Shown piece by piece: positions 1 to 64,000 of a stretch of DNA of 64,000 nt. This stretch comes from Candidatus Latescibacterota bacterium (GTDB taxonomy: Bacteria > Latescibacterota > UBA2968 > UBA8231). Both the position numbers and the translations under genes were made by a program. The notes under the pieces were generated by a model that saw only the letters and a program-made list of their open reading frames with translations, searched no databases and was not told where the DNA came from. Within the stretch, counting starts at the first letter, position 1, and the number at the start of each line of letters is the position of its first letter. The stretch spans positions 2,016,001 to 2,080,000 of the forward strand of contig CBDCDC010000002.1 of NCBI GenBank assembly GCA_965215195.1. Direction: 5' to 3'.

Positions 1-2
1 TG

Positions 3-512
3 GGTAGTGGACCTCATCTCGACTTCAATCACTTCATAGCCGCCGTTAGAGCGGACATGACGGACCACGGCATCAAGTGGACAAGCAAGCGGAAGAAGCT
101 GCTTCATACCTCGCTGGCGCAGCGGGAGGAAGCGGCCGAGCCGGTACTCGACAAGGTTCACAAGAAGGGCACCTCTGCCGACCCCTTGCGCGGCCTATTT
201 TCGGCTTCCATCAATGGCAAATCCGCCGTGGTGGAATACGCGCCCGACAGCGAGTTGCGGGACACCGAGCAGATACCTCTCGCCGAAGTAGGCGGGATTG
301 CGGCCTTCCTCAAGCGCGAGGTTTTGCCCTATGCCCCTGATGCTTGGTACGTGCCAAACAGCGTCAAGATCGGCTATGAGATCAGCTTCACCCGCTACTT
401 CTACAAGCCGCAGCCGTTGCGCCCGCTGGCGGAGATCCGGGCGGAGATTCGAGCATTGGAGCGGGAGGCAGAGGGGCTACTGGCGGAGATTATTGGGGAC
501 AGCGGCAAATGA
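3..512 (+). CDS. hsdM: Type I RM methyltransferase subunit, C-terminal part (5' end outside window)
   Basis: Frame open from window start; C-terminal ELRDTEQIPL...KIGYEISFTRYFYKPQPLRPLAEIRAEI typical of HsdM; hsdS and hsdR downstream. Confidence 0.9.
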   Translation, partial: GSGPHLDFNHFIAAVRADMTDHGIKWTSKRKKLLHTSLAQREEAAEPVLDKVHKKGTSADPLRGLFSASINGKSAVVEYAPDSELRDTEQIPLAEVGGIAAFLKREVLPYAPDAWYVPNSVKIGYEISFTRYFYKPQPLRPLAEIRAEIRALEREAEGLLAEIIGDSGK

Positions 513-681
513 CAGAACGATTCGCTATCACGCCGTTTCTGGCCTAGAATGCGCCTGTCTTGCTCTTGAGGTATTACGTCATTCGTAATAGGGTCCTTTC
601 TTGGGCAACTCTTGAAACATCTGGATCGATAATCGTGGTGCAGAGTAGGGAAACGGAGAGGCTGTTAAATCAAAACATAAT

Positions 682-753
682 AGGAGCCTAAAATGAAATG
701 GATAACTCTATTCAAGAAGGAGCATAAAATGAAACTGATAACTCTATTCAAGG
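682..753 (+). repeat. 36-bp tandem duplication of RBS plus first codons
   Basis: aggagcctaaaatgaaatggataactctattcaaga / aggagcataaaatgaaactgataactctattcaagg; ATGs at 693 and 729. Confidence 0.9.
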
Positions 754-1211
754 ATTTCCGTTTGGAGAAGATAAAACTTGGTCCAAGTGGAGCAGCGGTG
801 GAGATATCCTTCGAGCCGGATGACAAAGATGCCGCTTGGGAGTTGTATGTCGAGATGCTGACCCGGATCGTCACTCAACCCCTGCCTTCTGAAGCGGGAG
901 ACGAAAAGACGGCTCTGGACAGCATTTATGCACTTTTCGGAATCACCCGCGAGATTCTGCGCCGACGTGGGCGTGGAACGATACAGTTCAGCAAGGTTGC
1001 GATACCAGTACTGAACCAAGTAGTGCGGCCTTTTACTGCAAAGTGGCACAAAGAGAGTCTGGCAGGGGCTTTCAATAACGAGAGCAAACGAAAAGAATTT
1101 CGTGAAGAACTGGCGGCATTGCAGGAAGAGTTACGCAACTACAATCGTATGCTGGCAGATATTGCCGGAGTAGAAGATTTGACCGATTTGGAACGAACAG
1201 CACCCGAATGA
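693..1211 (+). CDS. Hypothetical alpha-helical protein (alternative start 729)
   Basis: 172-aa ORF with AGGAG RBS; AAWELYVEMLTR and RPFTAKWH segments; first gene of the low-GC cassette. Confidence 0.8.
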   Translation: MKWITLFKKEHKMKLITLFKDFRLEKIKLGPSGAAVEISFEPDDKDAAWELYVEMLTRIVTQPLPSEAGDEKTALDSIYALFGITREILRRRGRGTIQFSKVAIPVLNQVVRPFTAKWHKESLAGAFNNESKRKEFREELAALQEELRNYNRMLADIAGVEDLTDLERTAPE

Positions 1212-1242
1212 GGTAAACGGTTCAAAAAAGGAGTCTAACGTT

Positions 1243-1719
1243 ATGGCTGATGAAACGAAAAACATCTTCATAAGTCACGTCCACGAAGATGATGAAGGTC
1301 TTGGCAAGCTCAAGAGCCTGCTGAAGGACAATGGAATGACCACCCGGGACTATTCAGTCACCGCAGATAACCCCAACAATGCCCATTCAGAGGGCTACAT
1401 CAAGTCCGAGATTCTTGCACCGCGCATTCGACAATCAAGTACATTAGCTGTTTATATTTCTCCCGAAACTAAAAGTAGTTCTTGGGTGGACTGGGAGATT
1501 GAGTATGCCCATAAACAAGACAAACGGATTGTAGGAGTCTGGGCACACGGCGAAGCCGGCTGCGAAGTCCCGAAAGCATTGGACAAATATGCCGACGCTG
1601 TAGTTGGTTGGACAGGAAACCGCATCATCGGCGCGATAAACGGAAAAATCAATGGTTGGGAAAATCCGGATGGCACAAAAAGAGAACCGCGTACCATATG
1701 TCGGTATAGCTGTGGTTAG
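1243..1719 (+). CDS. TIR-like domain protein (ThsB/MTH538/DUF1863-like)
   Basis: IFISH N-terminal strand; SSWVDWEIEYA with the catalytic Glu; AGGAG RBS. Confidence 0.88.
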   Translation: MADETKNIFISHVHEDDEGLGKLKSLLKDNGMTTRDYSVTADNPNNAHSEGYIKSEILAPRIRQSSTLAVYISPETKSSSWVDWEIEYAHKQDKRIVGVWAHGEAGCEVPKALDKYADAVVGWTGNRIIGAINGKINGWENPDGTKREPRTICRYSCG

Positions 1720-1729
1720 GAACGCCAAT

Positions 1730-2335
1730 ATGAAACTATTCTCTTATGTCGTCGCTCGTGACTATGGCTTTGCGCCCAATCCTTTTTTTGGAATATGCAC
1801 TTTGGCTACGTGCAAGCCAAAAATCCGAAAGCCAGCCTCCATAGGAGACTGGATTATCGGTACTGGCAGTAAGCCAAAAGGCCGACGAGGTTATCTCGTT
1901 TATGCCATGTGCGTAACTGAAACAATGACATTTAATGAATATTGGAGAGACGAACGGTTCCAAAGGAAAAAACCGAACCTGCGAGGAAGCATGAAGCAGG
2001 CATTCGGAGATAATATCTATTTCAAGGATGATGTTGGTGAGTGGCATCAGCAGGATTCTCATCATAGCTGCAAGGACGGATCGCCTAACCTGCATAACAT
2101 TCGCAACGATACACAGACGGACAGAGTCCTGCTCAGCAAAGAATACGCATATTGGGGCGGCTCAGGGCCTGAAATTCCCTCAGAATTCAGGAACTATGGC
2201 GGATGCGATATCTGCTTCAAACGGGGCCACAAGTGCAGGTTTCCAGAGGATCTAGTCAATGACTTTGTCGCTTGGTTTCGCTCTCTGGACGTAAACGGTT
2301 ATCTCGGTGAGCCTTTAGACTGGAGGACACCATGA
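1730..2335 (+). CDS. Nucleotide modification associated domain 2 (Nmad2) protein
   Basis: MKLFSYVVARDYGFAPNPFFGICTLATCKPKIR and GDNIY motifs match Nmad2 as recalled; start placed at ATG 1730. Confidence 0.8.
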   Translation: MKLFSYVVARDYGFAPNPFFGICTLATCKPKIRKPASIGDWIIGTGSKPKGRRGYLVYAMCVTETMTFNEYWRDERFQRKKPNLRGSMKQAFGDNIYFKDDVGEWHQQDSHHSCKDGSPNLHNIRNDTQTDRVLLSKEYAYWGGSGPEIPSEFRNYGGCDICFKRGHKCRFPEDLVNDFVAWFRSLDVNGYLGEPLDWRTP

Positions 2336-3507
2336 CAAGCGAGCTAGCTCCCAAGGACCAGCGAAACAAAACGGCTTCGGAGGGCACAATTCTCCTGCGC
2401 GACTATATGCGAGAGGTTAAGCCCACCGATAAACTTCCTCAAGGCAATCTGGAACCGGTTTTGATGGGGCTGTTTGGCGAGGTTGGGAGTATCATGGCAA
2501 CCGCCAAGAAGTACCACCGGGAAAAAGCAGCATACGCCGGATACCAGCAGGCGGTAGAGGAGGAGTTCGGTGATGCTCTTTGGTACTTTACTACATTGTG
2601 CCGGCGTCTTGGTATTGGTGTTGACATTATCCTCTCCGAAGCGGTAGATCAAGATAGATACAGCAAATTCATTGCTGCAAGCGACCTCTTGGATGGTCCA
2701 GTTTCTCATATCTCGTCAGTCATTAAATCGTCTGATCTCGACAAGACGCTCCTAAATTTGGGAAAGGCAACTGCGGCGTTGCTTGGCATCAAGAGGTTGG
2801 ATAAACAGACGTGCGATTTGCTGCGCACGTTCTCAGATTGCTATTTACAGGCACTTCAAACCGCCCAAGTGAGCTTTTCCAAGGTCGCTCGTATGAACAT
2901 CGCAAAGGTGCGCGGGCGTTTTCTCGATCCTGATCCATCAACATTACCAACATTCGACAGTGACTTCCCGGATGATGAGAGGCTCCCCCTGCACTTCGAG
3001 ATCAAAATCACTCAACGAAAAAGTGGACGAAGTTACTTGCAATGGAATGGTGTATTCATCGGCGATCCACTCACAGACAACATCATCCAATCGGACGGCT
3101 ACCGATTCCATGATGTGTTTCATCTTGCTCATGCTGCTATCCTTCACTGGTCTCCTACCTTTCGAGATCTGATAAAGCATAAACGAAAGAGCAATAGAAA
3201 AGTCGACGAGGCTCAGGATGGTGGCAGAGCGATTGTTATAGAGGAAGGACTTACCGCGTGGATATTTTCGTGCGCTAAATATCTCAATTTTTTTGAGGGA
3301 AAGACCAGTGTCTCATTTGACTTGTTAAAGACCGTTTGGCAGTTCGCGCAGGGATACGAAGTGGAGAAGTGTCCTCTTAAGCTATGGGAACAGGCTATCT
3401 TGGAAGGATATGAAGTCTTCAGACAAGTACGGGACAATAACGGTGGAATCGTGATTGGGAACCGCGAGACTCGTACCATCGAGTATAAGCCAATTGATGG
3501 AGAATAG
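2332..3507 (+). CDS. MazG-like NTP pyrophosphohydrolase with MazG C-terminal domain
   Basis: GLFGEVGS...EEEFGDALWY MazG motif; C-terminal DGYRFHDVFH (DxYRxHDxxH); ATGA overlap with upstream stop. Confidence 0.85.
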   Translation: MTSELAPKDQRNKTASEGTILLRDYMREVKPTDKLPQGNLEPVLMGLFGEVGSIMATAKKYHREKAAYAGYQQAVEEEFGDALWYFTTLCRRLGIGVDIILSEAVDQDRYSKFIAASDLLDGPVSHISSVIKSSDLDKTLLNLGKATAALLGIKRLDKQTCDLLRTFSDCYLQALQTAQVSFSKVARMNIAKVRGRFLDPDPSTLPTFDSDFPDDERLPLHFEIKITQRKSGRSYLQWNGVFIGDPLTDNIIQSDGYRFHDVFHLAHAAILHWSPTFRDLIKHKRKSNRKVDEAQDGGRAIVIEEGLTAWIFSCAKYLNFFEGKTSVSFDLLKTVWQFAQGYEVEKCPLKLWEQAILEGYEVFRQVRDNNGGIVIGNRETRTIEYKPIDGE

Positions 3508-3510
3508 AGC

Positions 3511-4179
3511 GTGAACCCGGTGCAATTTGTAGAGGAATTGCGTAAGCTGAAATTTGAGAATTCCTTTAACCCTTACTCAAATCGCTGTGTCGTTCACGAC
3601 CTAGATGATGCACCGCAACGTCGCTTACAAACATTATTGACTGTACTTGAGGCTGCAACAAAACAGGATATTGATTCTATATGGATTGGGCGCGATCTTG
3701 GCTATCGCGGCGGGAGACGAACAGGGCTTGCTTTAACAGACGATGCGCATATTCACGAATACGCCGCACGGTGGGGGTTATCTGTTCAGAGGCCTACCAA
3801 AGGCGAGATAGCCGCTGAGCGGACCGCTGCTGTCATCTGGAGTGTTCTCTCACAAATTGAGGTATCTGTTTTTCTCTGGAATGTCTTCCCATTACACCCT
3901 CACGAACCTGATAATCCTTTTAGTAATCGATCTCATAATTCTCTTGAGCGCAGGACCGGGGAGAAATTTCTCTCTCACCTCATCCTTCTTCTGAAGCCGT
4001 ACCGACTGGTTGCAATCGGCAATGATGCAGCGCGAACAGCACATCGCTTAAACTGTCAACACAGAGTTGTTCAAGTACGGCATCCTAGCTTTGGTGGACA
4101 GACACAATTTTTAGCACAAATGTGTAAATTGTACAATCTGCAATCAGATCTTTTTCAAATCTCTCCACACTCTTTTTAG
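3511..4179 (+). CDS. Uracil-DNA glycosylase superfamily protein
   Basis: IGRDLGYRGGRRTGLALTD, LWNVFPLHP and VRHPSFGG motifs. Confidence 0.82.
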   Translation: MNPVQFVEELRKLKFENSFNPYSNRCVVHDLDDAPQRRLQTLLTVLEAATKQDIDSIWIGRDLGYRGGRRTGLALTDDAHIHEYAARWGLSVQRPTKGEIAAERTAAVIWSVLSQIEVSVFLWNVFPLHPHEPDNPFSNRSHNSLERRTGEKFLSHLILLLKPYRLVAIGNDAARTAHRLNCQHRVVQVRHPSFGGQTQFLAQMCKLYNLQSDLFQISPHSF

Positions 4180-4221
4180 TTGACTATTCCTCGGATATTG
4201 AGAAGAGGAATATGAAACCTA

Positions 4222-5568
4222 ATGATTGACTCCAATCTCAAACCCTATCCGAACTATAAGCCCTCCAGCGTTGAGTGGCTAGGCGACGTGCCGGCGCATT
4301 GGGAGGTGACTCGGTTGAAATACCTCCTATCGGAGCGCGATGCCCGTTCTGTTGATGGAAGCGAGCAATTGTTAAGCGTATCTCAACACACAGGCGTCAC
4401 ACAGCGAAAGAAGGTAGATGGGAAGGACGAGGCGGACACTCGGGCAGAGTCTCTGGTAGGATATAAACGTGTTGAATCCGATGACCTCGTAGTGAATATC
4501 ATGCTCGCATGGAATGGCAGCATAGGCGTTTCACGATTCTGTGGCATTGTAAGCCCCTCATACTGTGTTTACAGATTTAAGGAAGGTTTACATCCAGGGT
4601 ATTTTCACTTCTTGCTTCGCTCTCCAACCTACAAAGCACGCATCAAGGCCATTTCCACCGGCATAGTGGAAAGCAGGCTCCGTATGTACACAGATGACCT
4701 TTACCGCCTTGAAGCTCTTCTCCCTCCCCTCCCCGAACAAATCGCCATCGTCCGCTATCTCGACCACGCCGACGAACGCATCCGCCGCTACGTCAGCGGC
4801 AAGCAGAAGCTGATCCGGCTGCTAGAAGAAGAGAAGCAGGCCGTCATCAACCACGCCGTCACCCGCGGCCTCGACCCCAATGTCCGCCTCAAGCCCTCCG
4901 GCGTCGAGTGGCTGGGTGAAGTACCGGCACATTGGGAGATATACCGACTTCGGAATGCAATAGATATGCGAGTAAGCAACGTGGACAAACACGTAAAGGA
5001 GGACGAAAATCCGGTCCGTCTTTGCAACTACGTTGATGTCTACAAGAATGATTACATCAATCAACAGATGAACTTTATGCAGGCAACTGCTACCGATGAG
5101 GAAATCGAGCGTTTTCGGCTTGAGAAAGATGATGTCCTCATCACCAAGGACTCCGAGACTTGGGATGACATTGGAGTGCCAGCACTGGTCACTGAGCCTG
5201 CGTCCGATCTTATTTCAGGCTATCATTTGGCCTTGCTGCGTCCACAAGCTGATGATCTTGCAGGCGGCTACTTGCTTCGTGCTTTGCAGAGTAAAGGGCT
5301 AGCTTATCAGTTCCATATCGAGGCAAAAGGCGTAACCAGATATGGACTCTCCCACGCTGGCATTAAATCGGTGTGGCTCCCTCTGCCACCCCTCCCCGAA
5401 CAAACCGCCATCGTCCGCTATCTCGACAAAGCAACCGCCGCCATCGACACCATCATCAGCCGCGCCCGCCGCCAAATCAAACTGCTCCAAGAATACCGCA
5501 CTCGCCTGATCGCCGATGTGGTGACAGGTCAGGTGGATGTGCGGGCGATGGGCGTTCAGATGCCATGA
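4222..5568 (+). CDS. hsdS: Type I RM specificity subunit
   Basis: Two TRDs, each preceded by KPS(S/G)VEWLG(D/E)VPAHWE and followed by PPLPEQxAIVRYLD; ends LIADVVTGQVDV. Confidence 0.95.
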   Translation: MIDSNLKPYPNYKPSSVEWLGDVPAHWEVTRLKYLLSERDARSVDGSEQLLSVSQHTGVTQRKKVDGKDEADTRAESLVGYKRVESDDLVVNIMLAWNGSIGVSRFCGIVSPSYCVYRFKEGLHPGYFHFLLRSPTYKARIKAISTGIVESRLRMYTDDLYRLEALLPPLPEQIAIVRYLDHADERIRRYVSGKQKLIRLLEEEKQAVINHAVTRGLDPNVRLKPSGVEWLGEVPAHWEIYRLRNAIDMRVSNVDKHVKEDENPVRLCNYVDVYKNDYINQQMNFMQATATDEEIERFRLEKDDVLITKDSETWDDIGVPALVTEPASDLISGYHLALLRPQADDLAGGYLLRALQSKGLAYQFHIEAKGVTRYGLSHAGIKSVWLPLPPLPEQTAIVRYLDKATAAIDTIISRARRQIKLLQEYRTRLIADVVTGQVDVRAMGVQMP

Positions 5569-5629
5569 CGTTGAACATCAGTCGCCTCTTTCATATACTG
5601 CGAATCACAGCATCTGTGAGGATATGACC

Positions 5630-5938
5630 ATGAAGAACATTACCGTATCTATAGATGAAGAAACCCATCGACTCGCCCGTATCCGAGCGGCGGAGTTGGG
5701 CACATCGATGTCGGTGCTGGTCCGAGGCTACCTCAAAACCCTCGTCCATGAGCAAGCCGACGGGACCGAGGCCAATGAACAAGGCACGGAGACCGAATCC
5801 GAATGCCGACGCCGACTGTTGAACGAGGTTTTTGAGGACATCTGTGCCACACGTAGCGGATTTAAGGCGTCCGACAATCTCCCCCGCGAAGCCCTGCACG
5901 ACCGCGATGCGCTTCATTATGCCCACCGACACCACTGA
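5630..5938 (+). CDS. Ribbon-helix-helix (VapB/CopG-like) antitoxin, orphan
   Basis: MKNITVSIDEETHRLARIRAAELGTSMSVLVRGYL; LPREALHDR tail typical of VapB-type antitoxins. Confidence 0.7.
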   Translation: MKNITVSIDEETHRLARIRAAELGTSMSVLVRGYLKTLVHEQADGTEANEQGTETESECRRRLLNEVFEDICATRSGFKASDNLPREALHDRDALHYAHRHH

Positions 5939-8936
5939 ACGCGGACTAGAACGCCTCATCTGCACCACCCTGACCGGCTCGCCCTGCGACCCAGATGCCG
6001 GGCCTGTCGGCGAGGTTGGCGAGCGACCGGCCACCTACGGCGTCGGCTGGCTCTGCGGTGCGCCCGAAGACTACGACCGCGAGTACTGCGTGGACTTGGC
6101 ACAACTTGCAGCTTTTCTAAGAGCGACGCAGGCCGAGGCAGCCGAAGCACTTGACCTCAACCAAAACAGCCCGACCCGGCGCAAGTTTCTGGCCCGACTT
6201 CAAAGCGAGATCAGCAAGCGCGGCACTATTGACGTACTACGCAGCGGCGTCAAGCACGGGCCACGCCACTTCGACCTGTTCTACGGTACGCCCTCGCCGG
6301 GTAACGAGAGGGCTAAGGTGCTCTATGGGCAAAACCGCTTCTCGGTTACGCGGCAATTGCGTTACAGTCGCGCCGAGAGGGGCCTTGCGCTCGATCTATG
6401 CCTCTTCATCAATGGACTGCCAGTGGCCACCTTTGAGCTGAAAAACAGCCTCACCAAGCAGACAGTCGCGGACGCAGTACAGCAGTACAGAAACGACCGC
6501 AACCCACGCGAGCGGCTCTTTGAGTTCGGCCGCTGTCTAGCGCATTTCGCTGTAGATGAGCACGAGGTGCGCTTCTGTACGCACCTCAAGGGCAAGGCGT
6601 CGTGGTTTTTGCCCTTCAATCAAGGCTGGAACGATGGCGCGGGCAATCCGCCCAATCGGCACGGTCTCAAGACGGACTACCTGTGGAAACAGGTCCTCAC
6701 CCGCGACAGCCTGACGGACGTACTTGAAAACTATGCACAGATCGTCGAGACCAAAAAAGAAAAGACGGGGCGCAAAAAGCAGGAGCAAATTTGGCCGCGC
6801 TTCCATCAGCTCGATGTGGTGCGCCGGCTGCTGGCCGATGTCCGCGATAAGGGCGCGGGCCGGCGCTATCTGATCCAGCATTCGGCCGGTAGCGGCAAGT
6901 CCAACTCCATCGCTTGGCTTGCTCATCGACTGATCAACTTGGCAAAGGACGATGAGAGGGTATTCGACTCAATCATCGTCGTCACAGATCGACGCCTCCT
7001 CGACCAGCAAATCCGCGATACCATCAAGCAGTTTGCCCAAGTCAGTGCAACGGTGGGCCACGCCGGGCGTTCGGGCGATCTGCGCCAGTTTATCACTGAG
7101 GGCAAAAAGATCATCATCTCTACGGTGCAGAAATTCCCGTTCATCCTCGACGAGGTCGGCAGCGAACATCGCGGGCGCACCTTCGCCATTATCATCGACG
7201 AAGCGCACTCCAGCCAAGGCGGCCGAACATCTGCGAAGATGTCGCAGGTGCTCTCAGAGGCCGGGGAGGCGGAAGAGGACGAAACCGTTGAGGACAAGGT
7301 CAACCGGATGATGGAGGCCCGGAAACTGCTTTCCAACGCAAGCTACTTCGCCTTCACAGCCACGCCCAAGAACAAAACGCTGGAAATTTTTGGCACTCCG
7401 AAGCCGCAGGCCAACGGCGTGATCCGCCACCTGCCCTTCCATAGCTACACCATGAAGCAAGCAATACAGGAAGGCTTCATCTTGGATGTGCTCCGACACT
7501 ACGCGCCTGTCGAGAGCTACTACAAACTGGTCAAGAAAATTGAAGACGACCCCGATTTTGACACTAAACGCGCACAGAAAAAGTTGCGCCGCTATGTCGA
7601 AAGCCACGACTATGCGATCCGGCTCAAAGCCGAGATCATGGTGGATCACTTTCACGAGCAGGTGGCCCAGTGCCGCAAGGTCGGGGGCGCGGCGCGGGCG
7701 ATGGTGGTGACCGGCGGCATTGAGCGGGCGATTCAGTACTATCACGCGCTCTCCGAGTATCTAGTCGAGCGCAAAAGCCCTTATCGTGCCATTGTCGCCT
7801 TTTCGGGTGAGCACGAGTACGGTGGGCAGAAAATTACCGAGGCGTCGCTCAACGGCTTTCCGGCGATCCAGATCGCCGCCAAAATTCAGGAAGATCCGTA
7901 TCGCTTCCTAATCTGCGCCGATAAGTTTCAGACGGGGTACGACGAGCCGCTGCTGCATACCATGTACGTGGACAAGGTGCTCGCGGGTGTCAAGGCGGTG
8001 CAGACCTTGTCGCGCCTCAATCGCGCCCACCCGAAGAAGCACGACGTATTTGTGCTCGATTTCATCAACAAGACCGACATCATCCGCGAATCGTTTGCGC
8101 CCTATTACCGGACTACGATGCTCGCCGATGAGACCGACCCCAACAAACTGCACGATCTCAAGGCGGACCTCGATAGCTACCAAGTCTATGCTCCGGCGCA
8201 GATTGACCAGCTTGTAGAGCACTACCTCGGCGGGGCTAACCGCGACCGTCTCGACCCGATCCTCGACTCCTGCGTAGCGGCCTATCGCGAGCAGCTCGGC
8301 GAGGATGGCCAAGTGGACTTCAAGGCCAAGGCCAAGGCGTTTTTGCGTACCTATGGGTTCTTGTCCTCGATTCTCTCTTATGCCAACGCCGAGTGGGAGA
8401 AGTGCTCTATCTTTTTGGAATTTCTCATCCCTAAGCTGCCGGCCCCCATTGAGGAGGACTTGGCGAAAGGGATCCTCGAATCCATCGACATGGATAGCTA
8501 CCGCGTGGAGAAGCAGGCGGTAAAGAACATCCAGCTTGCTGACGAGGATGCCGAAATTGATCCGCTGCCGACCACGGGCGGTGCCCGCAAGTCGGTACCC
8601 GAACTCGACCGCCTTTCGCAGATCCTCAAGACCTTCAACGACTTATTCGGCAATATCTCGTGGACCGACACTGATCGCGTTCATAGATTGATCACCGAAG
8701 ACATTCCCAACCGCGTCGCCGCCGATGCGGCCTTCCAGAACGCTAGGAAGAATTCCGATGCACAAAACGCCCGCATCGAACACGATAAGGCACTGGTGCG
8801 CGTGATGACGGCCCTGCTCCAAGACGACGCGCAGCTCTTCAAGCAGTTTATGGACAACGAGGCGTTCCAGCGCTGGATGAAGGACGCGGTGTTTGGGCTG
8901 ACCTATGCACCTTCCGCAGACGCTGAAGCTATCTAA
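5919..8936 (+). CDS. hsdR: Type I RM restriction subunit
   Basis: FELKN nuclease motif, QHSAGSGKS Walker A, IIDEAH, FTATP, QTGYDEP, QTLSRLNR; start may be 5907 or 5919. Confidence 0.96.
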   Translation: MPTDTTERGLERLICTTLTGSPCDPDAGPVGEVGERPATYGVGWLCGAPEDYDREYCVDLAQLAAFLRATQAEAAEALDLNQNSPTRRKFLARLQSEISKRGTIDVLRSGVKHGPRHFDLFYGTPSPGNERAKVLYGQNRFSVTRQLRYSRAERGLALDLCLFINGLPVATFELKNSLTKQTVADAVQQYRNDRNPRERLFEFGRCLAHFAVDEHEVRFCTHLKGKASWFLPFNQGWNDGAGNPPNRHGLKTDYLWKQVLTRDSLTDVLENYAQIVETKKEKTGRKKQEQIWPRFHQLDVVRRLLADVRDKGAGRRYLIQHSAGSGKSNSIAWLAHRLINLAKDDERVFDSIIVVTDRRLLDQQIRDTIKQFAQVSATVGHAGRSGDLRQFITEGKKIIISTVQKFPFILDEVGSEHRGRTFAIIIDEAHSSQGGRTSAKMSQVLSEAGEAEEDETVEDKVNRMMEARKLLSNASYFAFTATPKNKTLEIFGTPKPQANGVIRHLPFHSYTMKQAIQEGFILDVLRHYAPVESYYKLVKKIEDDPDFDTKRAQKKLRRYVESHDYAIRLKAEIMVDHFHEQVAQCRKVGGAARAMVVTGGIERAIQYYHALSEYLVERKSPYRAIVAFSGEHEYGGQKITEASLNGFPAIQIAAKIQEDPYRFLICADKFQTGYDEPLLHTMYVDKVLAGVKAVQTLSRLNRAHPKKHDVFVLDFINKTDIIRESFAPYYRTTMLADETDPNKLHDLKADLDSYQVYAPAQIDQLVEHYLGGANRDRLDPILDSCVAAYREQLGEDGQVDFKAKAKAFLRTYGFLSSILSYANAEWEKCSIFLEFLIPKLPAPIEEDLAKGILESIDMDSYRVEKQAVKNIQLADEDAEIDPLPTTGGARKSVPELDRLSQILKTFNDLFGNISWTDTDRVHRLITEDIPNRVAADAAFQNARKNSDAQNARIEHDKALVRVMTALLQDDAQLFKQFMDNEAFQRWMKDAVFGLTYAPSADAEAI

Positions 8937-8950
8937 CCCAAGGAGCGAAT

Positions 8951-9382
8951 ATGATCCTAAGAAAACTGTTGTTCGGCCCCCCTCCCTCGGCCGGCATTGG
9001 CTACTCACTGGGGCTACTGCTGTTGAGGGTGACCGTCGGTGGCATGATGCTGGCCGGTCACGGCTGGGGCAAGTTGACCAGCTTTGCGGAGCGTTCTTCC
9101 TCGTTCCCCGACCCCTTGGGCATCGGATCGTCCCTGAGCATGGCCTTGGCCACCGGTGCCGAAGCATTTTGCGCCCTAGCGGTGATTTTGGGATTCGCCA
9201 CCCGCTGGGCTGTCGTGCCGCTCATGGTCACCATGCTAGTGGCCGCGCTTATCGTACACGGGGACGATCCTTGGGCGAAAAAGGAATTCGCCCTATTGTA
9301 CTTTTTCCCCTTTGCCGCGTTGCTTCTAACGGGCGCGGGGTGCTACTCCCTCGACGCCTTCTTCCGGCGCGGGGCGCGTTAA
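8951..9382 (+). CDS. DoxX family membrane protein
   Basis: LLLLRV..G...HGWGK, FPDPLGIG, GAGCYSLD. Confidence 0.88.
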   Translation: MILRKLLFGPPPSAGIGYSLGLLLLRVTVGGMMLAGHGWGKLTSFAERSSSFPDPLGIGSSLSMALATGAEAFCALAVILGFATRWAVVPLMVTMLVAALIVHGDDPWAKKEFALLYFFPFAALLLTGAGCYSLDAFFRRGAR

Positions 9383-9617
9383 GAAGCGGTCTGAAAATTC
9401 CGCGAACCGTCCCTTGTGTGCAGCAAACAATCTAGGAGCGAGGGCGGCTCGCCCTCAAAAAACGCCCCATCCGAAGGCGTCTCGCCCTCGAAAAACGCCC
9501 CATCCGAGGGCCTCTCGCCCTCGAAAAACGCTCCCTCCGAGGGCCGCTTGACCGCTACTCAACGCGGTCCGACAGGGGTTTGTCACGCCTAAAGGCGCGG
9601 TGAAGCAGACGGCTTCT
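9382..9617 (+). mobile_element. MITE-like repeat, family A copy 1
   Basis: Ends AGAAGCGGTCTG...CAGACGGCTTCT; three internal 33-bp units containing the GAGGGCGnnnCGCCCTC hairpin; homologous copies at 19779, 36048 and 63474. Confidence 0.8.
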
Positions 9618-9673
9618 TAAGCTTGTACCGCCCAAAGTCGGCGTATATCCAGACAGCTTCTACGTTCCCGACC

Positions 9674-10849
9674 TTACAGAATGTCGGGCGACTGCGGATC
9701 GATGCAGGCACCGCTGGGCCGCGGCCCCCGGGGCCGCTGCGGCATCTGATCGTAAGACTGGTACGCGATGTCTAGGTAAGGCGTGTCGACGCGGCCGTGC
9801 CCTTCGTAGCGCGAATTCATGGCCGCGTCAATAACCCCGGTCGTCAGCAAGGTGCGCTCGGGCGGATACGGGGCCTGACTCGTTTTGAAAAACTGCTCGA
9901 TGTTGCGGCACAAGTAGCCGAAATGGGCAAACGGCCCCTCGTTCTGCAAGTAGAACTCCGCGGCCTGCACCTGCCCGCCTATCCGCGCAGCATAGGCGAA
10001 GTCGCTGACATAGCCGTTGAGCATCAAAGTCGCCGTGCGCAAGCCGTCGCAGTGTTCCATGAGGAAGACGGCCGGCTCTTTGGAATGCTCCTCCATCGTC
10101 CCAGCCGGCTTCTTGGCAATGGCAGCGCAAGCGGCCTCGGCCAGCTCCCCAGACCACAGCCCCTCGTCGCGGGCGCGCCATACGTCGTCCCCTTCGAGGC
10201 ACTGCACCCACGCCACTCCCTGCTCGCCGCCGTTCCGCCGCTCAACCATGCACTGCAAGGTCTCTAAGGCGTGATACCCGTATGCCTCAATGCCGCCGTA
10301 GCCGATGGATAGGGCTTGCTCAATGGGCGTCTCCTTGGGGTGCTCCAGCCAAGGGGAGCGCCAAGCCAAGGGCAGCGACGACCCGGCCATCAGCGGGATG
10401 CCCAGTTCTCCAGCCCGATCCCACATCCACTGGGCGTCCCTAAAGTCATACGCTAAATGCTTATCTGAAAATACGGGCACCGAGCGGCCGCTCTCGGCAA
10501 AGACGCCGGCGATTTGCTCAAAGAAATAGCGGCGCGGGTACATGTGGCGGCCCCGCTCGTTCCAAGGGTAGTCGCCGTGCTCACCGATGAGCAGCACCGC
10601 ATCTACATTGAGCCGGTCGGCACCAGCGTGCAGGGCGCGGCGGATGCTGGGATAGATGGGCACCCCGTACTCTTGGGCCAAGCCCACGCCGATATCGCTT
10701 TCCAGCACATGGTCGATATACAAGGATACTAGGTCCACTTCCGGCGGCATCAGGCCCTCGTCCGTGGACATGCCTTTCATAAACTTGGTGGCAATGACGT
10801 CGGCATGGGATTTGGCATAGTAAATGGTGGCGATGGCGGCTACTCTCAT
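9674..10849 (-). CDS. Conserved hypothetical protein, Gfo/Idh/MocA-like oxidoreductase-related
   Basis: 391-aa ORF; VDAVLLIGEHGDYP, PVFSDKHL, YGYHALE. Confidence 0.6.
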   Translation of the reverse strand: MRVAAIATIYYAKSHADVIATKFMKGMSTDEGLMPPEVDLVSLYIDHVLESDIGVGLAQEYGVPIYPSIRRALHAGADRLNVDAVLLIGEHGDYPWNERGRHMYPRRYFFEQIAGVFAESGRSVPVFSDKHLAYDFRDAQWMWDRAGELGIPLMAGSSLPLAWRSPWLEHPKETPIEQALSIGYGGIEAYGYHALETLQCMVERRNGGEQGVAWVQCLEGDDVWRARDEGLWSGELAEAACAAIAKKPAGTMEEHSKEPAVFLMEHCDGLRTATLMLNGYVSDFAYAARIGGQVQAAEFYLQNEGPFAHFGYLCRNIEQFFKTSQAPYPPERTLLTTGVIDAAMNSRYEGHGRVDTPYLDIAYQSYDQMPQRPRGPRPSGACIDPQSPDIL

Positions 10850-10942
10850 GGTAAAGCTCCTATAGCGAAGGCGGCACTTGCTCCTGTGTACCGCAGACAG
10901 TGGAGGGAATTACAAGCGAAATCAAATCCGAAAAACGCCCGT

Positions 10943-11761
10943 TCAGGCCGCCCAGCATCCCTCCGCATAAGGCTCGCGGAGAAAGAGTCCTTTGCGCTGG
11001 GGACTGGCGCGCGCAATCCACTCGGGCGGAATCTCCTGAGTATAGCGATGCGGCGGCCCGGCTTCTTTGAAGATGTCGATGTTGAAGATGCGATAGGGCT
11101 GGGGGGAGTCCGCGGGTTTGGCTTCGACGGCGTGGAAAATCCGGGCGTTGATATAGACCATGCTGCCCGGAGGCACTGCGAGCCGTACCTCTTTTAGCTC
11201 GCGCCCGGCCTCTGCGTCGTAGGCCCCGGCCAACATACGCTCAGGCGTGGCCTCTGCGGTCGGGGCGACGAGGTGGCTGCCGGGAATGACCTTGAGGTTG
11301 CGGTCGCCAAGTGTGAAGCCATTGGGATAGTAGAGAATTTGGATGTAGTACTTGTCGCGCTCGGCGAGGTTGATGGGGTTTTCGTGCTTCCAGTGGTGGT
11401 GATCTTGGTGGTAGGGAATGGGGCCTAGGCCGCGCGGGGCGAGGTTGAGAGCGGAGTGGCAGAAGTGGTAGTTTGGACCGATGGTGGCTTGCAGCAGCGC
11501 GGTGACAAAGGGATCGTCAATGAGGCGGTCGCCGCACGGGCCGCGGTCGTTCCAAGGGCGGACGAAGTAGGATTGGGGCGCGGCGGATTTTTCGTCCAAG
11601 GCGTCGAGATAGCGGCGCACCGAGTCGAGGCCGAGGATTTCGTTGGTTAGGTTGCGCCGTGCCTCGTCCTTGAGTACGTCCGAGTAGAAGATGTAGCCGT
11701 CTTGGTGGAAGGAGTCCAAGTCGGCTGCGGAGGGGGCTAGGCGGCGAAATAGTGAGTTCAT
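10943..11761 (-). CDS. PhyH-family Fe(II)/2OG dioxygenase
   Basis: FHQDGY start, YHQD, LKVIPGSH, distal IFHA. Confidence 0.85.
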   Translation of the reverse strand: MNSLFRRLAPSAADLDSFHQDGYIFYSDVLKDEARRNLTNEILGLDSVRRYLDALDEKSAAPQSYFVRPWNDRGPCGDRLIDDPFVTALLQATIGPNYHFCHSALNLAPRGLGPIPYHQDHHHWKHENPINLAERDKYYIQILYYPNGFTLGDRNLKVIPGSHLVAPTAEATPERMLAGAYDAEAGRELKEVRLAVPPGSMVYINARIFHAVEAKPADSPQPYRIFNIDIFKEAGPPHRYTQEIPPEWIARASPQRKGLFLREPYAEGCWAA

Positions 11762-11794
11762 GGCGACCTCGTTGCTTTATTTGTCAATGAATTC

Positions 11795-13016
11795 TAGTAT
11801 CTATTGACACTTAAAATTTTGGGTAAAGCCGTTTCAGTTTAATGCGCGCATCATCGGTGGTAAACCGCCAGTCCACGGCTTTCTGGTTTTCGTTGCGTGC
11901 CTGTTCCCAAGCGTGGGTTTCCGCCTTCAAGGTCTCTTCATCGGGTATGCGCGCATTTAGACATTGCTGGGACAAAATGCGCAACTCAATTTCAGCGATA
12001 TTGAGCCAACTGCCATGTTTGGGGGTGTAATGCAACTCAAGTCGTCTAACTAACCGGCGCGCTTGGGCCGGTTCAAACGCTTCATACAAAGCGGCAATCG
12101 TGTGCGTGTTGAGATTATCACACACCACCAAGACCACTTCAGCATCTGGATAATCCACCTCCAATAGCTCTTTGATTTCAAAAGCCCAGTCCACAGCGGT
12201 CTTGCGTGAGCGCACATTGACCTTGCGCCAACCGGCCAAGGGGTCTGTAAACAGAAAATTGACCGCTGTGCCATTGTGCGCGTATTCGTAATCATACCGT
12301 TGGGGGTGTCCAGGCCGTGCGGGCAGCGGGATACGGGTTTCTCCAATCAACTGGATGGGCTGCTCATCCATGCACACCCAAGGCCTTTTCGGATCGTAGG
12401 GCCGATGATACAGATCCAGAACATCTTCCATGCAGGCTACAAAGGCTGCATTTTGTTCAGGTGGAATCACCCAACAGGTACGCAGATGCGGCTTCAATTC
12501 GTTTTTTTTAGCGTCCGTCCCACCGTGCGATACGAAATGGAGTCCACCACGTTGAGTTCGACCAACGTGTCGGCCAGTAACTCCAATGTCCAGCGGTTGC
12601 GTCCTTCGGGGGGATGGCTACAAGCCAGCGCGATCAAACGGGCTTCACCGGCTCCATCCAGAATCTTCTCGCGGGGCGGCTGTACGCGCTTTTTACGTTC
12701 TAAGGCCGCCTGCATCCCGTGCTCTACAAAACGTTTCCGAACGTTTTCGACGGTGACTCTATGGCAGGCGAATGCTTCCGCAATAGCCCTATCTGTCCAG
12801 CAGGGCCCTGCTGCATCGGCTTTCAAAAGTATATTCGCGTGTTTGATCTTGTAGGCTGGGGCGTGACCTGTGCTGACCAGAGCTTCTAACTGCTGACGCG
12901 CTTCGTCGGGGAGACGCACGATATATTTCTTCATATCTAGACTCCTCAGGTATCAGTTCGCGCTGGAGATTCGACATGAATATCGCATCCATAACTTTAG
13001 TTGTCAAAAGACACTA
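11795..13016 (-). mobile_element. IS630-family insertion sequence
   Basis: Imperfect terminal IRs TAGTATCTATTGACA (left) / TAGTGTCTTTTGACA (right, reverse complement) with TA at both ends; two-ORF transposase. Confidence 0.92.
11811..12934 (-). CDS. IS630 transposase: orfA HTH 12494-12934 and orfB DDE 11811-12497, joined by probable -1 frameshift
   Basis: CMDE, VCDNLNTH, HYTPKHGSWLNIAEIE; A8 run at the junction (TLKKTN then KPH). Confidence 0.9.
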
Positions 13017-13158
13017 GTGTGCTGTGCGCTCTCTCGCAACCTATCCTCGTGCTGCTATGAATTGTGCCCATTAAAGCCTTGACAGAGGCGCATCCTTCGT
13101 CCAATTTAGGGATAAAAGCCATATTAGCTAATATGAATAAATCAGGAGATGCGCTCGC

Positions 13159-13410
13159 ATGGAAACAAAAGTCATAACATCGACTGAAGCGCAAAATAAC
13201 TTTGGTCAGATAATAGACTCGGTCGTTCAAGATCGAACTCGGTACGTTGTCAAACGGCGCAATGTATCGCAAGCAATCATAATGAGTTTAGCGGATTTTG
13301 GCCAGTTGTTGGAGAACTCGTCTGACAGACAGAAGATGTGCGATATGATTGGCGAATTATCCCCAGTTTACAGTCTCGGCGAGACAATAGAGTCTTCTGT
13401 CAAAAAATAG
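13159..13410 (+). CDS. Phd/YefM-family antitoxin-like protein (no cognate toxin adjacent)
   Basis: ITSTEAQNNFGQIIDSV...YVVKRRN...IIMSLADF. Confidence 0.75.
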   Translation: METKVITSTEAQNNFGQIIDSVVQDRTRYVVKRRNVSQAIIMSLADFGQLLENSSDRQKMCDMIGELSPVYSLGETIESSVKK

Positions 13411-13441
13411 GCTACTCATCTAAGCGGAGAAAGAGAAAGAA

Positions 13442-14758
13442 ATGGTATATGCAGTACAAGCTAAAACTGGGGAGGAATTAAATCGGATTTACGCGGAAGA
13501 TTTATCTATCCACGAATGGTATCGGTTTGTCCTTTCCTATCCGCCGCACTTGGTTCGTCGTTATATTGACATGTTTGGCCTGACAAAACGCCATTGGGTG
13601 CTGGACCCATTTTGTGGCACGGGAACAACTTTGGTTGAGTGCAAGAAGAATGGCATTCCGAGCACTGGCTTAGAGGCCAATCCCGTAGTACAGTTCGCCG
13701 CGCAAACTAAGGTTCTATGGGACATAGATCCCGATACTCTTGTTAGACATGCCAAGAATGTTGCTGAAGAAGTAGAGGTTCAATTGAAAAGGGAAGGTGT
13801 CGAGGATGATCCTCTTTTTAAGCCCTTTACCAACGGCAAAAAAATAGGTCTAACGCTATTAGAACCTGAACTAGAAGCATTGCTTATCAAAAATTCCATA
13901 AGCCCCAAACCCTTACATAAAACTCTCGCCCTCATAAATAACCTAAATAAAAAATCAGACGAACACCTAATTGCACACGAAAGGTTGGCACTTGCAAAAC
14001 AGTTAGTTTACAGCATCAGCAATTTGCGTTTTGGACCAGAAGTAGGAGTCGGGAGGCCGAAAGAAGATGCCCCGGTTATTGCACCTTGGTTAAAGGGCGT
14101 AAAAGACATGGCTAATGATTTGTGCCATACCCAAGTCAAGAGCCATAAAGCCGTACCATCGCTAGTAAAACTCACAGATTCGCGCAGGATAGATCCCTGC
14201 TTAGAACCTCTGACGTTCGACGCAGTTATAACCTCGCCGCCATACCCCAATGAAAAGGATTACACGAGAACGACTCGTCTTGAAGCTGTTTTACTTGGCT
14301 ACATAAACAACCGCGACGATCTACGACGACAAAAACAAAACTTGCTGCGGTCTAATAGCAGGGGAGTGTATAAAGCAGATACGGATGAATGCTGGGTTAA
14401 AGACAATGAACGCATACAAGAGCTGGCAGAACGGATAGAGGCGCGTCGGCTAGAACTAAAAAAAACGTCGGGATTCGAGAAACTCTACGCTCGCGTAGTA
14501 AGGTTGTATTTTGGAGGAATGGCACGTCATTTAGAAGAATTAAAGCAGGTTTTGGCACCGGGAGCCCAACTTGCTTATGTCGTCGGGGACCAAGCGTCTT
14601 TTTTTAGGATTTTAATCTGCACGGGAGAGCTTTTGGCTAATATAGCAGAAGACCTTGGCTATGAAGTAACGGGTATTGATTTATTTCGTACGCGATTTTC
14701 TACAGCGACTCAGAAACGCCTGCGAGAGGAGGTCGTTCTCTTGCGATGGAATAGTTAA
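13442..14758 (+). CDS. DNA methyltransferase, probably N4-cytosine (motif I before SPPY, alpha-like order)
   Basis: VLDPFCGTGTT near N-terminus; VITSPPY; YVVGDQ. Confidence 0.88.
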   Translation: MVYAVQAKTGEELNRIYAEDLSIHEWYRFVLSYPPHLVRRYIDMFGLTKRHWVLDPFCGTGTTLVECKKNGIPSTGLEANPVVQFAAQTKVLWDIDPDTLVRHAKNVAEEVEVQLKREGVEDDPLFKPFTNGKKIGLTLLEPELEALLIKNSISPKPLHKTLALINNLNKKSDEHLIAHERLALAKQLVYSISNLRFGPEVGVGRPKEDAPVIAPWLKGVKDMANDLCHTQVKSHKAVPSLVKLTDSRRIDPCLEPLTFDAVITSPPYPNEKDYTRTTRLEAVLLGYINNRDDLRRQKQNLLRSNSRGVYKADTDECWVKDNERIQELAERIEARRLELKKTSGFEKLYARVVRLYFGGMARHLEELKQVLAPGAQLAYVVGDQASFFRILICTGELLANIAEDLGYEVTGIDLFRTRFSTATQKRLREEVVLLRWNS

Positions 14759-15061
14759 TTATACCACTTCGGCGGCTTGGGGATCAGCGTATAGCGAGCC
14801 TGTCTTACAACGGAAGTGAGTTCCCTCTCGCAAAAAGTAACCTGCTTGCTTAGCAGCAAGGCTTCTCGCGTCTGAATTTCCCGACCGAGTAAGGTCCTTC
14901 ACAAAATTGTTTAGATTTGACGGAACTTGACCGCCTGTCGCCACAATCGCATTTCTTACGTCGTCGTGCGTAAATAGTATTTCCAGTTGCGGATTATCGG
15001 GGTCGTGTTTCCGGTTAAATATGTGTTCAAGTGCTTTGGACTTATTGTAATCGCTTCTCAT
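14759..15061 (-). pseudogene. Probable truncated cognate endonuclease (N-terminal ~80 aa only)
   Basis: GGAGGTG RBS; AT-rich like the MTase; convergent and abutting the MTase stop; EHIFNRK..EILFTHDDV..PSNL resembles N-termini of proteins paired with such MTases (recollection). Confidence 0.45.
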
Positions 15062-15077
15062 ATAGATTACACCTCCT

Positions 15078-16337
15078 TCATGCGGATGGTGGCTTCTGCG
15101 CCGTCGGTGGCGGCGCGAAGACGGCTCGCCAGCCCAGCCGGTTTAGACGCAAGTAATAAGACGCCGTCAGTACCCCCCACAACGCATACGCAATCGAAGT
15201 AGATAGAGCGGCACCCCGCAGCCCTAGCTTGGGGATCAACAATAGATTCAGGACCACGTTGGCCGCCAGAGCAATGCCCGGGGCCCAGAGGGTCATGGAG
15301 GGGTAGCCCTCGCCCATTAGCTTGGCGTTGAACACGGCCCCAAAACCCAAAAACAACATGCCGGGCAGCAGCCAAACAAGAGGTGCGTAGGCATCGGGAT
15401 ACAAAGGAAAGAAAACGCTCAGAAGTAGGCGTCCGCCGAAGATCAAGACAACGGCCGAAAGCAGGGAAAAGACAAAGATGCCTTGGGCCACGCCCAAAGA
15501 GAGCCGCGTGTCGTCTTGCCCGCGCACTATTTTGGCGAGCAGGATGACCGAGGCAATGTTGGCGACGCGCTGCATCATGTCCGTAAAGTTCGTCGCCACC
15601 CCGTACACGCCCACCTCCTCCTCGCCCAAAAAGCGCTCTATCAAAAAGAGGTCGCTCTTGAGCAGCAAAAAGATGAGCACTAAGCAGACCTCACCACGCG
15701 AACCAATGCGAAGCATTTGCCCGAGCGCGTGTCGCCCTCCCCACCGAAAGCGGAACCCCCGGTACAAGAATGGGACAAAAGCCGCCAAGGCCGTCGTCCC
15801 TACCGCCCCTACCCACACCCCCATCACCCGCTCCAACTCGAGGTGCCCTAGCTGGGAAAGGACTAGATTGCCGCCGAGATAGATGGCGATAAAGACTACG
15901 GGCAGCAGTGCGTAGGGCTTGAGCCGATCTTCACCTAACAAGACCGAGAACCCCGCCCTTTGTAGCACGGTGAACGCAATTACGCAAACGCCCAAGACCC
16001 ATTGGACCAAGGTAATACTGGGCACGAAGACCTTTGCGAGTGCTAGGCTAAAAGGGGCCGTCAGCAACAGGAGGGCACCCAAGACGAGGCCATACAACAA
16101 GGTGTGATTGATCGCGGCTTCCCGCGCTCGCTCGCGGCCCACGACGTACATGTTCCCCTTGCTGAGCCACTCCCCGAACAACAGGACGCCCAGCATGACG
16201 AGCGCAGTCCATAGCTTTAGGGTGCCATAGTGCTCTGGCCCTAGCTGATCGGCTAGCAGGACCGAGTTCACAAAGCCCAAAGAAAATACCAGAAAGGTAC
16301 AGGTTGTGTTGAGCGAAAAGCCGCGAAAAAAGTTCAT
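15078..16337 (-). CDS. Wzx/MOP-type polysaccharide flippase
   Basis: About 12 hydrophobic segments; LGPEHYG, EEVGVYGVA, LNLLLIPKLGLRGAALSTS. Confidence 0.85.
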   Translation of the reverse strand: MNFFRGFSLNTTCTFLVFSLGFVNSVLLADQLGPEHYGTLKLWTALVMLGVLLFGEWLSKGNMYVVGRERAREAAINHTLLYGLVLGALLLLTAPFSLALAKVFVPSITLVQWVLGVCVIAFTVLQRAGFSVLLGEDRLKPYALLPVVFIAIYLGGNLVLSQLGHLELERVMGVWVGAVGTTALAAFVPFLYRGFRFRWGGRHALGQMLRIGSRGEVCLVLIFLLLKSDLFLIERFLGEEEVGVYGVATNFTDMMQRVANIASVILLAKIVRGQDDTRLSLGVAQGIFVFSLLSAVVLIFGGRLLLSVFFPLYPDAYAPLVWLLPGMLFLGFGAVFNAKLMGEGYPSMTLWAPGIALAANVVLNLLLIPKLGLRGAALSTSIAYALWGVLTASYYLRLNRLGWRAVFAPPPTAQKPPSA

Positions 16338-16515
16338 TGAAATGGACGGCGGGTACTAAAGCGGCGACCGAGATGTTAGCACGCGAATACCCGGGGCATG
16401 GCGGCGAGGACTGCGGAGCGCAAGAGGTCGTGCGGCCGGCCGGCCGGAGTGGGGTCTTGCGATGCTTGCATAGATAAACCCCGCGCCGTTTCGACGCGGG
16501 GGTCTCCATTTCAGT

Positions 16516-17493
16516 TCAGCGGATAGCGATCGGCCGCCCCGGCGATCCAGTGCCGCCCTTGAAGCGAGTCGGCGTGAATATAAAGAGGAATTCGTACACC
16601 TCGTCGGCCAACACTTCTTCAAAGACCATGTTCTCTAGGTTGAAGATGCCGTTCTTGGTGATGAGTTCTTGGTGGACCGGGAAGGCCTGCTTGGGGTCGG
16701 GGCCGGGCACGACTTCAGTGGTCCACTGGTCCGATCCGATCATCGAGGGTTTCATGGAGATGATCCACTCGCTCGCCTCCATGCCGATGCCGGGCGGGTT
16801 GGTGTTGTAGGTTTCAGGGTCCTTCCACAGCTTGGACCAGCCGTAGTTGAAGAGCAGGGCGTCGCCCTCTTGGATGCTGCTTTCGGCGATCTCCTGCTTT
16901 GCGAGCGCGCCGCGAATATCGGCGACGGTGACCTCGTAGCTGTGGTCGAGGTGCTCAACGCCCTTGTAGCCAGCAATGTCGATGAGTATGCCGCGGGTGA
17001 CAAAGGAGCGCACGTGTTCAATGCCCAGCTTGGTGACGCCATAGGCTCCGGCCATTTCGTCGGCCGTAACGCCGTTGTAGAATACGTCTTGGGTCGAGCT
17101 GTCGGCCATGGTCATGCGCGTACCAATGTGGGCCAGCCCGTCGAACTGAGTGCCTACTTGGCCGATCTCGGCGCAGAGGAACTCGTCGTGGTACATGAGC
17201 ATGTTGTTCTCGCCGAAGGGGCCGCCGGTGGGCGAACCGGGGATGAACATTGCATACGTGCGCTCGCCAAACAGCGGCATACCGCGCTCGTATATCTGAC
17301 CCAGCTCGTACATCTGGCCGGTCTTGACTAGTTGCACGGCCTTGAGGATGGTTGCGGCGGTGATGCGATTGGATGCGCCGGCTTGATCGTCGGCCCCCCA
17401 CTCCGAGGGCCACCAAGGCCCTTGTTCGCGGGTCTGGGAAAAGCACGGCAGGGACAGGGCGAACACGAGGAGCGCCGAGATGAGCGACTTCAT
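16516..17493 (-). CDS. Cyclase (kynurenine formamidase-like) family protein with signal peptide
   Basis: QVGTQFDGLAH, RGILID, PVHQEL, GGTGSPGRPIA; start MKSLIS. Confidence 0.85.
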   Translation of the reverse strand: MKSLISALLVFALSLPCFSQTREQGPWWPSEWGADDQAGASNRITAATILKAVQLVKTGQMYELGQIYERGMPLFGERTYAMFIPGSPTGGPFGENNMLMYHDEFLCAEIGQVGTQFDGLAHIGTRMTMADSSTQDVFYNGVTADEMAGAYGVTKLGIEHVRSFVTRGILIDIAGYKGVEHLDHSYEVTVADIRGALAKQEIAESSIQEGDALLFNYGWSKLWKDPETYNTNPPGIGMEASEWIISMKPSMIGSDQWTTEVVPGPDPKQAFPVHQELITKNGIFNLENMVFEEVLADEVYEFLFIFTPTRFKGGTGSPGRPIAIR

Positions 17494-17590
17494 GGGTTCC
17501 TCCTTGGTAAATGGGGCGCGGAAATTCACCGCGATGGTATAAGGAAATTGCGGCCCTGAATCAAGCAGGGAGTGCGCCGATTCCCCATCC

Positions 17591-18043
17591 TCAGATGAGC
17601 TTGACCACAACTAGAATTACAATGGCGATCACCAGCGTGGTAGGCACTTCGTTGAGGCAGCGGAAAAACCGCTCGCTCTTTTGGTTCTCGCCGCGCACAA
17701 AAGCCTTGCGATAGGAGGCGAGCATGCCGTGGAGGGCGGCCATGGCGAGCACTAGCGCCAGCTTGATGTGCATCCAGTAGCCGGTGCCGGGCGCGCCGGC
17801 ACCCGTGGCGAGGATGAGCAGAATGCCGGTGATAAAAGAAACGGCCATCGCCGGATTCATAATCACCCGCAGCAACTTGCGCTCCATGACCTTGAAGGTC
17901 TCGTCGGCTTCCGAGTTAGGGGTAACTTGGCAGTGATAGACATAGAGGCGCGGCAGATAAAACATGCCGACCATCCAGAAGATGACGAAGATGACGTGAA
18001 CGGCTTTGATCCACATTTGGTATTCGCTTGCAAATGCACTCAT
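17591..18043 (-). CDS. hemJ: Protoporphyrinogen oxidase HemJ
   Basis: WIKAVHVIFVIFWMVGMFYLPRLYVYH, MERKL, WMHIKL, NEVPT. Confidence 0.9.
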   Translation of the reverse strand: MSAFASEYQMWIKAVHVIFVIFWMVGMFYLPRLYVYHCQVTPNSEADETFKVMERKLLRVIMNPAMAVSFITGILLILATGAGAPGTGYWMHIKLALVLAMAALHGMLASYRKAFVRGENQKSERFFRCLNEVPTTLVIAIVILVVVKLI

Positions 18044-18057
18044 AGGGGAAAACTCCT

Positions 18058-18711
18058 CTACGCGGAGCCGCAGTAGGTGCGCGTCGTTGCCAGCGCAGCT
18101 TCGTGGAGGGCATTGACCGTTTCGGCCTCTAGGCCCATGTCGATGTTGGGAATGGACTTGGACCGGCCGATAAAGAGCGTCGCGTAAAATGCGCAAGCCG
18201 CCAGATAGGACCCGGCGAGATTGGGGTGGCTTTGGTCCTTGTCGTGCAGGACGATATCGGGATGCGCCGCTAGACAGTGCTGCCAAGCTAGCCCCGCAGG
18301 CACGACGGTCGCGCCGATCGCGCGCCCCACTTCGGTGTAGGTCTCGCTCAAAGCGGCTTGGGTCTCGGGAGCGTTTTGCCGCGCCCAAGTCATGTAGAGT
18401 ACGGTGTGCGCCGGTGTCGCTTTAATTATGGCGTCGAACTCGCGGATATTTTCTCCGCTGCGCTTGGGGTTTTTCACCGGCAGGGTGCTTTGCTCCTGCA
18501 ACACGACGTAGTCCCAGCGGGATGCCTGCAAGCGCGTTTGTGCCGCGCCCTTGTTCAAGTGGGTCCTGAGCGAGGCCCCGCCGCCGCTGATGAGTTCGCA
18601 TTCCAACGCTCCCTTGCCGCCGGCACAGACGAGTTGGGCGAGGAGGCCGGGCAGATCATTGCGTGCGGTGAAGCTGTTGCCAATGAAAAGGGCGCGGGTG
18701 ATATTGGCCAT
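18058..18711 (-). CDS. SGNH/GDSL-like hydrolase
   Basis: LFIGNSFT, WDYVVLQEQS, DQSHP. Confidence 0.8.
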   Translation of the reverse strand: MANITRALFIGNSFTARNDLPGLLAQLVCAGGKGALECELISGGGASLRTHLNKGAAQTRLQASRWDYVVLQEQSTLPVKNPKRSGENIREFDAIIKATPAHTVLYMTWARQNAPETQAALSETYTEVGRAIGATVVPAGLAWQHCLAAHPDIVLHDKDQSHPNLAGSYLAACAFYATLFIGRSKSIPNIDMGLEAETVNALHEAALATTRTYCGSA

Positions 18712-18851
18712 AATCAGTCCTTAATTTGGGTTGCGGTGTGTCCTGTGCTCAACATAAACACCGCTTCGCCTCGCGCCAAGTGCCATCCCAAGCGGCACAC
18801 AGGACCTCAATGGCGGCGATTTTCGTGCAGTTTAATACGGGAGAACTTCAG

Positions 18852-19619
18852 ATGGAACAAAGTGTCGAGCAGTACGAGCGGGACGGGTATTGCATCGCGG
18901 ATGAGCAGATTGCGCCGGACGATGTGTTGGAAAGGGCCTTGCAGGGGATGGTGGCGGTGCGCGATGGGGTATTTGATATGGGGCTGCCGCCGACCGAGCA
19001 TCCCGGGTACGATCGAGGGGTGTTGTGCAAGATCAACAATCCGCATCGGTCAGATACAGGACTCTATGAATTGGTGACCTGCCCACAAGTGGGGCGCAAG
19101 GTCGCCGAGGTGACAGGTGCCCAGCGGGTGCAGGTGTGGGCGAGCCAGTTGCTGATCAAACCGCCGGGATCCGCGGCCGCGGGACACGTCGGCTGGCACC
19201 AAGACCGGCAGTACTGGCGCATGTGGCAGCAAGACGAAGGGCTTTTTACGGCGTGGATCGCGCTGTGCGATGTGGGGGAGCAGTCGGGGCCGATGCGCTT
19301 TGTGCGCGGGTCGCACCGTTGGGGCTTTTTGAATCAGGGAAATTTCTTCGACAAGGACCAGCACAAGCTGCGCGAGGGCATTGCGCTGCCGGCGGGCGCG
19401 ACTTGGGAGGAAGTGCCGGCGCTGATGCCCTTGGGCGGGCTTAGCGTCCACCACTGCCTGACCTACCACGGCTCCAACGCCAATGTCTCGGATGCGGTGC
19501 GCTGGAGCTTGGCCGTGCATTTGCGCGACGAACGGGCCGTGCCAGTGCCCGGCGACCAGGGCTATTACACCGCGCATTTGGACGATCCCCAGATTTGCCC
19601 GGTGATGTACGAAACCTAG
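18852..19619 (+). CDS. PhyH-family dioxygenase
   Basis: YERDGY, WHQD, GPMRFVRGSH, TYHGS. Confidence 0.9.
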   Translation: MEQSVEQYERDGYCIADEQIAPDDVLERALQGMVAVRDGVFDMGLPPTEHPGYDRGVLCKINNPHRSDTGLYELVTCPQVGRKVAEVTGAQRVQVWASQLLIKPPGSAAAGHVGWHQDRQYWRMWQQDEGLFTAWIALCDVGEQSGPMRFVRGSHRWGFLNQGNFFDKDQHKLREGIALPAGATWEEVPALMPLGGLSVHHCLTYHGSNANVSDAVRWSLAVHLRDERAVPVPGDQGYYTAHLDDPQICPVMYET

Positions 19620-19778
19620 CCGCCAACAAGAGCAATGTCGCGCCTGAAGGTAGGGGGAAGTGCGTCTGATGTGTTCATCGGCGTTTATTGGAATAGTCTG
19701 AATGGCCTCTTTGATCGGGTTGCTCTCCCACCGCAGAGAGGCGTCGCGTTCTATCGGCAAAGGCGAGCGAATAGGGCT

Positions 19779-19955
19779 AAACCCCCGGCGGACCGCGTTG
19801 AGTAGCGGTCAAGCGGCCCTCGGATGGAGCGTTTTTCGAGGGCGAGACGCCCGCGATCCTAGGCGGATGGCGCGTTTTGCGAGGGCGAGACGCCCTCGAT
19901 CCTCGATTGTTTGCTGCACACAAGGGACGATACCCGGAACTTTCAGACCGCTTCT
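19779..19955 (-). mobile_element. MITE-like repeat, family A copy 2 (distal end truncated)
   Basis: Reverse strand begins AGAAGCGGTCTGAAAG and contains two GAGGGCGTCTCGCCCTC-type units. Confidence 0.8.
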
Positions 19956-21132
19956 AAGGCAGGGCCTCGAGAAGGCGATCGATATCCTCGTGGTTGTTGT
20001 ACACCGAGGGTGAGAGGCGCATCTTGTTGCCGAAACGCATCGCCACCTGAACATTGGCACTCCTGCAACTGGCCAAGACCGCTTCGGGGTGTGGAGCTAC
20101 GAAGGAGAGTATGGGGCTTTCGTTCCCCTGCGGCGTGATCGATTTGTACCCCCTCTGCGGCAACTCCTCCTGCAGGCGATCGGTCAGGTCTCTCGCGTGG
20201 TTGCGGATTCTGTCGACTCCGAGGCGCAGGATGTACTGCAGGCTCTCCTGGGCGCACACGACTCCTTCGTACGAGGGGTAACTGACCTCGTAGGCACCGA
20301 CTCCGGTCGGGGATGAAAACGATATCTCCTCTCTGGCCGAATCGGGCTCTTCCACCCAGGGGGGATAGTTGAGTGTCACACCACCCGTGGGCTGAGACGG
20401 TTTGAGTACGTCGAGCTGCAGATCGGAGCGAACGTACAGAAACCCAAACCCTTTGACGCCCATCAGCCACTTGAACGTCGAACAAGCCGCAAAGTCGATG
20501 CCCATCGCCTTGACGTCGATCGGAACACCGCCCGCAGCTTGCATGATATCGACATACAGATACGCGCCGTTGTCGTGAGCCAGCTTGCTCAGCGCCGCGA
20601 CATCTGCGACATACCCATTGACGTTTGACACCAATGCCACCGAGATCAGCCGGGTGTTGCCATCGACCGCGTCTTCCATGGCGGCCATGTCGATTTGCCA
20701 GTTGCGATGTGTCGCCAATACTGGCGACAGACTGCTCTTGACGATCCGCACATCGAGACCTTGCTGCTCGCGAAACTTGTAATTGTATATGCAGGGGTTG
20801 AAATTCAGATCCGACATCACCACATTGCCGCCCGCCAGATGATCCCGCAAGCCGTTGAGAATATTGCTCTCCGATTCCACCGTGCTGCGCGCAAAGGCGA
20901 TTTCTCCGGGATCGGCGTTGATGAGCCGGGCAAATAGGGCCTTGGCCTCGGCTCGCGGCGGTGCCCAGGCCGGCCACCACGGCTCCCCCACTTCGTGCGC
21001 GACCCAATCGACGTACCGGTGCAGGGCCGCCACCGAATGTACACTGATCGGATGCGACGAGGCGTTGTCGAAGTACGCCATGGTCCGCGCGCGCGGGAAG
21101 TCTTCGCGCACTCTCTCGAAAAGATCTGTCAT
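19954..21132 (-). CDS. Aminotransferase class V / cysteine desulfurase-like PLP enzyme
   Basis: YFDNAS, VDIMQAAG, STFKWLMG (PLP lysine), RLSPSVYN. Confidence 0.88.
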   Translation of the reverse strand: MTDLFERVREDFPRARTMAYFDNASSHPISVHSVAALHRYVDWVAHEVGEPWWPAWAPPRAEAKALFARLINADPGEIAFARSTVESESNILNGLRDHLAGGNVVMSDLNFNPCIYNYKFREQQGLDVRIVKSSLSPVLATHRNWQIDMAAMEDAVDGNTRLISVALVSNVNGYVADVAALSKLAHDNGAYLYVDIMQAAGGVPIDVKAMGIDFAACSTFKWLMGVKGFGFLYVRSDLQLDVLKPSQPTGGVTLNYPPWVEEPDSAREEISFSSPTGVGAYEVSYPSYEGVVCAQESLQYILRLGVDRIRNHARDLTDRLQEELPQRGYKSITPQGNESPILSFVAPHPEAVLASCRSANVQVAMRFGNKMRLSPSVYNNHEDIDRLLEALP

Positions 21133-21173
21133 ATCTGGTATCCTCGGTATGAAACCTGCGTTATACTCATAAT

Positions 21174-21342
21174 CTGATGTTACGCATGGGCATCTGGGTA
21201 TCAGATGCTTTGACTCCGCTTCGCTGCGCTCAGCATGACGCGGAGAAGCAGCAAACTAGCATTTGTCATGCTGAGCGTAGCGCTTCACCGCGCCTTTAGG
21301 CGTGACAGCATCCCATACCTAGGGGCCTGTGCCTAACATCAG
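21174..21342. mobile_element. MITE family B with 13-bp TIR and 7-bp target duplication, carrying a REP-like pair
   Basis: CTGATGTTACGCA...TGCCTAACATCAG flanked on both sides by TCATAAT; internal cgctgcgctcagcatgac / gtcatgctgagcgtagcg inverted pair. Confidence 0.82.
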
Positions 21343-21379
21343 TCATAATGTTGTTTTTTATTACCAGCATCTACGGCGG

Positions 21380-21955
21380 CTACAGATCCTTGTACCAAGT
21401 CAGTTGCACCTCGTCTAGGCCCTCGGTACGGTAGGCGTAGAGGTGGACTTGACCGAGCTTGGCACCCATGCGGGCGTAGAAGCGGCAGGCGGGCACGTTG
21501 ATGTTTTGGGTCTCGATCTTGAGCTGGGTGCAGCCCTGCTGCTTGGCGCAGGTCTCGGCGCGTTGAAAGAGCGCCCTGCCCACGCCTCGTCCTTGATATC
21601 CGGGCCGCACGCGGATGTCCCAGAGGCCGGCTAGATCTTCGCGCCCTTCACAGTAGTCTAAGCCCTCTCCGTGAAAGGCGACAATAGCCCCGCCGATGCG
21701 CTCCTGCCCCCTATATGCGGCGAGGACAATCCACCGCGAGAGGTCCCATGTTCTTCGGGTCCAGCGTTCCGGGCCGCCGAAGTGGTCGTAATTTTTGACG
21801 TAGGGAGGATCGACGGGTTCTTCGACCAGCCGGATTCCCCCCAAGCCATTGGCGACGAGTTCGATGCGAAAGCGGCTTTTTACTTCAAGCGCGATGGGCA
21901 CCCGGCCGTATTCGGACAGGACGTCGAGGCTTTCTTTTTCGATGCGAAAATCCAT
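21380..21955 (-). CDS. GNAT acetyltransferase (streptothricin acetyltransferase-like)
   Basis: DIRVRPGYQGRGVGRAL, IETQNINVPACRFY. Confidence 0.85.
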   Translation of the reverse strand: MDFRIEKESLDVLSEYGRVPIALEVKSRFRIELVANGLGGIRLVEEPVDPPYVKNYDHFGGPERWTRRTWDLSRWIVLAAYRGQERIGGAIVAFHGEGLDYCEGREDLAGLWDIRVRPGYQGRGVGRALFQRAETCAKQQGCTQLKIETQNINVPACRFYARMGAKLGQVHLYAYRTEGLDEVQLTWYKDL

Positions 21956-22130
21956 TGGTGAAGCAGTCTCCTTGCGGTGCCCTTGGGCTGGAAGCTGGCC
22001 GACGAACCGCGGCCCAAGACGCCCATGCGACGGACCGCCGAGAGATTTTAAGACAGGTTCCGAGAGAGGACCGCGAAGAAGTTGAGAGTTGATTCCCTGT
22101 CCTACATAGCCGCTTGTGGAGCGGTGAGAA

Positions 22131-23693
22131 TCAGTTCTTCAGTTCAAAGAAAAACAAATTGCCCACGCGATCGGACAGCCGATAACGTTGCGGGGCGAAA
22201 AAGTTCGATATTTGCTTACTCTGCCCTTTCCGACACATGACTAGGCAATCAAACTTTAGATATTTTTCAAACTTCTGAGAATCTTGCGAAATGTTGAAAG
22301 GGGCCCTGACTTGGTCGAAAACGACGACTGCCTCTTTTTCGTCAAAAGCCTGAAGGTCCTTTTTCGACAGTCCAATGGCACCAATACTGCTACAGGCTTC
22401 GATTCTTTCGGCGTTTCTCTCCCAAAAAGTTCTGTTTAGAGAAGGCATCTCATAAACAATATGACTAGTTAGCCACACAAAGACCAATGCCAAAATCCAC
22501 TCTAAAACATTCTTATACTTCCAGTTTCTGACGAAACTTCCGACACCCAAGGCGACGATGAAACTCATGGCGACGTACACAGACGCCAGATTGCGGCTGA
22601 GATATGTCCCTGAGTTTGAAAGAGACCAGATCACAAAAACAAGGATAATCCCCAAAGCATAGGCAGGCACAAGCTGCTGTTTCGGGGACTTTGCAAGCCA
22701 TGACAAACTCGCGGCAAACAGCAAGACGACGGGATAGCCTACATCGTCGAAAATGTTGAGAAGAAATTCCACGCCGCCCTCTCGCGTGATACGATGCCCG
22801 GTTTTGTAGTGATAGACGTTGGCCAGCGTTTCGTTGAGAAAAGAGAACAGGGATTCGGAATACAAATTGATCGAGAACAGGAACGCAGCAGCGAACAAAA
22901 GGTAGGTTTCGATGAGAATGTTAGCCTTGTGACGTTGCTCCCAAGCATTGACGACCATGTAGACAAACACCGGGCCAACGATCATGATCCCCGTCAGCTT
23001 GGCTGATAATGCGGCGGCAGACAAAATTCCCAGTAACGCGGCCGTGCGATGCGTCGGCGTTCTGGCACGGAGACAGAGAAATGCCGCGGTGTTGAAAATC
23101 AAGAACAGCGCAGTCTCGGAGTAAAAGACTCTGAATTGTAAAAAAACAAGCGAGCTGGCCAGTATCAAACTTCCGAACGCAGCCGCGGCTGCGAAGCCAA
23201 ACCGGCTAAACAAGGCCCATATAACCAAACAAAAAGAGCAAACAGCCATAACTCCGAAAGCCAATCTCAGAAAAAAAACATAGTCTTGGATGTTAGGGTC
23301 GTGACGGACGGCGTCCATGCTGACAAAGTGTTCTCGAAGATAGTAGCCGCCTGGGTAATTCCAGCCGGTCTGGTAGTGTTCGCCCCCCATCTGGCTGTTC
23401 ATGTAGTAAAGCCCCAAGGGATAGAGAAATCGCACGAACCATCTATTCGTTTCACCAACGCGGGCAGTGGGGACGGCTTCTTCCCATGGACTTAAAATTC
23501 TCGTTCCGAGAACTAGCGTATGTACTTCGTCAGTGGAGAAGCTATTTATCCCGAGGCTACATAAGTTAAAAATCCATGCCGAAGATACCAGAAAAAACAC
23601 GAACAACACGAAGACGATCACATGGTGTGTATTGACGGCACGTGCGTTTGCCATACTCCTCAATAAGAGATTGAATTTGTGTCTTCTGTTCAT
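22131..23693 (-). CDS. Multi-pass membrane protein, GT-C/ArnT-like glycosyltransferase candidate
   Basis: STDE after first TM, multiple TMs, SAKLTG; last gene of the glycosylation operon; AT-rich. Confidence 0.6.
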   Translation of the reverse strand: MNRRHKFNLLLRSMANARAVNTHHVIVFVLFVFFLVSSAWIFNLCSLGINSFSTDEVHTLVLGTRILSPWEEAVPTARVGETNRWFVRFLYPLGLYYMNSQMGGEHYQTGWNYPGGYYLREHFVSMDAVRHDPNIQDYVFFLRLAFGVMAVCSFCLVIWALFSRFGFAAAAAFGSLILASSLVFLQFRVFYSETALFLIFNTAAFLCLRARTPTHRTAALLGILSAAALSAKLTGIMIVGPVFVYMVVNAWEQRHKANILIETYLLFAAAFLFSINLYSESLFSFLNETLANVYHYKTGHRITREGGVEFLLNIFDDVGYPVVLLFAASLSWLAKSPKQQLVPAYALGIILVFVIWSLSNSGTYLSRNLASVYVAMSFIVALGVGSFVRNWKYKNVLEWILALVFVWLTSHIVYEMPSLNRTFWERNAERIEACSSIGAIGLSKKDLQAFDEKEAVVVFDQVRAPFNISQDSQKFEKYLKFDCLVMCRKGQSKQISNFFAPQRYRLSDRVGNLFFFELKN

Positions 23694-23768
23694 CGTGAGA
23701 TGCCTCCTGTCGAGACCCGTTTCCCAAGATGTGTTCTCCGATACTGCTCGGTTTCCCAGTTGACGAGA

Positions 23769-24374
23769 TCATTCGCCGTAACCGGCTTGTTCCCACAACT
23801 CCGGGTGCTTCGTGCAAACGGCCTCGGGCCGAATTTGACGCTCGGTCAGCCGCCTCGCCAGAGAGGGGATTTCCGCCGCCGGGTCGTGTCCCTGCAATTC
23901 CGGCGAGGCCAAGCAGAGCCTGAAGCCGGCCTCCCCGAGCCGGCGTACGTCGTCACGTGTCAGGGGAAATCGGGTGAAGCAGTCCACCCAGCCCCAGTCG
24001 ACCCATCTGGCCAAGGTCAGGGCCGTTTCGATGGCTTCGAACTCAGAAACGCGCACAGCGCAACGGCGTTCGCCCGCCTCGGCGCATTGCACGAGGGAAG
24101 GGAAGGACTGATCCAAAAAAAAGTAATCCTCAATACCCCTTGCCCGTAGTAGAGCAGTCACGCGCTCCTCCAGACCCTCTTCCTTGACATTGAGGATCAG
24201 GGTTCCGTGTTGGTAGGCGTCGAGCCAGTCCTTGAAATCCTCGCCGTCGACGAAGGGATCGTGATGGAGGATCAGTTTGCCCCCGGTGCTGCGTATATCG
24301 ACTTCGACGCCATACCGCGTCGGAGTCGCCTTGAGCTCTGACAGCGTGTTGCGACGATGAGCGATCAGCTCCAT
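23769..24374 (-). CDS. PLC-like/glycerophosphodiester phosphodiesterase-fold protein
   Basis: IAHRRN, GVEVDIR, LHHDP, LNVKEEG. Confidence 0.75.
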   Translation of the reverse strand: MELIAHRRNTLSELKATPTRYGVEVDIRSTGGKLILHHDPFVDGEDFKDWLDAYQHGTLILNVKEEGLEERVTALLRARGIEDYFFLDQSFPSLVQCAEAGERRCAVRVSEFEAIETALTLARWVDWGWVDCFTRFPLTRDDVRRLGEAGFRLCLASPELQGHDPAAEIPSLARRLTERQIRPEAVCTKHPELWEQAGYGE

Positions 24375-25081
24375 GGCGATTTCAGGGTCCTTTTCAGATG
24401 CAGGCTGAAGGCTACGGTTCTGCGTATGAACTTCCACTTAGCCGTCCAATTGACGTTCCAATGCGAGACGCCGTGGGCGCGCGGGCCGAACTCGACCGGG
24501 AAGCGATGGATGTCGAGGCCCGCGGCATGGGCTTGGTAGTAGGCGTACAGATCGAGCGAAAAGTCGCACGGAGGTGCCTTCCATGTATCAAGGAAGTCGC
24601 GGGAGAACATTGTCGGCTGCGCGTTGATGTCCAGCATCGGTCTGGCGAGCAGAAGCGTTTCAAACACGCTCATGCCTGCCGTGAAGACGACGTCCATCAA
24701 GGGGCGGCCATGGCGGCGACCCTTGACGAAGATGTTCCGGCCGTGCCTCTGAAACAGTTCAAGCCCGCGCAGAGTATCTTGGGGATCGGTCTGCAGATCG
24801 GCATGCGTCCAGCCCAGGATCTCGCCACCGGCCGCGGCGAGGCCGGCCAGAATTCCGGAGCCGTAGCCCCGATTATTCTCGACGCGTACGCTCCGGCAAC
24901 CGGGATACCCCGGCAGCAACGTTCGCAAGATCGCCGCGGTGTCGTCCGTCGATCCATTATCGACCAGCACGACTTCTATGTCGGGCCTGACGGCCAAGCT
25001 GCCACACTTCTCGAGCAGCAGGGGAAGGTTGTCGGCCTCGTTGTAGCACGGGATCACGAGCGACAACTCATGCGGCTTCAT
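24365..25081 (-). CDS. GT2 glycosyltransferase (polyprenol-phosphate glycosyltransferase-like)
   Basis: LVIPCYNE, VDNGSTD, HADLQTDP. Confidence 0.9.
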   Translation of the reverse strand: MKPHELSLVIPCYNEADNLPLLLEKCGSLAVRPDIEVVLVDNGSTDDTAAILRTLLPGYPGCRSVRVENNRGYGSGILAGLAAAGGEILGWTHADLQTDPQDTLRGLELFQRHGRNIFVKGRRHGRPLMDVVFTAGMSVFETLLLARPMLDINAQPTMFSRDFLDTWKAPPCDFSLDLYAYYQAHAAGLDIHRFPVEFGPRAHGVSHWNVNWTAKWKFIRRTVAFSLHLKRTLKSPWS

Positions 25082-25793
25082 GCGCTGCCTCCGACACGAC
25101 GAGAACAAAGCCGCCCATGCCGTAGGTGAAGACGTGTCTCGCCTTGATCCGGCTTTCAGCGACGAACTCGGAAAAAGCACGCCGGACTCCCCGGTCTTCG
25201 CGGCCCCGATAGGAAAAATAGTCATCGAGCATGATGAACGTGCCCTGCTGTATCGCCGGCTTGCAAAATGCCAAGGCCTGACTTGCGCTGACGAACGTGT
25301 CGCTGTCGATAAAGATGATTCGGGCCTTCTCGATTCCTATTTTTTGCGCTCCATGTCTCAGCGATTCGTTGAAGAATCCGGGAATCAATTGAAACGCGAC
25401 GTCACCTGCAACCTTATGAACCCGGCGCTCGACCGCCGACGGGTTAGTTGCGAAATTTTCGTCGGTATAGAAAGGATGCCGGTCCTCTTCCTTCAGGGGG
25501 CCGAAGCCGGCAAACGAATCGAAACCATAGAACGTCGTGCCGGCAATATTCGGGTTGAGCTTGGCGAGACTTTTGTAGCAGCGGATCGAATGGCAAAACG
25601 AACTGCCTGTGAAAACACCGAACTCGAGGTAGTCTCCCTCGATATCCTCCATCGCGGAAAGGTAATGCACTTTCTTGAGAGCATAGTACTTCGCCATATT
25701 GTGTACAACGGCCGGATTCAGGCCCGCGATAAGGGCGGAAGCCCAATCCTGCAAAAATTCCAATTTGAGTAAAAGTCCAAATTTCTTTGCCAT
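25068..25793 (-). CDS. TylF/MycF-family O-methyltransferase
   Basis: GDYLEFGVFTGSS, GFDSFAG, FIDSD, LDDY. Confidence 0.85.
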   Translation of the reverse strand: MAKKFGLLLKLEFLQDWASALIAGLNPAVVHNMAKYYALKKVHYLSAMEDIEGDYLEFGVFTGSSFCHSIRCYKSLAKLNPNIAGTTFYGFDSFAGFGPLKEEDRHPFYTDENFATNPSAVERRVHKVAGDVAFQLIPGFFNESLRHGAQKIGIEKARIIFIDSDTFVSASQALAFCKPAIQQGTFIMLDDYFSYRGREDRGVRRAFSEFVAESRIKARHVFTYGMGGFVLVVSEAAHEAA

Positions 25794-25797
25794 AGCT

Positions 25798-26192
25798 CTA
25801 TACGCTCTTTCTTCTCCGTCCAAAGACCAACCACTTTAATCCGATGAAATTGTTTCCCGCCGCGAACGTCGCCCCGACCAGCCAGCTCATCGTATGATTT
25901 AGCATCGAACCGTTGACGAGCACAGTGATGATCGTGCTCATGCCAAGACCGCCCGCGGCATACACGAGAAGAAAGCGGACGACGCTGGCCACGGTGAAAT
26001 CGAATCTGTGGCCGAAGACCCACGTTCTGCCGAAGTGATAGGAACACAGGAGCCCGAACAGATACCCCACGATGGCAGACGCGAAGACCGGCACCCGGAG
26101 GGACGACAGAAAAAGAAGCCCAGGTAGTTGGCGATATTCGATCCGATCCCAACGAGCAGGAAGCGCAGAACGTCCGTGTCAAGCCGGGTCAT
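25798..26192 (-). pseudogene. gtrA: GtrA-family flippase, frameshifted
   Basis: LRFLLVGIGSN start (ATGA-coupled) continues in another frame as VPVFASAIVGY...RTWVF...KWLVF; break at A5 run 26110-26114. Confidence 0.78.
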
Positions 26193-27862
26193 CGAGCCGC
26201 TCTCACCATTGGTTTGGGCATGACGGCGCGATACGTTTCGATGAGCTTCTCCAGCGCCTTCGCGGGGATTCTGCGGTCGTTCTCCAGACGATAGGGATGA
26301 CCGGGCCATTTATGAAAGCAGGATTGCCAGTATTCAAAAGTGCGGAGGTCGTTCGGCGTTCCCCAGCACATATAGCTGTCGAGCTCGAACATGCGGCAGT
26401 TCAGACCGAGTGCTATGGCGTCGTTGACACATGAGTCGATATGGAATTCGCCGTTGACCCGACCGTTTCGTTCGATCATCCGCTCGACACTGCGCCGGAA
26501 GTCGTCCGCGCGGCGGAATGTGAACGTGCCGGACACGATGGGGTCGGAATCCGGCGACTTGAGCGGCGTTTTGACCGAGATCGTATCTATCCGCTCGTTG
26601 TCGGTCTTGATCCAGCCGAACATGTGCGGATGGCGAGCCGCGTTGGCGTGGCCACGAACCCCCCAGACAATCACGTCCACGTCCTGGTCGTCAGCCAGTC
26701 GCTGAAACGCCGCAACATCGTACAACGCTCCGTGATCGCAGGCACCAAAAGTTATGGGACCCGGGGCCTTACCCAAGGCCTGCTCGAGCGCGTCGAGACC
26801 AATCAGGGCCGTGCATGCCTGCCCCTCGGTGACGTGGGGTATCGTCTTGATGATCGAATTCGGATAAAGGCGTCCGAGTTCCCCGGAGATCGCCCGGGAC
26901 CCGGGCATATCTGCTCGCAGAACAAAAACGTGGTGCTTGGCGGGTGGGAGTGCTCGTACAGCTTGAACTACCATGGGCCTTCCCGACACGGGGATCATCG
27001 GCTTGGCCGTACGGTAGCCTTCACTGACAAACCGCTGGCCAAGCCCCCCCATGGGAAGGATCAAAGAACCTCGGGGCTTGGCGCCGATGCTCGGTTTTTC
27101 TACGAGTCTTCGGAATGCCTTGGACCAGCCTTTGTACTCCGCAACGTCCTCGGGCGTTCCCCATTGCATGAAATGCTGCAATGGATAAACGGCTACCGGC
27201 TCGTTGCTCTCGATCAGGGGCTTGTAAGCCAGACTGACGTAGTATTCTCCGCCCACATTCAGATTCTGCTCCATCACCACCCGGAAGGCATCGCTCATGA
27301 TCTGCCCCGTGGCGAAGTAGTAGGTTCCACTGGAGGCGAACTCTTCCATTCGATCATGGGTATAGGGCTTTTTTTCTTGAATATCCCGAACCCATCCGTC
27401 GATTTCACGCATATAGGCATAATTCGTGTTCCCCAGAGAGTGGGGATGAAAGCCTTTATATGCAGGAATTGCCCCGGTACAAGCCGTTTCCTTGACGAAT
27501 TGCTTGAAGTGGCACCAATCCCAATAGCAGGAGAAGTCACAGTAATTGACCACGACCGGGCGGAGGGGGTCGAGCAAGTGCTCGGCTTGGCGTATTGCAT
27601 GCACCGGGCCGAAGCCATGTGGAGGTATGCCGATGATTCGCCCTGTGGGGCAGAGCTCCCTCAGGATTGACTTCATGCGGTATAGCGGGTCATCGAGGTC
27701 ATTCTGGTTGCAGATGAAGACGATGTCGCTTTCTCCGGGAAACAGGTCGAGAACATGCGCGATGACAGGATTGCCGTTCATTTCGATCAGCGGCTTGGGA
27801 ACGGTATAGCCCGCTCTGCGAAAGCGCTCTCCGCGGCCGGACATGGGAATGACGATCTGCAT
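26189..27862 (-). CDS. Tandem two-domain nucleotidyltransferase (NTP transferase)
   Basis: IVIPMSGRGERF...PKPLI and LILPMGGLGQRF...AKPMI; both domains end in WGTP(E/N)D. Confidence 0.85.
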   Translation of the reverse strand: MQIVIPMSGRGERFRRAGYTVPKPLIEMNGNPVIAHVLDLFPGESDIVFICNQNDLDDPLYRMKSILRELCPTGRIIGIPPHGFGPVHAIRQAEHLLDPLRPVVVNYCDFSCYWDWCHFKQFVKETACTGAIPAYKGFHPHSLGNTNYAYMREIDGWVRDIQEKKPYTHDRMEEFASSGTYYFATGQIMSDAFRVVMEQNLNVGGEYYVSLAYKPLIESNEPVAVYPLQHFMQWGTPEDVAEYKGWSKAFRRLVEKPSIGAKPRGSLILPMGGLGQRFVSEGYRTAKPMIPVSGRPMVVQAVRALPPAKHHVFVLRADMPGSRAISGELGRLYPNSIIKTIPHVTEGQACTALIGLDALEQALGKAPGPITFGACDHGALYDVAAFQRLADDQDVDVIVWGVRGHANAARHPHMFGWIKTDNERIDTISVKTPLKSPDSDPIVSGTFTFRRADDFRRSVERMIERNGRVNGEFHIDSCVNDAIALGLNCRMFELDSYMCWGTPNDLRTFEYWQSCFHKWPGHPYRLENDRRIPAKALEKLIETYRAVMPKPMVRAAR

Positions 27863-27941
27863 GGCTAGTGGTTTGTTCAGTCCCAGGGTAAACCCCCGGC
27901 TGTACCGGGAGGCTCGTCTCGTTTGACGTATACGTGAATAA

Positions 27942-27970
27942 CTGATGTTACGCACGGTGCGTAACGTCAG
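27942..27970. mobile_element. Minimal family-B element (TIR-3 bp-TIR)
   Basis: CTGATGTTACGCA cgg TGCGTAACGTCAG flanked by TGAATAA / TAAATAA. Confidence 0.7.
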
Positions 27971-28459
27971 TAAATAAAGGGGTGGATAGAAAGGAACAGG
28001 AACCGGCCGCCATGGCGGACGACGGTCACGGCGTACAGACGAAGGCCGCACGGGCAACATGCGGCGCGGGGCGGGACGGATCGCCAAACGGCCGCTTGGG
28101 ATCCGTCGCCAGTGCTTGAGCAGCAGGGAATCTAGCGCTTGAGTGCTTGAGCAGAATTTCGAGGGGGGGGGGGGGGTAAACTATTGTTTTTTAATGACTT
28201 ACGTAACATTTTTAGCAGGTCGAGAATCGGTGGTGTATTCGGTGCGCCATGCGCTTTACGATGAGCGTAAAGGACAAACACAACATCTCACGGCCTTGTA
28301 TTCTATGGTCGCCGAGTGAATAAATCAAGGGATATTTGAAATTGCAGTCCCCGGATAAAGAGGCAGAACGGCCCAAAAAATTCAAAGCGACCCACGACCC
28401 CTTATTCGTTCGGTAGTGGATTACACGGGCGGCGGGGACCGACCGGCGGGGGCGCGATG

Positions 28460-28599
28460 TGTGTGTTGATTGACGCGGCACTGAGGGTAGTGCCAGGCAG
28501 CCACAGCGTTTTCAACTTGTCTAGGCTGAGCAACGGACTCACATCCGTAATGGCCGCTCTACCCAGAGCCAGCCATTTCAGGCCGGTCAGGCTCGCCAA
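28460..28599 (-). pseudogene. Internalin-like leucine-rich-repeat fragment
   Basis: LASLTGLKWLAL..AITDVSPLLSLDKLKTLWL..LSAASINTHI; no valid start. Confidence 0.65.
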
Positions 28600-28992
28600 C
28601 GAAGTATGCCATCAAAACAAAACTGATGTTACGTAGCTTTAAGGCAGCCCCTCACTTCAGCACATCCTTGAAATGACGGGGCGGTTTCGAGATTTGGGTC
28701 AACTGCGTACCGTCAGTGAGGAAGCTCCGCACGTTGGAGCCTCCGACCAACCGCGCATACCGGCGCACCCGTGGACAAGGCATACTGCGCTGCAGCAATA
28801 GAGCCGTATAGACCACTGCCAACCCGGCACCGAATGGATCGCCGAGCGTCAGCACAGCGATCATCCGGCCCTTGATGGGGCTTAAGAGATCGCAGCCTAA
28901 TGGCCGAAAATATGAAGGGCTGACGGATGTTACGCACGGGCAGGACGATGCGTAACTTTACAAGTTGGCTTTTCTCACTCTGCTTTAGCCCC

Positions 28993-29922
28993 TTAGGAGG
29001 CGCTCTTGCCCAAGGTGCTACACATCGATCCGACGACCACCAGTATGGTACCGCCGACGGCGGGTTTGTTGAGGGGTTCCATGGGGACTAGGTTGGGGTC
29101 AAAGAGGGCGAGTAGGCCCATCACGGCCATAGTGACCAGAGGAGTCAACGAGACCAGCGCGCCCATGCGCGAAGCCTCCATCCGCTTGAGCGATTCGGCG
29201 AAGCTGAGATAGGAGACGAGGGTGAAGACGACCGAGCAGGCCAAAAGCAAAAAGGGGATGGCCGGCAGATCGAATATGCGGCTCGGCTGGGCCAAGGGCA
29301 GGAACAGCATCGTGCCGAACCAATAGACCAAGGCCATAATCGAGGTCGAGGGCAGGTGGCGCAGCAGGGGTTTTTGCGCCAGCATGAAAACCCCCCAGAG
29401 AATGGCCGAGGTAAAGACGAGCCAAACGCCGATCCCGTAGTTTTCTACCAAGGAGAGCAGTTCGGCGAAGCGCTGATTAAAAAAGAGCCCCATCCCCACG
29501 ATCAGCACACCGAGGCCGATCCACTGCAAACGGCTAAAGGGTTCTTTGAAGAGAATCAGCCCGCCCAAGAGCACAATTATTGGCGAAAACTGCATCACGA
29601 TCTGGGCCGAGCCGGGCGAGATGCGGCCCAGCCCCATCAGATACGTCAGGTAGTTGCCGCCGAGGCCGAGGACGCAAACCACCGCCAGCACCAAGGCCGC
29701 GCCGCGAATCCGAAAAGGAGAAGCAAGGCCGTAGCGAAAGTGGACGACGGGGAACAGCATGGCCCCCGCGAGCAGGAAGCGATACCAAGTAACCGTAAAG
29801 GGGTCCAGCGATTGCAACAGCAGCTTGAGCACCACGGGCAGGGTGCCCCACAGCAGCAGGGTGATAGAGGCGAGGGCCAGCCCTAGGAATTGATGCTCAG
29901 TCCGGTTGCTCACGGTCGCCAA
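28993..29922 (-). CDS. EamA/DMT transporter
   Basis: About 10 TMs in two repeats; LWGTLP, WYRF, LFKE. Confidence 0.88.
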   Translation of the reverse strand: MATVSNRTEHQFLGLALASITLLLWGTLPVVLKLLLQSLDPFTVTWYRFLLAGAMLFPVVHFRYGLASPFRIRGAALVLAVVCVLGLGGNYLTYLMGLGRISPGSAQIVMQFSPIIVLLGGLILFKEPFSRLQWIGLGVLIVGMGLFFNQRFAELLSLVENYGIGVWLVFTSAILWGVFMLAQKPLLRHLPSTSIMALVYWFGTMLFLPLAQPSRIFDLPAIPFLLLACSVVFTLVSYLSFAESLKRMEASRMGALVSLTPLVTMAVMGLLALFDPNLVPMEPLNKPAVGGTILVVVGSMCSTLGKSAS

Positions 29923-31052
29923 GAGGTCCTCAGCCTCTCGACGACCCCTTCATCCACTTCAATCCCCAATCCCGGCCCGGCCGGCACGCGCACAAAGCTG
30001 TCCTCTTGGTCAAACGGCACCGCGCACAACTCTTGACGGATGGCATTAGGCGTGCGGTCGAATTCCATCACCGGCTCCTGCACATAGGGCTGGGCGTTGT
30101 GCGCTGGCGGGCAGGGCGGCAAGGTGGCGGCTAGGTGTAAAGTGGCGGCGATCATAACGGGCGAACCCCAGACGTGGGGGTTGACCTGAATGCCACAGGC
30201 GTTGGCCATGGCGCATATCCGCTGCATCTCGGTGATGCCGCCGCAGTGCATGACGTCGGGCTGGACGATGTCGTAGGCGCGGCGCGTCAGATAGGGCTTG
30301 AATTCGTAGCGAGTGCGCAGGTTTTCGCCGCCGGCAATGGCCATGGGCAGCGCGGCTTTGACTTCCAAATAGGCGTCCAAGTCTTGGGCGTTGACCGGCT
30401 CTTCAAACCACACCAGATCCAGTTCGGCCAGCTTCTGGCCAATGCGAATCGCCGCGGTGGCGTTGTAGGCTTCGTTGGCGTCGACCATGAGGTGAATGTC
30501 CGGGCCGATGGCTTCGCGTAATGCCCGGACGCGCGTGACGTCCTCGGCGATGGACAGCCCTCCAACCTTGGTCTTCATCCCCTTGAAGCCTGCGGCCACA
30601 TAGGCCCGCGCCTCGTCGAGCAGGCGGTCGGGGAACTCGCCTTCGGTGTAGTAGAGGCCGGTGGCATAGACGGCGATTTTATCGCGGACCTTGCCGCCGA
30701 GGAGGGCGCAGAGCGGGAGGCCGGTGGCTTTGCCAGCGAGATCCCAGAGGGCGATGTCGAGCGCGGAAAGGGCGCTGCCGGCTAGGCCGACCGCGTTGTT
30801 GCCGTTGTAGAGCGCGTGGAACATGCGCTCCCACAGCCCTGCGCGATCCATGGGGTCTTGGCCGATGAGCAGCGGAGCGAGCAAGCCGTCGATGAGGTCG
30901 GCGGCCGCGCCTTCGCCCCAGCCCACGAGGCCGTCGTCTGTGGTGACTTTGACGAGCGCGGTGCTGCGCTGGTCGATCCATCCCTGAGACCAGCCAAAGG
31001 GGCGCTGGAGGGAGCAGGTGAGGTCGAAGGTCTCGATGGCAGCGATTTTCAT
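29910..31052 (-). CDS. Mandelate racemase/muconate lactonizing enzyme family (sugar-acid enzyme)
   Basis: ALDIALWDLAGK, KTKVG, MVDAN, WFEEP, GGEN, QPD, PHVWG. Confidence 0.92.
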   Translation of the reverse strand: MKIAAIETFDLTCSLQRPFGWSQGWIDQRSTALVKVTTDDGLVGWGEGAAADLIDGLLAPLLIGQDPMDRAGLWERMFHALYNGNNAVGLAGSALSALDIALWDLAGKATGLPLCALLGGKVRDKIAVYATGLYYTEGEFPDRLLDEARAYVAAGFKGMKTKVGGLSIAEDVTRVRALREAIGPDIHLMVDANEAYNATAAIRIGQKLAELDLVWFEEPVNAQDLDAYLEVKAALPMAIAGGENLRTRYEFKPYLTRRAYDIVQPDVMHCGGITEMQRICAMANACGIQVNPHVWGSPVMIAATLHLAATLPPCPPAHNAQPYVQEPVMEFDRTPNAIRQELCAVPFDQEDSFVRVPAGPGLGIEVDEGVVERLRTSWRP

Positions 31053-31126
31053 AAACAGGTCTCTGAGGTTGACAGTTGGGGGGGAGAAATATAGGCTATC
31101 CAAATTTGCAGATAAAGGAGGCGAAC

Positions 31127-32266
31127 ATGAAAATCACCGCGGTGAAATTGCTGGTGTTGGAAGACCCAGGGCGCAAGGGAAGCGTCGGGCATAATATCGT
31201 GCGGGTAGAGGGGCTGCGGAGGATACAATACACGCACAAGGGAAGGCCAGACCGAGAACTGCGCCCGGTGCGGCAGAGCTTCTTGGAAGTCCATACGGAC
31301 GAGGGAATTGTGGGGCGCAGCGATACGTCGATGACTCCCTATCAGGCCGACATCGTGCGGTATCACGCGGTGGGGCGGAGCCCTTGGGAACGCGAGGGGC
31401 TGTTTCAGCAGTTTTGCAAGGGAACCCGGTGGGTGTACCAGCCCCCGGGTTGGTTTGGGGCATTTGACAACTGTCTGTGGGACATTTTGGGCAAGTACGC
31501 GGGGCTGCCGGTCTATGCGTTGGTGGGGCGTGTGCGGCCGCGGCTGCCCGCGTATCTGACCGGCGGAGATGCGGATGTAGAGGGGTATCTCAGGGCCATA
31601 GAGACCGGCAAGCAAATGGGCATTGGGGCGTACAAGTTTCACACGTATAAAGGCGGCAAGGCCGATATTCCCATTTACCGGGCCGTGCGGGACGCCGTGG
31701 GGCCGGATTACGATTTGATCACCGATCCAGTGTGCTCCTATGACCTGCGCGAGGCCATTGAAGTGGGGCGCGTACTGGAGGAGCTAAACTTTGTGTGGTT
31801 GGAAGAGCCGATGCACGAGCAGAAGATGAATCAGTATCAGGAGCTGTGCCGAGCGTTGACCATTCCGGTGATGGGGACCGAGATGCTGATGCACGATATG
31901 GGTTTGACGGCGCAATGGCTGATCCAAGGGGCGACCGATCGCCTGCGCGGCAATGCCCGGCACGGGGCGACGCAGGTGCTAAAGCTGGCGCATCTGGCCG
32001 AGTTGCACGGAGCGAATATCGAACTAAACGGCGGCGGGGCCTTGGATGGGCTGGTCCACGCGCACTTAGGGTGCTGCATTGACAACACGGATTTCTACGA
32101 GTTTTTCGGGGCAACGGCCGACAGCTTGCGGCAGGCTGGGGCGCGGTGGGGTTTGCTCAACGCGCCCTTGCTTGCAGAAGGGCACATCGCGCCCCCGGAT
32201 GGGCCGGGTTGGGGCGCGGAGTGGGACGAGGAGAAGTTCGGCTCGCTGGTGGTCGAAGAGCACTGA
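31127..32266 (+). CDS. Mandelate racemase/enolase superfamily protein
   Basis: DNCLWDILGK, YKFH, WLEEP, PDGPGWG. Confidence 0.88.
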   Translation: MKITAVKLLVLEDPGRKGSVGHNIVRVEGLRRIQYTHKGRPDRELRPVRQSFLEVHTDEGIVGRSDTSMTPYQADIVRYHAVGRSPWEREGLFQQFCKGTRWVYQPPGWFGAFDNCLWDILGKYAGLPVYALVGRVRPRLPAYLTGGDADVEGYLRAIETGKQMGIGAYKFHTYKGGKADIPIYRAVRDAVGPDYDLITDPVCSYDLREAIEVGRVLEELNFVWLEEPMHEQKMNQYQELCRALTIPVMGTEMLMHDMGLTAQWLIQGATDRLRGNARHGATQVLKLAHLAELHGANIELNGGGALDGLVHAHLGCCIDNTDFYEFFGATADSLRQAGARWGLLNAPLLAEGHIAPPDGPGWGAEWDEEKFGSLVVEEH

Positions 32267-32278
32267 GATGGAGGACGC

Positions 32279-33136
32279 ATGAAACGCTGGCAACCCACCC
32301 CAGCCCAAGCCCGAGCGTGGGAGGACAAGGGCTATTTCACCGTGCCTCGGGTTGCGACGGCCGACCAAGCGGCCGAGATGCGCGGGGTGATCAAGAACGT
32401 CCTGTACACGCCCGAGCCGGAAAACGTCCGCACCGACGCCGACCCCATGGACCCAATGGGCGATACGCCCGAGGCGCGGGCGCAGCGCTTTCGCAAGTTC
32501 AACCGCTGGTGCCACACCGCGCCGCTAGTCTGGCACACGGCACACGCCGGGGTGCTGGCACCGCTGGCGCACTATTACTTGGGCGACGATATACTGCTCA
32601 AGTTCAGCAGCGTCTTCGTCAAACCGGCCAAGACCGGGGCGGCCACGCCCTGGCACCAAGACAACGGGCTGTGGCGCGATGGCGAGACCGAGCCGTTCAA
32701 TGTCTGGATGGCCCTCGACCCGGCCAAACGAGAAAATGGCTGCCTGCAATTCATTCCGGGCAGCCACAAAACCGAGATCGTCGAGCACGTGCTCTACGCC
32801 GACAGCATCCACGGCGAGCTGCCGCGGGAGCGGGTCGCGGCCCTAAAGGCCGAGCGCGACGTCGAGCACATTGAACTAGCACCCGGCGATGTAGTCTGCT
32901 GGCATAGCAGCTTGTGGCACTATAGCCCGGTCAACCGGAGTCCGCAGAGCCGAATTGGCATTGCCGGCGTGTACACCACGCCCGCTATCGCCGACCGCGC
33001 GCCGCGCACTTGGGGCAATCTCCATTGGGTGATGCGAAAGGGCGCGTTGTGCCAGAATTTTCCAGCGGACGAATACGAAGTCTCTACAAAAGACAAGGCG
33101 CCGCCCGGGCCATTTCCCAAGGCCACTACCCACTGA
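32279..33136 (+). CDS. PhyH-family dioxygenase
   Basis: TPWHQD, ENGCLQFIPGSH, WHYS. Confidence 0.92.
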   Translation: MKRWQPTPAQARAWEDKGYFTVPRVATADQAAEMRGVIKNVLYTPEPENVRTDADPMDPMGDTPEARAQRFRKFNRWCHTAPLVWHTAHAGVLAPLAHYYLGDDILLKFSSVFVKPAKTGAATPWHQDNGLWRDGETEPFNVWMALDPAKRENGCLQFIPGSHKTEIVEHVLYADSIHGELPRERVAALKAERDVEHIELAPGDVVCWHSSLWHYSPVNRSPQSRIGIAGVYTTPAIADRAPRTWGNLHWVMRKGALCQNFPADEYEVSTKDKAPPGPFPKATTH

Positions 33137-33145
33137 GCATGCTCT

Positions 33146-36049
33146 ATGTTACGGTTATCTCGATTACTTCTCGTATCTCATCTTTTTGTTATCACCTCTG
33201 TTTCAGTATCTGCCCAGCTCACCATTGAGGGCACCGTTACTGACGAACGAGGTGAGGGTCTGCCTGGTGCCAATGTCATTGTGGTTGGAACGACACTGGG
33301 TACGGCCGCTGATGCCGAGGGCCATTTTACGCTATTGCTGCCGGAACCAGAAGAAGCGACCCTGCTAGAGGCGCGTTCTGTGGGCTATAAATCAGCCAGA
33401 CAAGTTATTCGCCGCGACAACGGTTTGGCAAAAGTACGTTTCGCGCTCACAGTGGATGCACTGCAATTTGATGAAATCGTCGTCACCGGTGTTTCAGTTG
33501 CCGCCAGCAAAAAGCAATTGGGCAATGCCATTTCCACGGTTACTGAGTTGAGCTCTACCGGGGCCACGTCCCTCGACAAGGCACTGACTGGTAAATTTTC
33601 CGGGGCCTTAATTCAGCAAAATTCGGGCAAGCCGGCCGGTGGGACGACCATTCGTTTGCGCGGGACCAGTACGGTTCTCGGCGCGGCCGATCCGCTCTAT
33701 GTCGTGGATGGTGTCATTGTGAGCAATGATTCGCCCGAACTCATCTTACTCGGCGGCGGGGCGCAAAACCGGCTCGTCGATCTAAATCCCAACGATGTAG
33801 AGCGAGTTGAGGTAGTGAAGGGTGCCGCTGCCGCTGCCCTTTACGGCTCGCGTGCCAACAATGGCGTCGTGCAGGTATTCACCAAGCGTGGCTCACAGGG
33901 CAAGCCGCGGATTACCTATACGTCTCGTCTTTCAACGGCAACTGTCCGCAAAACACTAGATGTAAATAGGGCCACCGTAGACAACAGCGGGAATAAGAAT
34001 CCCGATGGCTCCGACGTGCAGCGTTTTGATCATCAGGACTTCATCTTTAGACGCGCCGCCGGAACGGAGCAGTACTTGTCGGTTGCGGGTGGCTCTGGAA
34101 ATACTCGTTATTTTGCCTCTGGTTCCTACCTCGCTGATGAAGGCGTGGTGGAAAATACCTCGTTTCGGCGGATCAGTGGACGGACCCGTATCGACCAAGA
34201 TTTGTCGGGTTGGGCTACCCTGTCTATGGGTGGGAATTTCATATTTAGCGAAAGCGATGACATTCCCAACGGCGGATTAAATTCAAACTATGGTGCTCTG
34301 ACAGGTTTTATTTTTGGCCCTAATACATACGATCCCACGCCCGATGCATTGGGTGTTTACCCAAGCGATGGAGTCCTCGCCAATCCATTAGAGGTCGTCG
34401 AGCGATATGATTTTAATCAAGAGGTCACCCGCTATATTGGAAATGCACAGTTAACCGTAGCTCCGCTATCTGGCTTGAGTATTGACTATACTTTGGGAGT
34501 CGATTCCTACGATCAAACGGCCCTAGCCTTTATACCGGCCGGCACATCCGCACCGGGCTTGGCAAATGGTCTTTCTCGAAGGGGTGTGTTCGACTTCTTA
34601 CAACTCAATAATGATGTCAATATAAGCTACCAGCGCAGCATGTCCTCTCAGGTACAGTCAACCACCCTTGTCGGCGGGACGCTACAGTACGAAAAAGGAG
34701 AAAACTTCAGTGCCGAAGCCAAGGATCTAAGTCCCGTTGCAGAAACCGTAGCAAGCGGTGCGACTGTGGTCGCCGGCGAGTTTAGAAGTGAGCGAGCCAT
34801 TTATGGTGTATTTGCCCAGCAGACCGTTGGGATTGCCAACCGATTTTTTTTCACAGGCGCTGCTCGCGTCGACGCCTCTTCAGTATACGACGCGGATAAC
34901 CGCTGGCAATTTTATCCAAAGGCGAGTGCTTCATATCTCATTTCAGAGGCCGGCTTCTGGCAAAATAGCGCACTGCAAAACATTCTTGCGGCTTGCAAGT
35001 TGCGAGCTGCTATAGGAACTTCGGGTGGTCAGACGGCGATTGGCGCGTACGACCGCTTCACCAACTACAATGCCTCCTCTTATGACGGCAACCCCGGGTT
35101 GGTCCCGAGCACTCAGATCGGCGGGGCGATCAAACCCGAAAGGCAGCGAGAAATAGAAGTAGGTGCGGATTTTAGTCTCCTATCCAATCGCCTCGGGCTG
35201 GAACTGACATACTACGATCAGCACATCGACGACTTGTTGTTATTCCGCACGTTGTCGCCGTCCACAGGTCACTTGCGGATCTTGCAGAATGTAGGTGCGA
35301 TGGATAACGCCGGGCTGGAACTTCTCGTCCGTGCGATTCCGCTTGAACGTCCTGCTCTGCGCTGGGAATCGACCTTCACTTATTTGGCTAACAAAAATAA
35401 CGTCAGTGGAATCGAGGGCGAGCGGTTGATCATACCAAATTCGTTTAGCCAAGTGTCAGCCATCAACGGGGAACCACTCGGAGTTTTCTTCAGCACGGCA
35501 TTTGAACGCGACGACAATGGGAATATCGCACTCGATGCAGACGCGCTCCCGCTTCGAGCGGCTGAGCGCAAAATTATTGGCGACCCCAACCCGGACTTTA
35601 CCGCTTCACTTATCAACGAGGTTACAGTGGGTCGGAACTGGTCATTGCGCGCTCAATTAGACGCCATCGTAGGGGGCGATGTATTTAACTTTACCCGCCG
35701 CTTGGCCGCTGCGGGATCGTTCGGCGTTTTGACGGATTATGAACGCGAGTTAAATGGCGAACTCCCTGCTGGCTATAATTCGCGGGTCTTCCGAATTTTT
35801 GAGCACTGGGTCGAGGATGGCTCCTTTGTGAAGTTGCGCGAACTGTCGGCGTCTTATCTATGGCAGCTAGGGAAGGCGAATAGTATTCGATTTAGCCTAG
35901 TTGGACGCAATTTGTTTTCCATAGATGACTACAGCGGGTACGATCCAGAAACCAACGTCGCGGGACAGCGCACAGCAGTGCGCGGATTTGATTTTGTCGA
36001 AGTGCCAATTCCACGTAGTTTTTCATTCAGTGTAAGCCTTAACTACTAG
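33146..36049 (+). CDS. SusC/RagA-family TonB-dependent receptor
   Basis: N-terminal carboxypeptidase-like domain, PLYVVDGV, EVVKGAAAAALYGSRANNGV, EDGSFVKLRE, YSGYDPE. Confidence 0.93.
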   Translation: MLRLSRLLLVSHLFVITSVSVSAQLTIEGTVTDERGEGLPGANVIVVGTTLGTAADAEGHFTLLLPEPEEATLLEARSVGYKSARQVIRRDNGLAKVRFALTVDALQFDEIVVTGVSVAASKKQLGNAISTVTELSSTGATSLDKALTGKFSGALIQQNSGKPAGGTTIRLRGTSTVLGAADPLYVVDGVIVSNDSPELILLGGGAQNRLVDLNPNDVERVEVVKGAAAAALYGSRANNGVVQVFTKRGSQGKPRITYTSRLSTATVRKTLDVNRATVDNSGNKNPDGSDVQRFDHQDFIFRRAAGTEQYLSVAGGSGNTRYFASGSYLADEGVVENTSFRRISGRTRIDQDLSGWATLSMGGNFIFSESDDIPNGGLNSNYGALTGFIFGPNTYDPTPDALGVYPSDGVLANPLEVVERYDFNQEVTRYIGNAQLTVAPLSGLSIDYTLGVDSYDQTALAFIPAGTSAPGLANGLSRRGVFDFLQLNNDVNISYQRSMSSQVQSTTLVGGTLQYEKGENFSAEAKDLSPVAETVASGATVVAGEFRSERAIYGVFAQQTVGIANRFFFTGAARVDASSVYDADNRWQFYPKASASYLISEAGFWQNSALQNILAACKLRAAIGTSGGQTAIGAYDRFTNYNASSYDGNPGLVPSTQIGGAIKPERQREIEVGADFSLLSNRLGLELTYYDQHIDDLLLFRTLSPSTGHLRILQNVGAMDNAGLELLVRAIPLERPALRWESTFTYLANKNNVSGIEGERLIIPNSFSQVSAINGEPLGVFFSTAFERDDNGNIALDADALPLRAAERKIIGDPNPDFTASLINEVTVGRNWSLRAQLDAIVGGDVFNFTRRLAAAGSFGVLTDYERELNGELPAGYNSRVFRIFEHWVEDGSFVKLRELSASYLWQLGKANSIRFSLVGRNLFSIDDYSGYDPETNVAGQRTAVRGFDFVEVPIPRSFSFSVSLNY

Positions 36050-36267
36050 AAGCGGTCTGAAAATTCCGCGAACCGTCCCTTGTGTGCAGCAAACAATCGA
36101 GGATCGAGGGCGTCTCGCCCTAGGGTCAGTTTATGCCGTTAGACAGCTCCCCATCGGTGCAGCAAACAATCGAGGATCGAGGGCGTCTCGCCCTCGAAAA
36201 ACGCGCCATCCGAGAGCCTCTCAACCGCTACTCAGCGCGGTCCGCCGAGGGTTTGCAGACCGCTTCT
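36048..36267 (+). mobile_element. MITE-like repeat, family A copy 3 (complete, with internal duplication)
   Basis: AGAAGCGGTCTG...CAGACCGCTTCT perfect TIR; 38-bp internal direct repeat at 36084-36121 and 36157-36194. Confidence 0.85.
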
Positions 36268-36383
36268 AAGACGCGCGTCGGGTGTCAGGTATCAGTGGCC
36301 GGTCCCGGGGGACGCTTCACCAGCCCACGAACTACGAAGCTAGCACCAGAATTTTAAGAAGGCTGCTAAACGAGAAAAAGAGA

Positions 36384-37697
36384 ATGACGACGTCAAATCA
36401 CTTGGAGATAGCAATTGTTTCTGGATTGCTGTTTTTGGGCGCATTCGGTTGCGATCTGAATATATCGAATCCAAACCAAGCTTTCGAAGAGCAGGTCTTG
36501 AGGACCAGCGTTGGCATCAAAGCCTTGGCCATTGGAATGCAACGAGATTACGCAAGTAATAATGTCGATTCTTATGTTCGTCATCCGGCAATTACAAGCC
36601 GCGAGCTTGCGGCAAATACGACGTTTTCCAATCTCGTAGAATTAGAGGATGGCCTCGATGCGTTATCCGGGGCCAACAGCGCGGTCAGTGCTATTTGGTT
36701 TGATTCATATCGCGTAATCGGCATGGCCGACGATTTGATCGGCAACGCGCCTAAGGTGCCACTCGCAGAGGGTACGCGCAGCGGCATTTTGGCACTGGCT
36801 CACCTCTACAAAGCGATGTGTCTGGGATTTGTAGCGCAGGCTTTTGAACGAGCACCGCTAGATGTACAGGCCGATGGACGAGCACCTTTCGCGTTGCGAA
36901 CTGAACTATTTGCCGAGGCGATTCGATTGTTAGACCATGCGCTGCAAACCATAACTGCCACCCCGCCATCCGCTGAATTCAACTCAGCTATCTTGGGAAG
37001 CGGTTTCGATCTCGTCAACACGATCCACGCTTATCGGGCGCGCTATAGCTTGTTTTCGGGGAACTACCAAGCCGCAATTGAGGCCGCCAATGCCGTCGAC
37101 CCGTGGGCGACTTCTGTCTATACTTACGATGCGGAAAATCAAAATCCCATTTACACACAAGTTCTTGTTTTCGACGACTATGCTCCGAGAGACAATTTCG
37201 GGATTCTGGGCGCGGACAGCGCCGATGCGAGACTTGCATTTTACTTGGTTCCCAATGATAGGACGAGCAATCCTAATGACTTTCCGGTTGAAAGTTTAGC
37301 CGGCTTTTGGAGCACAGCAACTTCGCCTATTCCGGCCTACCTACCCGGCGAAATGGCTTTGACGCGGGCAGAGGCAAACGCGATGTTGGGAAATGTTGCA
37401 GAGGCGATCGCTGACATCGACGCTATTCGCACAAAAATACCCGCTCAAGACCCTCATGGAATTGGGGCGTCGTTGCCTCCCTACAGTGGCCCACAAACGG
37501 CCGCTGCTGTGATGGACGAGATCTTTCGTCAGCGCCGAGCAGAACTGTTCCTGCATGGTACTGGATGGGAAGACAGCCGACGCCTCGCTCAGCCCGGCCC
37601 ATCGTCCGACCCATTTGAACGAAATCGAAATTTCTACCCCCATGCAGACCAAGAGAGGTTAAACAACCGCAATACGCCAGCCGATCCTGCAAATTAA
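36384..37697 (+). CDS. SusD/RagB-family outer-membrane lipoprotein
   Basis: Lipobox AFGC, LTRAEA, RRAELFLHG..WEDSRR; follows SusC. Confidence 0.88.
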   Translation: MTTSNHLEIAIVSGLLFLGAFGCDLNISNPNQAFEEQVLRTSVGIKALAIGMQRDYASNNVDSYVRHPAITSRELAANTTFSNLVELEDGLDALSGANSAVSAIWFDSYRVIGMADDLIGNAPKVPLAEGTRSGILALAHLYKAMCLGFVAQAFERAPLDVQADGRAPFALRTELFAEAIRLLDHALQTITATPPSAEFNSAILGSGFDLVNTIHAYRARYSLFSGNYQAAIEAANAVDPWATSVYTYDAENQNPIYTQVLVFDDYAPRDNFGILGADSADARLAFYLVPNDRTSNPNDFPVESLAGFWSTATSPIPAYLPGEMALTRAEANAMLGNVAEAIADIDAIRTKIPAQDPHGIGASLPPYSGPQTAAAVMDEIFRQRRAELFLHGTGWEDSRRLAQPGPSSDPFERNRNFYPHADQERLNNRNTPADPAN

Positions 37698-37728
37698 CTA
37701 CGAGGTAACACAAAAAGGAGGATGCAGA

Positions 37729-38634
37729 ATGAGCGAAGCTTATGTCGTCGATAAGAACTTAGGGCAGCCGTTGCTTTTGGAGGAAGGCGACCTGCCGCAA
37801 AAAAACGCCAACGGCGAGCGGGTCGTCGAGCTGACCGACGAGCAGAAGTATCTCTTTGATGTGCGCGGGTGGCTCTTGCTGCCGGGGGTATTGGCCGATG
37901 ACGAGATTGAGACCATGCGCGAGTACGCATTGCGCGTACAGCACCGCCCGCAGTCGCTGCCGGCGCACGAACGTTCCTTTGTGGCTGGGCCGCTGGAGAA
38001 GCTGACCGATCATCCGGTTGTAGTGGGCTTCCTCAACGAGTTTCTGGCGTTCCCAGGGCTGTCGAGTGCCGAGTGCTACGGATTTCGCATGGAGGGCAGC
38101 GGCTTGCGCAACCCAGCGGCGACCCCCGAGCGGGAAGGCGTTTTCAACCCGCACAACGGCAGCGGTTTCTTCCGCTTTGCCGTGGATTCGCATCACTACC
38201 AGAGCATTCCCGGCAAATCCTTTAGCGGGTTGACGCGGGTAGTGTGGGAGCTAGCACCAGTCAAAATGAGACAGGGCGGCACGCTCTTAGCCACCGGCAG
38301 CCACAAGGCCGCCTATCCCGCGCCCGCCGCCATTCAGGACCCGCATTCGGCCGTGTGGGAAACTTATGAGTGCCCGGCCGGGTCGGTGTTGTTTTTTACC
38401 GAGGCCCTAGCGCACAGCACTTCTCCGTGGACCAATGCCGACAACGAGCGGGTGGGCATATTCAACCTCTACAATAGCGTCGGCTCACGCTGGAGCTCGT
38501 GGTCGCCGCCGGCCCAACTCGTCGCGCAGATGCCGCCGATGCGGCAGACTCTCTTTCGCGGAACGTATTGCGCCGACAACGTGCCGGGCTTCCGCTACGG
38601 GGGCCAGAACCAGCGGGATCGGCCGGTCGCCTAA
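37729..38634 (+). CDS. PhyH-like Fe(II)/2OG enzyme with H-x-G in place of H-x-D
   Basis: LTDEQKYLFDVRGW, PHNG, GGTLLATGSHK, EALAH. Confidence 0.75.
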   Translation: MSEAYVVDKNLGQPLLLEEGDLPQKNANGERVVELTDEQKYLFDVRGWLLLPGVLADDEIETMREYALRVQHRPQSLPAHERSFVAGPLEKLTDHPVVVGFLNEFLAFPGLSSAECYGFRMEGSGLRNPAATPEREGVFNPHNGSGFFRFAVDSHHYQSIPGKSFSGLTRVVWELAPVKMRQGGTLLATGSHKAAYPAPAAIQDPHSAVWETYECPAGSVLFFTEALAHSTSPWTNADNERVGIFNLYNSVGSRWSSWSPPAQLVAQMPPMRQTLFRGTYCADNVPGFRYGGQNQRDRPVA

Positions 38635-38646
38635 AGGAAGCGGCTG

Positions 38647-39660
38647 ATGTACATCCAAGACCAAGTTTCCAGCGGCGAACTCGACGACGAGCATCTGAGT
38701 TTCTTTCGCGCGCTCGGGGTGGACTCAATCCATCTGGAGTTGCGCGGGGGAGTGCCCGCTGCCGGGCGTCGGGGCGGTACTGGCTCGGCGAATACGTCGC
38801 TGGCGCAGGATTTAAGAGCCGGCAAGGACTGCACCGACGCGTTGATACAGGCGCGGGAAAAGGTTGAGGCGCACGGTATGACGCTGAACAATATCTTCAT
38901 GCCCGCTTGGGAGGAGATTACCTTGGCCGAGGAGGACATGGACGAGAAGATCGGCCACTGGTGCAAGATGCTAGAGAGTGTGGGCCGAGCCGGCATTCCC
39001 TGCGTGGGCTGGAACTTCAAACCCATGGGCAACTTTCGCACCCCGGCGGATACGGGTAGGGGCGGTGTGCAATACAGTACATTCGACTACGCAGTGTTTG
39101 CTCAAAACCGGCCCGCACCGCACGAACCCCCGGTGGACGAGGCGCAGATGTGGGCGCGGATGGAGCGATTTTTAGCGGCGGCGATCCCCGCAGCCGAAAA
39201 GGCGGGGGTGCGGATGGCCCTGCACCCGGACGACCCGCCGATTCCCGAGCCGCTAGGGGGCGTGGCGCAGATTTGTTCGACCCTAGAGCAGTTCCGCAAG
39301 ACCTTCTTCGAAATCGCGCCGAGCGACAGCAATTGCATGCTCTTTTGCCAGGGGTGCATGACCGAGTTGCTGGGGCCAGTGAAGATCTACGACGCAATCG
39401 CCGAGATGGCTGCAAAAGGCAAAATTGCTTGGGTGCATTTCCGCAATGTGCGCGGGCAGTTGCCGCGATTTACCGAGGTGTTCGTGGACGAGGGAGAAGT
39501 GGATATGCGGCGAGCGATGGAGGTCTATCGCGATAATGGATTTAATGGGCCGTATATGATGGACCACACGCCGTCTTTTGCCCATGGGTACGGGCCGTTG
39601 TACGGCAAGGCGTATGCTATTGGGTATATTCGGGCGTTGATACAGATGGTGTACGGATAA
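38647..39660 (+). CDS. Mannonate dehydratase (UxuA) family
   Basis: ALHPDDPP, FCQGC, VHFRNVRG, MMDHTP, AYAIGYIRAL. Confidence 0.85.
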   Translation: MYIQDQVSSGELDDEHLSFFRALGVDSIHLELRGGVPAAGRRGGTGSANTSLAQDLRAGKDCTDALIQAREKVEAHGMTLNNIFMPAWEEITLAEEDMDEKIGHWCKMLESVGRAGIPCVGWNFKPMGNFRTPADTGRGGVQYSTFDYAVFAQNRPAPHEPPVDEAQMWARMERFLAAAIPAAEKAGVRMALHPDDPPIPEPLGGVAQICSTLEQFRKTFFEIAPSDSNCMLFCQGCMTELLGPVKIYDAIAEMAAKGKIAWVHFRNVRGQLPRFTEVFVDEGEVDMRRAMEVYRDNGFNGPYMMDHTPSFAHGYGPLYGKAYAIGYIRALIQMVYG

Positions 39661-39680
39661 GCTAACTTGGAGGAGAGACT

Positions 39681-40541
39681 ATGCCAGTATTGAGCAAAGA
39701 AGATTGGGCCTTCTGGGAAGAGAACGGCTATGTGATCGTCCACAACGCCGTGCCCGAGGAAAACTTGGACGCAATGGTCGCGGCGATCTGGGAATTTCTG
39801 GAGATGGACCCAGGATGCGAAGAGGATTGGTACAAGTACCAGCCCTATACCCGCGACAATCTGTGCTCGCCCATATCAGCGGCGGGCATGGTCGAAATCT
39901 ACCAGCACCAAGCTCTGTGGGACAATCGGCAATACCCCAAGGTGCATCAGGCTTTTGCCGAGATCTGGGGCGACGAGAAGCTGTGGGTCTCGCTGGATCG
40001 GGCCAATATGAAACCACCGGCGCGCGAAGATCGGCCCGAATGGTGTAACAAGGGAATGATTCACTGGGATGTCGATACGGCGCGGCAGCCGGTGTCCTTT
40101 GGGGTGCAGGGGGTGCTGTATTTGAAGGATACGGCAGAGGACCAAGGCGGTTTCCAGTGCGTACCCGGCTTTCATCGGATGTTCGACGAATGGGTTAAGA
40201 CCCAGCCGGCGGATCGCAATACGCGCAAACCCAATCTGACAGGGCTGACGGTCCAGTCGATTGCGGGCCAAGCCGGAGATCTGCTGATCTGGCATCGATT
40301 GCTGGCCCACGGCAACGGCCACAATCGGTCCGACCGGCCGCGCTTGGCGCAGTATATCACCATGTCCCCGGCCCCCGCAACCGGAGAAGCCGCACGCGAG
40401 GCGCGGATCTCGGCTTGGCAGGAGCGGCGACCAACGCCGGGCTGGCCCGGCGATGCGCGGGATTGGGAACACCAGCATCAGCAGCCAGCCGAGTTGACCT
40501 CCCTAGGGCGGAAGCTCTTGGGGGCGGACTCGTGGAATTAA
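39681..40541 (+). CDS. PhyH-family dioxygenase
   Basis: WEENGY, IHWD, GGFQCVPGFH, LAHGNG. Confidence 0.88.
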   Translation: MPVLSKEDWAFWEENGYVIVHNAVPEENLDAMVAAIWEFLEMDPGCEEDWYKYQPYTRDNLCSPISAAGMVEIYQHQALWDNRQYPKVHQAFAEIWGDEKLWVSLDRANMKPPAREDRPEWCNKGMIHWDVDTARQPVSFGVQGVLYLKDTAEDQGGFQCVPGFHRMFDEWVKTQPADRNTRKPNLTGLTVQSIAGQAGDLLIWHRLLAHGNGHNRSDRPRLAQYITMSPAPATGEAAREARISAWQERRPTPGWPGDARDWEHQHQQPAELTSLGRKLLGADSWN

Positions 40542-40562
40542 AACCTTTTCAGGAGCAATTCG

Positions 40563-41444
40563 ATGAGTACAAAAATCAACCGCGCCGTCGCACTCCTCGC
40601 CGAGGATCAGCCAATCTACTACACAGGTGCCCACGCCGGGCACGTGCTGACCTACGAGCAGGGCCAAGAGGACGCTGGAACTTGGGCCGACTACATCAAT
40701 GTCGGCATGGAACACGGTTCGTTCGACATGGCTGGTTTGGACGAGTACCTGCGCGGCTTAATCGCCGGCGGGCCGACGCGCAGCGGGCACCGGACGCCGG
40801 CGATCATCGTCGAGGCCCCGGTCGAAGGCCGGTCCGCGGAAATCGTGCGCTACAACGCTTGGCAGTTTCGGCAGATCTTGGGCCGGGGCGCACACGGGAT
40901 TCTGCTTTGCCAAGCCGAATCGGCCGCAGCCGTCCGGGCCTTTGTCGAGGCGTGCCGCTATCCGGTCAACACCATCGGCGTTGGCCCAGACTTGGGCCGG
41001 GGTACGCGCGGCGTCGGCTCAGAGGGAGTGTGTGCGGGCGTGTGGGGCGCGAACCGCAACGAGTATCTGGCCAAGGCCGATCCTTGGCCGCTCAACCCGG
41101 AAGGCGAGCTGCTTTTGGGGCTAAAGATTGAGTCGGTGGCGGCCCTGCCCCACATCGAGGAAATCCTGTCCGTGCCCGGGATCGGCTTTGCCGAGATGGG
41201 ACCGGGCGACTTGAGCCTTTCGCTGGGATATCGGACGATGCCGCAGCCATGGCCCGAAGAGATGCAGGAGACGCACGAGCGGGTCAAGGCCGCGTGTCGG
41301 CAAAACAGCGTGGCCTTTTTGGACGGGGCTACACCCGAAACCGTCGCAGAGAAAATTGACGCTGGGGCGCGGGTGATCTCTGGGGGACGCGAAGAAACGG
41401 CCCGGGTGGGGCGAGCGCATACGCGGCGAGAGATGCCGGTGTAG
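40563..41444 (+). CDS. HpcH/HpaI aldolase family
   Basis: MEHG, KIES, MGPGDLSLSLG. Confidence 0.82.
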   Translation: MSTKINRAVALLAEDQPIYYTGAHAGHVLTYEQGQEDAGTWADYINVGMEHGSFDMAGLDEYLRGLIAGGPTRSGHRTPAIIVEAPVEGRSAEIVRYNAWQFRQILGRGAHGILLCQAESAAAVRAFVEACRYPVNTIGVGPDLGRGTRGVGSEGVCAGVWGANRNEYLAKADPWPLNPEGELLLGLKIESVAALPHIEEILSVPGIGFAEMGPGDLSLSLGYRTMPQPWPEEMQETHERVKAACRQNSVAFLDGATPETVAEKIDAGARVISGGREETARVGRAHTRREMPV

Positions 41445-41524
41445 CGCAGAACGGTTGCGTTCGCCCCTTGTCAATTTTGCGAGACAGATTCCAAGGATAT
41501 GCAAATGTACATTGGAATAGTACC

Positions 41525-43249
41525 ATGAGCGGGAACAAAAAAACGTGGCGCAGTGCGGCGTGGTTTGGCGACGAGTGGCACCAAGGGTTTGTGTCCCGCG
41601 GCTGGGCCAAAAACCAAGGACACCCCGAGCAAATGTTCGATGGCCGGCCCGTGATTGGGATCTGCAACACGTGGTCGGACTTGAATCCTTGCAACGCCCA
41701 TCTGCGCATCTTGGCCGAGCAGGTCAAGCGCGGGGTGTACGAGGCCGGGGGCTTTCCGCTCGAGTTTCCGGTCACTTCGCTCGGCGAGACCCTGATGAAG
41801 CCAACGACCATGCTCTACCGCAACTTGGCCAGCATGGACGTGGAGGAAAGCATCCGCGCCAATCCGCTCGACGGGGTGGTGCTGCTGACCGGCTGCGACA
41901 AAACCACGCCAGCCTGTCTGATGGGCGCGGCGAGCGTGGATTTGCCGACCATTGCGGTGACGGGCGGGCCGATGCTCAACGGCAAGTTTCGCAATGAGAA
42001 TATCGGCTCCGGCACGGACGTCTATCGCTTTACGACCGAACTGCGGGCCGGGAGCATCTCGCGCTCGGATTACTTAGAGGCCGAGGCCGGGATTTCGCGC
42101 TCGGACGGCCACTGCATGACCATGGGCACGGCCTCGACAATGGCCTGCATGGTCGAGACTGTCGGGCTGACCCTGCCGAGCGGCGCGGCGATTCCCGGGC
42201 CGGATGCGCGGCGCAAGCGCTTGGGGCATTTAGCGGGCAATCGCATCGTCGAGATGGTGAGAGAGGGCCTGTGTATGTCGCGCATTGTGACGCGGCCAGC
42301 CATAGAAAACGCCATCAAGATCAACGCAGCGCTGGGCGGATCGACCAACTTCGTGGTGCATCTGTTGGCCATTGCCGGACGGCTCGGCGTCGAGCTGGAT
42401 TTGGACGACTTCGACCGCTTGGGCAGCCGCATGCCGCACTTGGTCAACCTAATGCCCGCGGGCGAGTACCTGATGGAGGACTTCTTCTACGCCGGGGGCT
42501 TGCCAGCCGTAATCCAAGAGATGAAGGAACATCTGCACCTCAATGCTTTGACCGCGACCGGCAAATCGCTCGGCGAGAACAACGCCGACGCCCAGTGCTA
42601 CAACCGAGCGGTCATCGCCGCGATCGACAAGCCGCTCCGGGAGGAGGCCGGGATCGCCGTACTGCGGGGCAACCTCTGCCCGGATGGGGCTATTATCAAG
42701 CCGTCGGCCGCCTCGCCCGAACTCATGCAGCACTGCGGGCGAGCCGTGGTGTTTGAAAGCATAGAAGACTACCGGGCGCGGATTGACGACCCCAATCTCG
42801 ACGTGGACAAAGACTGCGTGCTGGTCTTGAAGGGCATCGGCCCAAAAGGTTTCCCCGGGATGCCCGAAGCCGGGAAGTTCGGGTTGCCCAAGAAGCTGTT
42901 GCAGCAGGGCGTGCGCGACATGGTTTGCATCTCGGACGGGCGGATGAGCGGCACGGCCTACGGCACGGTGATTCTGCACGTCGCGCCCGAAGCCGCTGTG
43001 GGCGGGCCGCTGGCACTGGTGCAGGATGGCGACCTGATCGAGTTAGACGTGGAGAAGCGGTCGTTGAACATGGCCGTGCCCGATGAGGACCTACAAAAAA
43101 GACGGCAAGCGTGGACGCCGCCCGCGCCGGTCGTCGTGCGGGGTTATGCCGGCTTGTATGTCAAGCACGTGCTCCAAGCCGACAAGGGCGTTGACTTGGA
43201 CATCTTAGTCGGCGGCTCCGGGCCGGAGGTCTATCGGGAGCCGAGGTAG
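41525..43249 (+). CDS. IlvD/Edd-family sugar-acid dehydratase (arabonate/xylonate dehydratase-like)
   Basis: NPCNAH, GCDKTTP, CMTMGTASTM, GGSTN, SDGRMSGT, HVAPEA. Confidence 0.92.
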   Translation: MSGNKKTWRSAAWFGDEWHQGFVSRGWAKNQGHPEQMFDGRPVIGICNTWSDLNPCNAHLRILAEQVKRGVYEAGGFPLEFPVTSLGETLMKPTTMLYRNLASMDVEESIRANPLDGVVLLTGCDKTTPACLMGAASVDLPTIAVTGGPMLNGKFRNENIGSGTDVYRFTTELRAGSISRSDYLEAEAGISRSDGHCMTMGTASTMACMVETVGLTLPSGAAIPGPDARRKRLGHLAGNRIVEMVREGLCMSRIVTRPAIENAIKINAALGGSTNFVVHLLAIAGRLGVELDLDDFDRLGSRMPHLVNLMPAGEYLMEDFFYAGGLPAVIQEMKEHLHLNALTATGKSLGENNADAQCYNRAVIAAIDKPLREEAGIAVLRGNLCPDGAIIKPSAASPELMQHCGRAVVFESIEDYRARIDDPNLDVDKDCVLVLKGIGPKGFPGMPEAGKFGLPKKLLQQGVRDMVCISDGRMSGTAYGTVILHVAPEAAVGGPLALVQDGDLIELDVEKRSLNMAVPDEDLQKRRQAWTPPAPVVVRGYAGLYVKHVLQADKGVDLDILVGGSGPEVYREPR

Positions 43250-43313
43250 TTAGCGACGAGCGAATTGACCAATAAATTTTAGCTTAGTTCGGCACCAGCG
43301 CTTCGCGCACCGC

Positions 43314-44507
43314 TTAATACTTTGAGATAGCTCCAAAGTCCAGCTTCACGACCCAGTCCTGAACCGACTCATCTCTAGTGAACTCGATGAACCCAAGTTC
43401 CCCGAGTCGTATCAACTCCCTATGAAAAGTTCGTCTCGTAACATTCCTGTATGCCGACTGCACGTAATTTGCCTCCAATAGCTCTGACAGACTGATTCTG
43501 CGGGACGGGGTATCAGAGAAGGGATCTATAGGCTCTGTCTCGCTTAGGAGAAAGTCTAGGAGACTGTATTCTCTTTGGTTTAGGAGCCGCCGCCTAGCAC
43601 CCATCTTCTTATTGAAAGCGCGGCCGATCATCGTCCGGTATACCAGCCGATTGATCTTCGTCTTGATGAAGTTGTTTATGTCTTTGAGCTCCCTCGCAAA
43701 GCCGGCCACGCCGAAGCGGATAAACGGCGTCACGTCGAAAGACTGGCCTTTTCGGCATTGTTGCAGGATTGATTTGTATTCCTGATCGTGGCGATAGAAG
43801 TAGTTGGATAGCCCGTAGAAACCATGAACATTATATCCTAGCTGAAAGAGGATGCCTGCTTCCACGAGCCGGGAGACTCTGCCGTTGCCGTCTCCAAAAG
43901 GGTGAATCGTCACCAAGAAGAAGTGGGCGAGCAGAGCGCGTATAACCGGATGATTATCGTCGAGTCGGCTAGAGTTGATGACATCAATATACTCTTCCAT
44001 TAAGCGCGGCAGCCGTTCGTGTGGGGCACCTCTATGGACTCCTCCTAAATCTTCCGTCCCCACCACAACGGGAAAGTCGCGGAATCTTCCGGGTATATTA
44101 TTGATGGTATCCGAATCTCGGGTGATCATTCTGTGCATTGTGGAGATATCGCCCAAGCTAATAGGTGGACTATTGGGAAGAAACCGCTGTCTCACCCAAG
44201 ACTGAGCCTCTCCGGCGTTCCTGATTTGCAATTGTTCCTTTGTCGCGGTCTTTCTTTCGTCGTCGTGATTTTGTTGTTCGAGTCGTTCCATTTGTTGAGC
44301 AACCTCCGTCTCGGAAAGGGGGTTGCCCTCTATCGCAGTCGTTCCATGAACCGCACGCACTCGATTCAGCCTGTCGAGCTGCTGCTGCCACTCCTGTGGG
44401 AACACTAGGTTCAGAGAGGCTTCCTTGTATGCCTCGATAGAGACGAGACCGCGGAAGAGGTCCTGAGGGTTGAGTCGGTACTCGAAGGAGAACCTTTCCC
44501 AGTCCAT
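43314..44507 (-). CDS. Fic-domain protein with N-terminal inhibitory motif
   Basis: HPFGDGNGRVSR; TTAIEGN. Confidence 0.92.
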   Translation of the reverse strand: MDWERFSFEYRLNPQDLFRGLVSIEAYKEASLNLVFPQEWQQQLDRLNRVRAVHGTTAIEGNPLSETEVAQQMERLEQQNHDDERKTATKEQLQIRNAGEAQSWVRQRFLPNSPPISLGDISTMHRMITRDSDTINNIPGRFRDFPVVVGTEDLGGVHRGAPHERLPRLMEEYIDVINSSRLDDNHPVIRALLAHFFLVTIHPFGDGNGRVSRLVEAGILFQLGYNVHGFYGLSNYFYRHDQEYKSILQQCRKGQSFDVTPFIRFGVAGFARELKDINNFIKTKINRLVYRTMIGRAFNKKMGARRRLLNQREYSLLDFLLSETEPIDPFSDTPSRRISLSELLEANYVQSAYRNVTRRTFHRELIRLGELGFIEFTRDESVQDWVVKLDFGAISKY

Positions 44508-44694
44508 ATTTGCCCTCTTATTTGACAGTTAATTTGACAGATAGGGAAAATGTATAACAGGAATAAAATAATGAACTTATATTATTATAAGAAAGGAATT
44601 TGGGCAAAAATTCGTCCTTATTTGACCGGATAGTTGACAGCCTATTTGGCAAAGACTTGGTCGAGGATTTTCTTCCGAGGACGTTTATTTTTGA

Positions 44695-45093
44695 CTAGCT
44701 TCCGCTGCCGAGCACGGCTATGGCCTCGACCTCGACGAGCATTCCGGGCAGGACTAGATCGGCGACCGTCACCGTAGAGCTGGCAGGGGCGTGGTTGGGA
44801 AAGGCTTCGGCGCGGGCTGCCGCGTACTCGGCGTAGCGGCCCGTGTCGGTGATAAACGAGGTGATCTTGACCACGTCGTCCATGGTCGCGCCGGCCTCGG
44901 CGAGCACAGCGCGGATGTTGGCAAAGACTTGGCGCGACTGGGCGGCGATGTCGCCTACGCCGACGAGGTTCCCCTCCGGGTCGAGAGGCCCTTGGCCGGA
45001 GACGTAGATCGTATCGCCTGCCTGCACAGCCTGTGAGATGCGGAATTTCGCGGTCCAAGGCCAAGCGGGGTTGTGTGCTTTGCGTTGGGTCAT
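44695..45093 (-). CDS. RidA/YjgF family protein
   Basis: SQAV..GDTIYVSGQ, PASS, LVEVEAIA. Confidence 0.92.
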   Translation of the reverse strand: MTQRKAHNPAWPWTAKFRISQAVQAGDTIYVSGQGPLDPEGNLVGVGDIAAQSRQVFANIRAVLAEAGATMDDVVKITSFITDTGRYAEYAAARAEAFPNHAPASSTVTVADLVLPGMLVEVEAIAVLGSGS

Positions 45094-45108
45094 GGTGAGG
45101 TCCTTGAA

Positions 45109-45318
45109 TCATTTGAGGCGGACGGCAGGCCGCCTTTTCAGCCGCTGATTGAGCGGATCCACTTCAATGCCGACCGATTCGAGAGCCGTCAGGCCGAGCA
45201 GCGGCTCGGCGTCCGCGTCGCCGACGATGATCGTGCCGCCGACGATTTCTCCCATGAATTCGACGTCCGCGGTCGTGACGTCGAGTTTGAGTTCGGCCTT
45301 AACGGTCAGGGTTTTCAT
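45109..45318 (-). pseudogene. Clan AA aspartic-protease remnant lacking the catalytic DTG segment
   Basis: EPLLGLTALESVGIEVDP C-terminus present; no DTG/DSG motif. Confidence 0.65.
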
Positions 45319-45329
45319 CTTTCCTTCTC

Positions 45330-46448
45330 CTACTGCCAGAGCGGCTCCCCATCCTTCAGCATACTCTGCAAAAACGCCTCGTTCAGCTCCACCCCCAGCC
45401 CGGGCTTTTCGCTCAGCACCACATGCCCTTCCTGAATCACCGGCTCGTCGGAAAGCATCACCTCGCTCCAAGTCGGGTCGTCGTAGCGATGGAACTCCAA
45501 GGCGAGAAAATTGGGGACACTCGCGCAGACGTGGGCGTCGGCCACGGTGCTCAAGGCGCTGGAATTGTTGTGCGGGGCAAAGGGGATGTAGTAGGTCTCG
45601 GCCATGTTGGCGATCTTGCGGCATTCGGACAGGCCGCCGCACTTGGAAATGTCGGGCATGATGATATCGACCGCCTGCTGTTCGAGCATGTCGCGGAAGC
45701 CGTAGCGCAGATAGGCGTTCTCGCCGGCGCAGATCGGGGTGCGGGTCGAGTCGGTGATGCGCTTGAGGGCGTCGATGTTCTCGGGCGGCACCGGCTCTTC
45801 GAGCCACATCAGGTTCAGGCCCTCGAGCGCGTGGGCAAACTTCATTCCAGCGGTGGCGTCGTAGCGGCCGTGCAGGTCAATAGCTAGGTCCATCTGGGGG
45901 CCGACGGCCTCGCGGATCTGATGCGCTTGGGCAACCAGATCCTCCAGCTCGGCTGGGGTCACCGACCAGTTCCAAGGATCGAGCTTTTCCGGGTGCCCCG
46001 CGTCGTCGAGGTCGAACTTAATCGCGGTGAAGCCCTTTGCGCGCGCATCCTCGGCGCGCTCTTTGTAGTCCTCATGGGCACTATCGACGTACAGGCGCAC
46101 CCGGTCGCGGAACTTGCCGCCCAAGAGCCGGTAAACGGGTACGCCTTGGGCCTTGCCAGCCAAGTCCCACAGCGCGACCTCAAGGCCGGTCAGCGCCGAA
46201 ATCGCCAAGCCCGACATGCCGCCGCGGAAGATGTAGCTGCGGCGGATGCCTTCAAAGAGCGCATCGACATCGCGCGGGTCCTTGCCGATGAGTTGGTTGG
46301 CCATGGACTGGGTAGATCCGCGCCAGCCGCCATCGACGTGGCTGGCCTCGCCCGTGCCGTAGCAGCCCTCGTCGGTGTGGATGCGGACGTAGTGGTAGAG
46401 ATAGCGGTTTACGCGCACTTCGGCGGTTTTGACATCGGTGATCTTCAA
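45330..46448 (-). CDS. Mandelate racemase family (galactonate dehydratase-like)
   Basis: EVALWDLAGK, KFD, DLHG, WLEEP, AGEN, APHN. Confidence 0.92.
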   Translation of the reverse strand: MKITDVKTAEVRVNRYLYHYVRIHTDEGCYGTGEASHVDGGWRGSTQSMANQLIGKDPRDVDALFEGIRRSYIFRGGMSGLAISALTGLEVALWDLAGKAQGVPVYRLLGGKFRDRVRLYVDSAHEDYKERAEDARAKGFTAIKFDLDDAGHPEKLDPWNWSVTPAELEDLVAQAHQIREAVGPQMDLAIDLHGRYDATAGMKFAHALEGLNLMWLEEPVPPENIDALKRITDSTRTPICAGENAYLRYGFRDMLEQQAVDIIMPDISKCGGLSECRKIANMAETYYIPFAPHNNSSALSTVADAHVCASVPNFLALEFHRYDDPTWSEVMLSDEPVIQEGHVVLSEKPGLGVELNEAFLQSMLKDGEPLWQ

Positions 46449-46463
46449 TGGAGTCCCTTTCTT

Positions 46464-47141
46464 CTATAGGTGTAGCTGGCCGATTGCGCGCGTGGCAGCG
46501 TCGCAGTACCAGAGGATGCCCTCGTGGATGGTCAGCCCGTGGACTTCTACTGGGGCTTCGACGCGGACAACCTCCCAGATGCGCCCGTCTTGGGGATCGA
46601 GGCGGTTGATGGTGCCGGCCGAGGTGTCGGCGACCCAGAGGGTGCCGTCGTCAGCCCAAGCTAGGCCGTGGACCCGGAGGCCGGGGACGCGAAAGGAATG
46701 GACTTCTTCCCAAGTGCTGGCGTCCATCACGTGGACGAATTGCGATGGCGGCGAGGCCACGTACACCTTGCCGTCCTTCCACTCGAGGCCGTGAGCCCCG
46801 GTGACGCGGCCATTCTGCTGGTCGGCGACCCAAGCGACGACGCCATTGCCGGGCGAATCGAGCTTGGCGATGGTCTGGCCCGTAGCCGGGTTGAGGCGGG
46901 CGATCTTAAGCTCAAAGGTCGAGGCAATCCACAGAAAACCGCCGCCGAGGGTAATGCCGCTGGAGTGTGCGGTGTCAGTCTGGGCCTCAAAGAGAGTTTC
47001 GCCGCTCTCGTAGTCGAATTTATAGACCTTGAGGTCAACTTGGTCGATGCACCAGAGGCCATCGGGCGCGGCTTGCAGGCCATTGGGCTGGGGCCCAGGG
47101 CATTTGAAACGCTCTTCAACGCGGGCGATTTGGATGGTCAT
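46464..47141 (-). CDS. Beta-propeller protein
   Basis: Repeated blades: PNGL, SSGITL, AHGLEW, VHGLAW, VHGLT. Confidence 0.7.
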   Translation of the reverse strand: MTIQIARVEERFKCPGPQPNGLQAAPDGLWCIDQVDLKVYKFDYESGETLFEAQTDTAHSSGITLGGGFLWIASTFELKIARLNPATGQTIAKLDSPGNGVVAWVADQQNGRVTGAHGLEWKDGKVYVASPPSQFVHVMDASTWEEVHSFRVPGLRVHGLAWADDGTLWVADTSAGTINRLDPQDGRIWEVVRVEAPVEVHGLTIHEGILWYCDAATRAIGQLHL

Positions 47142-47156
47142 AGACTGCTTTCTTTG

Positions 47157-47936
47157 CTAGGGATTGGGGCCCATGAGGTAGTTCCAGTTCTGGCGGCGGA
47201 TGGCGCGCTCCTTGTAGTGGTCGCTCTGGGAGACGCCCAAGGGATTGGTGAAGTTGAGGATGTTGGTGACGTCCTCGGCTCGGTCGCGCTCGTTCCAGTC
47301 GGTGGGCTTGTTGGCCGCCTGTGGGTCGTGGTTCCAAGTGGGCACTGCGTTGTCCCGAGTGCGGCGGAAGAGGAACTTGATCATGTGGCGCTTGTGCGGC
47401 GAGCGGTTGGCGGCCGTGCCGTGCCAGAGGTCGTAGTGCGTGAAGGCCACGGTTCCGGCCTTGACCACGAGCGGCACTTGGCCGCGGATGTTGGTGTACG
47501 TGGCCATGCGATCCGTTGGCGCGTTGCGGAACTGGGTGCCAGGGACGATGATCGTCGGCCCCATGTCGGGCGTGACGTCGGTCGGGTAGTACAGCCCGAG
47601 GAAGCGGTTGAGCAGTACGTCGCGGTTGTTGAGGCCGTCTTGGTGCCAGCTCATGTGCGGGGAGTTTGGCTGCTTGCAGTGCCAGTGGCGATGCGACTGC
47701 ACCTCGTAGTCCGGGCCGAGCAGGCTGACGAGCGCGCCTTTGACGGCCGGATGGTCGAGCACCTGCCAGAGCTGGGGCACAGCTTCGGTGATGGCGTCGC
47801 CGGGGTTGTAGTCCAACGCGTCGAGCTGGGCCGCGATGGACTCGTTGAGCCCGGCGGGCAACCCTAACTCGACGAGATGGTAGCCAGTGACGAGGAAACG
47901 GGCCACTTCGGCGTCCCTGAGCAGATACTCATTCAT
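47157..47936 (-). CDS. PhyH-family dioxygenase
   Basis: FLVTGY, WHQD, MGPTIIVPG, YDLWH. Confidence 0.85.
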   Translation of the reverse strand: MNEYLLRDAEVARFLVTGYHLVELGLPAGLNESIAAQLDALDYNPGDAITEAVPQLWQVLDHPAVKGALVSLLGPDYEVQSHRHWHCKQPNSPHMSWHQDGLNNRDVLLNRFLGLYYPTDVTPDMGPTIIVPGTQFRNAPTDRMATYTNIRGQVPLVVKAGTVAFTHYDLWHGTAANRSPHKRHMIKFLFRRTRDNAVPTWNHDPQAANKPTDWNERDRAEDVTNILNFTNPLGVSQSDHYKERAIRRQNWNYLMGPNP

Positions 47937-48213
47937 CGGCGATAACCTCCATTTTCTGTAGGATGAATTCATAGCCAATCACGTCCAACTCCCGGTCGTC
48001 GAAAGGGGCTTGTAGGTGGGGAAATTGGACGATTTGCCAGCCGTCAACTACGGCGTCGTGTACGGTTTCGTAGGGCCAATCGGGTGCTGATTCAGCGCGG
48101 ATTTCGGGCATAAAGCCCGCGACCGGCTCAATGAGCGTTAAGCCGATGATATTGGACATGACGCTGGGGGTGCGCGCCTGCAAGTAGAGCAGGCGTTGGC
48201 GGGGGGCGTCCAT
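47929..48213 (-). CDS. Small conserved hypothetical protein
   Basis: AGGAG RBS; RQRLLYL, PYETVHDAVVDGWQIVQFP, YEFILQK; overlaps the PhyH start. Confidence 0.7.
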   Translation of the reverse strand: MDAPRQRLLYLQARTPSVMSNIIGLTLIEPVAGFMPEIRAESAPDWPYETVHDAVVDGWQIVQFPHLQAPFDDRELDVIGYEFILQKMEVIADE

Positions 48214-48394
48214 TGGGGTTGAATCACTCCTATGATGCAATGCAGCGCTTAATATAGGCCGCACCCCCGGCAGAGACCAGCGGCGATCTTGCTGGGGGCA
48301 GTGCCCTTGTTTAGCTTGCCTTGCCTGTGCGAGCGCACGGCCTCGGCGCGGAGAGATTGAAGCGAAAGTCGACAACAGCGAGGAAAATCTAAAG

Positions 48395-49366
48395 ATGCAG
48401 TACAAAATTCTGGGCCGCACGGGCGTCAAAGTGTCTGCCCTGTGCTACGGCACTATGGCCTTTGGCGGCGACGCGGACGAGGCAACCTCTGGGCAGATGT
48501 ATCGCTACTGCCGCGAGTTGGGGATCAATTTCTTCGACACGGCCAATGTCTATTCCAGCGGGCGTTCCGAGGCGATCTTGGGCCGGTTGATCCAAGGCCA
48601 GCGCGACGAGTTGGTCATCACCTCGAAAGTCTGCGGCGCAATGGGCGATGGCCCCAACGACCGGGGCCTGTCGCGGCGGCACATTGTACAGGCCGTAGAG
48701 GCCAGTCTCAGGCGGTTGCAGACGGACCGCCTCGACCTGTACTTCGTCCACAACTTCGACGAAGATACGCCGATGGAAGAGACCCTTGCCGCGCTTGATG
48801 ACTTGGTGCGCGGCGGCAAAATCCTCTACCCGGCCGTGAGCAACTGGGCCGCATGGCAGATTGCCCAAGCCCTCGGCCACTGCGTCCGCGAGGGGCTGGC
48901 GCCCTTTGCGTGCATTCAGCCCATGTACAACTTGGCCAAGCGGCAAGTGGAGGTAGAAATCCTGCCGCTGGCTCGCTCAGAGGGCTTGGGCGTGATTACT
49001 TATAGCCCCTTAGGAGGCGGCTTGCTGACCGGCAAGTACGGGATCGACAAGCGACCCGAGCGGGGTCGTCTCTTGCAGCAGGACAACTACATCAAGCGCT
49101 ACGCCAATCCCGCGTTCTACGAAATCGCCGAGCGCTTCGTGCGCTATGCCGGCGACCAAGGCGTACATCCGGCGACCTTGGCCGTCGCTTGGGTCATGGG
49201 GCACCAAGACGTGACCGCGCCGATCATCGGCGGGCGCGACCTAGACCAGCTAAAGCCATCGCTGGCCGCGCTCGACTTTGCCATGTCGGCCGAGATGCGC
49301 GCCGAGGTGTCGGCGCTTTCGCTCGCACCGCCGCCAGCCACCGACCGCGACGAAGTTCAGACTTAA
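48395..49366 (+). CDS. Aldo/keto reductase
   Basis: FFDTANVYSSGRSE, SLRRLQTDRLDLY, YSPLGGGLLTGKY. Confidence 0.95.
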   Translation: MQYKILGRTGVKVSALCYGTMAFGGDADEATSGQMYRYCRELGINFFDTANVYSSGRSEAILGRLIQGQRDELVITSKVCGAMGDGPNDRGLSRRHIVQAVEASLRRLQTDRLDLYFVHNFDEDTPMEETLAALDDLVRGGKILYPAVSNWAAWQIAQALGHCVREGLAPFACIQPMYNLAKRQVEVEILPLARSEGLGVITYSPLGGGLLTGKYGIDKRPERGRLLQQDNYIKRYANPAFYEIAERFVRYAGDQGVHPATLAVAWVMGHQDVTAPIIGGRDLDQLKPSLAALDFAMSAEMRAEVSALSLAPPPATDRDEVQT

Positions 49367-49379
49367 AAGGAAAGGAACC

Positions 49380-50168
49380 ATGAGACCCAACAAGCTGCGC
49401 GAAAAGCTCAACGCCGGCGAACCCACGCTCGCCACCCACATCCACACCACTTGGCCTTCGGTCGTCGAAGCCCTAGGGCATACCGGCGAGTACGACTACG
49501 TGGAATTTGTCGCCGAGTACGGCCCCTTTGACCTGCACGACTTGGACAACCTCGCCCGGGCCGCCGAGCTATGGGACTTGGGAACGATGATCAAGGTCGA
49601 TGCTGAAAACCGCGCTTACGTGGCCCAACGGGCCATAGGATCGGGCTTCGGCAGCGTACTCTTTGCCGACGTGCGCGACCCAGACGACGCACGGGCCTGT
49701 GTGCGCTGCGTACGCGCCGACGCGCCCGGGGACGAAGGCACCTATGGGGTGGCCATGCGGCGCATCGCCTATATGAGCTATGGCGGCACCCCGGAGTACG
49801 TCCAAGCGCTGCGCGACGTGGTCGTGGTGTTGATGATCGAAAAGAAAAGTGCCGTCGCCGACTTAGAGGCCATGCTCTCGGTAGAAGGGGTCGAGATGGT
49901 CCAGTGGGGAGGGGCCGATTATTCCATGAGCGTCGGCAAGGCCGGCCAGCGCGGCGCACCGGAAATTGTCGCAGCCGAAGAAAAGGTCTTTAAGACAGCC
50001 TTGGCACTGGGCGTCCATCCACGCGCCGAAATCAACACAGCCGACGACGCCAAGCGCTTTCTCGACATGGGGGTGCGGCACTTTTGCGTTGGCACGGATA
50101 TAGCGGTGCTGTTCGGGTATTGGCGCGACCAAGGGGAAGCGATGCGGCGGGCGCTGGAGGGCGAGTAG
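49380..50168 (+). CDS. HpcH/HpaI aldolase family
   Basis: NKLREKL, LMIEK, WGGADYSMS. Confidence 0.85.
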   Translation: MRPNKLREKLNAGEPTLATHIHTTWPSVVEALGHTGEYDYVEFVAEYGPFDLHDLDNLARAAELWDLGTMIKVDAENRAYVAQRAIGSGFGSVLFADVRDPDDARACVRCVRADAPGDEGTYGVAMRRIAYMSYGGTPEYVQALRDVVVVLMIEKKSAVADLEAMLSVEGVEMVQWGGADYSMSVGKAGQRGAPEIVAAEEKVFKTALALGVHPRAEINTADDAKRFLDMGVRHFCVGTDIAVLFGYWRDQGEAMRRALEGE

Positions 50169-50367
50169 GCTAGTGCCGGTCAAGGGCCGCCGATCAAACA
50201 GGACATTATCAGGAGATTAGGCGTTGATTTTTTTGTCATAAAAAAAACCCTTAAAACGGCTCTTGTCTCAACTCACCCGACCTCGTATTAGGTCTGAGCA
50301 TCCCACTCTATGTCGATTAACTCAACGCAACATTGACAACCTAAAAATACCAACGCCGGAGTTATTT

Positions 50368-52497
50368 ATGAATAGCTTAATCTCAAGAATTTTCAAAAAA
50401 AAGACCGAGTTGCAGAAAGCCCTTGATAAGTGCTCTCACTCGGCTCGCGAAGGATACCGGGTTGCAAAGGACAACCTTGACGGAATCAAGGTCGCTATAG
50501 ACAGGGTTTCGGAGGACTTGAAACAACAACTGGCAAGCCTGAACGATGGAAACGTCCAAACCTCTGACATTGAAAAGGAGACCCAAGAACAGCTACAAAA
50601 AGTGGTTTCGGAACTCTATTCGTTGCACGAGAAACAGGTGCGCGAAATAAAAGAGAACCATGTACGGTTGGACAAATTCTCTATTGCTCTCTTTGGCCGC
50701 ACGATGACAGGTAAGTCTACGTTGATGGAGATTTTGACTAACGGCGACGGTTCGTCCATCGGCAAGGGAGGCCAGCGCACGACCCGAGATGTGCGTAGTT
50801 ATGACTGGAAAGGACTCAAAATTACCGATGTGCCCGGTATAGCCGCATTTGAGGGTCGTGAGGACGAAGAAAAGGCATTTGAGGCCGCCGCTCAATCGGA
50901 CCTCGTGCTTTTCCTCATTACTGACGATGCGCCACAGGACGAGGAAGCAAAGTGCCTTGCACGTGTTCGATCACTCGGAAAACCGATTCTAGGTATTTGC
51001 AATGTTAAAACCGCTCTCAAAAATGCGGACGATGTAAGCCTTTTTCTGAGAAGGGATTGGTTCAAACGCAGACGAAAGGCTCTCGATGTTATCGTCCGGC
51101 AGTTCCACGAGTTTGCGGAAAAATATAGTCCGGGTAGCCGAATCCGCTTTGTTTACACTCATCTGCAATCAAAATTCCTATCTCAGCAGTCCGAGTACAA
51201 GACACAACAGAGCGAATTGGAACACGCGAGCTGCTTCAACGCTGTCGAAAAGCAAGTCGTCTCGGAAGTGGTCAGCCGTGGAACATTCTTGCGCTGGAAG
51301 AGCTTCATCGATGGTGCTGTTGTTCCAATGCTTGAGTTTAGCGAAAAATTGCTGGACTTTAGTGCTCAGAACTCGTCCAGTGGCAAAGTTCTCATCGCCA
51401 AGCGTCGCCAAGTCAAGTCATGGTCTGATGGCTTTCGCAAAAGTGGCGAGGAACGCATTGATACATTCATCAACAAAGAAATGAACTCGCTACGCGCTAA
51501 AATTCCGGGATTCGCGGAAGACAACTATGAGGCACAAGATGCTGGCAAGCGCTGGAATCGCTTAGTCAAGAATCAAGGCATAGAGCGAAAGGCAGAAAAA
51601 CTTGTCGATCAAATCCAGAATGAATGTAAATACGAACTGTCAGAGATCGGACGGCAACTTAAATCCGAACTGAATTTCGTCGATAAATTTGCTGGAGACC
51701 GCAGGATTAGCATGGACTCTATATTCGATGCAAAACGCGCTTGGAATTGGGGGATCGGACTTCTTTCTGGCGGGCTTGGTATTGCTGCTGCCATCCTTGC
51801 CAGCGGTCCTCTTGGCTGGATTGCGGCAGGAGTTGGATTGCTAGGGAGGTTCTTTTCTTGGCTTTTTGAGGACAGAGAGGAGAAGGCGAGAAAACAACGC
51901 AAGAAGCTCGAAAGCAAGCTCAAAAGTAATGTCAGCAAGATAGAACGTAACCTCCAAAAGGAACTTGGTGATTGGTTCGACCAAGACCTTCTCAAAAAGC
52001 AAGTCAATGTCCTTCTCCGAGACTTTCAGCCGATCATATCGAGCACTTTAGAACTGGCAGATAGGCAGAGGGACTTGGCTTGGAGAATCAACAAGCAGCA
52101 GAAAGAATTGCACCGCACTTTGCTCAACGAAGCGCTTGAGCAGCTTGGACACAGAGATAGTGGGAACCTCATATTGGATGTAGCGCGAACCCCTGGACTG
52201 GCGATCATGCTGCTGATTGAGCCTAAGACTACATTCCCAGAGGATGTGCGTAGGGATCTGAAGAAGATGCTTGGAGAAAATATCTGGTTTGTAGTCAATA
52301 CTCGCTACAAGAAATCAATTCTGTCCCAAGCCATTGGACGCGACTGTGATCCGAGCAAAGTCAGTATTGAATCAAAAATTCAAGTCGCACATGTGCCTGT
52401 AGGACAACTCGATGCGGTTGGTATCTCGCGAATACAACTCGCGCAGCAGTTGACCGAACTGCATGTCATGAAATCACAAGGAAGAAGTAACCAATGA
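50368..52497 (+). CDS. Dynamin-like GTPase, LeoB/LeoBC-like
   Basis: N-terminal coiled coil; GRTMTGKS, TT, DVPG, NVK; hydrophobic GLLSGGLGIAAAILASGPLGWIAAG segment. Confidence 0.78.
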   Translation: MNSLISRIFKKKTELQKALDKCSHSAREGYRVAKDNLDGIKVAIDRVSEDLKQQLASLNDGNVQTSDIEKETQEQLQKVVSELYSLHEKQVREIKENHVRLDKFSIALFGRTMTGKSTLMEILTNGDGSSIGKGGQRTTRDVRSYDWKGLKITDVPGIAAFEGREDEEKAFEAAAQSDLVLFLITDDAPQDEEAKCLARVRSLGKPILGICNVKTALKNADDVSLFLRRDWFKRRRKALDVIVRQFHEFAEKYSPGSRIRFVYTHLQSKFLSQQSEYKTQQSELEHASCFNAVEKQVVSEVVSRGTFLRWKSFIDGAVVPMLEFSEKLLDFSAQNSSSGKVLIAKRRQVKSWSDGFRKSGEERIDTFINKEMNSLRAKIPGFAEDNYEAQDAGKRWNRLVKNQGIERKAEKLVDQIQNECKYELSEIGRQLKSELNFVDKFAGDRRISMDSIFDAKRAWNWGIGLLSGGLGIAAAILASGPLGWIAAGVGLLGRFFSWLFEDREEKARKQRKKLESKLKSNVSKIERNLQKELGDWFDQDLLKKQVNVLLRDFQPIISSTLELADRQRDLAWRINKQQKELHRTLLNEALEQLGHRDSGNLILDVARTPGLAIMLLIEPKTTFPEDVRRDLKKMLGENIWFVVNTRYKKSILSQAIGRDCDPSKVSIESKIQVAHVPVGQLDAVGISRIQLAQQLTELHVMKSQGRSNQ

Positions 52498-54215
52498 AAA
52501 CTTTAGAACTTCAGCAATGGACCCAAAAAGGGCAGGCACTAATCGAGAAAGCCGAAAAGGTTCTCAAAGATGCACCTTTTGGCAAAGTACGAGAGCTTGC
52601 CCAACGGGTTCCGAGAGAAGTTGCACCGCCTGGTAAAGCTGTTCATGTAGTCTTTGCCGGCCAATACAGTGCAGGTAAGTCTTCAATTCTCAAGGTTATG
52701 ACGGGACGCGAGGACATAAAAGTTGGGGCCGATATTACGACTCAACAGGTGCAACAGCTCGACTGGAACGGCATCAAGGTGATAGACACACCGGGCGTCC
52801 ATACGGAGATACGCCCCGACCACGACAAAATAACGTACGAGGCGATCAGTAAAGCCGACCTTTTGGTCTTTGTTGTCACCAACGAACTATTTGACGCCCA
52901 TATCGCGGGGCATTTCAGGAAACTCGCTATTGAGCGGGGAAAAGCCCACGAGATGCTGTTGGTCGTCAACAAGATGCAACGACATGCCGAGGGAAATACA
53001 CCAGCGGCGCAGGACGTGATTCGGGAAGATGTCCGAAAAGTCCTCGTACCGTTCACCCCGGAACAGCTTCGCCTGTCTTTTGTGGATGCCGAGGCTGCGC
53101 TTGAGGCCCGTGCAGAGCAAGACGAAGAATTCCGCAGAATCTTCCACAAGAGAAGTGGTTTTGACGACTTCTTCGATAGTTTCAATGCGTTCGTGGAAGA
53201 GAAGAGACTCGCCGCACGTTATACAACATCACTCTATACGCTCGAACAGGTGCTTCAAGAGGCCCTCGCTGCTGAGTCGAGCGATGATGTCGATGTGGAT
53301 GCCTTGCAAGAATTGCTTAATCAGCAAAGACGTGCATTAGTGAATGGTAAGGCACAGCTTTCGCAGGCAGCGGAAAGTAAGATCCAACAGACAGTATCCA
53401 AGATTCGGGAGGAAGGACGAAAGGCTGCCGACCTAATTCGCGAAGGTGCCGACTCAGAGGCTGTCAATCGGCAATTAACGGCTGCCCAAGAGCGCACTGC
53501 AACACAGGCGGACGAGCTGTCGGGTCTCATTGAAAAAACGATGGAAGAGGGTATCGGCGATCTCGGTAAGCGGGTGGGGCAAATCGCGGAGAGCGAATTA
53601 GCCAAAGAGTTGCTGTCGAGACTTAGAGAAAGAATCCAAGGTCTCGATATTGATCCAGCGACGTCGTCTAACATGAGACAAGTTGGAGATATGACCCGCC
53701 GACTTGGGAGGTTCCTCGTAAAAAATTCGTTTACCTCCACAACCGCGACCTTCTCTGATCTGTTCAAACTCAACCAGTATTCGGGCACAGCAACTCACGG
53801 CATGGTTAAATCCATTGGTCACTTCTTTGGGAAGTCCTTTAAGCCGTGGGAGGCGGTAAAGTGGACGCGTAACATCGCAAATGCGGCTCGGGGTTTGGCC
53901 GTAGTAGGCACTGTTGTGAGCATTGTGGCTCAGATCAAAGAAGACGCCGATGCTGCCAAGCTAGAACAGGACTTGCGCGAAGGCCGGGCGGAGGTGCGGG
54001 CGGGATTTGATGAAGCCGCCCACGCAGTTGAACTCCATTACGATAAAGCGACTGACACTTATGTGGATCAAACCATCGGCAAGCGCATTGCGAAGATAGA
54101 TGAGGAACTTGAAGAACTCAGAAACATGCAGGAATCCCGCAGCGGTCTCTTCCAAGAACTCAATGGTTTGTTAGAAGATACTAGGGGACTTATTGCGGAA
54201 ATGCACTCGTCGTAA
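52494..54215 (+). CDS. Dynamin-like GTPase, LeoA/HP0731-like
   Basis: GQYSAGKS, DTPG, NKMQ, FKPWEAVK; ATGA-coupled to the upstream GTPase. Confidence 0.8.
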   Translation: MKTLELQQWTQKGQALIEKAEKVLKDAPFGKVRELAQRVPREVAPPGKAVHVVFAGQYSAGKSSILKVMTGREDIKVGADITTQQVQQLDWNGIKVIDTPGVHTEIRPDHDKITYEAISKADLLVFVVTNELFDAHIAGHFRKLAIERGKAHEMLLVVNKMQRHAEGNTPAAQDVIREDVRKVLVPFTPEQLRLSFVDAEAALEARAEQDEEFRRIFHKRSGFDDFFDSFNAFVEEKRLAARYTTSLYTLEQVLQEALAAESSDDVDVDALQELLNQQRRALVNGKAQLSQAAESKIQQTVSKIREEGRKAADLIREGADSEAVNRQLTAAQERTATQADELSGLIEKTMEEGIGDLGKRVGQIAESELAKELLSRLRERIQGLDIDPATSSNMRQVGDMTRRLGRFLVKNSFTSTTATFSDLFKLNQYSGTATHGMVKSIGHFFGKSFKPWEAVKWTRNIANAARGLAVVGTVVSIVAQIKEDADAAKLEQDLREGRAEVRAGFDEAAHAVELHYDKATDTYVDQTIGKRIAKIDEELEELRNMQESRSGLFQELNGLLEDTRGLIAEMHSS

Positions 54216-54244
54216 GCGAGTTAATACGGGAGTACGCTCTCCAC

Positions 54245-54330
54245 AAGAAGGCTCAGGTCCCACTTGCAGGACCTGAGCCTTCTTATGGACCTTTGCTTAT
54301 GGGCCCCGCCCTTGCCCGGCGGGCCTTTTT
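54245..54330. terminator. Two hairpins between convergent genes
   Basis: 16-bp perfect stem aagaaggctcaggtcc/ggacctgagccttctt (54245-54284); GC stem followed by T run at 54302-54330. Confidence 0.75.
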
Positions 54331-54333
54331 ATT

Positions 54334-55116
54334 TTACCGCCTCCAGACGCTCGTCCGCAGCCCTTCGATGCCTTCGGACAAGGCGCGGCGATAGAGCCAC
54401 AAGTCGCCGCCATACGCTATGCAGCGGAAGCCTCGGCGCAGCATCTCCGTTCCTTCCTCGATGGTATTGACCAAGTAGCCAGCGGCTTTGCCTTGGCGCT
54501 CGCAGGCCGCGACGACGCGGTCGAGGGCGGCGGTGAATTCGGGGTGGTCAAACTGCCCGGGAAGCCCCAAGAAGTTGCTCAAGTCAAACCCCCCTATCCA
54601 CAGCACATCAATCCCTTCTACGGCGGCAATGCGATCGACGTTTTCGAGCCCAGGGCGGTTTTCGATCTGAGCGATTAGCAGGCCCTCGGCGTTGGCGTGT
54701 TCGATCTTGCCGACGATGGCGCCTTGGGCGAAGTGGTCGTGGGCGATTTGAAAAGCTGCGCCGCGCTGGCCAATGGGCGGGTACTTACCCGACTGCACGA
54801 TGACCTCGGTCTGCTGCGCGTCGCTAATCATCGGCACCATGACGCCGCGGGCCCCGACGTCGAGGACGCGGGCGATGAAGTGGTATTGGGTCGCCGGCAC
54901 CCGCACCAAAGGCTCAATGTGATCGGCATTGGTAGTGGCAATCAGGTCGCGCACCGTCTCGACGCTCCAGCCGGTGTGCTCCATGTCGTACATAATGAAT
55001 TCGGCACCAGCTTCGGCAGAGAGACGGGCAATGCCCGGGGTACAAAACTCAAAGGTCATAGTGCCAATGACCGTGCCGCCCTCTTTGAGGGTGCGTTTGA
55101 CTTTGTTGGGTTTCAT
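54334..55116 (-). CDS. HpcH/HpaI aldolase (2-keto-3-deoxy sugar-acid aldolase-like)
   Basis: DMEH, LVRVP, KYPPIGQRG, AQIE, GGFDLS. Confidence 0.9.
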   Translation of the reverse strand: MKPNKVKRTLKEGGTVIGTMTFEFCTPGIARLSAEAGAEFIMYDMEHTGWSVETVRDLIATTNADHIEPLVRVPATQYHFIARVLDVGARGVMVPMISDAQQTEVIVQSGKYPPIGQRGAAFQIAHDHFAQGAIVGKIEHANAEGLLIAQIENRPGLENVDRIAAVEGIDVLWIGGFDLSNFLGLPGQFDHPEFTAALDRVVAACERQGKAAGYLVNTIEEGTEMLRRGFRCIAYGGDLWLYRRALSEGIEGLRTSVWRR

Positions 55117-56156
55117 CCGATAGCTCGATAGCGATTCAGTTTTTCTTTAAGACGGGAGTGCTCGGCAGCTTGGGGGTTGACGAGGTGCTGGGGCAGGCGA
55201 CCGGAGGCCACCGCTAGGATGCTGCGGCAGGCACTGCGGCCGATGAGGCGGAAGCACTCGTCGGTCCAGCAAAGCCCGTGCGGGGCGACGATGGTCTGGT
55301 CGGTGAGTGCCAGCACCGGCTCGTCCTGGGGTACAGGCTCTGTTTCAAAGACGTCGAGGCCGGCACCGGCGATCTGCCCCCGTTGGAGGGCGCGGGTGAG
55401 TGCTTGCTGATCGACGATGGGGCCACGGGCCGCGTTGATGAGGTAGGCGTTTTCCTTCATCAGTGCGAGCTCGCGCTCGCCGATGAGGTGATGGGTCTCT
55501 TCGGTGAGCGCACAGCAGATGCAGACGTAGTCTGCGCGTTGCAGCAACTGGTCGAGCGCGACCAGTTCCGCCCCAGCAGCGTGCGCCTGTGCAGCATCGA
55601 CAAAAGGGTCGGCGGCAATGCAGCGGATGCCAAAGGGCTTGGCTAAGGTGCAGATCTCGCGGCCGATATTCCCTAGGCCGACCAGTCCCAGCGTGCGACC
55701 CGTGACGCCCATGCCCATGTAGTCGAGGCGCTCGTTCCAACGCCCTTCGCGCACCAAGCGGTCCTTGGCCAGCATCTTGTGGCTAAGGGCCAAGAGGTAC
55801 GTCAGCGCCATGACCGCCACTGGCCGGCGCACGCCGTCGGGGGTGATCGTCAAGAGCACGCCCCGCTCATTGCAAGCCGCGACGTCGACGCTGTCGTAGC
55901 CGACGCCGAAGCGGGCGACGATCGCCAGCTTATCTGCTCCTTGCAAGGTCTCGGCGCTAATTATGGAAGCGAGAACCAGCAGGCCATCGTAGCCGCGGAT
56001 CTGGTCGGGGCGCAGTTCGGTGGTATTTTCCGCTAAAAACTCCCACTCGACCGTTGGGGATTCGTCGAGCAGGTCGAGACCAATATCGCCGAAGCCGAGG
56101 GTGCCGTCGGCCTTGAGAAAGTCCCGGGTGACGCCTATGCGAAAGGTTGTAGCCAT
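55113..56156 (-). CDS. D-isomer-specific 2-hydroxyacid dehydrogenase
   Basis: GVGYDSVD, GLVGLGNIG, INAARGPIVD, LDVFETEP, APH. Confidence 0.92.
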   Translation of the reverse strand: MATTFRIGVTRDFLKADGTLGFGDIGLDLLDESPTVEWEFLAENTTELRPDQIRGYDGLLVLASIISAETLQGADKLAIVARFGVGYDSVDVAACNERGVLLTITPDGVRRPVAVMALTYLLALSHKMLAKDRLVREGRWNERLDYMGMGVTGRTLGLVGLGNIGREICTLAKPFGIRCIAADPFVDAAQAHAAGAELVALDQLLQRADYVCICCALTEETHHLIGERELALMKENAYLINAARGPIVDQQALTRALQRGQIAGAGLDVFETEPVPQDEPVLALTDQTIVAPHGLCWTDECFRLIGRSACRSILAVASGRLPQHLVNPQAAEHSRLKEKLNRYRAIG

Positions 56157-56353
56157 GGCGACAAACAAGATACGGCCTGATGGGCAGCTATCAAGGGGAG
56201 AGTCGGCTGTATAGGGCAGGAATCACATTGTCTGCCATTCGATACAGAAAAGGGCGACACAACAACGACCCCGCCAGAGAAAAAAGGTGGTCCGCATTTT
56301 GCTTATCCATTCCTATCGCTTACTTTTAACCCCACTTGAGGAGCCATAGTGTG

Positions 56354-56941
56354 ATGACCCCTGAAATATCTGAGATAACCACCCGCGACGTGTTGCAGCA
56401 GATCAACCGCCGCTTGGAGCTGATTGAAAGCGACGTGCGAGTCGTCAGTGAGAAGTTAGATGTGTCGGCTCAGACCCTGCGCGATGAGAATGCCGCGTCG
56501 TATCGGAGCCTGAATGAGAAATGGGATGCGTCGGTTCAGACCCTGCACGAGAAAATCGACACCTCGGCTCAGGGGCTGGATGAGAAGCGAGAAGCATCGG
56601 CTCAGACCCTGCACGAGAAAATCGACACCTCGGTTCAGACGCTGCGCGATGAGAATGCCGCGTCGTATCGGAGCCTGAATGAGAAGTGGGATGCGTCGGT
56701 TCAGACGCTACGCGATGAGAGCGCCGCATCGGTTCAGACCCTGCACGAGAAAATCGACACCTCGGCTCAGGGGCTGGATGAGAAGCGAGAAGCATCGGCT
56801 CAGACGCTAAATGATAAGATCGACACGTCGGTTCAAAAGCTCCACGAGAAGATCGACACCTATTTCCGCTGGACCATCGGCATCGTACTCGCTAGCTGGT
56901 TGTCCACCATGGGCGCGATCCTGTTCAAGGGATCCTTGTAG
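56354..56941 (+). CDS. Coiled-coil protein of 11-aa repeats with C-terminal TM (DUF1640/Bdr-like architecture)
   Basis: About 12 units of the SxQTLHEKIDT type; FRWTIGIVLASWL TM; GAGGAG RBS. Confidence 0.75.
   Translation: MTPEISEITTRDVLQQINRRLELIESDVRVVSEKLDVSAQTLRDENAASYRSLNEKWDASVQTLHEKIDTSAQGLDEKREASAQTLHEKIDTSVQTLRDENAASYRSLNEKWDASVQTLRDESAASVQTLHEKIDTSAQGLDEKREASAQTLNDKIDTSVQKLHEKIDTYFRWTIGIVLASWLSTMGAILFKGSL
56466..56860 (+). repeat. Coding 33-bp tandem repeat with higher-order block duplication
   Basis: tcggctcagaccctgcacgagaaaatcgacacc-like units; multi-unit blocks recur. Confidence 0.85.
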
Positions 56942-56988
56942 CCGACCCTTTCTCCCAACTCCTGCGATCACCTGCACATACCGCCTCG

Positions 56989-58515
56989 CTAGTCGTGCCG
57001 CAGCTCCTCGCGCTCCATCCACAAGCGCAAGATGCGCGGCGATTGCCGCAGATAGTAGAGATAGGGCCGGTCCTGCCAATGCTTTTTGGCGGTGCGCTTG
57101 TTGTCGTGCGGGTGCATGTTGTACTTCCCCCGATAATCGACGACGGTCTTTTTGTGGTTGTCGAGGGCAATGGTCAGAACGCGCTGCGGCAGCTTGGCCG
57201 GGTAGGTTAGCTGCATCGACCACACCGATCGCTCGCCCTCCGAGCAACGCCGGGCATACGAGGCGGCGCAGTGGTGCATGACGCGCCCTTCGGCTAGCAG
57301 GTCGAGCGCGGTGCGCAACTCGCGTATCGACCATCGGACGCGCTCGCCCGAGAATGCGTCTTCTTCCTCCCACTCGAATCCGCGAAAGCCAGACGTCTCC
57401 CACGCCTCTTCCTCGCCGAGGGCGTAGTCGTCGGCGTTGAGGTCGCCGTGCCACTCGTCGACCAAGCGCAGCAGCTTGGTGATGCTGCGGCCTTTCATCG
57501 AGAAGTTGGGCTGAGCCGGCGGCCCCTCAATGAGCTGGCCGTTGGGGCCGGGCAACTGCTGGGGCACGAACTTCTGGTAGTGGATATAATCGACAATTGG
57601 GCCGATGTAGGTGGGTTCCAGCATGGGTTGGTTGGCAAAAAAGAGCATCACCGTCTCCCAGAACGGCTCGTCTCGCTGGTAGTCCTTCAGCCGCGTGGAT
57701 AAAACGGCCCAATGCGTGCGTCCGCGTCCACCCATGCCGGCGAATTGCGCCCAGCGCAGGGCGCGCGCAATCGGCCAGTGCCGATTGGCGGTGGGAAAAA
57801 CGTGCGCCATGCGCTTGGTCAGCCGCAGCGGCAGATCGGCCTTGCGGATGTTCTGGCCGATGCCGATGTGCTTGAACCACTCCTGCTCGCGGTGCGCGGT
57901 CGAAAGGTCTCCTTGGAGGAAAGCGGTGTCCATAAAGGGCGGCACCTCGTAGCGGGCCAGCAGATGCCGAGTGAGGCTGCGAAACTGCGCCCGAGGGTTG
58001 AGGAGGTCGGTGCGCCACTCCTCGACGGGCCGCAGCCAGTCGCCGTAGTGGCGGGCGAGTTGACCGAGCGCGTCCTCGTAGTTGTTGCCCTCTTCGCGCG
58101 TCCGATTGAGGAATCCCGTTTTGAGGCCGAGGAGGTCGGCGCGTCGCTCTACGTGCTTGAGCAGGCGGTAGAGAGCTTGACGGCACTTGGAGTCTTCGGC
58201 CGCGGCAAAGAGCGCGACGAGTTTCCGGCTGAGCGGATACGTCTCATCCGGGGGGATTTCGCTGCGGAAGGCCCGGTCAATGAGGCGGGCGCGTCCCGGG
58301 GTGTGGCCGCGGCCAGGGTGCGGCGCGACCGGCCGCAAGGTGTCGGCGGCGAGCTGGCGCTCCATTGCGAGCTGGCTCTCGGTTTTGTCGCGCTGGATCG
58401 CTAGGCCGTTTTTGCGGCACCAAATGATATAGCTCGAAAGGGACGGGAAGCCGAGCGTTGCGGCGTAGTGCCGGAGGGCGTCGTCAAACGCTGGGCGGGC
58501 CGATGCAGTCGTCAT
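56989..58515 (-). CDS. PcfJ-domain protein
   Basis: ELRTALDLLAEGRVMHHCAASY, LLRLVDEWH, ARYEVPPFMD. Confidence 0.8.
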   Translation of the reverse strand: MTTASARPAFDDALRHYAATLGFPSLSSYIIWCRKNGLAIQRDKTESQLAMERQLAADTLRPVAPHPGRGHTPGRARLIDRAFRSEIPPDETYPLSRKLVALFAAAEDSKCRQALYRLLKHVERRADLLGLKTGFLNRTREEGNNYEDALGQLARHYGDWLRPVEEWRTDLLNPRAQFRSLTRHLLARYEVPPFMDTAFLQGDLSTAHREQEWFKHIGIGQNIRKADLPLRLTKRMAHVFPTANRHWPIARALRWAQFAGMGGRGRTHWAVLSTRLKDYQRDEPFWETVMLFFANQPMLEPTYIGPIVDYIHYQKFVPQQLPGPNGQLIEGPPAQPNFSMKGRSITKLLRLVDEWHGDLNADDYALGEEEAWETSGFRGFEWEEEDAFSGERVRWSIRELRTALDLLAEGRVMHHCAASYARRCSEGERSVWSMQLTYPAKLPQRVLTIALDNHKKTVVDYRGKYNMHPHDNKRTAKKHWQDRPYLYYLRQSPRILRLWMEREELRHD

Positions 58516-58624
58516 GGGCACTTTCCTGAGAAGGGCTAAGAAGTAAAAGGCGCGGAAAGAGCGTAATCATGTCAACGAGAAAATTTAAGAGCGGCCTCGT
58601 CCGTTTTGATTTTGCGGCAAGGCA

Positions 58625-59956
58625 CTACGCGCCAATGCGCTCCAAAGCCACGGCCGCGTTGGCACGGGCGTAGCGGTCCTCGTCGTCGATGTTTTTGCGC
58701 AGTGCGGGCACAGCCTCGGCAGCGGCCGGACCGATCTTGGCCAGCGAGAGTGCGGCGTTGTGGCGGATCCAGCTCTCGCAATCTCGCAGACGACGGCTCA
58801 GTGCGGGCACGGCTTCGGCAGCGGCCGGACCGATATTGCCCAGTGCTTCAACCGCGTTGCGCCGCACCCACTCGGCCTCGTCGTCGAGGGCGCAGGTGAG
58901 ATGAGGCACAGTGTCGCTGGCCGCGGTACCCAAGTCGCCGAGCACATCGGCGGCCGCGGCGCGGACCCACCAGTCGTTTTCGTCGAGCAGTTCCACCATG
59001 TGGGGCACAGCCGGGCGGCCGATAGCGGAAAGGGCGAAGACCGCGTCGAGCTGGCTGGGGTTGGTGTGTTCGTTGGCTAGGTTGGCTTCGAGACGCGCAG
59101 CGGCCTCGCTGCACAGCGCGTTCAAGAGGACGGGCATTGCTTCCTCGCCGCGAGCGGCCAAAGCATATACGGCGCGCAGCCGCTCGGCTTCGGCTTCGGC
59201 GTCTAGGGCCTGACGCAACGACTCGAGCGAAACCGCCGTTGGGGCTGCGGTGGCATCGGTGCCGCGCATCCAGTCGTAGACGCGGCCGCACAGGTCGGCG
59301 GGCGGGTCGGTGCCTTCAGATCGCCAGGTGCCGTCGCGCTGGTCCCACGAGGGGCCCCGCGGCTCGCCCATGCGGGTGAAGAGAAACTTGACCATGAAGC
59401 GGTCGCGGTCGCTGGCGTTGGGCATGGCCCGGTGCCAGAGGTCGTAGTGGACGATGGTCGCCGTTCCGGCCCGGCCGCAGAGGGGCTGTTCTTCCCGCTC
59501 GTAGGCTTGTTTAGACGAATTGTAGTACTGGGTGGCCGGCAAAATCGCGGTCGGTCCCATGTCCAAACTGACGTCCTGCGGATAGTAGAAGGCCATGGTC
59601 CAGCGAGTGCGGTGGTGGCGGACGTTCTGGTCGTTTTCATAGCTGTCTTGGTGCATACCTTGGCCTTTGGACCCGCTGGGATTGTGGTGGCAGTGGCGGT
59701 GTGGGTGGATGAGGTAGGAGGGGCCGAGGAGGCTCTGGAGAGCACCGTCAACAGCGGGATCGCGGAGGATTTGGTATAGGTCCGGGATCTTGGGGAGGAT
59801 GTCGTTGCCGGGATTGCCTTCGGTGGCGAAGAGGGTTTCGATTTGACGGTGGATACTTTGGTGGAGCGCAGGCGGGGGAGCGGTTTGCACGGTGATATAG
59901 CCATTGGTCAGGTAGGCTTGGACTTGGGCGTCGGTTAGGAGGATAGGTGCGGGCAT
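58625..59956 (-). CDS. PhyH-family dioxygenase fused to HEAT repeats
   Basis: MHQD, YDLWH; C-terminal WVRRNAVEALGNIG-type repeats. Confidence 0.85.
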   Translation of the reverse strand: MPAPILLTDAQVQAYLTNGYITVQTAPPPALHQSIHRQIETLFATEGNPGNDILPKIPDLYQILRDPAVDGALQSLLGPSYLIHPHRHCHHNPSGSKGQGMHQDSYENDQNVRHHRTRWTMAFYYPQDVSLDMGPTAILPATQYYNSSKQAYEREEQPLCGRAGTATIVHYDLWHRAMPNASDRDRFMVKFLFTRMGEPRGPSWDQRDGTWRSEGTDPPADLCGRVYDWMRGTDATAAPTAVSLESLRQALDAEAEAERLRAVYALAARGEEAMPVLLNALCSEAAARLEANLANEHTNPSQLDAVFALSAIGRPAVPHMVELLDENDWWVRAAAADVLGDLGTAASDTVPHLTCALDDEAEWVRRNAVEALGNIGPAAAEAVPALSRRLRDCESWIRHNAALSLAKIGPAAAEAVPALRKNIDDEDRYARANAAVALERIGA

Positions 59957-60117
59957 GAGGCTGGCCTTTTTGCTGTAGAGAAGGATAAATGCGCTGGGAA
60001 AAAATAACGATAATTGGCCATGCAGATTGCAAGCGACGCTGGCACAAACAGCTTTCGTGCTTGACGCCGGTTAAGTAGATTCGAGGCGACAGAACTCGCT
60101 CTATAAAGGAACAAAAA

Positions 60118-60795
60118 ATGGTAGACTACCTATACATCGGGCATGGTGTTTATAGCGTGGCGGAAGCGGCCCGGCTGACGGGTGTTCCCGCCAGCACCAT
60201 TCGGCGTTGGACGCGAGGTTATAGCTACACCCGGAATGGATTTCGCTATGAGCTGCCGCCCGTGTTTGCTTCAACAGAGGGGGGGGAAAGCCCTATCTTG
60301 CGCTTTGTCGATCTTATCGAAGTCCGAGCCTTACGGGGTTTTCGCGAGAAGGGGGTACCGTGGCCGACCTTGCGCATTGCCGCGTACAAAGCAGCCCAAA
60401 TCACGGGCCATTCGCATCCCTTTTCGCAGCGCAGCTTTCGCACAGATGGCCGCCGCATTCTCCAGCAAGTGGAAGAGGAAGCACTGCACGACATCGTCAC
60501 CAATGAGCAGTACTTTGAGCACTTTGTCAGGACTTTTTTGCCCGATAACGAGCTAGATTTTTCGGAAACAGGTGCCCCGGTGCGTTGGCATCCTATGGGC
60601 CGGGATAGCACGGTCATCATCGAGCCTGCTCGTAGTTTCGGAGCACCGATATGCAGTCCCAGCGGTGTCCGCACCCGTCTACTGAACCGCACCTATCTGG
60701 CCGAGCAAGACATGCACCGGGTCGCTTGGTGGTACGATACCACTACTAAGGAAGTGTGCGATGCTATCGCATACGAGGCACAATTAGCGGCGTGA
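60118..60795 (+). CDS. HTH + DUF433 antitoxin (VapB45-like)
   Basis: YSVAEAARLTGVPASTIRRW, FVDLIE, IEPARSFGAP, EVCDAIAYE. Confidence 0.82.
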   Translation: MVDYLYIGHGVYSVAEAARLTGVPASTIRRWTRGYSYTRNGFRYELPPVFASTEGGESPILRFVDLIEVRALRGFREKGVPWPTLRIAAYKAAQITGHSHPFSQRSFRTDGRRILQQVEEEALHDIVTNEQYFEHFVRTFLPDNELDFSETGAPVRWHPMGRDSTVIIEPARSFGAPICSPSGVRTRLLNRTYLAEQDMHRVAWWYDTTTKEVCDAIAYEAQLAA

Positions 60796-61046
60796 GATTT
60801 TTTCTCGACAACAACATCTCTCATCGTCTAGCTGCGGCGTTGCTTGCCCTAGATGACCGTGTAGAACGAGAGGAATGGGCGATAGAACATCTTAGAGACC
60901 GCTTTGCGCCGCAGACGGAGGATGTCACTTGGCTTGAAGCACTAGGCCGTGAGGGGGAGTGGATCGTGATCTCGGGCGATATTCGGATTTCTCGCAATCG
61001 GGCCGAAAGGGCTGCTTGGCGCGAGTCGGGCTTGACGGCCTTTTTT
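60792..61046 (+). pseudogene. VapC45-like PIN toxin, 3'-truncated (reads on into foreign sequence to 61217)
   Basis: GTGA-coupled RFFLDNN, EDVTWL, VISGDIRI, ERAAW..SGLTAFF, then similarity is lost. Confidence 0.65.
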
Positions 61047-61144
61047 AATGAGATAGGCAGTGCTGCAAACTTCGGTGCGGTGGCCGTCGATGGTGAGGAT
61101 TTCTTTGGCCCGCCAGCACATGTATTGCTCGGGAGTGATCTAGC

Positions 61145-61879
61145 TCATCGATTGTTCCCTCGGTTTTTGAGAATAGGTCGGGTGAGATCGGAGAGGCGCA
61201 ATCGCTGCTTACCTTGATCGTCAAAATTGTCTGGGGCTAACCACGTCAGGAAGGCTTGCTCCAAGTCCGGCCATTCCGAATCAATGGCTGCGTACCACGC
61301 AGTGTCCCGATTGCGTCCGTTATAGACCGTTGCTTGGCGAAAAATCCCCTCAAACGACAATCCCAGCCGTTGGGCGGCCATCCGCGATGCTTGGTTCAGG
61401 CTGTCGCACTTCCACGAATAGCGTCGATAGCCCAATGCGAATGCCTTCTTCATCATGAGGTACATGGCTTCGGTGGCCAATGGCGTGCGCTGTAGCTGCG
61501 GGGAATAGTGGATGTGCCCCACCTCAATAGCACCGCTTGCCGGTGCGATGTTGAGATAGCTCGCGACACCGCACACTGCCCCAACACGCTCGTCCACGAT
61601 GGCAAAGAACAATGGATCGTCCCCTAGGCACATTTCGGTCATCCAGTCCCGGTAGCTGTCTTTGTCGGAGAATGGACCGTATGCCAAGTAGGTCCAACTC
61701 TGGCCCTCTGTATCAAAGGCGTTGGCCTGATACAGGTCGTCGAGATGGCTATCGACGTGCAGTGGTTCCAACCGACAGAAGCGACCTGCTATGCATTCTC
61801 TCGGCGGATTGGGTGGTGGCGTCCAATCCGGCAGTGCGAAGCTGATCGGCTGCCCAAGGCTATTGGTGCGTTCGCTCAT
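61145..61879 (-). CDS. GNAT acetyltransferase, RimJ/RimL-like
   Basis: IEVGHI, LGYRRYSWKCDSLN, GRNRDTAWY. Confidence 0.9.
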   Translation of the reverse strand: MSERTNSLGQPISFALPDWTPPPNPPRECIAGRFCRLEPLHVDSHLDDLYQANAFDTEGQSWTYLAYGPFSDKDSYRDWMTEMCLGDDPLFFAIVDERVGAVCGVASYLNIAPASGAIEVGHIHYSPQLQRTPLATEAMYLMMKKAFALGYRRYSWKCDSLNQASRMAAQRLGLSFEGIFRQATVYNGRNRDTAWYAAIDSEWPDLEQAFLTWLAPDNFDDQGKQRLRLSDLTRPILKNRGNNR

Positions 61880-61952
61880 ATCAGTAGAGAAAGGGTCAAG
61901 TGGCGTTGGCCGCAGCGCAAACAAGCTGTATTGCAGAAAGCAGCTACGCTGG

Positions 61953-62555
61953 CTAAGTAAGCTCAAGCGTTTCGGCCCGCCATCTTCCTAAAGAGAAATC
62001 CCAACCCAACGACTGGCAAGTATCCCTCCACATCGCTCTCATGCCGTCGCTGTTGACAACCGGCACGTAACCAGCCTTCAAGTACGTCTTGATAGCTGCC
62101 AAGCGATAATATTCGGTATGCAGTTGTATTTTTGAGTATCCCGCCGCCAAGAACCTGTTTGTTGCGAATGCCGTGATCTGGAGACCAAGCCCTTTCCCTC
62201 TGTGATCCGGATCGCATGCAAGCCAGCCGACATCGCCGGTGAATGGGGCATCACCCAAATAATTGTGTAGGCACATCACCGTTGCGACCGGGAGTTGGCT
62301 GCAAGTGCAATAGATAAAGAACCATCCCTCCGGAATGATCCGGTTCAGAGTGTACGCGAACTTGCCTTCGTCCCATGAATCGAACTCGCCGAACTTCATC
62401 AGCTCAAAGAATCGGAACTCATCCCTAGGCCGATACGTGCGGATGGAATACCCGTCTGCTAGCGTCTCGGGCAAGTGATCGCGGAGACGAGAACGCGGCC
62501 ACCGCATAGTTAGCTGAGGCTTCTCCGGGAATGTGCGTCCCTCAAAGGTAGCCAT
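61953..62555 (-). CDS. GNAT acetyltransferase
   Basis: LACDPDHRGKGLG, AAIKTYLKAGY. Confidence 0.82.
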   Translation of the reverse strand: MATFEGRTFPEKPQLTMRWPRSRLRDHLPETLADGYSIRTYRPRDEFRFFELMKFGEFDSWDEGKFAYTLNRIIPEGWFFIYCTCSQLPVATVMCLHNYLGDAPFTGDVGWLACDPDHRGKGLGLQITAFATNRFLAAGYSKIQLHTEYYRLAAIKTYLKAGYVPVVNSDGMRAMWRDTCQSLGWDFSLGRWRAETLELT

Positions 62556-62634
62556 CTGGATTATCTCTTTTTCCTGTAACTGCTTGTACCCGAACAATTG
62601 GTTCGGGTAGGTCAAGAGATAGTCTTGAGGTAGC

Positions 62635-63288
62635 TCAGACTACCGCATCGACAGACCCCGCCCGAGGTGCCAGTCCGTTCCAGCCATCGGCCACGGCGCT
62701 CGTCTGCTTGAAGAGCTGCAAAAGCGGTTCCCACATGGCCTCGCGTACGCGGCTGGCCGCTTCCACATCGCCGGCCATTAGGGCCTGCTTGAGCGCCCGG
62801 CCCCGCTCCTCTTGAATTTGTGCGCTCTCTTGTGCTTGAGCCGCTAGGGTGCGCACTGCATCAATGTGGCCGTCGATCAACTCGGCCACCGGCGTGGTCG
62901 AATCCGTCTCGGTATCGTAGTCGCTCGACGGCCTGAAGTGAGGCCGCTGACGCTCGCCCTTTTCGTCGTAGAACGTATGCGTCGGCTGGATGTGCGGCGT
63001 CACCGACAAGTACATATAGACTGGCTCGTCGCCGATGACTCGCACCGAGTGCGGCTCATCGGTTAGGGCGTAGCACATTTGCCCCGGTCCAACTTCTTTC
63101 ACCTCGCCGTTGATTTTGAACTCCACCCGACCCGACAAAATGATAAAGATCTCGTCGCCCAGATCGTGCGTGTGCCAAGCGTCGAGCGAGCCCGAGCCCG
63201 GCTCTAGGCGGCAGAAGCGAGCGCGGATCTGCGGCCTCACCAGAATATTGCGAATATCCCGACGACAGTCGTACACCTCAAATTCCAT
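62635..63288 (-). CDS. Cupin-domain protein
   Basis: WHTHDLGDEIFIILSG, DEPH; AGGAGG RBS. Confidence 0.82.
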   Translation of the reverse strand: MEFEVYDCRRDIRNILVRPQIRARFCRLEPGSGSLDAWHTHDLGDEIFIILSGRVEFKINGEVKEVGPGQMCYALTDEPHSVRVIGDEPVYMYLSVTPHIQPTHTFYDEKGERQRPHFRPSSDYDTETDSTTPVAELIDGHIDAVRTLAAQAQESAQIQEERGRALKQALMAGDVEAASRVREAMWEPLLQLFKQTSAVADGWNGLAPRAGSVDAVV

Positions 63289-63320
63289 GTTCTCCTCCTT
63301 GAAAGGCAAGGACCGATTCA

Positions 63321-63425
63321 CTACCCTGTGCTGGCATTGAGCTTCGACATCGCAATCAAGTCGAGGACGTGATCGTGGGGCAGAAGCGGAAAAGTGAAGT
63401 CGGCACAGGCCAATTTGAGTCTCAT
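63321..63425 (-). pseudogene. N-terminal remnant of a sugar-phosphate isomerase/epimerase-like gene
   Basis: AGGAGG RBS, then MRLKLACADFTFPLLPHDHVLDLIAM, stopping after 34 codons. Confidence 0.5.
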
Positions 63426-63473
63426 AATGCTTCCTCCTGCGCAAGATGTGTGGTGGAGAAAAGGTGAGTTCTA

Positions 63474-63585
63474 AGAAACCGTCGGGCTGCTTCGGCGTCC
63501 GGCGTTTTTCGCGGGCGAGACGCCCTCAATCCCAGCGGCTCGGAGTCAAGGCCGAGAGCGAAACCTTCGTTTTCAGATGGCTTCT
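63474..63585 (-). mobile_element. Divergent family-A MITE-like element
   Basis: Reverse strand AGAAGCCATCTGAAAA...GAGGGCGTCTCGCCC...GACGGTTTCT. Confidence 0.6.
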
Positions 63586-64000
63586 AAAGCTCTCTTACCT
63601 CAATCAGTGAGTTGATTGCAATGGGGCCAGAGACAATCTGTTCCCTCCCCGAGGGCCAGCGCACGGCGATCTGATCGACCACTTCGGCATTGCCCAGCCC
63701 AAAGTAGAGTGGATAGAGACTTTGGGAAAGGTAGCCCGACTGTCCATCGTAGACTTTGGTATAAGTCTGGGTGCCAACTCGAACCTTCACCGTGGCACCC
63801 AGCCCGCTGCGGTTCGACGCTGTGCCGATTAGCTCAACCTTGAGAAAAGACAGGTTCTGCTTTTTAGCACTCAGATTGCTGATCAGCACAGTAGGCGCGG
63901 AATTAAAATCGTTGGTGACGATATCCAAGTCGCCGTCGTTGTCCAAGTCGAAGATCGCCGAAGAACGGCTTCCCAATGCGCCCCAAACCACAACAGCGCC
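63584..64000 (-). CDS. CRTAC1/ASPIC-UnbV (FG-GAP) protein, C-terminal part
   Basis: DLDNDGDLDI, SNRSGLGATV, SGYLSQS..LYFGLG, VRWPSG. Confidence 0.88.
   Translation of the reverse strand, partial: GAVVVWGALGSRSSAIFDLDNDGDLDIVTNDFNSAPTVLISNLSAKKQNLSFLKVELIGTASNRSGLGATVKVRVGTQTYTKVYDGQSGYLSQSLYPLYFGLGNAEVVDQIAVRWPSGREQIVSGPIAINSLIEVREL

Follow-up and report, generated by a model that had tools for sequence, protein, structure and literature searches.

What kind of sequence recurs, letter for letter, inside two unrelated repeats of one bacterial genome, and does it move by itself? The question is raised by a window of 64,000 nucleotides (the whole stretch of DNA analysed here) from a Candidatus Latescibacterota bacterium with a genome of 6.13 Mb, referred to as G000. 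As an earlier sequence-only reading had reported, a 26-mer is present exactly at 9581-9606 (+) and, reverse-complemented, at 21282-21307 (-); at up to three mismatches the window has these two matches and 100 shuffles have none. That reading took the 26-mer to be an ultra-short unit inserted independently in the two hosts, with a net gain of 23 bp and no long target duplication. The comparisons below reveal a mobile hairpin of 24 nt that is real, is confined to one genus and replaces a base at its junction. Its mobility can be held with near certainty; the proposals for how it moves are far more tentative.

The unit, its junctions and its target

The boundaries of the unit, from G to G, are set by pairs of filled and empty alleles at orthologous sites and give a length of 24 nt, with the flanking T and C of the 26-mer belonging to the target; the shared insert proposed earlier stands, shortened by its two outer letters. 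Orthologous empty alleles are available for 20 of the 21 sites tested. The unit replaces one T at C2:4075499, C2:3776677, C2:1714802 and C2:3558588 of G000 and stands in place of a C at L209; at other sites it is added 5′ of a retained T, for a gain of 24, or the junction involves one or two other bases. The net +23 deduced for both window hosts is borne out, as 24 nt standing for one target base and not as a clean 23-nt insertion, and no target duplication is present there or at the filled/empty sites. Of 20 sites, 14 have a T at the join (p 1.8e-6) and 11 have TC, a dinucleotide with a genome-wide share of 6.1% (p 4.7e-9), and by reading of the alignments the replaced T is part of TC at all six repeat hosts, these being an IS5-type copy, three palindrome positions, the MITE end and the unit's own TTCA loop, the last with a deduced empty form. 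The IS5-type copy is filled and its 12 sister copies are empty. With respect to GC skew, which is patchy, the strand of insertion shows no clear bias (26/40, p 0.08).

Table. Features in the window, numbered from its first letter, and sites of a second hairpin insert in G000
Feature	Position	Strand	Remarks
Micro-element, copy 1	9582..9605	+	24 nt; ends from filled/empty pairs elsewhere
Host 1, family-A MITE-like repeat	9383..9616	+	terminal inverted repeats, the right one interrupted
Micro-element, copy 2	21283..21306	-	replaces one T of a REP-type arm; empty arm elsewhere
Host 2, cassette	21174..21342		terminal inverted repeats and a pair of CGTC-type palindromes
Family-A copy without the element	36049..36266	+	G at 36255, T in other subfamilies
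Second 24-nt hairpin, sites in G000	C2: 1583637, 2470445, 3038961, 3510853, 4173470, 4046225, 2144291, 2647972, 906803, 736180

Copy 1 has a type I restriction gene on one side and an unannotated frame on the other. The filled MITE end in which it sits is common to 34 G000 copies and to MITEs of relatives that have other bodies, and copy 1 most likely arrived by hitch-hiking in the family-A MITE. Independent insertion at different sites, as originally supposed, is supported for the unit at large by its 74 near copies and 20 sites with empty alleles. That the family-A end is interrupted at 9581 is confirmed, but the copy near 36249, which had been taken for the uninterrupted form, is open to another interpretation. 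At 36255 it reads G, whereas T is found in other MITE subfamilies and in the left inverted repeat, and it may therefore be a loss product (a clean 23-nt loss) rather than an ancestral empty site; alternatively it may be a pre-insertion variant. A MITE tree that took in 16 of 32 copies (length filter) has the filled and the G-type empty copies as the two sides of one branch (94/93), an unrooted arrangement that does not give the order of events. Two more family-A copies in the window, at 19779-19956 (-) and 63490-63584 (-), lack the right end at or just before the element position, and five family-A-like ends within 26 kb of G000 (C2:2146050-2171465) are rearranged, with the right half of the element inverted.

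Copy 2 interrupts a REP-like arm, as had been read from the partner arm, and the empty form of the arm is present at C2:1836238 of G000 and at L071. In other copies the corresponding place in the arm holds other stem variants, so it is either a repeated target or an old, diverged insertion. The surrounding cassette is flanked by a 7-nt direct repeat and is missing at the orthologous place in 13 of 13 aligned relatives (15 loci given), two of which carry other DNA there; its palindrome type also flanks Ssn-size GIY-YIG genes in L346, L349 and L350. An adapter or assembly artefact is excluded at 21282: contigs of runs X2 and X4 (possibly the source of the present DNA) span 20800-21800 whole with no difference, and X7, a run of a different study, contributes a 197-nt contig that covers 21215-21367, again with no difference. 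At the 9581 site the repeat interrupts the contigs, and no listed one crosses the stretch.

Copies in the genome, in the genus and in genes

The 26-mer is not confined to the two copies from which it was recognized. G000 has 18 exact 26-mers, and the 22-nt core is present 26 times exactly and 74 times at up to three mismatches, a threshold at which five control patterns (reversed, complemented and three shuffled) have no match in G000. Almost half of the 74 (34, the copy at 9581 among them) sit within the right-hand inverted repeat of the family-A MITE, two REP-type palindromes account for 5 and 6, another 6 lie inside another copy of the 24-nt element, and 23 are at other locations. Apart from the MITE end the hosts comprise REP-type palindromes, one IS copy, genes and earlier copies of the unit, with copies nesting in one another. 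A hot spot 5 kb before the window (L001, G000 C2:2007000-2011000) holds at least seven copies, two of them nested and three in frame; relatives have further inserts there.

A one-genome-per-species scan yielded 48 loci, in records titled Latescibacterota (45) or Gemmatimonadota (3). The element is present in 16 of 24 congeners and in none of 16 other genomes, and a stem-free pattern matches 22 of the 31 genomes of the genus, so that related genomes do carry it, and none of 137 others in the phylum. G000, G018, G005 (35 pattern matches), G001 and G022 are rich in the element, and the remaining genomes of the genus have 0-4 matches. Of 12 loci from a metagenome scan, three carry host flanks of the genus and the other nine are read as chance coding matches. 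The exact 22-nt core within a phage baseplate J gene at two loci of a viral scan (L179, L180) is likewise taken as chance, and baseplate J homologues align across it in one piece (alignment gaps not inspected).

Within open frames of 125-1256 codons the reading frame is kept at 14 of 14 clear sites, nine of them filled in G000 and five in relatives, with gains of 24, of 48 for a nested pair, or of 21 where a loop shorter by 2 nt goes together with replacement of the T. Outside gene interiors the gain is 23 at 10 of 14 sites (one-sided Fisher about 8e-5, a hand calculation in which the coding status of C2:3776677 is not settled), and frameshifting insertions are therefore probably purged by selection inside genes. 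The count leaves aside the ambiguous sites L219, L199, L184 and the L032 site, the last with +23 in three relatives and +24 in five. Genes hit include those for a sensor kinase-like and a permease-like protein, both named by eye from sequence. The unit is a working mutagen: proteins are lengthened by 7-8 residues, the ends of genes are changed, and other mobile elements have their termini disrupted.

The hairpin in comparison with known repeats

The minus strand of the unit has a CTTC tag, a 2-nt spacer, a 6-bp stem with a 4-nt TTNA loop, and a terminal AC; for copy 1 this is the opposite strand, with AC as spacer and TTTA as loop. The stem covaries, as paired types recur among 144 distinct copies (GCG/CGC 16, CTG/CAG 9, TCG/CGA 5) and Watson-Crick cells number 61 of 99 versus a shuffle mean of 45.5 (1 of 5000, in a test that ignores relatedness). 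The commonest stem mismatch is a G-T pair, and that on the minus strand only; the folding z-scores of minus and plus strands are -4.0 versus -1.1 as RNA and -1.9 versus -1.0 as DNA. The loop is TTNA in 137 of the 144 distinct copies, in a scan that allowed one mismatch only, and 26 of 33 variant loops differ at the third base. Within the tag the first base is conserved in 64 of 74 copies and each of the following three in 71-73. TTNA loops are possibly just stable DNA loops, which counts against a REP-type reading.

Tiny hairpin inserts are already a known kind, and the 24-mer works like an SDR or a stand-alone REP, departing from GTAG and CGTC REPs, PATEs and MITEs in the features that define them. 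The small dispersed repeats (SDRs) of cyanobacteria are about 20 nt in size (PMC2884548), dispersed and proposed to be mobile, with no known enzyme (PMC2884548, PMC4390886). The 24-mer is likewise very short and scattered, and its empty sites show mobility; unlike SDRs it is from another phylum, has a TC target and usually costs one target base. SDR5 is described as inserting precisely at a short target within HIP1 (PMC4390886), whereas the 24-mer targets share only T or TC.

In its layout the 24-mer is like the group-3 REP of Marinomonas, REP-Mb, associated with RAYT/TnpA-REP: a 4-nt tag, a 2-nt spacer, a 5-bp stem and a TTNA loop whose third base alone is free (PMC8266576). The cut dinucleotide of REP-Mb follows tag positions 4 and 3, or 4 and 2, and this rule applied to CTTC by both position pairs predicts G|A, which is TC at the targets. 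The product ends do not follow from it, as a simple G|A cut-and-join accounts for neither the constant terminal C of the folding strand nor the lost base. Moreover, the group-3 tag is GTAG where the 24-mer has CTTC, and the 24-mer occurs as single or nested units, not as inverted doublets (REPIN/BIME), has many copies in genes, loses a base, and has no RAYT gene adjoining it or in G000.

CGTC REPs, with a CGTC tag and an 8-9-bp stem in PMC3733652, and the related Ssn motif share with the 24-mer a GTC before the stem on one strand, intragenic copies and, according to PMC3733652 and PMC11893778, no dedicated transposase known. The 24-mer differs in its stem of 5-6 bp, a 7-nt tail, no head-to-head dimers and a better fold on the other strand; a C precedes its GTC in 2 of 144 copies, and CGTC repeats are among the sequences that it invades. 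The transposase-free PATEs and SMRs of Haloquadratum have comparable, IS605-like hairpins, and SMRs, like the 24-mer, use other mobile elements as targets and leave no duplication, but the smallest PATE that PMC3119063 gives is 52 bp and the smallest SMR 80 bp, and the 24-mer is one hairpin with no terminal inverted repeat. IS200/IS605 elements insert 3′ of a fixed 4-5-nt target and keep all target bases (PMC6006769), a rule that the 24-mer sites do not follow. As for MITEs, characterized by terminal inverted repeats, target duplication and a size of 70-300 bp in PMC3733652, the unit with its 24 nt and no duplication is, as had been argued, too small for a classical one. A literature search, with most subscription papers outside its scope, returned no description of the 24-mer or of single-base replacement.

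For SDRs as for CGTC-type REPs, the way in which units of about 20 nt travel is still an open question. The 24-mer family makes it testable with oligonucleotides, since its ends are exact, its filled/empty pairs many, its target defined and its tolerated variants known, and since the CTTC tag predicts something specific, cleavage at G|A.

Candidate movers and further hairpin inserts

The mechanism that we favour, tentatively and for the whole of it with somewhat less than an even chance, is that the 24-nt hairpin travels as single-stranded DNA, nicked and joined in trans by an HUH/Y1 enzyme of the RAYT/IS200 kind. The substrate recognized would be the strand CTTC-AC-stem-TTNA-stem-AC, with the tag selecting GA (TC on the opposite strand) in the fashion of group-3 REPs. 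Host nucleases would trim one base off the free target end in most events, giving +23, and leave it untrimmed in others, giving +24; trimming of a free 3′ end by host nucleases is named as a source of variation in PMC3333891. Events that shift the frame inside genes would be removed by selection, and the enzyme may since have been lost, or may visit on another element. If moved by a single-strand cut-and-join enzyme, the unit would be among the smallest mobile DNAs, and if an enzyme does exchange a single base for a short hairpin, its chemistry would be new. A second unrelated 24-mer, which replaces one base in the element's loop, by reading misfits the tag rule.

The search for such an enzyme covered the Y1, RT, DUF559, GIY-YIG and Y2 families in 31 genomes of the genus. 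The families are present in 15, 15, 14, 31 (mostly of UvrC size) and 6 of the 31 genomes, respectively, and none of them tracks the five high-copy genomes. No Y1 gene is present in G000, G018 or G022 and only fragments are in G005 and G001; the intact Y1 genes are in genomes with few element copies. RAYT, IS200, Y2/IS91 and Ssn genes were sought in G000 with none found, and when 25 Y1 and Ssn-size proteins were compared with G000 by tblastn, no match extended over the catalytic motif. The Y1, RT, DUF559 and GIY-YIG loci fetched contain no element-like sequence at up to five mismatches, and 10 Ssn-size loci contain no copy of the element. All listed Ssn-size GIY-YIG and intact IS200-type genes come from genomes in which copies are few or absent, the reverse of what is expected for a mover. 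An IS200-type element of G002 has an end hairpin near-identical to the 24-mer (L283), a resemblance only, and the end at L298 likewise has an IS200/IS605-end-like hairpin.

A longer parent element had been suggested as something to look for, and none with both ends of the unit was seen. A 21-copy element sharing the first 14 letters proved to be an IS of about 0.9 kb whose coding sequence matches by chance, and split copies are nested inserts, most of the 68 paired rows being chance and set aside. That IS (e.g. C1:551501, C2:33464) has two subfamilies and mosaic copies, and one decayed copy carries the micro-element. In four relatives, large proteins of 900-1100+ aa (L285, L287, L290, L302) have an internal Y1/HUH domain that appears to be inserted in frame; the G000 counterpart (C2:1801000-1803500) is without that part.

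It is conceivable, if rather doubtful, that tag-bearing single 24-nt hairpins that replace one base and are codon-sized, which would let some of them persist within genes, make up a distinct minimal class of mobile DNA, with a cellular or unnamed enzyme shared by unrelated hairpin families as the mover; two such 24-mers in G000 follow one rule. Less probable, and on balance unlikely, is that there is no dedicated transposase and host repair copies or ligates the hairpin into stalled forks or one-base gaps, such as the excision of uracil or of a damaged T might leave. Several observations would suit host repair: nearly all +23 sites have lost a T (a C at L209), the junctions shift by one or two bases, a single rule holds for both unrelated 24-mers, several targets start like the element's own end (L199, C2:608109, the L032 site), and the families searched gave no dedicated enzyme. 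Host repair leaves unexplained the fixed ends and tag, the TTNA loops, the compensatory stems, the TC preference and the confinement to one genus.

Target-primed reverse transcription of a short hairpin RNA, starting from a nick 5′ of the target T and performed in trans by a group II intron or retron enzyme, is more unlikely again. The minus strand folds cleanly as RNA, its G-U pair included, both junctions vary, and G000 has two RT genes (C2:200788 and C2:298818, by eye group II intron-like and retron-like), but G005 with its 35 matches has no RT match and RTs are equally common in low-copy genomes. Nor does any RT locus fetched have the element beside it, a truncated series is not seen, and no Rfam family scores above gathering for L001 or L241.

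That the unit is a shrunken CGTC-type palindrome spread via nicks of the Ssn (GIY-YIG) single-strand nuclease is improbable: its plus strand does begin with GTC ahead of the stem, two hosts are CGTC-type palindromes, one of which matches the NTS motif of PMC11893778, and Ssn-size genes exist in the genus, but the listed ones are from genomes poor in or free of the element, the stem and the base before GTC differ as set out above, and SsnA in that paper cuts upstream of its motif, whereas the inserts lie within stems. An artefact, or a constant piece of a small number of host repeats, with no movement of its own, is suggested by the 34 copies in one MITE end and by another genome in which most exact copies share one REP host, but is refuted as a full account by unique sites with empty orthologues, in-frame gene copies, nesting and independent contigs, and, very improbable as such, holds for the hitch-hiking fraction only. 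The weight beyond these named mechanisms goes to enzymes of other, unknown kinds.

The genus has other hairpin inserts. The second, unrelated 24-nt hairpin (Table) has a GAAA/TTTC loop and for the most part occupies the loop of the first element. It too stands in for a single base, the net size being +23 in four clear cases, with +22 and +25 in others. A minimum of three further short hairpin inserts, 24-27 nt long and in frame, are present at L113, L114, L118-L121 and at sites of the C2:354369 and C2:3242596 types in G000. In the linker of a sensor kinase-like gene, different species have different inserts at nearly one place.

Follow-up and report, generated by a model that had tools for sequence, protein, structure and literature searches.

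The stretch of DNA analysed here (64,000 nucleotides, referred to as the window) belongs to a Candidatus Latescibacterota bacterium with a genome of 6.13 Mb, assembled in two contigs and with a G+C content of 60%. The feature under study, positions 36084-36194, is located in the intergenic region between two plus-strand genes. The upstream gene (33146..36049) encodes a SusC-like TonB-dependent receptor of 967 aa with the Pfam domains CarbopepD_reg_2 and Plug, and the downstream gene (36384..37697) encodes a SusD/RagB-like protein of 437 aa (Pfam SusD_RagB, E = 9.4e-9). No Rfam family reached its threshold when positions 35900-36500 were scanned with E values up to 10, and the sole sub-threshold match, Spd-sr37 (25.3 bits against a gathering score of 45), was located at 36376-36445, outside the repeat element described below.

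The 38-bp sequence GTGCAGCAAACAATCGAGGATCGAGGGCGTCTCGCCCT was found at 36084-36121 and again at 36157-36194, with 35 bp between the two copies and no mismatches of one copy to the other, which confirms the exact duplication reported in the original prediction. A search of the window with up to 3 mismatches returned four matches, while 100 shuffles returned none; the remaining two matches, on the minus strand at 9418-9455 and 19882-19919, are located in other copies of the dispersed repeat named family A in the original prediction. The T at position 36121 is ambiguous in that it fits the duplication and the 23S rRNA gene (see below) alike, and the structure can therefore be read either as 37+36+37 bp or as 38+35+38 bp. 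All three parts are given on the plus strand. The left target copy (R1) occupies 36084..36120 (38 bp if extended to 36121), the inserted "spacer" occupies 36121..36156 and is 36 bp long (35 bp if it begins at 36122), and the right target copy (R2), identical to R1, occupies 36157..36193, or 38 bp if extended to 36194. The period of the structure is 73 bp.

The host element extends over 36047..36270 (plus strand) and begins inside the TAG stop codon of the upstream SusC-like gene. Family A has 12-bp terminal inverted repeats, which at this locus are AGAAGCGGTCTG (36048-36059) and CAGACCGCTTCT (36256-36267), and one to four hairpin units that are built on GAGGGCGTCTCGCCCTC, and it is flanked on either side by stop codons of the TA/TTA/CTA type. 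Its copies are about 150-220 bp long, and the copy at the locus, including the extra block, measures 224 bp. One hairpin, GAGGGCGTCTCGCCCT(C/A), was read from the sequence at 36106..36122 on the plus strand, and its 3' arm contains the right-hand boundary of the insertion. The hairpin motif has 136 copies in the genome with up to 2 mismatches, and the 38-mer GTGCAGCAAACAATCGAGGATCGAGGGCGTCTCGCCCT has 21 sites with up to 6 mismatches. On the basis of its terminal inverted repeats, its dispersed copies and its absence from orthologous sites, family A is a MITE/BIME-like dispersed repeat. Internal tandem duplications were also observed in other copies: 33-bp units at 9439-9549, 43-bp units both at C2:1102282 and in the copy at 19821-19903 of the window, and one of 94 bp at C2:4103152. 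The element is thus prone to recombination by itself.

Four paralogous copies of family A align end to end with the copy at the locus except for one 73-bp block, which is exactly one target copy plus the insert, and these copies thus represent the empty site. The orthologous site offers no usable empty-site comparison for this locus because the relatives lack the whole family-A element between their susC and susD genes, where the gap is 66 bp in the relative G036 compared to 334 bp here. In public assemblies from four runs of four studies, the contigs end at about 36076 and restart at about 36185, so that none bridges the repeat and the presence, absence or polymorphism of the block is not readable from them. 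None of the public runs listed for the locus was an RNA data set. A metagenome scan for 25 bases taken from the end of the gene for the SusC-like receptor returned no match.

The origin of the insert was identified by comparison with the rRNA genes. A comparison of a 1.7-kb query with 40 relatives gave, in 18 of them, an isolated match whose limits were exactly positions 822 and 857 of the query (window 36121-36156). The insert is identical at 35 of 36 positions to a segment of the bacterium's own 23S rRNA gene (G000:C2:2560731-2560766), which lies inside an Rfam LSU rRNA match of 2851 bits on the minus strand, and it is thus a copy of a gene located elsewhere in the genome. The SusC and SusD genes are read on the plus strand of the window, and on that strand the insert runs antisense to the 23S rRNA. 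The sequences of 15 of the 18 relatives were aligned. At the single differing position the bacterium's own 23S gene has a derived T, whereas the insert and all 15 relatives have C; at a second variable position A is present in the insert, the own gene and the congener G018, and G in the other 14 relatives. The insert is identical to the 23S gene of G018 at all 36 positions. With both the ancestral C and the shared A, the insert equals the 23S sequence as it stood in this lineage prior to a single derived substitution, or the one found in a very close relative, for example G018, and the one-base difference means that the donor could have been DNA of a relative instead of self DNA. The flanks of the protospacer in the 23S gene do not contain TTC, the PAM of type I-C systems. 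In the original prediction, only the first 24 bp of the insert were taken as foreign, as a micro-insert ending in GACA and absent from the other family-A copies. Its absence from those copies was borne out by the alignment. The proposed length was not, since the whole 35 or 36 bp (36121/36122-36156) derive from the 23S gene and the GACA is internal.

The genome encodes three CRISPR-Cas loci, each with adjacent cas1, cas2 and array, and the three Cas1 matches that exceed the Pfam cut-off in the genome are each located beside a cas2 gene and an array. All native repeats are 37 bp long and end with ATTGAAAC. Array A1 (C2 198005-200354) contains 32 repeats and 31 spacers of 34-40 bp, with periods of 71-77 bp, and is associated with type III-B Cmr genes and a TPR-type CRISPR-associated primase-polymerase (CAPP). 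The relatives in which this primase-polymerase also occurs are metagenome-assembled genomes of Candidatus Latescibacterota. Array A2 (C2 949010-954510), also accompanied by type III-B Cmr genes, contains 71 repeats and 69 normal spacers of 36-45 bp, with periods of 73-82 bp and one aberrant interval of 115 bp. Array A3 (C2 4549945-4552996) contains 43 repeats and 42 spacers of 32-37 bp, with periods of 69-74 bp, and has I-C-like cas genes (cas5, cas8, cas7, cas3 and cas4). The duplication at the locus, 37 bp (38 bp by exact repeat), thus has the length of the repeats of all three arrays, and the insert of 36 (or 35) bp falls within the native spacer span of 32-45 bp. Intervals with a period of 73 bp number 6 of 42 in A3, where they are commonest, 2 of 31 in array A1 and 2 of 70 in array A2. 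The cas1 gene nearest to the locus is on the same contig, at a distance of about 1.1 Mb.

The aberrant region of array A2 consists of one repeat that stops after 26 nt, followed by a 40-bp spacer, 10 nt of the end of the previous spacer, and a full repeat. This arrangement corresponds to a 36-bp duplication, made up of 10 nt of spacer end and 26 nt of repeat, that is 11 nt out of register, and the 40-bp spacer within it is 100% identical to a chromosomal short-chain dehydrogenase (SDR) gene. An off-register duplication of 36 bp shows that the spacing of the cuts in this organism is set by a ruler of 36-37 bp that is independent of sequence.

Structures of the same kind were found at other positions in the genome. 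A scan for exact repeats of at least 28 bp, separated by a spacer of at least 20 bp at a period of 45-160 bp, located outside the arrays and without another match within 1.5 kb, returned 27 isolated repeat-spacer-repeat structures. Six structures whose spacer is unrelated to the flanks have a period of 69-78 bp, and five of the six, the locus included, have repeats of 36-38 bp. At least four further scars are thus present, with 36-37-bp duplications around 36-41-bp inserts. The first, at C2:1216715 (36+36), lies in frame in a TPR protein gene; G018, G001 and G010 each have one target copy there, and compared with them the scar is a clean insertion of 72 bp. The second, at C2:3158667 (37+37), is intergenic, and G018 has one target copy there with a 7-bp indel. 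These two sister scars have clean orthologous empty sites. For the scar at C2:328682 (36+39), a single target-like copy is present in G018 and G012, with an upstream flank that is not alignable. The scar at C2:1081246 (37+41) extends the end of a gene for a TerB-DnaJ protein by 26 codons; a DNA search yielded no empty site for it, protein searches found matches in 2 of 30 genomes, and the sole alignable homologue, in G043, ends near the first target copy in a poor alignment. Two weaker candidates were also recorded: C2:422872 (32+37), which is the sixth member of the 69-78-bp set and whose insert matches another chromosomal site at 32 of 33 positions, and C2:1206834 (29+36), whose period of 65 bp is beyond that range. 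Searches of the relatives gave no empty site for either of them. Across the set of scars the duplications measure 36, 36, 36, 37, 37 and 37/38 bp, and are therefore not always exactly 37 bp. No match was obtained when 61-bp pieces across the inserts of C2:1216715 and C2:3158667 were compared with 30 relatives, and 27-mers from the inserts of C2:3158667 and C2:328682 each had no match among viral contigs.

The targets of these events were matched to both strands of the three native repeats, allowing shifts, with 20,000 random sites as the background. The target at the locus is identical to the best native repeat at 16 of 37 positions (p=0.48). The seven ectopic targets as a group have 15-17 identical positions of 37, with p values of 0.23-0.77, and mimicry of the native repeat was rejected as a cue for the choice of target. 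No leader-like flank was recognised by eye at the locus.

Sampling of self DNA was documented only for the two type III-B arrays. In array A1, three spacers are full-length, 100% matches to the bacterium's own chromosome, and their sources are the 16S rRNA gene (38/38), a gene encoding a transketolase subunit, and one whose secreted product bears a type IX secretion C-terminal domain. Since all three spacers have the same sense as the transcript, their crRNAs would not pair with it and cannot guide targeting. The rRNA operon, which accounts for about 5 kb of the 6.13 Mb, is the source of two of the seven self-derived inserts, far above the uniform expectation of about 0.006. None of the 105 spacers from the CAPP-linked loci of nine relatives, which were covered in part, matches the rRNA operon, indicating that the rRNA bias is not general. 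For a type III-A system (PMC8860600), rRNA and tRNA loci are described as hotspots of acquisition by Cas1-Cas2, and spacers from these loci as counter-selected when an effector complex is present and able to guide interference; the authors there give this loss as the reason why rRNA spacers had not been seen in natural arrays. A hotspot at the rRNA cluster is likewise described for Pyrococcus furiosus (PMC5737086). An origin of the rRNA-derived spacers from RNA through the CAPP polymerase is not favoured, as the characterised CRISPR-associated primase-polymerases prefer DNA templates (PMC8211822), and no reverse transcriptase was present among the 30 ORFs annotated beside the arrays.

Taken together, the duplicated stretch is very probably the scar of an off-target (ectopic) integration of a spacer by the Cas1-Cas2 machinery of this bacterium. 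The geometry of the locus and the co-occurrence of three cas1-cas2 pairs in the genome point to Cas1-Cas2 as the agent, and any of the three pairs may have acted, since the locus alone does not tell them apart. In the proposed mechanism, Cas1-Cas2 would have carried a 36-bp prespacer derived from the region of the 23S rRNA gene and would have attacked the two strands of the family-A element 37 bp apart, at about 36083/36084 and 36120/36121. The prespacer would then be joined between the cuts, and fill-in of the 37-nt gaps would double the target and yield the order target-spacer-target. The target site would have been hit by chance inside a hairpin-rich copy of family A between the SusC-like and SusD-like genes, and the hairpin arm at the right-hand cut may matter for integration. 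The product would be an inert and neutral scar instead of a working CRISPR array. Because the "repeats" of the scar are unlike the native repeats, no crRNA is expected from it, and this would explain why a spacer from the bacterium's own rRNA is tolerated.

Other explanations for the locus were weighed. An accident of repair or replication, in which mending of a break or stalled fork in the hairpin-rich element involved a template switch from family A to the rRNA operon and back that copied 36 bp and then re-copied 37 bp without Cas1-Cas2, would agree with the 33-, 43- and 94-bp tandem duplications inside other family-A copies, and with the loose resemblance of the last 11 bp of the insert to the family-A motif GC(N)CCATCCG, a likeness that we attribute to chance. 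However, the junctions have no microhomology save the one ambiguous T, and such an accident does not predict sizes equal to those of the native repeat and spacer. In addition, the combination of a 36-37-bp duplication with an unrelated insert of 36-41 bp recurs at loci outside repeats, including the TPR gene and the intergenic region with empty sites, and we regard an accident of this kind as unlikely. A chimeric read or mis-join that placed rRNA sequence in a repeat-rich intergenic region is a concern for a genome that, like those of its relatives, is apparently metagenome-assembled and has a CheckM-type contamination of 8.5%, and the short-read contigs of the four runs do break within the element with none bridging it. 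Chimeras do not produce an exact flanking duplication of 37/38 bp, though, and the insert has the ancestral C and not the base of the bacterium's own 23S gene. Sister scars also lie in frame in genes, and their exact borders are formed by sequence that is single-copy in the relatives. An assembly or consensus artefact is accordingly considered very improbable. Slightly less probable still is an emerging, functional mini-CRISPR ("neo-CRISPR") whose transcript is in use, for example for regulation through an anti-23S spacer. The antisense orientation of the insert relative to the 23S rRNA on the strand of the SusC and SusD genes would suit such a role, and off-target integrations have been proposed as seeds of new arrays. 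Against it, the structure has no more than two repeats with a single spacer, the region contains no Rfam match above threshold, and the repeats lack both the ATTGAAAC end and similarity to native repeats, so that native processing is not expected.

The least probable explanation, with hardly any likelihood left to it, is the one put forward in the original prediction, in which an unnamed system (a one-ended transposon footprint or RT-templated insertion) deposits oligomers that end in GACA, or begin with TGTC on the other strand, with pieces of 24, 26 and 27 bp as its products. As they were delimited there, the three strings do end in GACA or begin with TGTC. The boundary of the 24-mer is wrong, however, since the 23S homology continues for 11-12 bp beyond it, and the 24-mer has only two copies in the genome with up to 4 mismatches. 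The second copy (C2:2560732, one mismatch) lies within the 23S gene, and the 24-mer is not the terminus or footprint of an IS element or transposon. The supposed 26-bp micro-insert (TCACGCCTAAAGGCGCGGTGAAG plus neighbouring bases) is not an insert but a REP-like hairpin module that occurs 69 times in the genome; most of family A carries this module, which is present in 14 of the 17 complete copies that were classified and missing from three family-A loci, this one included. The 27-bp item (window 20709-20735), which had been taken as an insert of the same kind, is instead an in-frame hairpin indel inside a gene, with one similar second copy at C2:2115519; this genome shares the indel with G044 and G012, and G001, G010 and G018 lack it. 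Over-representation of the shared ends was not observed either, as the genome-wide frequencies of GACA and TGTC are 0.0028 and 0.0027, compared to 0.0039 for a uniform 4-mer. The three items are thus unrelated, with boundaries chosen by eye, and a single depositing mechanism is unsupported; nor does the locus need a reverse transcriptase. The "Cas1-like integration" that was also listed as an option does fit, given the native-like sizes of the duplication and the insert and the three cas1-cas2 pairs that are encoded. The statement that no named system accounts for the locus no longer holds, because off-target or "neo-CRISPR" spacer integration is a named process.

At the level of the genome, it is likely, with somewhat less assurance than for the locus itself, that our data represent a natural record of repeated off-target integrations by CRISPR integrases. 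This record would comprise up to eight candidates, three of them with empty-site proof, and would include in-frame insertions of 72-78 bp that add 24-26 residues as well as the one off-register event in an array. One natural genome displays the scar several times, with empty sites in relatives for some of the events and with a fixed ruler of 36-37 bp regardless of the target. If this interpretation is correct, CRISPR adaptation would act as an insertional mutagen of measurable effect and would supply proteins with insertions. The signature, a duplication of repeat length around an insert of spacer length, is simple and searchable, and genomes could be mined for it to gauge the natural fidelity of the integrases and how often CRISPR adaptation damages or remodels genomes. 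The locus would also lend support from nature to the laboratory finding that type III adaptation draws on rRNA loci, with rRNA spacers that are often acquired and purged persisting only where they are harmless and unable to guide interference. The supposed new "micro-insert" system, in turn, can be struck from the list of unknowns.

The process is one that is already known, since the locus displays the features of off-target spacer integration that were tested and lacks those of a canonical array. Nivala, Shipman and Church reportedly described off-target spacer integration by the type I-E system of E. coli in 2018. Papers that cite this work state that off-target integration can give rise to new CRISPR-like ("neo-CRISPR") loci (Nivala et al. 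2018), and according to them it is documented mainly in E. coli with induced Cas1-Cas2, along with circumstantial natural cases in two other species. In a limited collection of papers, no paper was found on natural scars of this kind with empty-site support. The locus is similar to neo-CRISPR integration in that a spacer-sized insert occupies a non-CRISPR site between direct copies of the target, and the duplication has the length of a CRISPR repeat. In contrast to the E. coli case, the events described here are natural and not induced by overexpression, they come from an uncultured lineage, the ruler is 36-37 bp, and the modules are of the III-B and I-C-like types; moreover, the targets are unlike the native repeats, several scars are in frame in protein genes, and one spacer is rRNA-derived.

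In terms of overall layout, the locus is similar to a canonical CRISPR array, with the order repeat-spacer-repeat and a period of 73 bp that is within the native 69-82 bp. Unlike such an array, it has just two repeats, which are unrelated to the native ones, lacks a leader and neighbouring cas genes, and is located inside a dispersed repeat. Transposons and casposons likewise leave a direct duplication around the inserted DNA by a staggered cut and fill-in. Their target-site duplications are roughly 2-15 bp long, whereas the duplications observed here are 36-38 bp and the insert has neither terminal inverted repeats nor a transposase. The host element is similar to MITE, BIME and REP repeats in that it is dispersed and intergenic, has hairpin units that vary in number, and carries an optional REP-like module; it differs in that it matches no Rfam family and begins within the upstream stop codon. 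Finally, compared with the type III-A system (PMC8860600), the rRNA-gene spacers of this genome follow a similar rule and survive only in a non-targeting orientation (16S, in array A1) or at a site outside an array (23S). That system, in contrast, was described for canonical arrays in laboratory strains with induced cas1-cas2, while the record presented here comes from a natural genome whose modules are of type III-B, one of them with a CAPP, or I-C-like.

Further scars, each consisting of a target duplication around a spacer-sized insert, are present on the contig of the window's own genome (G000:C2, CBDCDC010000002.1). The duplications in these sister scars are 36-37 bp long, except for those at C2:422872 and C2:1206834 (32 and 29 bp), and the inserts are 36-41 bp. 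One scar lies in frame within a gene for a TPR protein (G000:C2:1216715-1216822; locus L038, 816-923), and three relatives show empty sites for it; another is intergenic (G000:C2:3158667-3158777; locus L039, 868-978) with an empty site in the relative G018. The same repeat-spacer-repeat arrangement is seen at G000:C2:328682-328792 (locus L036, 783-893), at G000:C2:1081246-1081360 (locus L037, 847-961), and at the two sites with the shorter duplications, G000:C2:422872-422972 (32 bp) and G000:C2:1206834-1206927 (29 bp).

An off-register spacer integration is found inside a native CRISPR array of this genome, A2, outside the window (G000:C2:950465-950590; locus L007/L008). The 36-bp duplication is composed of 10 nt of spacer end and 26 nt of repeat, and the 40-bp spacer between the duplicates is identical to part of a chromosomal short-chain dehydrogenase gene (C2:353741-353780).

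Chromosomal sequence is also present in another native array, A1 (type III-B; G000:C2:198005-200354, outside the window; loci L005/L006), which adjoins a TPR-type CRISPR-associated primase-polymerase. Three of its 31 spacers match the genome's own chromosome at 100% over their full length: one matches the 16S rRNA gene, another a gene for a transketolase subunit, and the third a gene whose secreted product has a type IX secretion C-terminal domain. Each of these spacers has the sense orientation, which leaves it unable to guide targeting. In a close relative, the locus L088 contains the primase-polymerase, cas1 and cas2 together with the start of an array whose repeat is nearly identical to that of A1. 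At this array start, 7 of 13 spacers match the chromosome of the window genome with 89-100% identity, which suggests that this type III-B adaptation module samples chromosomal DNA heavily. The Cmr6 gene in the type III-B locus of A1 (L005:10319-11401, outside the window) has a CspA/CspE-like cold-shock domain at its C-terminus, and the two form one open frame of 360 aa.

A 27-bp in-frame insertion (window 20709-20735), within a minus-strand gene, contains a hairpin with an 8-bp stem (TGTCGCCA..TGGCGACA). It is carried by the window genome and the relatives G044 and G012 and is missing in G001, G010 and G018; one similar copy was found, at G000:C2:2115519. At window 56398-56885, 33-bp tandem units occur in a run inside an apparent coding region, where a 191-nt register is present in 9 overlapping copies that are 61-77% alike.

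The susC/susD pair around the main scar, compared over window 35300-37000, has a DNA identity of 79-80% to genomes of another family in its class and only 75-78% to genomes of its own genus, and it may therefore have been horizontally transferred. The family-A hairpin repeats, one of which hosts this scar, are located at window 9380-9625, 19775-19955 (minus strand), 36047-36270 and 63480-63590 (minus strand). These copies start within the TAA or TAG stop codon that closes the gene upstream, and in complete copies the far end gives a stop codon when read on the opposite strand, so that convergent genes can obtain stops from either end. Depending on the copy, 1 to 4 hairpin units are present. 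The REP-like hairpin module TCACGCCTAAAGGCGCGGTGAAG (window 9582-9605 and 21283-21306; 69 copies genome-wide) is found within family A, of which it is an optional component, and elsewhere in the genome in other settings, and the intergenic repeats are thus mosaic, in the manner of BIMEs.
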